Assembly (NCBI GenBank): GCA_964440675.1
Contig: CAYTTI010000001.1
Location: forward strand, 1-24,584
Reading direction: 5' to 3'
DNA: 24,584 bases
Source of the DNA: an uncultured Coriobacteriaceae bacterium
GTDB lineage: Bacteria > Actinomycetota > Coriobacteriia > Coriobacteriales > Atopobiaceae
In this document: positions 1-24,584 of the stretch, piece by piece
Layout: the number at the start of each line of letters is the position of its first letter
Position numbering within the stretch: position 1 is the first letter of the stretch
Translations under genes and position numbers: made by a program
The notes under the pieces: model-generated
Seen by the model: the letters and a program-made list of their open reading frames with translations, nothing else
Database searches by the model: none
Told to the model about the DNA's origin: nothing

Positions 1-99
1 CATGAGATAGACACGTGTGGTAGCGCATTAAGCTTTGTGATAGATCCTTGTCATGGCTCCTATTTAGGCTTGAGATATCAACCTATGCAAGGAGGCCAT

Positions 100-2379
100 A
101 TGCGATGCCCCACACCTAAGAGAAGCATGATGCTTCTTGTGTTTGTACTGACAATAGGATTACTTGCTGTGTTTGCTTCAGGCATGTCGTCTCACTACAC
201 AACAGCTCAGGCAGCTTCATATCCATCACAGGTAAGCATTAGTTGGGATCACTGGTCCGAATATGGAGCTACAGCTCATAACTACGGTTCTATTCCCGTA
301 TTTTCACTTAATAGCGGCGCTGGTGTTGCTCACTGTGTCGTCCCAAGTGCAACGGTTCCCGCAGCTGGGTCGTATTCTACCTCTCAAATTCGCTGTGCAA
401 CTGGTGCTCCCGATAGGACAAGTGAGCTTATTGCCTATTTATATTATGGCTGGGAGGGGCCTGGTTTCGATGCGTCTATGTGGCCGAGCACCTACTTCAA
501 CGGACAAGCTTGGACGGCAGATCTGTACTACGGCATGACCCATGTTTTGGTGAGCTATGCCTTCACCGGTAGTGTGAGTGAGGCGTGTTTGGGCTGCAGC
601 AGTGAACTTACTGCATGGATTGAACGAAACATTATAGGTGTGAGTGGCTCTACTACGTACTCCGACGCTGTTGGCCAACAAATTGCAGCACGGGCTTCAA
701 GAGTTCCCAATGCGTTTGAAGCCTTCCTTATTGACTCAAGTGGGGGAGGTGAACATCAGACGCTTGTTGGGTATCTGTTCACTCCCATTACACTCACAAC
801 ATCGGCTGCGGTACAGAAAACAGGAAGCAAGATGGGATATGTCACCGACAACCTCACCATAACCGATGTGGTGAGCTACACCGGACTTAATAGTGATGCT
901 TCTTACAGGCTCAGCATGTCCGTTGTGGATGCTGCAGGCGGAGGGCTTATCACTGATGCCCAGGGCAACGAGGTAAGTTGTGAATATACCTTCACGCCTC
1001 AAGATATGAATGGGACATTTACCGCTACGGTATCATTTGACGCCTCTCACTTGGCAGGTCACACCTTAGTGGTATATCAAAGCCTGTACGACTCGGGTGG
1101 TAATTTGCTTGCTGCTCACCACAACATCAACGATGCCCAGCAAAGCATCTACCTTCCTTCAATCATCACACAGGCACGTGGAGGAAACTCCAATATCAAC
1201 GAGGAGCTGAACTCTACTGATACGCTACTTATCGACCAGGTGAGCTACACAAACCTTGAAGTAGGTGGAGAGTACCGTATTGTCGCCTCCCTGTACTCTC
1301 CCCAAAACGATGCCCTACTGGTTGATGATGAGGAAGTACCCATATCTGCAGAGGTCGTATTTATCGCAGAAGACACGGCAGGTGTACAAGAGATCGAGAT
1401 TGTTTTTGATGCAAGCGCGCTCGCAGGACAAGACGTCGTAGTATTTGAGCAACTCTACAAAGATGATCTCTTACTGGCTGAACATACCGATACGCTTGCG
1501 ACAGAGCAGACTATATCGTTTCCCAGTATGAACACCGCAGCGCGCAGCGAACAAACAGGCATACAGCTCACTGATGCGGCTCTTGAAACAACGATAATCG
1601 ATACGGTTTCGTACGAAAATCTCACGCCTGATGCTACCTATGTACTCGTAAGCGAAGTGGTATACGCAGAGAGTGGTGAAGCAGTACTAGATGTTGAAAA
1701 TGAACCTATATGCGTTGTAACAGAGTTGATTCCAGAAGAGACAAGTGGTCAGGTAGAGGTTTACCTGGAGGTTCCTGCTAAGCACAGCTCGGGACAAGCA
1801 GTAACCGTATTTCAACGCCTATACCGTGACGAGAGTTTAGTTGCTGAACATGCCGAGATCAACGACGAAAACCAAACGATATACCTCGTAGAGTTGGCTA
1901 CGTCTGCACACAACGGCAGTAATGGTAAGGAAGTGCCCGCTCAAGAACACGCAACAATTGTTGACAACGTGAGCTACAAGGGCTTAATTGCTGGAGAAAC
2001 TTATCGTTTAGAGAGCACCTTGGTGTCTGTATCTACCGGGGCGACCCTCCTCTATGAGGATGGAATGCCCTTGTCGGTTCAAACCGAATTTACCCCTGAA
2101 AGTTCAGATGGAACGGTCGATATCACCTTTACTCTCGATACAAGTACGTATGCAAATCAAGAACTCGTATGCTTCGAGCGGCTGTATAAGGATGACATAC
2201 TCATCGCCTCTCATGCAGATTTATACGATGAAGCGCAGACCATCCTATGTACGGAAGTAGCCAAAACACTGCCGTCTACCGGACAGGGCTCTTGGATGGT
2301 TATTGCAGGGAGTGTAGCTGTGCTGATGGTAGGTCTAGCATTGCGCTTTGCATGGCGCGTATGGCGCATAAGGTATTAA
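100..2379 (+). CDS. Sortase-anchored adhesin: signal peptide, Cys-Gln thioester domain (TED), four TQ-ester (VaFE) repeats, LPSTG anchor
   Basis: AAGGAGG RBS at 89-95 before ATG 100 (the track's GTG 37 has no RBS). Signal peptide ends AQA. TED-like AHCVVP (Cys 334-336) and EHQTLV (Gln 757-759). Four ~120-aa repeats with DxVSY, V(F/Y)(E/Q)xLY and HxxxxDxxQ-type motifs. LPSTG at 2269-2283, then a TM helix and basic tail. Confidence 0.85.
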   Translation: MRCPTPKRSMMLLVFVLTIGLLAVFASGMSSHYTTAQAASYPSQVSISWDHWSEYGATAHNYGSIPVFSLNSGAGVAHCVVPSATVPAAGSYSTSQIRCATGAPDRTSELIAYLYYGWEGPGFDASMWPSTYFNGQAWTADLYYGMTHVLVSYAFTGSVSEACLGCSSELTAWIERNIIGVSGSTTYSDAVGQQIAARASRVPNAFEAFLIDSSGGGEHQTLVGYLFTPITLTTSAAVQKTGSKMGYVTDNLTITDVVSYTGLNSDASYRLSMSVVDAAGGGLITDAQGNEVSCEYTFTPQDMNGTFTATVSFDASHLAGHTLVVYQSLYDSGGNLLAAHHNINDAQQSIYLPSIITQARGGNSNINEELNSTDTLLIDQVSYTNLEVGGEYRIVASLYSPQNDALLVDDEEVPISAEVVFIAEDTAGVQEIEIVFDASALAGQDVVVFEQLYKDDLLLAEHTDTLATEQTISFPSMNTAARSEQTGIQLTDAALETTIIDTVSYENLTPDATYVLVSEVVYAESGEAVLDVENEPICVVTELIPEETSGQVEVYLEVPAKHSSGQAVTVFQRLYRDESLVAEHAEINDENQTIYLVELATSAHNGSNGKEVPAQEHATIVDNVSYKGLIAGETYRLESTLVSVSTGATLLYEDGMPLSVQTEFTPESSDGTVDITFTLDTSTYANQELVCFERLYKDDILIASHADLYDEAQTILCTEVAKTLPSTGQGSWMVIAGSVAVLMVGLALRFAWRVWRIRY

Positions 2380-2439
2380 GTTCATACGTCGCCGCCCCGG
2401 CTCATACGTCTCTACCCCAGCTCATGCGTCGCTACTCAA
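2380..2439 (+). repeat. Three imperfect 20-bp tandem repeats between the adhesin stop and the sortase start
   Basis: gttcatacgtcgccgccccg / gctcatacgtctctacccca / gctcatgcgtcgctactcaa; the third copy contains ATG 2424. Confidence 0.9.
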
Positions 2440-3194
2440 AACGTATACGCACCGTCTTAATAGCGGCGTGTGTACTGGGGGCATGTTCAGCGGTGCTGCT
2501 AACCTTTGCCAGCTTTGCGAGCTTGCGGCTTCACGTTGAGCAGACTGCATGGGATCAGTTAGTAGAAGATGCGGAGGTATTAGATGCTATTGACTGGGAG
2601 TATTTGCACTCAATTAACCCCGACATTGTCGGCTGGATCACGGTAGACAATACGAGTATCAGCTATCCCATACTTGACCCCTCACGAGAATCTGTTGAGT
2701 ATTACCTCACGCATGATATTTGGGGGAATGTATCTTCAACGGGCTGTATCGTACTTGCTGAAAACAACCTCATATCCAGCAATCAACTCTATATATACGG
2801 CCATCATCTCACGGGTACTACGCTCATGTTTTCTGAGTTAGGCGCTGCTTGGAAAGAAGTTTCGTTTAACCGTATAGGGAATTTACATCTATTTACACCC
2901 GAGACAGGTGAGGTGGTTCTCGAGCCCAGCTGCGCGGCACATATATACGAAACGGATGAGCTTTACCTTCAACAAACAGGCTCTCCATCTGCGCTTAATC
3001 AGTGGTTTTCTCAGGTATGGGAACGCGCGCATGTTACTAAGGACAATACGTACGAGCCTATTACACAGAGCATTACACTTATCACCTGCTCATCACCATT
3101 CGCTCAGCAGCCTTGGCGATGTGCGGTCACCTTTACACAGCCATCCACTACTAACAAGCAGGAAGTACGAGACGCCAACGCGATACAGCTCTAG
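2424..3194 (+). CDS. srtB: Class B sortase
   Basis: MRRYSKR plus hydrophobic signal-anchor; NPDIVGWITV, YYLTHD, IYGHH (His), TLITC (Cys) and PWR (Arg) motifs of SrtB. ATG 2424 is preferred to the track's 2247, which overlaps the adhesin, but it has no clear RBS. Confidence 0.85.
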   Translation: MRRYSKRIRTVLIAACVLGACSAVLLTFASFASLRLHVEQTAWDQLVEDAEVLDAIDWEYLHSINPDIVGWITVDNTSISYPILDPSRESVEYYLTHDIWGNVSSTGCIVLAENNLISSNQLYIYGHHLTGTTLMFSELGAAWKEVSFNRIGNLHLFTPETGEVVLEPSCAAHIYETDELYLQQTGSPSALNQWFSQVWERAHVTKDNTYEPITQSITLITCSSPFAQQPWRCAVTFTQPSTTNKQEVRDANAIQL

Positions 3195-3223
3195 AGCCAC
3201 GAAGCTGTAGTGCTTAGAAGTTA

Positions 3224-3265
3224 CTTGCTATACCTGCTATACCTGGTGCTTGCTACTTGCTACTT
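3224..3265. repeat. Short tandem repeats (tgctatacc x2, ttgctac x2) in the convergent intergenic gap
   Basis: Read directly: ttgctatacctgctatacctggtgcttgctacttgctacttc. Confidence 0.7.
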
Positions 3266-3272
3266 CCCAAGA

Positions 3273-5786
3273 TTAGGATCTTCTAATAGTTTCAAGCACC
3301 AAACTGGCAACCTCATTAATCTGTTTTGTATCGATAGACTCCTCAGTGTCCTTATTTGTATGAGAGAGTGCAGGCATCTTCTTTTCATCAAAGCCGATGA
3401 TAGTTGCAGCACGCATAGAGGTTCGCATGGCAGGTGTTGCGTCCGTATCCCCCCAGCGCATCGTTCCCTCATCAAGCTCTAAATGTATGTCCTGAGCGGT
3501 ATCGCGAATAAGACGCACAAGACGACGGTCTGCCTTGCGGCGGTTATCGAGACCTTCTTCTGTAAGGATGGTAAGCGAACCAGCACCAACGCAGCTCAGG
3601 TTAAACAGGAATGCACCGCGACAGTCTCTGCGGTACGTATCTAAGAACGCCTTCATACCCGCATGACCACAGCCTGAACCACCAAGTGCAACAAAGTAGA
3701 TATCATGTGAGATAAGGTCATCATCTCCAAGAGACAAACTCACTTCGCGAAGCTCTACTTCGTTGGTAGCCTCTTTGGCCGCGCTACTTGTTGTTTCGCT
3801 ATCATTTTTTGTTTTGCTATCACTTGTTGTGGATGCAGCCTCATCTGCCGTGGGAGACGATCCTTCAATGACGCGGAAACGACTACTTAAAGCTGCCCCA
3901 CCTTTCCATGTACTCTCAGATTCGTCCTGAGTGTTGAAATTTTCCCAAGATCCAATCTCGCGACCCTGTGACTGAGCGTTGTAATCCTCGTCTACACCCA
4001 GCCATTCGCTCATCGATTGCTCTTCTTGACGCTTACGCCTGTTAAATAAACCACGACGTTTACGCTTTTGCTGATCACTATTCTGTGTGTTCACCGCACG
4101 CTGAGCGCCCATGACCCCCTGAGTGCTCACGCCCTCCTGAGCGCTCATACCCTGTTGTGTGCCAACAGCCTGTTGTGTCAATATTTCAACTGCCTGCTGA
4201 GACGAACGATTGGGATTCACTAGCGGCGTAGAACGCAACTCGAGCGGTTGAAAGTCAGGTAGATCCCCTGGCGCATCGAGAGGGTCAATCGAATCTTTCG
4301 ATGGGTCGGCCAAGTCTATAAGTGCCGCCTTTTGTGCCGCAGTACGTACGGGACGTCTTGCTCTGGCAGAAGAAGTATTGTTAACCGTATTAGGTAGGCG
4401 TTCTAAAACAGATCTCCTTGAATTATTAGTTGGTGCTTCGCTCTGTATGGCAGATACATCAGAAAACGGTTCCGTCTTCTCTTTGGATTCCTGTGATTTG
4501 TTAGATTCTTGTTTGTTTTCAGTAGTGCCCTCAGCACGCTCTGCTTGGGTATCTGCACCATCTGTAGTTATAGGGATTGCCTGTACAGAAATATCCTGTC
4601 GAGCTACAGCATCCCGAGAATCCCTCGAATCCTTCATGTTCTGTGTGTTTTGAGGCTGTTCATCAGTAATGGCCTGTGTGTCAGGGATGCTTTGTGTGTC
4701 CTGTGTCTGCTGTACGCTTTGGGTGTCCTGCACCTCATCAGCTGTCATGTCCTTGGTTGAGCTCGGGTCAACACTTGATTTTCTTACTGGAGCTCGACGA
4801 GTCACCTTCGGCTCGATATAGGTTACCGTACAGCTTGCGGGTAAAATTCCAAGCCCATTTAATACCTCAGCCCCATGACGTATACCTTCAACCGCTTCCA
4901 TCTCTACGGTCTCTCCAATGGGCTGCGTTCGACCAAATGGAGCTGTTCGATCTGCATCCGTCACATCCGATGTTGTGTTATCAGAACTTGACTCTTGATC
5001 AGCAGCTAAGTCCCGTGTATGTGATTCGTGTCCCTGATCCTCTTCTGAGGCATCTTCCTTTGTTTGGGGACACACATGGTTCATAACTGTAAGCATAGCT
5101 GCAACGCCAGACTTGTTATCGTTTGCACCCTCAGTGCAAGGCATAAACCGGGTGCTCACCTGAGAAGCACCCACAAATGCAATGGGCAGCGCTCCGATGA
5201 TGCCAAAGGACCACACAACTCGACGAGCTATCGATGGAATGAAACCGAGTATCTGTATGAACGAAAGGATCGTTACGACCAAAAGCAAGATGGGTAGCGC
5301 CTGGAGCATGATGGAGCTAAAACCAGCAAAAGGCTCGCGGTACAACAGATTTTCCCGTGGGGTATCGTAGTGCGCTACCACAATAATCGGACGGTTCGCA
5401 CGTTCCCCCTCGTCAACCGAGGCACGGTGAATGCCAATAACGTTTTGACTGTGTGTGGACGTATCGATGCCTCTTACTATGTCATTACCGAGAAAGCGGG
5501 CGAGTAGTAATGCCGCTGAGACTAAGGTGATAACAAATCCAATAGGAGTGAGTGGAGAGACCTGTGTTCCGGCAAGCACTACGCCAATAAAGGTGAGAAC
5601 ATATAACCCGCCTTCCGCAAAGTCACCTCCTGCAGAAGCAGAAAAATCCTGAACTGTTGTTTCAAGACCATGCTGCTTGAAAATGTTCTCTATAAAGTGA
5701 GAAGCCTGAACTTCTTCTTCGCTATTTGCTGGAGCAATAGTGATGTTATCGTTCAGATAAGCAAAGAAATCGCGAATGTTGGCCAT
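3273..5786 (-). CDS. M28-family peptidase-like membrane protein with a ~440-aa low-complexity insertion, probably catalytically degenerate
   Basis: GGAGG RBS 9 nt before ATG 5786. SQNVIG, VVAHYDT, GANDNKSGVA and C-terminal HTNKD are M28-like. Two hydrophobic hairpins. The expected EE and NLD motifs read GGSGCG and NLSC. Confidence 0.75.
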   Translation of the reverse strand: MANIRDFFAYLNDNITIAPANSEEEVQASHFIENIFKQHGLETTVQDFSASAGGDFAEGGLYVLTFIGVVLAGTQVSPLTPIGFVITLVSAALLLARFLGNDIVRGIDTSTHSQNVIGIHRASVDEGERANRPIIVVAHYDTPRENLLYREPFAGFSSIMLQALPILLLVVTILSFIQILGFIPSIARRVVWSFGIIGALPIAFVGASQVSTRFMPCTEGANDNKSGVAAMLTVMNHVCPQTKEDASEEDQGHESHTRDLAADQESSSDNTTSDVTDADRTAPFGRTQPIGETVEMEAVEGIRHGAEVLNGLGILPASCTVTYIEPKVTRRAPVRKSSVDPSSTKDMTADEVQDTQSVQQTQDTQSIPDTQAITDEQPQNTQNMKDSRDSRDAVARQDISVQAIPITTDGADTQAERAEGTTENKQESNKSQESKEKTEPFSDVSAIQSEAPTNNSRRSVLERLPNTVNNTSSARARRPVRTAAQKAALIDLADPSKDSIDPLDAPGDLPDFQPLELRSTPLVNPNRSSQQAVEILTQQAVGTQQGMSAQEGVSTQGVMGAQRAVNTQNSDQQKRKRRGLFNRRKRQEEQSMSEWLGVDEDYNAQSQGREIGSWENFNTQDESESTWKGGAALSSRFRVIEGSSPTADEAASTTSDSKTKNDSETTSSAAKEATNEVELREVSLSLGDDDLISHDIYFVALGGSGCGHAGMKAFLDTYRRDCRGAFLFNLSCVGAGSLTILTEEGLDNRRKADRRLVRLIRDTAQDIHLELDEGTMRWGDTDATPAMRTSMRAATIIGFDEKKMPALSHTNKDTEESIDTKQINEVASLVLETIRRS
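4083..4190 (-). repeat. Degenerate 18-bp (6-aa) coding tandem repeat within the peptidase insertion
   Basis: + strand units ctgtgtgttcaccgcacg / ctgagcgcccatgacccc / ctgagtgctcacgccctc / ctgagcgctcataccctg / ttgtgtgccaacagcctg; protein QQAVGT QQGMSA QEGVST QGVMGA QRAVNT. Confidence 0.8.
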
Positions 5787-5865
5787 GTGTCGTGCCTCCG
5801 AAGATCTGCAAGACAAGGGTGCGTATCATCTGTGTCTATGGCGTGCTTGTATAAAAGTGTAACTG

Positions 5866-5874
5866 ATCATACCA
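5866..5874 (-). promoter_or_regulatory. Possible extended -10 promoter of the M28-like gene
   Basis: Minus strand reads TGgTATGAT (TGn + -10) about 80 nt upstream of ATG 5786; no good -35. Confidence 0.4.
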
Positions 5875-5954
5875 AAAAGCCAGCGTATATCCCTATGGGG
5901 TCTAACAAAAGTTACGAGTTTCAACAATAAAATGTACACATAGCACCGCATACC

Positions 5955-6070
5955 GGCCATCGCGCCATGCACACCACGCACCAATCATGCTGTATACGCC
6001 ACGTGCTAACAGGCCGTCGCAGGCCATCGTGCCACATACACCACGTACTAATCGTGTCGTATGCGCCACG
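5955..6070. repeat. 49-bp imperfect direct repeat (5955-6003 and 6022-6070); copy 2 spans the dinG stop codon
   Basis: 39 of 49 positions identical by manual alignment; all 10 differences are transitions. Confidence 0.9.
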
Positions 6071-9011
6071 CAGCAATGTAGTCTGTCAGCTCGCTGTGAT
6101 TAACGAGCGTGTGATGTGAGCTTTGCAGGGATGACAAAAACGCACGTCCGTATCCTTTGGTGATAAGGCGAGTGTCACACAATACCAATATACCGCTATC
6201 CTTTGCAGTGCGGATAAGCCTGCCAGCAGCCTGTTTTACCGACAACACAGCTTCTGGTAGTGAATAGTGCCACCACGCGCGCTCTTCTCGTACATCACGT
6301 TCACGTACAAGCGGATCCTGTGGATTAGAAAAAGGAAGCTTTGGAATAACTACACAGCGCAGGGTATCCCCACCCGCATCAAAACCCTCCCAGTATGAAC
6401 GTAGTGCAAAGAGTGAAAGGGATTTCTCGCGGATAAAACGTTCCTGTATATGGCGTGTAGAGCTTCTACGCTCCTGTATGGCTACTTCTAAACCTTGTTC
6501 TGAGAGACGTGGCTCAACTCGACTAAAGACCTGCTCCATCTCCCTACGGTTAGTAAAGAGGGTGAGCACTGAGCCTCCCATGGCAACATGTATGTCGTAT
6601 AGCACCTGTTCAAGCTCGTGCACATAACCTGCGCTGCGTGGATCACTTAGGTTTTTACAAACAACTACATCCATTTGTGTATCAAAATCGTAACTTGAGT
6701 CGAGTTGCACACTGTAGTGTTGTTCCGATGGCAGTCGATCAAGTCCAACTGAGTGATTGAAGTGGGAAAAGTTATGTCCCACCGCAAGCGTTGCTGAAGT
6801 AAATATGACGCTCATGAGCTCCGGCAGCCAACGCTCGGAGAGCTCGTAACCAATATCGATCTTCTCGGCACGTAAGGCCTCATGTTCGACTGTGTGTGAA
6901 AGGCGAGAAAGAGCTGCAGAATATACATAGCTCGTATCTTGGCCTTCGATGATGAGTTGTAGGGCATCTCGTACATTGCCCAATTGGCACGTGGCATCAC
7001 TAAGACTAAGCGTAGGGTCTGTAACGATCTCTTCGAGCGCTGCCTGCGCCTCTTGTAAGTTGGTATACGAGACATCTAGTTTTTCAAGTGCGAGCTTGCC
7101 TGCCTGTGAAACGCGTTGCCATGCGGGAGTCGCACGCAGCGCTTCACTGATCCACATAGTAAGCTTTTGGTAGTTGCTGTTGTAAGTGTCGAGCTCGGCA
7201 AGTCCTTGTACTTCGGCAAACAGGTCGGCACAGGCAAGCGAGGCGGCACGTAAACTCGAGGCTGCTTTGGTAAGCAAGCCAATAGTAAGGGTTGATCCTT
7301 CCTGTATTGCTGCCTGGGTTATAAGCGTGCTAATAGTACCGGTACGCGTGCCACCGAGTTTTTCAAAGAGCGCACGGCAGGTAGTAACAGATATTTCAAC
7401 TGCCCATTGCCGACGTGCTTCCACCTCAAAGGAGTGTGCCTCATCAATAACCCAGTGACGAATAGGCGGTAGTATATTTCCCTCGGCTTCTACATTATTA
7501 AGCAGTAGTGAGTGGTTAGTAACTACGAGGTCAGCAGAAGCAGCTCGTCGACGTGCGCCGTGTACCATGCACCCCTCTGAGAAAAAGGGACAGTGAGCAC
7601 GCTCACACTCTTGTGAGTTACAGCTCAGCATTGAGCGTGGTATTACCTTCCATCGGATGCCAAGCCCATCGAGATCCCCTGATGGACGTTGACAGGCCAT
7701 GGCGAGAACAACCGCCAATGCATTGAGCATATCCTGCTCGATAACTTCTTGAGGACGCCGCGTCTCTGCGACTTGGTCGAGGGGAAGTTCCTGTTCACAG
7801 GCCCGCATAACCCGACGTAGGCACGGGTAGTGCTCAAATCCTTTGAGGCTAAAGAACGTCACCCCACCAGGTATCACTTTACTGAGTGCGGGCAGTTCGT
7901 AGTTTACCAACTGATCTGTTAGCGCATTTGTCTTGGTTGCAACACCAACCGTAATGTTGTTCATCCGCGCCGCATGTACGAGAGGCAAAAGATACGCGAT
8001 TGACTTGCCTACGCCTGTTCCCGCTTCAACCACTAGATGGGTCGATGTGGCAAGGGCATCACACACCTGTTCACACATGCTTATTTGCTCTTGCCGACAC
8101 TCATAGCTTTCATACATCTTGGATACGGTAGATCCCACGCTGAACTCTTCTCGAATCTCAGCAGTTGTAGGCATGTTGAGCCCATCTGGAATCTCCTGAG
8201 CATCGAGACGTACCGATTGAGCATTCTTGCGAACCAATTCCTTGCGTATCTGGAGAAGATCAAAGCGTTGTGCACTGGGCGGATAAGTTCTTTGAATGTT
8301 GCTGAGGTAGGAAAAAATCGTCCGATATGTCCAGTCAACCTCTTCATGCATGTTGGCAAGCGTGATAAGCAAATCGTGAGGGAGAGCGCTCAGCCCGCAC
8401 AATATAACGCGCCACACACCACAAAGAGCTTCGACGTCATCGCTAGCCTGATGAGAAACCCCTGAGCAGTGAAAGGCCGAAGCAAGGTCTGCGAGTCGGT
8501 GTGATCTCAGACACGGCAGCGCGATGCGTGACAGCATGAGGGTATCTATCCAGTTATCCGATACGGTTGGAGCGGAGCGTACCGTTTCTACGAAATGTCG
8601 GTCAAATTCAGCATTGTGCGCTAACACAGGCATACCTTCAACAAAGGAGGCAAGTTCCGTTACTGCTTGTTTTGCACGCGGTGCCTCGGCAACATCATCA
8701 TTGCTAATACCGGTCAGCTTTTGAATTTCATGAGGGATAGCTTTGCGGGGGCGAACAAATGTGTGAAAGCGTTTTGAGATCGATGTACCGGATATGCGAG
8801 CTGCAGCAATTTCGATCAGCTCACTCGAGCGAAAAGAAAGTCCTGTTGTTTCTGTATCGAGAACTACAAAGCTTTCAGTGAGTAAACCGAAGTCTTGCTC
8901 TTGCGCCTCGGTAATAAAGCGCTGATATTGCTCTTGTATAGCTCGTGGCGTATCTGGTAGAAACAGGTCGTTCAGTTGTGCCTCCACTGCTAACGTGGTT
9001 TGCGCATTCAT
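6048..9011 (-). CDS. dinG: DEDDh 3'-5' exonuclease fused to a DinG/XPD-family helicase
   Basis: Exo I VVLDTETTGL, Exo II AHNAEFD, Exo III HQASDD; Walker A EAGTGVGKS; DEAH; Fe-S-type cysteines (HYPC ... CNSQECERAHCPFFSEGC); C-terminal YWEGFD, KLPF and QAAGRLIR. Confidence 0.92.
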   Translation of the reverse strand: MNAQTTLAVEAQLNDLFLPDTPRAIQEQYQRFITEAQEQDFGLLTESFVVLDTETTGLSFRSSELIEIAAARISGTSISKRFHTFVRPRKAIPHEIQKLTGISNDDVAEAPRAKQAVTELASFVEGMPVLAHNAEFDRHFVETVRSAPTVSDNWIDTLMLSRIALPCLRSHRLADLASAFHCSGVSHQASDDVEALCGVWRVILCGLSALPHDLLITLANMHEEVDWTYRTIFSYLSNIQRTYPPSAQRFDLLQIRKELVRKNAQSVRLDAQEIPDGLNMPTTAEIREEFSVGSTVSKMYESYECRQEQISMCEQVCDALATSTHLVVEAGTGVGKSIAYLLPLVHAARMNNITVGVATKTNALTDQLVNYELPALSKVIPGGVTFFSLKGFEHYPCLRRVMRACEQELPLDQVAETRRPQEVIEQDMLNALAVVLAMACQRPSGDLDGLGIRWKVIPRSMLSCNSQECERAHCPFFSEGCMVHGARRRAASADLVVTNHSLLLNNVEAEGNILPPIRHWVIDEAHSFEVEARRQWAVEISVTTCRALFEKLGGTRTGTISTLITQAAIQEGSTLTIGLLTKAASSLRAASLACADLFAEVQGLAELDTYNSNYQKLTMWISEALRATPAWQRVSQAGKLALEKLDVSYTNLQEAQAALEEIVTDPTLSLSDATCQLGNVRDALQLIIEGQDTSYVYSAALSRLSHTVEHEALRAEKIDIGYELSERWLPELMSVIFTSATLAVGHNFSHFNHSVGLDRLPSEQHYSVQLDSSYDFDTQMDVVVCKNLSDPRSAGYVHELEQVLYDIHVAMGGSVLTLFTNRREMEQVFSRVEPRLSEQGLEVAIQERRSSTRHIQERFIREKSLSLFALRSYWEGFDAGGDTLRCVVIPKLPFSNPQDPLVRERDVREERAWWHYSLPEAVLSVKQAAGRLIRTAKDSGILVLCDTRLITKGYGRAFLSSLQSSHHTLVNHSELTDYIAAWRIRHD

Positions 9012-9025
9012 GGTTTACTCAGGCA

Positions 9026-9982
9026 TTACTCGTCCTCAAACGCAAGCTCAACAAGCTTCTGGCAAAATTCCGGAAAGCTGATACCAGCATGACGCGCTGC
9101 ATCAGGCATGAGTGATGTTTCTGTCATCCCTGGAATCGTATTTGTTTCTAAGATGATGGGTGTTCGATCCTCACGGATTATGAAATCTGTGCGCGAAGCA
9201 CCGCGACAACCCAATGCCTTATGCGCCTGTACCGCAAGATCCTGTACCTCAGTGTATGTTTCCGGTTGCAAACGTGCCGGTATTATGTGGTGAAGCTCGG
9301 CTGGCTCGTACTTTGCTTTCAAATCGTAAAAACCATCATCGTTGACAATTTCTATTACGGGAAGCGCCTGTGCTTTTGTGTTTCCGAGAACTGTTACAGT
9401 TACCTCGATCCCTTCTACAGCTGCCTCAATAAGAGCTGATGTTCCATTGCGCGTTGCCAACTCAATTGCATCCTTCATGTGATCTTCGCGGGTAACCTTT
9501 GTTACTCCGTAGCTTGACCCATTAGTTGTTGGTTTCACAAAGAGCGGGAGACCAAGATTTGTGCATATTTCGTGAATATCATCAGCCGTTATGGGTTGAC
9601 CAGGTTGTACAGTGACATCTGGTGCCGTGGGAATGCCGTTGTTTCTGTATACGCTTTTAGCGAGTGCCTTGTCGCAAGCAACGGATGAAGCAGCAACGCC
9701 GGAGAAGGTATATGGTATGTGGAGGATCTCTAATAGGCCTTGAATACAGCCATCCTCTCCGTATGGGCCATGAAGCGCAATGAACGCTACATCAAACTTA
9801 CCTCTAATCAACTCATCAATAAATTCTGGAGATGCAATGTCGAACTCTTTAACTGCGTTAAAACCTGCCTTTTGCAATGCAGTTATACAGTGCTGCGCCG
9901 AGGTAATGGCTATTTCTCTTTCGTCGGACCAACCACCGGTAAGTACAGCAATGCGCTGTGATGTAATATCGGTGCGTGACAT
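9026..9982 (-). CDS. ddl: D-alanine--D-alanine ligase
   Basis: AAGGAG RBS before ATG 9982; GGWSDERE, ALHGPYGEDGCIQGLLE, GSSYG, FYDLKAKY and ETNTIPGMT motifs. Confidence 0.95.
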   Translation of the reverse strand: MSRTDITSQRIAVLTGGWSDEREIAITSAQHCITALQKAGFNAVKEFDIASPEFIDELIRGKFDVAFIALHGPYGEDGCIQGLLEILHIPYTFSGVAASSVACDKALAKSVYRNNGIPTAPDVTVQPGQPITADDIHEICTNLGLPLFVKPTTNGSSYGVTKVTREDHMKDAIELATRNGTSALIEAAVEGIEVTVTVLGNTKAQALPVIEIVNDDGFYDLKAKYEPAELHHIIPARLQPETYTEVQDLAVQAHKALGCRGASRTDFIIREDRTPIILETNTIPGMTETSLMPDAARHAGISFPEFCQKLVELAFEDE

Positions 9983-10084
9983 TTTTGCTCCTTTAGACAA
10001 GGCTCTACAGTAAACTCAAAGAAGCTTGGTAATAAGGATAGCTCTTTTGCATTGAGATACTGTTACAGAACGCATGGTGAAATC

Positions 10085-11134
10085 ATGACTGATATCAAAC
10101 AGGATATTTCCTTGAAGCAGGATATTCGCTCGCTCTCTCATGCTCAGCTTACCAATGTACTCGGCGCGCTCAACCAACCTTCTTTTCGAGCACAGCAAAT
10201 TAAGGAGTGGATTTGGAAACTCGGTGCCACCTCCTTCGACGATATGACGAATATTCCTAAGGCTCTGAGAATTCAGCTTGCTACTCAATATGTCGTGGGG
10301 GGAGCCACAGAGATTGCTCGACAAATCTCTTTAGATGGTAGTAGAAAGTACCTTCTTCGCTACCTTGACGGCACAACCATTGAGTGTGTTGGTATACCGA
10401 CAGATAACCGCTTAAGCGTATGCGTTTCAACGCAGGCAGGCTGTGCTATGAGGTGTGCATTTTGCGCGACAGGCACACAGGGACTGAATCGATCGCTTTC
10501 GGCGGAAGAGATCTTTGCTCAAGTGGTTCACGTACAAGCCGACTTTGACACCCGCGCTACAAGTGTTGTTTGTATGGGTGAGGGTGAACCCTTTGCTAAC
10601 TACGATGAAGTTATCAAGGCTCTACGCTTGTTCAACAATCCGGACTTTCTAAATATTGGGGCGCGGCACCTTACGGTTTCTACCTGTGGTGTTATTCCAA
10701 TGATTGCAAAGTTTAGCCATGAGCCGGAGCAGTTTACCTTGGCAGTATCACTACATTCTGCTGTTCAACATACTCGTAATATTCTTATGCCTGGTGTTAA
10801 GCGCTGGTCGCTCACACATTTACATGACATAGTGAATACGTACTCACAGGCCACAGGACGCCGTCCCTCGTATGAGTACGCTTTGATTTCTGGTGTTAAC
10901 GATACCGATAGTGAATTAGATGCGCTCGTTGCTTTTTGCCGCGATACCCTGTGTCATGTAAATCTTATTCTCCTCAATGAAGTTTCTGGTTCTCCTCTGA
11001 CACCATCTTCTCCCGCACGTGCCTATGCCTTTGTCCGTGCTTTAAGAAAAGTAGGAGTTAAGGCAACCATGAGGCTTTCTCGTGGAGCTGACATTGATGC
11101 TTCCTGTGGACAGCTTAAGCATCAGATCCAATAG
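10085..11134 (+). CDS. rlmN: 23S rRNA m2A2503 / tRNA radical-SAM methyltransferase
   Basis: GGTGA RBS before ATG 10085; STQAGCAMRCAFCATG (CxxxCxxC), MGEGEP, SLH, YEY and DIDASCGQL motifs. Confidence 0.93.
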   Translation: MTDIKQDISLKQDIRSLSHAQLTNVLGALNQPSFRAQQIKEWIWKLGATSFDDMTNIPKALRIQLATQYVVGGATEIARQISLDGSRKYLLRYLDGTTIECVGIPTDNRLSVCVSTQAGCAMRCAFCATGTQGLNRSLSAEEIFAQVVHVQADFDTRATSVVCMGEGEPFANYDEVIKALRLFNNPDFLNIGARHLTVSTCGVIPMIAKFSHEPEQFTLAVSLHSAVQHTRNILMPGVKRWSLTHLHDIVNTYSQATGRRPSYEYALISGVNDTDSELDALVAFCRDTLCHVNLILLNEVSGSPLTPSSPARAYAFVRALRKVGVKATMRLSRGADIDASCGQLKHQIQ

Positions 11135-11153
11135 CTTAAGCATCAGGTTTAAT
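11112..11153 (+). repeat. 21-bp tandem duplication of the rlmN 3' end
   Basis: agcttaagcatcagatccaat / agcttaagcatcaggtttaat; 3 differences, all transitions. Confidence 0.9.
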
Positions 11154-11156
11154 AGC

Positions 11157-11411
11157 CTATTTCTTGATTTTCTTCCATTGCTCTCTTGTGCGCATTTGAT
11201 TAGCTGCAATCTCGTTTCGTTGCTGGTCCCGCGCTCGTTTTAATCCATTAAGGGATAATTCATTTGCAGCAGAACTCATGCTTTCGCCGAGCTTTAACCT
11301 CGCAGACTCGAGCGCACGTATGGCCTCATCATTTAGTACGTATTTGTAGACTAGATACGCAATGAGACTAAGAATGAGCAAATTCGCAACGGATTGTTTC
11401 ACTTTACGCAT
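11157..11411 (-). CDS. Small (84 aa) single-pass membrane protein of unknown function, translationally coupled to parB
   Basis: ATG 11411 overlaps the parB stop (ATGCGTAA) with GAGG upstream. Basic N-terminus, hydrophobic LLILSLIAYLVYKYVL, helical polar tail ending WKKIKK. It fills the gap between parB and rlmN. Confidence 0.7.
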   Translation of the reverse strand: MRKVKQSVANLLILSLIAYLVYKYVLNDEAIRALESARLKLGESMSSAANELSLNGLKRARDQQRNEIAANQMRTREQWKKIKK

Positions 11412-12282
11412 CAAGCGCCTCTTCCAGTGAACGATCCTCTATGATCCTCACAATCCGAGCGAGCTCATCTTCGTCTTCAAATTCAATTTCAATTTTGTTT
11501 TTACCTCGTACCGTTCTTACGCGCACCTGTGTTGTAAGTGATGTTTTGAGTATTTTAGCCGCTCGTTTATACGACTTTGGAGTGGGCATCCGCTTCGCTT
11601 GTATCCTTTGTTCGCCAGAATATAGTGGTGCGAGATTTTCTGTCTGTCGTACCGACAATTTATCCTCAATAACCTTATTGGCGAGCTGTATGCGACCTTC
11701 CGTCGTTGGTACGGCCAGTATCGCACGTGCATGTCCTGCTGTCAACTCACCGGAAGAGATGAGAAGCTGAACAGGCTGCGGTAAATCTAAGAGCCGCAGG
11801 GTATTTGTTATTGCTGATCGGGACTTTGATACTGCTTTGGCAACCTGTTCCTGTGTAAGCTTGTTCTGTTCGATCAGCTGTTTATATCCCTGAGCTTCCT
11901 CTATAGGGTCTAAATCTGAGCGCTGTAGATTCTCCACGAGTGCGAACTGTAAAACTTCTTCATCTGAGATTTCACGTATGATCACTGGAATTTCTGTTAG
12001 CTGGGCTAACTTCGCAGCTTGATAACGACGCTCGCCAGCAATTATCTCGTATGCATCGCCCTGTTTACGAACGAGAATCGGCTGCAGAATCCCATTTTGT
12101 TTAATTGAGTCGCTCAATTCAGCCAGTGAGTCCTGGTCAAAATTTTTTCGTGGCTGATTAGGGTTTGGTACGATTTCGTCAATCCTAAGGCTTGTATCTT
12201 TTGTACGAATTCCTACCTCGATGTTTGCCTCTCCCAGAAGTGAATTGAGCCCTTTCCCTAAACCTTTCTTTTGTTTAGCCAC
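11404..12282 (-). CDS. parB: Chromosome partition protein ParB/Spo0J
   Basis: KKGLGKGL N-terminal motif, PNPNQPRKNF, GILQPILVR, IIAGERRYQAA, ENLQRSDL, HTH with KSRSAITNTLRLL, and GHARAIL. Confidence 0.97.
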   Translation of the reverse strand: MAKQKKGLGKGLNSLLGEANIEVGIRTKDTSLRIDEIVPNPNQPRKNFDQDSLAELSDSIKQNGILQPILVRKQGDAYEIIAGERRYQAAKLAQLTEIPVIIREISDEEVLQFALVENLQRSDLDPIEEAQGYKQLIEQNKLTQEQVAKAVSKSRSAITNTLRLLDLPQPVQLLISSGELTAGHARAILAVPTTEGRIQLANKVIEDKLSVRQTENLAPLYSGEQRIQAKRMPTPKSYKRAAKILKTSLTTQVRVRTVRGKNKIEIEFEDEDELARIVRIIEDRSLEEALDA

Positions 12283-13075
12283 GACTAATCACTTCCTCTG
12301 CCAGATCTCGATACGCAATCGCACCACTATTGTTGTTAGCATATTCAGTTACGGGAAGTCCATAACTTGGTGCCTCTGACACTTTTACGCTGCGCGGAAT
12401 AATGGTTTCAAATACCTTTTCCTTAAAGAATCTGCGAACTTCTTCGGCAACCTCTTTTGAAAGTATTGTACGGCTGTCGAACATCGTAAGAAGGACACCG
12501 AATATATCTAGACCCTGATTAAGGCGTTGCTTTACCATTTGCATTGACTCAAGAAGTTTTGTAACACCCTCAAGTGCATAGTATTCACACTGAATTGGGA
12601 TGAGTAGGCTATTTGATGCTACAAGGGCGTTGATGGTAAGCAACCCCAATGATGGAGGGCAATCTATAAATACGTAGTCGAATTCATCTTTAATGATTTG
12701 AACCATATCTTTGAGACGCGTCTCTCTTGACATCGCATTCACAAGCTCGACTTCTGCACCCGCAAGTTGTATGGTTGCAGGAACTACATACACTCTATCA
12801 ACGGGAGTTCCTTGTATGAGCTCGCCCATATCAGTTTCTTCAAAGAGTGCGTTGTAAACACTTAGGGTAAGTATTTCTTTCTCAATTCCATATCCGCTAC
12901 TCGTATTGCCCTGTGGATCAAAGTCGACTACCAGGACTTTATAGCCTAAATCCCCCAAAGCAGCAGAGAGATTGATTGCAGTTGTTGACTTTCCTACGCC
13001 ACCTTTTTGATTAATAATTGAAATTACATGAGTTTCTTTATCCGGGTTGCTTCGTTTTATGTCTTGATATCCCAC
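12275..13075 (-). CDS. parA: Chromosome partition ATPase ParA/Soj
   Basis: NQKGGVGKSTT deviant Walker A, DFDPQGN, IDCPPSLGLL, PIQCEYYALEG, EAPSYG. GTG 13075 has AAGGAG 5 nt upstream; the track's ATG 13120 has no RBS. Confidence 0.96.
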   Translation of the reverse strand: MGYQDIKRSNPDKETHVISIINQKGGVGKSTTAINLSAALGDLGYKVLVVDFDPQGNTSSGYGIEKEILTLSVYNALFEETDMGELIQGTPVDRVYVVPATIQLAGAEVELVNAMSRETRLKDMVQIIKDEFDYVFIDCPPSLGLLTINALVASNSLLIPIQCEYYALEGVTKLLESMQMVKQRLNQGLDIFGVLLTMFDSRTILSKEVAEEVRRFFKEKVFETIIPRSVKVSEAPSYGLPVTEYANNNSGAIAYRDLAEEVISRG

Positions 13076-13146
13076 CGTTGCTCCTTGTAACTCCGCATTT
13101 TCTAGTAGCCATTGCTTCATTCTATATTGACTTACACATGATGAGA

Positions 13147-13162
13147 AGTTTCACGTGAAACA
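13147..13162. other. parS site (15/16 match) between rsmG and parA
   Basis: aGTTTCACGTGAAACA versus consensus TGTTTCACGTGAAACA. Confidence 0.9.
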
Positions 13163-13167
13163 TATAG

Positions 13168-13902
13168 CTAATTGTACTTATATAGGGGTCGCTTGATTGC
13201 TAATCCAGCTCTTCTCGGAAGTTTAACCTTTGGTTCACCGCTTTTTTTAATTTTCACTAGCCTACGAGTCCCATATTCATGAGGAAGCGTATATGTTTCA
13301 CGTGAAACATATTCCATACCACAAAGGTCAAGCGTAGTAGCAATGCGCCTATCCTCGTTCAGTTGCTGAGGCCCTTGCGATACGACAAGTATTCCATCAA
13401 CCGTGAGTAGTGGTGCAGCATACTCAATAAGAGTTTCGAGAGAAGCAACAGCACGCGCAGTTACGCAATTGAAGTAGTTTGAAGCCATAGTCGCATAGTC
13501 TTCAATTCGAGCGTGCACCGCACGTACATGTGAAGTAATTCCAAGTGCCTCAATTGTTCGAGACAGAAAGTCAGTTTTCTTTTGAACAGAGTCAACGAGT
13601 GTTACATCGCACATTGTATGTAGGGCAATAGGGATGCCAGGATATCCTCCCCCAGAGCCAATATCCAGGAGGCGTGTTGAAGGCGAACTAATACATGTCG
13701 AAAATAATAACGAATCAACAATATGTAGCACCAATGCATCCTCTACATCGGTAATGCGTGTGAGATTGTGAATCTTGTTTTCATTGAGAACTAGGTCAAG
13801 ATGCCTAAGTAATTGTTCTGCTATTTCAGAAGTTAGATCTATACCTACTTGTGTGGCATACACCTGTAGTGAATGTATCAAAGATACTGCTGATGAAACC
13901 AT
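13168..13902 (-). CDS. rsmG: 16S rRNA m7G527 methyltransferase
   Basis: NLTRI, HIVDSL, LDIGSGGGYPGIP, VDSVQKK, VTARAVA and PRRAG motifs; conserved position upstream of parA. Confidence 0.95.
   Translation of the reverse strand: MVSSAVSLIHSLQVYATQVGIDLTSEIAEQLLRHLDLVLNENKIHNLTRITDVEDALVLHIVDSLLFSTCISSPSTRLLDIGSGGGYPGIPIALHTMCDVTLVDSVQKKTDFLSRTIEALGITSHVRAVHARIEDYATMASNYFNCVTARAVASLETLIEYAAPLLTVDGILVVSQGPQQLNEDRRIATTLDLCGMEYVSRETYTLPHEYGTRRLVKIKKSGEPKVKLPRRAGLAIKRPLYKYN
13294..13309. other. Perfect parS site inside rsmG, within a 22-bp palindrome (13291-13312)
   Basis: ATATGTTTCACGTGAAACATAT, encoding YVSRETY. Confidence 0.95.
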
Positions 13903-14002
13903 GCTCTATACGTCCCATTTTTCTTCTGTGAAGCGCAAACGTGATATGCCAAGGATAAAGCAAAGCAGCGAGAAAAAACAAAGAGAAAGAAGCGAAATGC
14001 TA

Positions 14003-14076
14003 CTTGACAGAATAGAACTTGACAGATATGTGACAAAAATATGACAGGAAGGCGCGAATCATGCGTTTCTGTCAAG
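14003..14076 (-). promoter_or_regulatory. Array of TGTCA half-sites (Pho-box-like, 11-bp period) upstream of rsmG-parA-parB
   Basis: Minus strand CTGTCAT attt TTGTCAC atat CTGTCAA gttctatt CTGTCAA (14047-14004), plus an inverted copy tctgtcaag at 14068-14076. Confidence 0.6.
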
Positions 14077-14085
14077 AAAGGTTAC

Positions 14086-14111
14086 AAGTAAGAAGGCAGT
14101 AGTTTTACTGC
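14086..14111 (-). terminator. Weak possible intrinsic terminator downstream of jag
   Basis: gcagta-4 nt-tactgc stem (14096-14111) followed on the minus strand by cttcttactt. The stem is short and the U-tract imperfect. Confidence 0.3.
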
Positions 14112-14243
14112 TATTTGACACCCAGCACGCCAACAATCAGCAAAGCCACAGGGTGAAGAAGCGATGGTTTTACTGCTAGCTGACGCCTACATTTCAATTC
14201 AAGCAGCACGCGGCACTCAAGCAGCTCGCAGAACACGAAGGCA

Positions 14244-14777
14244 CTATGATCCAGGGCTTACCACAACACATCTTCTAGGCTCGACGCCTTCGGAATACGT
14301 GATAACCTGCTCATCATGAGAAAGGGCGAGGTGAGCAATTCGGCGGTCGTATGCATTCATTGCAGGTAACTTGATCGGTCGATGTTGCTTCTTAGCGCGA
14401 TCAGCTGCTTGAAAGGCGGTAGAACGAACCCGCTCACGACGCGAATGCTTGTAGCCCTTAACGTCAATAATGATTGGATATCTAAATCCAAGCTTACGAC
14501 TCACAATTGAGGAAATAAGATTTTGAAGTGCATCAAGGGTTTTACCGTGATGGCCGATAAGAAGTACCAGATCGTCACCATTGATATCAAGGATGAGCTC
14601 TCCGTCATCACCTTCATACTCATCAATACTTGAGCCCGTCTCATTAAAGGTTGACAGGATCATACGGATACTCTCAATAGCGATATCCGCTATGAGATCG
14701 ATGTCTTCGTCTCTAAAATCTTCCCCAGACTCATACCTAAGTCGAATTTCTTCGATCTGTTCAGCTGTAGCTTCCAT
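14244..14777 (-). CDS. jag: Jag/KhpB/EloR RNA-binding protein (KH + R3H domains, no Jag_N)
   Basis: LIGHHGKTLDALQ (KH GxxG), IIIDVKGY, MNAYDRRIAH (R3H), SEGVEPRRCVVV; position after yidC. Confidence 0.92.
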   Translation of the reverse strand: MEATAEQIEEIRLRYESGEDFRDEDIDLIADIAIESIRMILSTFNETGSSIDEYEGDDGELILDINGDDLVLLIGHHGKTLDALQNLISSIVSRKLGFRYPIIIDVKGYKHSRRERVRSTAFQAADRAKKQHRPIKLPAMNAYDRRIAHLALSHDEQVITYSEGVEPRRCVVVSPGS

Positions 14778-14814
14778 GGTAAAAACTTTCCATCACTCAA
14801 ATAGACTATTTCCC

Positions 14815-14844
14815 CGCAAGACATCTCACGTAAGATGTCTTGCG
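14815..14844. repeat. Perfect 12-bp inverted repeat (6-nt loop) between yidC and jag
   Basis: cgcaagacatct-cacgta-agatgtcttgcg; no U-tract in the transcribed direction. Confidence 0.9.
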
Positions 14845-14851
14845 CACAATA

Positions 14852-15610
14852 TTATGATTTTTTATGAGGGCGCTTTTTACGCTCTCGCCTCATGACATCA
14901 ACACGAACAGGACCTTCGGCCTCGCGAGCAGCTTCCTCAGCATAAACCTTGTCACGTACATGCTTGGAGATAACCAATTGTTGAACGACATGCCACGCAG
15001 ACGACGTGACATAGTACAGGCTTACGCCCGCAGGGATACTCCATCCAACAAATACCATCATGAGAGCCATAATGCCTGACATCATACGTGTTTGGCTTGC
15101 CTGTTCAGGATTTACATTCGTTTGTGACATCATCATGGGAACCAAAGTTAAGAAACCAAAAAGTAGGTCAATGATGATATAAGGCATGGCTACCCACAGC
15201 CCCGAATCACTCAGGGCAGAAGAAGCGGAGGTCGCCAAACTCGGCAGGATGCCATAGAACGAAGCATCTGCTGAGACACCGCGCAGCACAGTAAACAAGG
15301 CGAAGAAAATGGGCATCTGCAAAAGAACGGGAGCGCATCCACCGAGCGGGTTTACATTGTTTTCAGCGTAGAACTTGCGCATTTCCTCAGCTTGTCGCTG
15401 TGGGTCGTCAGCGTACCTATTTTGAATGTCTTGCAGCTGGCCAGACATAAGGGACATGCGTGTGGTCGACACAGTTTGTTTAATAGAAAGGGGAAGGAGA
15501 ACCAAGCGGATGAGGAAGGTTAGGATAATAATCGCAAGTCCCCAGTCACCACAAACACCGACTATTAATCCAAGTGCAGTCTCAAGAAGACCACAAAACC
15601 ATTCCCACAT
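14852..15610 (-). CDS. yidC: Membrane protein insertase YidC (short Gram-positive type)
   Basis: GGAGGAG RBS; WGLAIIILTFLIRLVLLPL, NVNPLGGCAPVLLQMPIFFALF, PAGVSLYYVTSSAW. Confidence 0.96.
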   Translation of the reverse strand: MWEWFCGLLETALGLIVGVCGDWGLAIIILTFLIRLVLLPLSIKQTVSTTRMSLMSGQLQDIQNRYADDPQRQAEEMRKFYAENNVNPLGGCAPVLLQMPIFFALFTVLRGVSADASFYGILPSLATSASSALSDSGLWVAMPYIIIDLLFGFLTLVPMMMSQTNVNPEQASQTRMMSGIMALMMVFVGWSIPAGVSLYYVTSSAWHVVQQLVISKHVRDKVYAEEAAREAEGPVRVDVMRRERKKRPHKKS

Positions 15611-15634
15611 AGCTCCTCCGTTAACGCCCGCTGG

Positions 15635-15844
15635 TTATGGGACAGGATCATATCCCCCTTTATGAAAGGGGTGACAACGACAAATTCGTTTAACTGCTAA
15701 TACCGTTCCTTTACAAGGACCATATCGATTAATAGCTTCGAGTGCATATTGAGAGCAGGTAGGCTGATAAATACAGCAGGCAGGCAGAATGGGTGAGATA
15801 AAACGCTGGTACCCCCTAATCAATTTGATAAGTATGTATCTCAT
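15635..15844 (-). CDS. yidD: Membrane protein insertion efficiency factor
   Basis: [39 protein letters not shown]. Confidence 0.96.
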
Positions 15845-15896
15845 ACATACAATCCTTTGATACTACTGCCCCACACAGCCATTGCAATGAAGCTAT

Positions 15897-15921
15897 TTCA
15901 ATCCACATCCTTCAATCCACA
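15897..15921. repeat. Tandem duplication (ttcaatccaca x2, 14-bp period) at the rnpA 3' end
   Basis: ttcaatccacatcc ttcaatccaca; the stop codon lies in the copy at 15897. Confidence 0.8.
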
Positions 15922-16230
15922 CCTCATGAGCAGTTGTGCTAATGAACGATGGAGATCTTCCTGTGCAGCATTATGAGTGTTGTTTGTTGCAAATAAGATA
16001 ACAGACCAACCGGCTATAGGAAGCCCGTTCTGACGAGCGGATTCCCTTAACAGCCTCTTACATCTATTTCTGTATACAGCATTGCCTAAGCGCTTGGCAG
16101 CAACAAAGGCAACGCTGCCCTGTTGACATGTTTCATCTCTTAAGAAAACTATACGCACAAGCGGGGTCCTCGACTGTTTACCCTCTCTAAAAACGCGCTG
16201 GAACTCCTTAGCTGACTTAATAGTGTTCAT
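15898..16230 (-). CDS. rnpA: Ribonuclease P protein component
   Basis: IKSAKEFQRVFREG and AAKRLGNAVYRNRCKRLLRE (RNR motif). ATG 16230 gives the typical length; the track's TTG 16260 adds an unaligned extension. Confidence 0.94.
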   Translation of the reverse strand: MNTIKSAKEFQRVFREGKQSRTPLVRIVFLRDETCQQGSVAFVAAKRLGNAVYRNRCKRLLRESARQNGLPIAGWSVILFATNNTHNAAQEDLHRSLAQLLMRCGLKDVD

Positions 16231-16278
16231 ACAGATGAAAGAGTAAGATGTGCTGCCCAAACGCTACACATATGCTAT

Positions 16279-16413
16279 TTAAACAGTCAGCCTCTTACGC
16301 CCCTTTGCACGACGACGGGAAAGAACCTGACGCCCGGCTTTGGTTGCCATACGAGCACGAAAGCCATGGCACTTTGCCCGCTTCCTTTTATTTGGCTGAT
16401 ACGTACGCTTCAT
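16279..16413 (-). CDS. rpmH: 50S ribosomal protein L34 (below the ORF-track length cutoff)
   Basis: Manual translation [44 protein letters not shown], with an AAAGGAG RBS. Confidence 0.98.
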
Positions 16414-16464
16414 AACAAACTCCTTTGAGGTAGTTTCGACAGGTAACACTTGTAAGGCTCAGTA

Positions 16465-16494
16465 ATTCTATAAATACACTGGTCAACATGTCAA
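16465..16494 (-). promoter_or_regulatory. Sigma-A-type promoter of the rpmH-rnpA-yidD-yidC-jag operon
   Basis: Minus strand TTGACA (16494-16489), 18 nt, TAGAAT (16470-16465). Confidence 0.72.
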
Positions 16495-16506
16495 ACCTAC
16501 TGAATC

Positions 16507-16524
16507 TTTCATATGTATATGAAA
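16507..16524. promoter_or_regulatory. Perfect 8-2-8 inverted repeat, candidate operator between the divergent promoters
   Basis: TTTCATAT-GT-ATATGAAA. Confidence 0.55.
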
Positions 16525-16527
16525 TTA

Positions 16528-16662
16528 TGTGGAAGATGTTATGCTAATCGAAGGGTATTGGTTACTCATACCCAATGGTTTTCTACAAGTTTTCACATGT
16601 TGTTGAAAGTTTCTAAAAGTTTCTATCTGGAATGAAAGTTTCCAACATTTTGATGAAACTTT
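16528..16662. promoter_or_regulatory. Cluster of DnaA-box-like 9-mers and AAAGTTTC repeats upstream of the GHKL-wHTH gene
   Basis: TGTGGAAGA 16528, TTTTCTACA 16579, GTTTTCACA 16589, TGTTGAAAG 16601, TTTCCAACA 16639; AAAGTTTC at 16606, 16616 and 16635, inverted at 16655. Confidence 0.6.
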
Positions 16663-17578
16663 GTTGAGGGATGGCTGGTTTGAAGTGGCTAACGGGTTCT
16701 ATACCTTTGTTGGAGACGGCTCTGAATCATTCGAGCGTGATGAATCTCTATCATCTCTATCGATAGATACCATTCGTTATCCAGCGCGTATTGCCGTATA
16801 CGATGACCCAACAATTACCCCGCGCGTGGTCACTATCCAGCCGAAACCTGTTCGTGACTACCTCGAGGAAATAACCGCCACTGTCAATCAGCTGTCACAC
16901 GAACAGGGCGGTACTATTCCGTTCATGATTATTCGTGAGATTGTCGAAAACTACATCCATGCCTATTTCATTGCTCCAACGATATCCATACTTGATGGAG
17001 GAAATACCTTGCGCTTTGCAGATCAAGGCCCGGGGATTATCGAAAAGAACAAAGCCTTGGAATATGGAACAACTTCTGCAACGGAAGAAATGAAGCAATA
17101 CATCCGTGGCGTAGGCAGTGGCTTGCCACTCGCACAGCAGTATATGCTCGATAAAGGGGGCTCCCTATCCATTCAAGACAACATGTCTCATGGAACCGTG
17201 GTAACAATTTCAACACGTCCCGAAGAGGATGTGTCCATGCCTATCTCACCCATACCAAAACAAAGGGAGATGGTGGAGCAAGAAACACAGGCACAGCTCC
17301 AGCAGCAGTTGCAACAGATGCAAGCTGTACAAGAAACGCAGCACCTTCAATACCAAGCAGCTGCCTTACCGCTCAGTAAGCGTAGTCATCAAATTCTCGC
17401 ATATCTGTCCTCGCATGCAGAGGTTGGTCCAAAAGACCTTGTGGAAACCTATAAGGGATCACAGCCAACCTGGTCAAGGGAGTTAAAGCGTATGGAGACT
17501 CAGGGTTTGCTCGTCAAACAAGGGCAAAAACGGCGTCTCACTCCCAAGGGAAGGGCGCATATTGCCGCGGTTGAGTAA
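16661..17578 (+). CDS. Uncharacterised GHKL (HATPase_c) ATPase / winged-helix fusion; start codon uncertain (TTG 16661 or GTG 16685)
   Basis: N-box REIVENYIHA, G1 ADQGPGI, G2 GVGSGL, G3 GGSLSI...GTVVTI; Gln-rich linker; C-terminal wHTH (QILAYLSSHAEVGPKDL...SQPTWSRELKRMETQGLLVK...RRLTPKG); no HisKA H-box. Confidence 0.8.
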   Translation: MLRDGWFEVANGFYTFVGDGSESFERDESLSSLSIDTIRYPARIAVYDDPTITPRVVTIQPKPVRDYLEEITATVNQLSHEQGGTIPFMIIREIVENYIHAYFIAPTISILDGGNTLRFADQGPGIIEKNKALEYGTTSATEEMKQYIRGVGSGLPLAQQYMLDKGGSLSIQDNMSHGTVVTISTRPEEDVSMPISPIPKQREMVEQETQAQLQQQLQQMQAVQETQHLQYQAAALPLSKRSHQILAYLSSHAEVGPKDLVETYKGSQPTWSRELKRMETQGLLVKQGQKRRLTPKGRAHIAAVE

Positions 17579-17591
17579 CGCGGTTGAATAA
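17566..17591 (+). repeat. 13-bp tandem duplication including the stop codon of the GHKL-wHTH gene
   Basis: cgcggttgagtaa / cgcggttgaataa (one transition). Confidence 0.85.
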
Positions 17592-17646
17592 ATAACTCGG
17601 TCGAACAAATTTAATTGTGCGCACGTTCGGAATTCTGTGCACAACT

Positions 17647-17698
17647 TGCCGTACTCAAGTAGATTCCGCACGCAGGGTGCCATACTCGAGTAGATCCT
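17647..17698. repeat. 21-bp direct repeat with palindromic TACTYRAGTA-like cores upstream of the dnaA promoter
   Basis: tgccgtactcaagtagattcc / tgccatactcgagtagatcct; period 31; 4 differences, all transitions. Confidence 0.85.
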
Positions 17699-17707
17699 AT
17701 ATCTGAG

Positions 17708-17746
17708 TTTTCAACAATTATCTGTCCCCTATAATACTTATCGACA
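17708..17746 (+). promoter_or_regulatory. dnaA promoter flanked by DnaA-box-like sites (probable autoregulation)
   Basis: TATAAT at 17730-17735; TTTTCAACA 17708-17716 over the -35 region and TTATCGACA 17738-17746 over the likely +1. Confidence 0.7.
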
Positions 17747-17767
17747 TTTTGAGGGGGCGAAACAGGT

Positions 17768-19291
17768 ATGGATAGCTTTCAAACATCAGAAGCGCTCGCA
17801 CTTTGGCAAGACCTTATTGACTTGCTTGAAGGCGAACAAGTATCTCAATCGCTGTTAGCAATGGTAAAAAGTTGCGAGGTGGTCGATCTTTCTCCAACCA
17901 CATTAACCATTTCAACATCTGCCCGCTTTGTTCAGCGAACCTTATTGAATGACCGCAAGCAAATTGAAGAGGTGCTTTCCAAGGCAGCCTTTACTCCTTT
18001 ATCCCTTGAAATCAAGCTAGTAAGTCAACAGAACACGCCTCATGTTCCACAGGACAACACGGTCTCACGCGGAGAGTTTGAAGAACTCCAGCACCAGCTC
18101 CATGCACCACAAACAACTACAGAGATACAAGGCAGCGCAAGCACAGGCGTAATCGAAGAACCTCCGCATAAACAAAGGAACAATCCTTTAATGCTGCGCC
18201 CCACTGAAAACGACTCGCGCTTAACTTTTGAGAGGTTTGTACAAGGAAACGAAAACTCCATTGCACTCTCTGCGGCAAAGCAAGTCGCAGACGGCATTAA
18301 TAAGACATACAACCCGCTTTTTATTTATGGGAAAAGCGGGTTGGGTAAAACGCATCTTCTCAAGGCAATACAAAACTACATCTTCCAAAACGACCAAGAT
18401 CGCATTTGCGTGTATCGAACCTCGCGGGACTTTATGAGCGACTACGTCAACGCAATGCATAATACCGAACGCAGCGTCCGGGATGAATTTGAGCGCAACT
18501 ACAACGGTATCGACATCCTTATTATTGACGACATTCAATACTTAAAGCCAACCGGCGCAACCATTGAATTTTTCTTTGATACATTCAATTACCTGTCCAA
18601 CCATGGCAAACAAATCGTCATAGCTTCAGATAGATCTCCTCATGAGTTAGGTTTAGGCGCTCATGGCTTCGATGAGCGTATTACCTCGCGGTTTGACTCA
18701 GGATTCACCTGCACCATTGGAGCGCCCGAGTACGAGTTGAAGGTAGCTTTGGTACGGGTGTTTTACGAGCGTATGCGAAACGATGCAGCTCGAGAAAACA
18801 TCAGTAATCTTGACGGTACGCTTTCCGATGAAGACCTTGAGCTCATGGCAGAACGCGCGGGAAACAACATCCGCGTTATTGAAAGCTTTGTCCAAGCATG
18901 CTTAATGCGTGCGTCCCTCATTGAGCGTACACAAAAACGTCATATCCGCCGTGAAGAACTCATCAATGAAGCCACGAGGCGCTGGCCGGACGGTCAACGC
19001 ACTATCACCGTTGAGGCGATTCAACGTACGATTGAGAATGAATATGACATCTCTCATATCGACCTGATAGGCGATAAGCGCAATAAGGAACTCATGACGC
19101 CACGCCATATTGCTATTTGGTTGGCGCGCGAACTTACCGACACTACCTTGGCAGATATTGGTGACAGATTCGGTGGACGAAGCCATGCCACAGTAAAACA
19201 CAGTATTAGCTGGGTGGATAAGCACCGCAAGTCGGATCGCTCGCTTAATGAGCATCTCAACAAACTAAAAGATGCTCTCAAAAACAGTTAG
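17768..19291 (+). CDS. dnaA: Chromosomal replication initiator DnaA
   Basis: TFERFVQGNENS, YNPLFIYGKSGLGKTHLL, DILIIDDIQ, FFDTFN, RITSRF, NIR sensor II, domain IV PRHIAIWLARELT...IGDRFGGRSHATV. Confidence 0.98.
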   Translation: MDSFQTSEALALWQDLIDLLEGEQVSQSLLAMVKSCEVVDLSPTTLTISTSARFVQRTLLNDRKQIEEVLSKAAFTPLSLEIKLVSQQNTPHVPQDNTVSRGEFEELQHQLHAPQTTTEIQGSASTGVIEEPPHKQRNNPLMLRPTENDSRLTFERFVQGNENSIALSAAKQVADGINKTYNPLFIYGKSGLGKTHLLKAIQNYIFQNDQDRICVYRTSRDFMSDYVNAMHNTERSVRDEFERNYNGIDILIIDDIQYLKPTGATIEFFFDTFNYLSNHGKQIVIASDRSPHELGLGAHGFDERITSRFDSGFTCTIGAPEYELKVALVRVFYERMRNDAARENISNLDGTLSDEDLELMAERAGNNIRVIESFVQACLMRASLIERTQKRHIRREELINEATRRWPDGQRTITVEAIQRTIENEYDISHIDLIGDKRNKELMTPRHIAIWLARELTDTTLADIGDRFGGRSHATVKHSISWVDKHRKSDRSLNEHLNKLKDALKNS

Positions 19292-19333
19292 CAACCCGGA
19301 TATGAAGAAAACATTGTCTAAGCTTTGTAAGTA

Positions 19334-19520
19334 TGTGTATAAAAGATCGCCCATATCGTCCGAGATGCCTTGAATTACAACTGAGGTGTTGGAGAAGTTG
19401 ATAGATTGATGAAAGCTCGCCTACTGTTTTGTTGCACTATAGCTGCTGATATATGAGTTATCTACATGTCAACAGAAGCTACTAGTGTTGCTACTTATAA
19501 ATAAATAATAAGAATATAGA
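19334..19520 (+). other. oriC unwinding region: DnaA boxes, DnaA-trios and AT-rich tract between dnaA and dnaN
   Basis: TGTGTATAA 19334 (reverse TTATACACA); TTATCTACA 19458 and ATGTCAACA 19466 overlapping by 1 nt; GAAG; CTA CTA GTG TTG CTA CTT ATA (19479-19499, central T in all seven); AAATAAATAATAAGAATATA. Confidence 0.85.
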
Positions 19521-19532
19521 AGAGAGGAAGAA

Positions 19533-20633
19533 ATGAGATTTACTGTCAGCCAAGCTGCTCTAGCCCGAGCTATTTCTATTGTCTCAAAAGGTATTGCATC
19601 GAACTCCACCTTGCCTATTCTTTCGGGTATCTATATCAAGGCCGACAATGGAACGCTCGAGCTGCACAGCTCAAACTTAACTATTTCAATCAAGCATCAG
19701 ATTACTGCCGATGTAGAAGAACCTGGCGAAACAGTTGTATCCGGCAAAATGATTGCCAATATTGTCAAAAATCTACCTGATGAGGCAGTGAACTTTATCG
19801 GTGCTGGACACGTAGTTGATATCTCCTGCGGTAGATCGCAATACCATCTCAATACCCTTGCAGCAAGCGATTTTCCACAATTTCCTGAGCTCACCTTGCA
19901 GGACTCAATCGAGCTTCCCTCAGATCTTCTGTCCAGTATGGTAAACAAGGTGTATAAGGTTACCTCGGATGAAGCATCACGACCCTTACTCTCAGGCATT
20001 TTAATGAGGGTTGAGCAAGGTCTTATTCGCTTGGTAGCAACCGATGCGATTCGTTTAGCCGTATGTGAAGCAGAGGTCACATCAACGCACGAGATCGAAG
20101 ACTTCGAGCTCATTGTTCCGGGAACTGCCTTTCACGACGTCCTCATGCTTCCAGTCGAAGAAAGTGTTATTACCGTCGGTTCAACCGAGAACCAGGTAGT
20201 GTGCATGTACGGTAATACGACCTATGTTTCGCGTAGCATAGAAGGTGAATATCCCGACTACAAACAGTTCTTGCCACCTGCAAGTGCATCTACGATAACA
20301 TTCAATGTTCAAGAATTTGCCGATGCGCTGCGTCGCGTTGCAGTAGTCGCAGTCAATAACCCATCCGTTAAATTTGAGTTTGATAATGACAACAACGTCG
20401 CTACAATCAGTTCAATTTCTACTGACCAAGGAGAAGCAACCGAGACACTCCCCGTAGAGATAGACGGTGATTCCATCGCAACTGCTCTCAACAATCGTTT
20501 TGTTTTAGATTGTTTAGCAGCATGTCCGGCCGATATTGCACGCCTAGAGTTACAGGCCTCGATGCAACCAGCTATCTTTAAGTGCGAAGGCAAGATGGCC
20601 TACCTCTACTTACTCATGCCGGTACGGATGTAG
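19533..20633 (+). CDS. dnaN: DNA polymerase III beta sliding clamp
   Basis: STLPILSGI, ASDFPQFP, SRPLLSGI, VATDAIRLA, RSIEGEYPDY, LNNRFVLD, YLLMPVR; AGAGG RBS. Confidence 0.98.
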   Translation: MRFTVSQAALARAISIVSKGIASNSTLPILSGIYIKADNGTLELHSSNLTISIKHQITADVEEPGETVVSGKMIANIVKNLPDEAVNFIGAGHVVDISCGRSQYHLNTLAASDFPQFPELTLQDSIELPSDLLSSMVNKVYKVTSDEASRPLLSGILMRVEQGLIRLVATDAIRLAVCEAEVTSTHEIEDFELIVPGTAFHDVLMLPVEESVITVGSTENQVVCMYGNTTYVSRSIEGEYPDYKQFLPPASASTITFNVQEFADALRRVAVVAVNNPSVKFEFDNDNNVATISSISTDQGEATETLPVEIDGDSIATALNNRFVLDCLAACPADIARLELQASMQPAIFKCEGKMAYLYLLMPVRM

Positions 20634-20637
20634 TGTT

Positions 20638-21726
20638 GTGGCGCTTATAGTACGCAGCATCACGCTCCACAATTTTAGAAACATTCATACCCGTACCATT
20701 GACTTTGATGCGGGGATGAATGTCCTCATAGGATCCAATGCAACGGGAAAAACCAATACCTTAGAAGCAATTCAACTGGTAACAACAGGAGTCTCGTTTC
20801 GTCATGCTGCTCTAAAAAACCTCATTTATGAGGGGGAGAATCACGCGCGTATCACAGCACGACTTGAGGGAGATGAGCGCGTTCTTAGTGTCGGGTGTGA
20901 CATTACACCAGAGCATAAGCGTTATACCTTGAATGGCAAACGAACAGCTGCAGCCCAGTTAACACATACCCTGCCATCCATTCTGTTTAATCCTGACGAT
21001 TTAGCACTCGTGAAAGGACCTGCCGCTCAACGCCGTCGCGAAATCGATTCGTTCGCCGCGCAGGTTCATACTGGGTATAAGCGCATCCTATCCTCCTATA
21101 CAAAGGGTGTGGAACAGCGCAACAAGCTCTTGCGGGATGAGTGGTGTGATCGAGCCCTGCTTGACGCTTGGGACGAATCAATTGCAGTGGGGGCTGGGGC
21201 TCTTATACATGCCCGCGTTCATTTACTCAATCGACTTATGCAGGCAGCAAGTCAAAGTTATGCCACCATCGCTAACCAAGAACAACTCTCGTGTTCATAT
21301 ACGTGCAGCATCGATATTGACCCCACACAAGCGAGTCGTGAAGAGATTGCTCACGCCATGCGTACAGCACTACGCATGCAACGCGCCCATGATATGCAGC
21401 AAGGTACAACGTCTGTGGGACCGCACCATGATGACATCTTATTTGAGATTAACAAGCACTCTGCTCGTCTATTTGGATCTCAAGGCCAGCAGCGATCGAT
21501 TGTGTTGGCCTTAAAAATTGCCGAGGTAGAGGTAACACAGGCCATTACCCATACACCACCGCTGCTCCTGCTTGATGATGTTATGAGCGAGCTTGATGAA
21601 AAGCGTCGAGAGGCTGTTTCTGGCATTGCTACTCGGGGAGTACAAACAATTGTTACGACCACGAACATGGGCTACTTCACTGATACAGGTATTAGTAGTG
21701 CTCAGGTGGTGAGATTTGGTGAGTGA
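20638..21726 (+). CDS. recF: DNA replication/repair protein RecF
   Basis: NFRN, GSNATGKTNTLEAI Walker A, GPAAQRRREID, GPHHDD, SQGQQR signature, LLLDDVMSELD Walker B. Confidence 0.97.
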   Translation: MALIVRSITLHNFRNIHTRTIDFDAGMNVLIGSNATGKTNTLEAIQLVTTGVSFRHAALKNLIYEGENHARITARLEGDERVLSVGCDITPEHKRYTLNGKRTAAAQLTHTLPSILFNPDDLALVKGPAAQRRREIDSFAAQVHTGYKRILSSYTKGVEQRNKLLRDEWCDRALLDAWDESIAVGAGALIHARVHLLNRLMQAASQSYATIANQEQLSCSYTCSIDIDPTQASREEIAHAMRTALRMQRAHDMQQGTTSVGPHHDDILFEINKHSARLFGSQGQQRSIVLALKIAEVEVTQAITHTPPLLLLDDVMSELDEKRREAVSGIATRGVQTIVTTTNMGYFTDTGISSAQVVRFGE

Positions 21727-22360
21727 CAAGGCAATGCATACCAATACCTTCGAGGGAACGGGTGAGCAGGCAAGGACATACAGCCAGGCAAGATCGGGCA
21801 ATTTCGCAAGAACAGGTGACCGAGCGAGAACGAGCAACCTAACAAGAACGGACGAGCGTGATATTGCCCATGTTATTTCTCGCGTGATGGAGGCCTTCGA
21901 TACTCAGTCGTACGACGCTACTCGCAAAATCATGCAAACGTGGTTTGAGATTAACGGGGATCGTGAACGCCGTCATACGAAAGGTGTTTTTCTGCTGGAG
22001 AAGGGCAATACAACGACACTCATTGTGTATGTAGACTCTCCAAGTATCGTGCAGGATTTCTTAATGAATAAACACTTATACCTCGGTCGCTTTAGTATGA
22101 CAGACTACTGTATTCACGATATTCAGTTTCGCCTCTCACGCTATGTAGACACCCAGAGCAATGCGATGTATGGAGATGATGGAGCAACATCTGCTGCGTG
22201 CTCATCAACAAAGGCTGCTGCACGTGAGCTGTCACAGGATGAGAAGCAGAGTATCTATGAAGCATGCTCGATTCTTCCTGAAAGCTTACGGGAAGTCGCA
22301 TATAACGCCTTAATAAGTATAAAAAGTGCTGGTCTTAATTTGGATACTCATAACAGTTAA
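21716..22360 (+). CDS. dciA: DciA/DUF721-like protein (helicase-loading operator) with an N-terminal hexapeptide repeat; start uncertain (21716, 21719 or 21734)
   Basis: Position between recF and gyrB; W..I.G...RHT...LIVYVDSPS..Q.F...K...L...IHDIQF pattern of the DciA KH-like domain. Recognised from memory, not by search. Confidence 0.7.
   Translation: MVSDKAMHTNTFEGTGEQARTYSQARSGNFARTGDRARTSNLTRTDERDIAHVISRVMEAFDTQSYDATRKIMQTWFEINGDRERRHTKGVFLLEKGNTTTLIVYVDSPSIVQDFLMNKHLYLGRFSMTDYCIHDIQFRLSRYVDTQSNAMYGDDGATSAACSSTKAAARELSQDEKQSIYEACSILPESLREVAYNALISIKSAGLNLDTHNS
21752..21859 (+). repeat. Six degenerate 18-bp coding repeats
   Basis: EGTGEQ ARTYSQ ARSGNF ARTGDR ARTSNL TRTDER; the DNA units begin gcaagg/gcaaga/gcgaga/acaaga. 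Confidence 0.8.
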
Positions 22361-22476
22361 ACAGAGCCTACAATTGCTCTGATGTGCTCTCAGACAACAA
22401 TATAGTTGATAGTGAGCGTTTATTTCATTCAAACGAACTTAATACGGCAAATTCCAGTACAATAAATAGGATAACC

Positions 22477-24525
22477 ATGTCTCGAAAGGCCTCGAAAGGT
22501 GTAAGTGTGGCGGATAAAAAGAAAAAACAAAAGAACAATCACGTCTATGGTGGGTCGGATATCAAAGTTCTTGAAGGTTTAGATGCGGTTCGTAAGCGTC
22601 CTGGTATGTACATCGGTTCTACCAGTTCGAGTGGCTTGCATCATCTCGTTTGGGAAGTGGTAGACAACTCGGTCGATGAGGCGATGGCCGGATTTTGTAC
22701 CTGTATTGAGGTAAGGATTCATCCTGATAACTCAGTAACGGTGGTTGATAACGGTCGAGGTATTCCCGTTGAGCGTCATCCTGTCAAAAAAATTCCCACG
22801 CTCGAAGTTGTCATGACTATTCTCCATGCGGGTGGTAAGTTCGATAATAATGCGTATAAGGTATCCGGTGGCTTGCACGGTGTCGGCGTTTCTGTAGTAA
22901 ATGCTCTGTCGAGCAAAGTAGTTGTCCAGGTTCGCCGCGACGGTGGACTTTATGAGATGGAGTTTAGCCGCGGTAAAACGGTGCGAAAACTTAAGAAACT
23001 GGAAACAATAAAGTCCCGTACTACCGGCACCACGGTTACCTTTTGGCCGGATGAAGAGATTTTTGAGACTACTGTTTTCGACTACGACATCTTAGCTACG
23101 CGCCTGCAGGAGACTGCCTTTCTCAACCGAAATCTAAAAGTGATGCTCACCGATGAGCGCGAGTTGATTCCCCGGACTGATGAATTTTGTTACTCTGGCG
23201 GCATTGTGGACTTTGTTAAGTTCTTAAATGAGGGGAAAGAAATCCCAGATGGGCTCAAGCGTCCCATTTATCTCACAGGCAAAAGCGCTCAGGATGCCAC
23301 ACCGGACACAACCGGTGAAGTTGAGGTTGCACTCCAGTGGAATACCGGCTTTTCCGAGAATGTGATGAGCTTTGCCAACGACATCTATACCTCGGAAGGT
23401 GGGATGCACTTAGAAGGTTTTCGCAGTGCGCTTACGAGCGTCATTAACGACTATGCGCGTCGTCAAAACATGCTCAAGGAAAAAGATCCAAATCTTACGG
23501 GTGATGATGTGCGCGAAGGCCTTGCGGCAGTTATCTCTGTCAAGCTTTCCGATCCGCAGTTTGAAGGGCAAACCAAGGCAAAACTGGGCAATTCTTTCAT
23601 GCGTACCTTAGTACGTAAAGTGGTATCGCTTCACCTGGCAGAATACCTCGAGGAACATCCCAAGGCTGCACGTGAGATTGTACGCAAAGCGCAACTTGCA
23701 TCCAAAGGGCGCTTAGCAGCACGTAAAGCTCGTGACGCCACCCGACGCAAGACGATGTTGGAAAGCGCAGCGCTTCCTGGAAAACTTGCAGATTGTTCGG
23801 TGCGCGATCCAGCGGTTGCAGAGCTCTTCATTGTTGAGGGTAACTCTGCAGGTGGCTCTGCAAAAGATGGGCGGCGGCGCGATATCCAAGCGATTTTGCC
23901 TCTACGCGGCAAAATATTGAATGTCGAGCGCGTAGGCGATCACCGTGCGTTTTCTTCGGATACTATACAGTCGCTCATTACTGCTATTGGCTGTGGAGTT
24001 ACTACCAGCTCTGGTGATGGTGGTGATTTCGATATCGAAAAAGCGCGCTACCACAAGATCATCATCATGACAGATGCCGATGTCGATGGTGCCCACATAC
24101 GCATCCTGCTGCTTACCTTCTTTTACAAATATATGCGTCCGCTCATCGATGCGGGCTATGTATACTCTGCGGTACCTCCCATTTTTGGCATCAAGGTTGG
24201 CAAGCGTATTCACTATGTATATCCGGATGGCAAAAGCCTCGAAGAGGTGCTTTTGCGCCGCGCAATTGCCGAGTACGTACCGGTAGATGCTCAAGGGAAA
24301 AAACGCAAATACAATGTGCAGCGCTATAAAGGCTTAGGAGAGATGGATCCGGTACAGCTGGCAGACACCACCATGGATCCAAAAACCCGTATCTTACAGC
24401 GCGTCACTATTGAAGATGCGGTCAAGGCAAATCGTGCGGTAACTGAGCTCATGGGTTCTCAGGTAGCGGCACGGCGTTCCTATATCGAACAGCATGCTAA
24501 AGATGCTCGATATCTTGACGTGTAA
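22477..24525 (+). CDS. gyrB: DNA gyrase subunit B (start ATG 22477 or GTG 22507)
   Basis: IKVLEGLDAVRKRPGMYIG, EVVDNSVDE, DNGRGIP, HAGGKF, GGLHGVG, FEGQTKAKL, GKLADC, EGNSAGGSAK, PLRGK, MTDADVDG, QRYKGLGEM; origin-proximal position after recF. Confidence 0.97.
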   Translation: MSRKASKGVSVADKKKKQKNNHVYGGSDIKVLEGLDAVRKRPGMYIGSTSSSGLHHLVWEVVDNSVDEAMAGFCTCIEVRIHPDNSVTVVDNGRGIPVERHPVKKIPTLEVVMTILHAGGKFDNNAYKVSGGLHGVGVSVVNALSSKVVVQVRRDGGLYEMEFSRGKTVRKLKKLETIKSRTTGTTVTFWPDEEIFETTVFDYDILATRLQETAFLNRNLKVMLTDERELIPRTDEFCYSGGIVDFVKFLNEGKEIPDGLKRPIYLTGKSAQDATPDTTGEVEVALQWNTGFSENVMSFANDIYTSEGGMHLEGFRSALTSVINDYARRQNMLKEKDPNLTGDDVREGLAAVISVKLSDPQFEGQTKAKLGNSFMRTLVRKVVSLHLAEYLEEHPKAAREIVRKAQLASKGRLAARKARDATRRKTMLESAALPGKLADCSVRDPAVAELFIVEGNSAGGSAKDGRRRDIQAILPLRGKILNVERVGDHRAFSSDTIQSLITAIGCGVTTSSGDGGDFDIEKARYHKIIIMTDADVDGAHIRILLLTFFYKYMRPLIDAGYVYSAVPPIFGIKVGKRIHYVYPDGKSLEEVLLRRAIAEYVPVDAQGKKRKYNVQRYKGLGEMDPVQLADTTMDPKTRILQRVTIEDAVKANRAVTELMGSQVAARRSYIEQHAKDARYLDV

Positions 24526-24534
24526 TGCTGCCCA

Positions 24535-24562
24535 GCTCAGGCTCAGTGCTTTGAGCTTGAGC
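24535..24562 (+). terminator. Hairpin immediately after gyrB (11-bp stem with one G:U pair); lacks a U-tract
   Basis: gctcaggctca-gtgctt-tgagcttgagc. Confidence 0.35.
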
Positions 24563-24584
24563 GAACGACCTTTGAGTGTTAGCT

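Follow-up and report, generated by a model that had tools for sequence, protein, structure and literature searches.

The gene directly upstream of dnaA in the window (the whole stretch of 24,584 nucleotides that was analysed) is a genuine and strongly conserved gene, and its product is a predicted soluble protein that carries a GHKL ATP-binding domain with all nucleotide-binding motifs intact and a C-terminal winged-helix (wHTH) domain. It is a good candidate for a new factor acting at the replication origin. We infer a role in replication from the position of the gene, which is its sole link to replication. We favour, though short of calling it probable, a reading in which the protein belongs to the DnaA regulon and works at oriC or the dnaA promoter as an ATP switch or kinase tethered to DNA. 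Literature searches on the gene (Coriobacteriia dnaA/oriC, Eggerthella, and rpmH/dnaA/HATPase) found no published characterisation; the one loose analogue to emerge was CapK-CapS.

The open reading frame at 16661-17578 on the plus strand is present in the window's ORF list. The original prediction started the gene at TTG 16661 (305 residues), which is 24 nt too early; GTG 16685 (297 residues) is the likelier start. It is favoured because the database gene call P0001, with 100% identity to the protein, is 297 residues long, because tblastn alignments of relatives start at residue 9 of the 305-residue frame, and because the relatives' N-termini (M-A-R-D-F-Y-P-F-V) align with V-A-N-G-F-Y-T-F-V at 16685. 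Residue numbers given here refer to the 305-residue frame; subtracting 8 gives the numbering of the 297-residue protein. The genome has one copy of the gene. The features of the locus are collected in Table 1.

Table 1. Features of the rpmH-dnaA-dnaN region, in window coordinates
Feature	Position	Strand	Basis or remark
rpmH (ribosomal protein L34)	16279..16449	-	ORF list; divergent from the GHKL-wHTH gene
DnaA-box cluster just upstream of the gene	16579..16670	.	Pattern scans, related loci
Box TTTTCTACA	16579	+	Cluster upstream of the gene
Box GTTTTCACA	16589	+	Cluster upstream of the gene
Box CTTTCAACA	16601	-	Cluster upstream of the gene
Near-palindromic GAAAGTTTC-type elements	16605-16662		Interleaved with DnaA boxes
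Box TTTCCAACA	16639	+	Cluster upstream of the gene
Degenerate inverted box partner	overlaps TTG 16661		Cluster upstream of the gene
GHKL-wHTH gene	16685..17578	+	ORF list, Pfam, P0001, tblastn, relatives' start
Predicted GHKL (Bergerat-fold) nucleotide-binding module	16742..17230	+	Residues 28-190; Pfam, motifs, AF2, VIA-align
Variable linker, short and Gln-rich here	17231..17365	+	AF2, homologue lengths
Predicted C-terminal MarR/ArsR-like wHTH	17366..17575	+	Residues 236-305; Pfam, NCBIfam, PDB profiles, VIA-align
Box TTTTCAACA	17708	+	Overlaps the -35 of the dnaA promoter-like element
TATAAT	17730-17735	+	dnaA promoter-like element, 17708..17746
Box TTATCGACA	17738	+	Flanks the dnaA promoter-like element
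dnaA	17768..19291	+	ORF list; TIGR00362 match in own genome
dnaA-dnaN spacer	19458..19532	+	Boxes TTATCTACA and ATGTCAACA, followed by AT-rich DNA
dnaN	19533..20633	+	ORF list; gene order kept in 76 close loci

The nucleotide-binding module is supported by profiles, motifs and structure prediction. Pfam HATPase_c (PF02518) matches residues 89-185 (E 2e-6) with 28.7 bits, above its gathering cut-off of 26.4 bits, and it matches all 63 diverse homologues, in which the motif residues are overall invariant or at least 90% conserved. The ExxEN pattern of the N box (E93..E96-N97) keeps a fixed position, with N97 (the place of the Mg-coordinating Asn) and E96 invariant and E93, the acidic residue four positions ahead of N97, at least 90% conserved. 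The G1 box, with the adenine-binding Asp, reads D121-x-G-P-G125 (D121, G123, P124 and G125 invariant), the G2 box, a glycine-rich lid hinge, G150-V-G-S-G154 (G150, G152 and G154 invariant), and the G3 box comprises G178/T182 (G178 invariant), with constant spacings of 28 between N and G1 and 29 between G1 and G2. A family-specific beta-hairpin (R43, A45, Y47, D48, P54) forms the N-terminus of the module, preceded by only about 30 poorly conserved residues. The structure prediction of the protein alone, one of the checks proposed originally, gave a confident GHKL plus wHTH model. The AF2 pLDDT is 83.9 for the whole protein and mostly above 90 in the GHKL fold (residues 28-190), which aligned with known GHKL structures at Z 10-14.6 (VIA-align). 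The AF2 model has a beta-hairpin and one helix ahead of the N-box helix, no helical hairpin, and no predicted transmembrane or hydrophobic helix. HisKA-type domains gave no Pfam or NCBIfam match at E up to 1, and no receiver domain was found in the protein. The domain content originally described, a GHKL module with complete N, G1, G2 and G3 boxes, a C-terminal wHTH and neither HisKA nor transmembrane segment, is thus confirmed by Pfam, the motifs of the 63 homologues and AF2.

The linker that follows the module begins with a disordered stretch (residues 192-200, pLDDT <50) and continues as a Gln-rich helix (residues 202-231) in the AF2 model. In relatives it grows to 100-250 low-complexity residues; the homologues range from 242 to about 550 residues in length, and their matches fall in two separate stretches. 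Pfam and NCBIfam wHTH families match residues 233-304, the AF2 model places the wHTH at residues 240-304, and the PDB profile matches of this domain are MntR and the PhiH1 repressor. VIA-align superimposes it on OhrR, MarR and MepR with Z 11-12.5 and r.m.s.d. of 1.1-1.6 over about 70 residues, OhrR being the example with Z 12.5 and r.m.s.d. 1.3 over 69 residues. Pfam MarR_2 or MarR was found in 32-37 of the 63 homologues. The wHTH core is common to the MarR family and this protein; the MarR alignment is limited to residues 236-305, the protein terminates with the wing and one helix, and the flanking dimer-interface helices of MarR are missing.

Of 150 good genomes in the class, 145 have a homologue and about 5 gave no match; homologues are also present in several other Actinomycetota classes, with Rubrobacteria (Rubrobacter), Thermoleophilia, other deep classes and Miltoncostaea represented. 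The words "inserted" and "lineage-specific" therefore understated the age of the gene. All named matches are from Actinomycetota except one from a MAG labelled Bathyarchaeia, which is probably mis-binned. The location before dnaA and the shared orientation were described correctly: the gene immediately precedes dnaA, in the same orientation, in 35/35 carriers among relatives, and the linkage is kept in 78 of the best 80 loci, all from close relatives (the remaining two end at contig edges), in all 20 distant loci, and in over 45 pairs inspected by eye at phylum level. The gap to dnaA in most distant carriers is -4 to about 20 nt, and in deep-branching carriers the stop codon touches or overlaps the start of dnaA. 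The gene is thus fixed next to dnaA across the clade, but its presence in the clade is not complete, since in G028, a genome of the same order that is 98% complete, rpmH and dnaA are directly divergent and the gene is missing. This genome and the roughly five of 150 class genomes without a match imply that the gene is dispensable in some lineages. On the other side, rpmH is followed on the minus strand by rnpA, yidD, yidC and jag, a block that lies upstream in 37/39 distant carriers and in all close loci with sufficient flank. G302 and G340 are the only genomes informative as to whether the gene tracks dnaA or rpmH after rearrangement, a comparison of little use overall, since nearly all distant carriers have rpmH upstream as well. 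The adjacency to dnaA is retained in G302, where rpmH is absent from the 2.6 kb upstream, and G340 has a transposase remnant upstream of the pair and none between the two genes.

The DnaA-box clusters that the original prediction saw on both sides of the gene hold with a lineage-specific consensus but not with the E. coli-type pattern. TTWTNCACA with one mismatch shows no window-wide enrichment (47 found, 47.9 expected). With the consensus taken from related loci in its place, TTTTCAACA with at most one mismatch matches 21 times against 8.3 expected, a number reached in 0/100 shuffles, and TTWTCDACA occurs exactly 7 times against 1.37 expected (likewise 0/100 shuffles), five of the seven sites lying within 16579-19466. 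TTWTCDACA is the predicted DnaA-box consensus of Atopobiaceae and Coriobacteriaceae, and DnaA boxes are enriched about 8-fold over coding DNA in all three spacers. The rpmH-gene spacer of related loci holds two convergent pairs (box-N13-box) that end at the ribosome-binding site; upstream of the gene, canonical DnaA boxes are found in Rubrobacter and TTTTCCACA-type boxes in an Eggerthella-like genome. The arrangement of box, TATAAT and box is kept in the GHKL-dnaA spacer of related genera. The dnaA-dnaN spacer is the probable unwinding side of oriC; in related loci a box there precedes TATTACTACTA-type trinucleotide repeats and AT-rich DNA, and TAGTAATA occurs in 54 of 76 loci. The cumulative GC skew reaches its minimum near 20-21 kb.

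The "unexplained repeats" reported on both sides of the gene are real. They comprise three copies of AAAGTTTC with one inverted copy at 16606-16662, a 13-bp tandem copy located at the stop codon of the gene, and, at 17632-17693, a tandem pair of 31 nt. In the rpmH-gene spacer the palindrome GAAA(A)S(T)TTTC has 110 copies; the other two spacers have 1 and 5, and coding DNA has 1. It was ruled out as a family-wide operator, being missing upstream of the gene in Eggerthella-like and Rubrobacter loci.

On the rpmH side, the minus strand carries a promoter-like TTGACA-18-TAGAAT (16494-16465). A look for RNA-seq runs of the window itself found none listed. In an Eggerthella-like relative, RNA-seq contigs from four studies span the gene and dnaA without a break, and in two studies the contig begins 5-6 nt ahead of the gene's ORF; contigs of this kind do not prove a single transcript for the two genes. 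Co-transcription with dnaA is not obligatory in this family, because dnaA has a promoter-like element of its own.

We suggest that the gene, as part of the DnaA regulon, might be expressed together with DnaA, and that the wHTH would hold the protein, probably as a dimer, on DNA of the dnaA-promoter/oriC region. The GHKL module could then flip the state of the protein by binding or hydrolysing ATP or by transferring phosphate, and this switch could tune dnaA transcription or the activity of DnaA and the origin, providing an energy-gated checkpoint of initiation. Judged by its sequence, the module may be either a dimerising ATP switch or a Ser/Thr-type kinase. This reading is supported by the intact motifs with fixed spacing and the confident model of both domains, by the presence in most genomes of the class and in other classes, invariably before dnaA in the pairs compared, by the short gaps and the adjacency retained in G302 and G340, and by the enrichment of DnaA boxes together with the Eggerthella-like RNA-seq contigs across the gene and dnaA. 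It is weakened because rpmH-rnpA-yidD-yidC-jag, which have no role in initiation, are nearly as tightly linked to dnaA, because G028 and about five of 150 genomes do without the gene, and because dnaA has its own promoter-like element. The stronger proposal, that the protein is a new regulator of initiation, a DnaA-regulon GHKL switch or kinase anchored by its wHTH in a bipartite origin and making DnaA activity or the expression of dnaA depend on the ATP status of the cell in Coriobacteriia, Rubrobacteria, Thermoleophilia and related deep Actinomycetota, is one we put forward as doubtful.

The linkage to dnaA might instead be the remnant of an ancestral gene order, jag-yidC-yidD-rnpA-rpmH / X-dnaA-dnaN, in which the protein would respond to ATP as a transcription factor, or sense stress, and have its targets elsewhere. 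The rpmH block lies upstream almost as constantly, so linkage to dnaA need not mean a function in replication, and the absence of the gene from G028 and the separate promoter-like element of dnaA agree with such a frozen order. However, the gene is co-oriented with dnaA, unlike the rpmH block, it abuts or overlaps the dnaA start in many lineages, which points to co-expression, a DnaA-box cluster precedes it even in Rubrobacter, and the pair stays adjacent where rpmH is not upstream. We consider this explanation unlikely, though a serious one.

Two further explanations concern the protein itself. An anti-sigma-type Ser/Thr kinase (RsbW/SpoIIAB/CapK-like) acting on, for example, a STAS protein, a sigma-factor antagonist or DnaA, with a wHTH that merely localises it, seems to us rather improbable. 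SpoIIAB belongs to the best structural matches (Z 11.0, r.m.s.d. 3.0-3.3, 121-126 residues), at the level of histidine-kinase CA domains and below 3LMM, the Ser kinases BCKDK/PDK match too, and in some sources homologues go under the name "anti-sigma regulatory factor (Ser/Thr protein kinase)". The genome itself, which is 85% complete, encodes an orphan STAS protein of 105 residues with the phospho-serine motif IDSTG and no kinase alongside, and contains no PF13581 kinase over the cut-off; CapK-CapS, in which a GHKL kinase is coupled to a protein that bears an HTH and controls the neighbouring operon, offers a precedent (EMBO J 2026, PMC13373217). Against this, the query shows no PF13581 match up to E 1, and the 25 families that the 63 homologues match most often (E up to 0.01) do not include PF13581. 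In no locus does a STAS or sigma gene adjoin the gene, and the orphan STAS protein could be served by a separate, fused STAS-HATPase_c_2 protein of the kind that relatives encode. It is very improbable that the protein is a truncated relative of the COG2865 or DIP2311 type (AlbA_2 - HATPase_c_4 - wHTH) that has lost its Schlafen-like N-terminal domain. Proteins of this type are predicted regulators of unknown function, possibly related to defence. Foldseek (E 5e-6, both domains) and VIA-align (Z 14.6, r.m.s.d. 2.7, 149 residues) both rank DIP2311 (3LMM) first, clearly above histidine kinases and SpoIIAB, but the identity is just 15-17%, neither HATPase_c_4 (PF13749) nor AlbA_2 matches in the query at E up to 1 or in the 63-homologue tally, and padloc returns generic wHTH matches only. 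The constant site beside dnaA and the single-copy, vertical distribution are also unlike those of mobile defence genes.

DnaA regulators vary among bacterial lineages, and we know of none for Coriobacteriia or deep-branching Actinomycetota. If our preferred reading of a DNA-tethered switch or kinase is true, a GHKL ATP-binding protein made together with DnaA under the control of DnaA boxes would represent a mechanistically new way of controlling initiation. Eggerthella-like genomes carry the family, which makes the idea testable in a cultivable, genetically tractable gut bacterium. Even without a role in replication, few uncharacterised genes of the class are conserved as widely as this one, and it is a reliable marker of the origin region, and the analysis also yields a DnaA-box consensus of the lineage and a conserved origin layout.

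The proposed role resembles that of the DnaA and oriC regulators Hda, SeqA, DiaA/HobA, YabA, SirA, Soj/ParA, Spo0A, CtrA, MtrA, AdpA and HP1021, to none of which homology was detected; to our knowledge, none of them has a GHKL module or is fixed as the first gene of a dnaA unit. The GHL ATPases (GyrB, MutL, Hsp90, MORC) have a transducer (ribosomal S5 domain 2-like) with a catalytic Lys, which is missing here: the GHKL module stops at about residue 190 and is followed in the AF2 model by the disordered or helical linker, and the MutL profile match (E 7e-4, 57 residues) is confined to the N-box region. Nearest by sequence profile are the CA domains of histidine kinases (KinB 3D36, EnvZ, PhoQ, CpxA, HK853), which share the N, G1, G2 and G3 boxes and the fold (E 1.8e-5 for the KinB profile; Z 10.7 against CpxA by VIA-align). 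The family differs from histidine kinases in having a fused wHTH instead of the DHp/HisKA domain, the phospho-acceptor His helix and the sensor or transmembrane part. No cognate response regulator accompanies it, the neighbours being rpmH and dnaA in all loci examined, and the third residue after the N-box Asn, Lys or Arg in histidine kinases, is an invariant His in the 63 homologues. SpoIIAB, RsbW and CapK are small stand-alone modules of similar size to the GHKL module here; their neighbours form a sporulation or immune operon, whereas the neighbour here is dnaA, without a STAS or sigma partner alongside. In CapK-CapS the HTH resides on the STAS substrate, whereas here it is fused to the GHKL module. 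The closest structural match to the module is DIP2311 of Corynebacterium diphtheriae (3LMM), a COG2865-type protein and structural-genomics target of unknown function, for which we know of no linkage to dnaA. DIP2311 has an extra N-terminal AlbA_2/Schlafen-like domain that is missing in our protein, but the likeness extends to the N-terminal beta-hairpin of the module, and the order of a GHKL module followed by a C-terminal wHTH is common to both.

The ORF that the original prediction placed between rpmH and dnaA is a real gene, for whose protein 2668 homologues turned up in a word-indexed database search; when cluster representatives were searched exhaustively, 543 clusters matched at E < 1e-3 and 255 at E < 1e-30. 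It is present in one copy in its own genome, and the database holds its own call with a length of 297 aa. The start probably needs to be moved from TTG 16661, which sits within the last, degenerate DnaA-box-like element. GTG 16685 seems better placed because relatives' matches start from residue 9 of the longer frame and their N-termini (M-A-R-D-F-Y-P-F-V) align with the residues encoded from 16685. This GHKL-wHTH gene, encoding a GHKL ATPase module and a winged helix, was found in 35 of 41 relatives, in 145 of 150 good genomes of a class-level sample, and in 112 of 296 good genomes of a phylum-level sample, where carriers occur in many families outside the class and the large-genome families gave no match; G184, G295, G228, and G265 entered these tallies solely as dnaA-positive non-carriers. 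Exact-sequence look-up identified two carriers outside the class as Rubrobacter radiotolerans and Miltoncostaea marina, and a divergent subgroup includes 'Candidatus Solincola'. The gene can no longer be called lineage-specific.

Features of the locus; nucleotide positions are those of the window, and residues are numbered from TTG 16661 (subtract 8 for the 297-aa protein)
Feature	Position	Strand	Source or remark
jag, yidC, yidD, rnpA, rpmH	rpmH 16279-16449	minus	ORF list of window
Upstream box elements	16579-16670		counterpart of related genera's upstream box pairs
GHKL-wHTH ORF	16661-17578	plus	ORF list
13-bp tandem duplication	17566-17578, 17579-17591		one base differs (92% identity)
31-nt tandem direct repeat	17632-17693		71% identity
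Gene-dnaA box elements	17708-17746		with promoter-like TTTTCA-16-TATAAT
dnaA	17768-19291	plus	ORF list
dnaN	19533-20633	plus	ORF list
GHKL fold, opening with family-specific beta-hairpin	residues 28-190		AF2 model
Disordered stretch	residues 192-200		AF2 model
Gln-rich helix	residues 202-231		AF2 model
Winged helix	residues 240-304		AF2 model

In Pfam, residues 89-185 match HATPase_c with a score over the gathering cut-off and residues 233-304 match several winged-helix families, with which NCBIfam concurs; HisKA, receiver, or other domains were found by neither. The AF2 model of the protein alone (pLDDT 83.9) likewise agrees with the predicted order of a GHKL domain lacking HisKA, a Gln-rich linker, and a C-terminal winged helix. 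Expansion of the linker into low-complexity sequence makes the homologues vary in length between about 240 and >500 residues. Across 63 diverse aligned homologues, E96, N97, H100, F103, G114, D121, G123, P124, G125, A140, I148, G150, G152, G154, G167, N174, and G178 are invariant, and E93, R43, A45, Y47, and D48 are conserved at ≥90%. The N, G1, G2, and G3 boxes described earlier are complete and are invariant or ≥90% conserved. The spacing between the N box (ExxEN), G1 (DxGPG), and G2 (GVGSG) is fixed at 28 and 29 residues, which, together with the invariant motif residues, argues that the nucleotide pocket is under strong constraint.

In sequence-profile searches, the nearest matches of the GHKL part are CA domains of histidine kinases (KinB, E 1.8e-5), and those of the C-terminus are the MntR, PhiH1-repressor, and MarR winged helices. 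DIP2311 (3LMM) was the top structural match in Foldseek, with both domains covered, and also in VIA-align (Z 14.6, r.m.s.d. 2.7, 149 residues), followed by SpoIIAB (Z 11.0) and CpxA (Z 10.7); the winged helix matched OhrR and MarR with Z 11-12.5. Matches among reviewed UniProt models were histidine-kinase CA domains only. These profile and structure matches identify the N-terminal module as a genuine GHKL domain. PF02518 is matched by every one of the 63 homologues, and HATPase_c_2 and HATPase_c_4 are both absent from their family tally. A two-component kinase was rejected since the protein has no DHp, and an RsbW-type kinase was rejected by profile, HATPase_c_2 not being in the tally. The padloc matches were generic winged-helix only.

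The DnaA-box clusters originally proposed survive in a modified form. The window shows no enrichment of the E. coli-type box when one mismatch is allowed, but k-mer counting in the rpmH-gene, gene-dnaA, and dnaA-dnaN spacers of about 90 related loci found a lineage motif, TTTTCAACA, which at ≤1 mismatch occurs 8.3, 7.7, and 6.9 times per kb in these spacers, respectively, versus 1.07 in coding DNA. This enrichment is about 8-fold in all three spacers, against just about 2.5-fold for the canonical TTATCCACA (1.6-1.7 vs. 0.67 per kb). The window itself has 21 copies of TTTTCAACA with ≤1 mismatch (8.3 expected) and seven of TTWTCDACA (1.37 expected), five of them in 16579-19466. TTWTC[A/G/T]ACA, mostly TTTTCAACA and avoiding C at position 6 (window 17708-19474 and related loci L002-L097), appears to serve as DnaA box in Atopobiaceae and Coriobacteriaceae. 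The relatives' dnaA-dnaN spacer (L018-L097) has a conserved succession of a box, TATTACTACTA / TAGTAATA trinucleotide repeats, and AT-rich DNA in 54 of 76 loci, a layout like that described for DnaA-trio unwinding modules. Because of this layout, we read the motif as the putative DnaA box of this lineage and assign the probable unwinding side of oriC to the dnaA-dnaN spacer, an assignment with which the GC-skew minimum near 20-21 kb of the window is consistent.

In related genera, two pairs of convergent boxes (box-N13-box) precede the gene and run up to the ribosome-binding site, and the gene-dnaA spacer has a TATAAT flanked by boxes, so that the gene and dnaA both look DnaA-controlled. Three canonical boxes precede the gene in Rubrobacter, and boxes of the TTTTCCACA type do so in an Eggerthella-like genome. 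A near-palindrome, GAAA(A)S(T)TTTC, shares sequence with the T-rich half of the upstream boxes and accounts for the upstream repeats noticed in the window, which are real. It is confined to the rpmH-gene spacer, where 67 of 94 loci have 110 copies between them versus 1, 5, and 1 elsewhere, counts that overstate independence because the loci are close kin; neither the Eggerthella-like nor the Rubrobacter loci show it. We regard it as a candidate composite site rather than an established operator. The 31-nt tandem repeat is missing from the nearest relative's gene-dnaA spacer of only 97 nt, and hence looks like a recent local expansion and is probably incidental. The 13-bp duplication lies across the stop codon of the gene.

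The RNA search listed no runs for the window itself. In a complete relative (3,632,260 bp), which we take to be Eggerthella lenta DSM 2243, the locus is represented in 17 RNA runs. A single contig spans the gene, dnaA, and the dnaN start in four runs from four studies, and in two of these it starts at position 28-29, 5-6 nt before the ATG of the ORF and 16 nt after a TACAAT. The contigs are consistent with expression from a promoter just upstream and with read-through into dnaA, although contigs as such are no proof of where a transcript starts or of a single mRNA.

The gene lies directly upstream of dnaA and co-oriented with it in all 35 carriers among the relatives and in all >45 phylum-level pairs compared, among them weak matches (E about 1e-13) and pairs that span the sequence start of a complete genome. 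Its end lies -4 to about 84 nt, mostly <20 nt, from the longest dnaA ORF in 20 distant loci, and the order rpmH(-), gene(+), dnaA(+), dnaN(+) holds in 80 close loci wherever the contig reaches. The predicted linkage therefore stands, but its value as a sign of a replication function is reduced: 37 of 39 distant carriers also have the rpmH-rnpA-yidD-yidC-jag block upstream, so the fixed place beside dnaA is not specific to replication genes. Two rearrangements are informative. G302 has a glycosyltransferase gene upstream and no rpmH within 2.6 kb, yet keeps the gene-dnaA adjacency; in G340, a deep-branching actinomycetote (L160, G340:C38:27446-30100), fragmented ISLre2-like (UPF0236) transposase ORFs separate rpmH from the gene but not the gene from dnaA, leaving the pair intact. 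The gene can be lost, as in G028, which belongs to the same order and is 98% complete, and where dnaA and rpmH diverge across 604 bp with no such gene between them (L119, G028:C77:8000-13000). That spacer has one exact TTTTCAACA and, among others, one box ≤1 mismatch from each of two consensuses; it has no GAAA(A)S(T)TTTC.

As read from sequence, the protein combines an intact nucleotide pocket with a domain of DNA-binding type, and the gene combines co-orientation with dnaA, near-overlap in many lineages, and DnaA boxes in its control region. We tentatively propose that the protein might be made together with DnaA, bind DNA of the origin or dnaA-promoter region, and use ATP either to switch state by dimerising or to act as a kinase, and so modulate dnaA expression or DnaA action. 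The main rival, a regulator with other targets kept in a frozen gene neighbourhood, seems only slightly less likely to us. A DNA-tethered anti-sigma-like kinase would fit the orphan STAS protein with an IDSTG motif and no adjacent kinase in the same genome, which at 85% completeness has no PF13581 kinase over the cut-off, but relatives have a separate fused STAS-kinase, and we consider this reading improbable. The orphan gene, of anti-sigma-antagonist type with IDSTG as the phospho-serine motif (105 aa; contig C7 11459-11776; L167:3960-4277, minus strand), is flanked by a TPR gene and tatA/tatC, near topA.

We found no paper describing the GHKL-wHTH gene in a literature search. New here are its corrected start codon, the lineage DnaA-box consensus with the spacer architecture around dnaA, the spacer-specific palindrome, the documented non-carrier and two rearrangement cases, and the RNA-contig evidence for the gene and dnaA in a cultivable relative. 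The protein resembles the C-terminal two-thirds of COG2865 proteins, yet has no sequence-level membership among them. Among published systems, the closest analogue is CapK-CapS (PMC13373217), in which the HTH-bearing STAS substrate of a GHKL kinase controls adjacent immune operons; the GHKL-wHTH gene differs from it in architecture and context.
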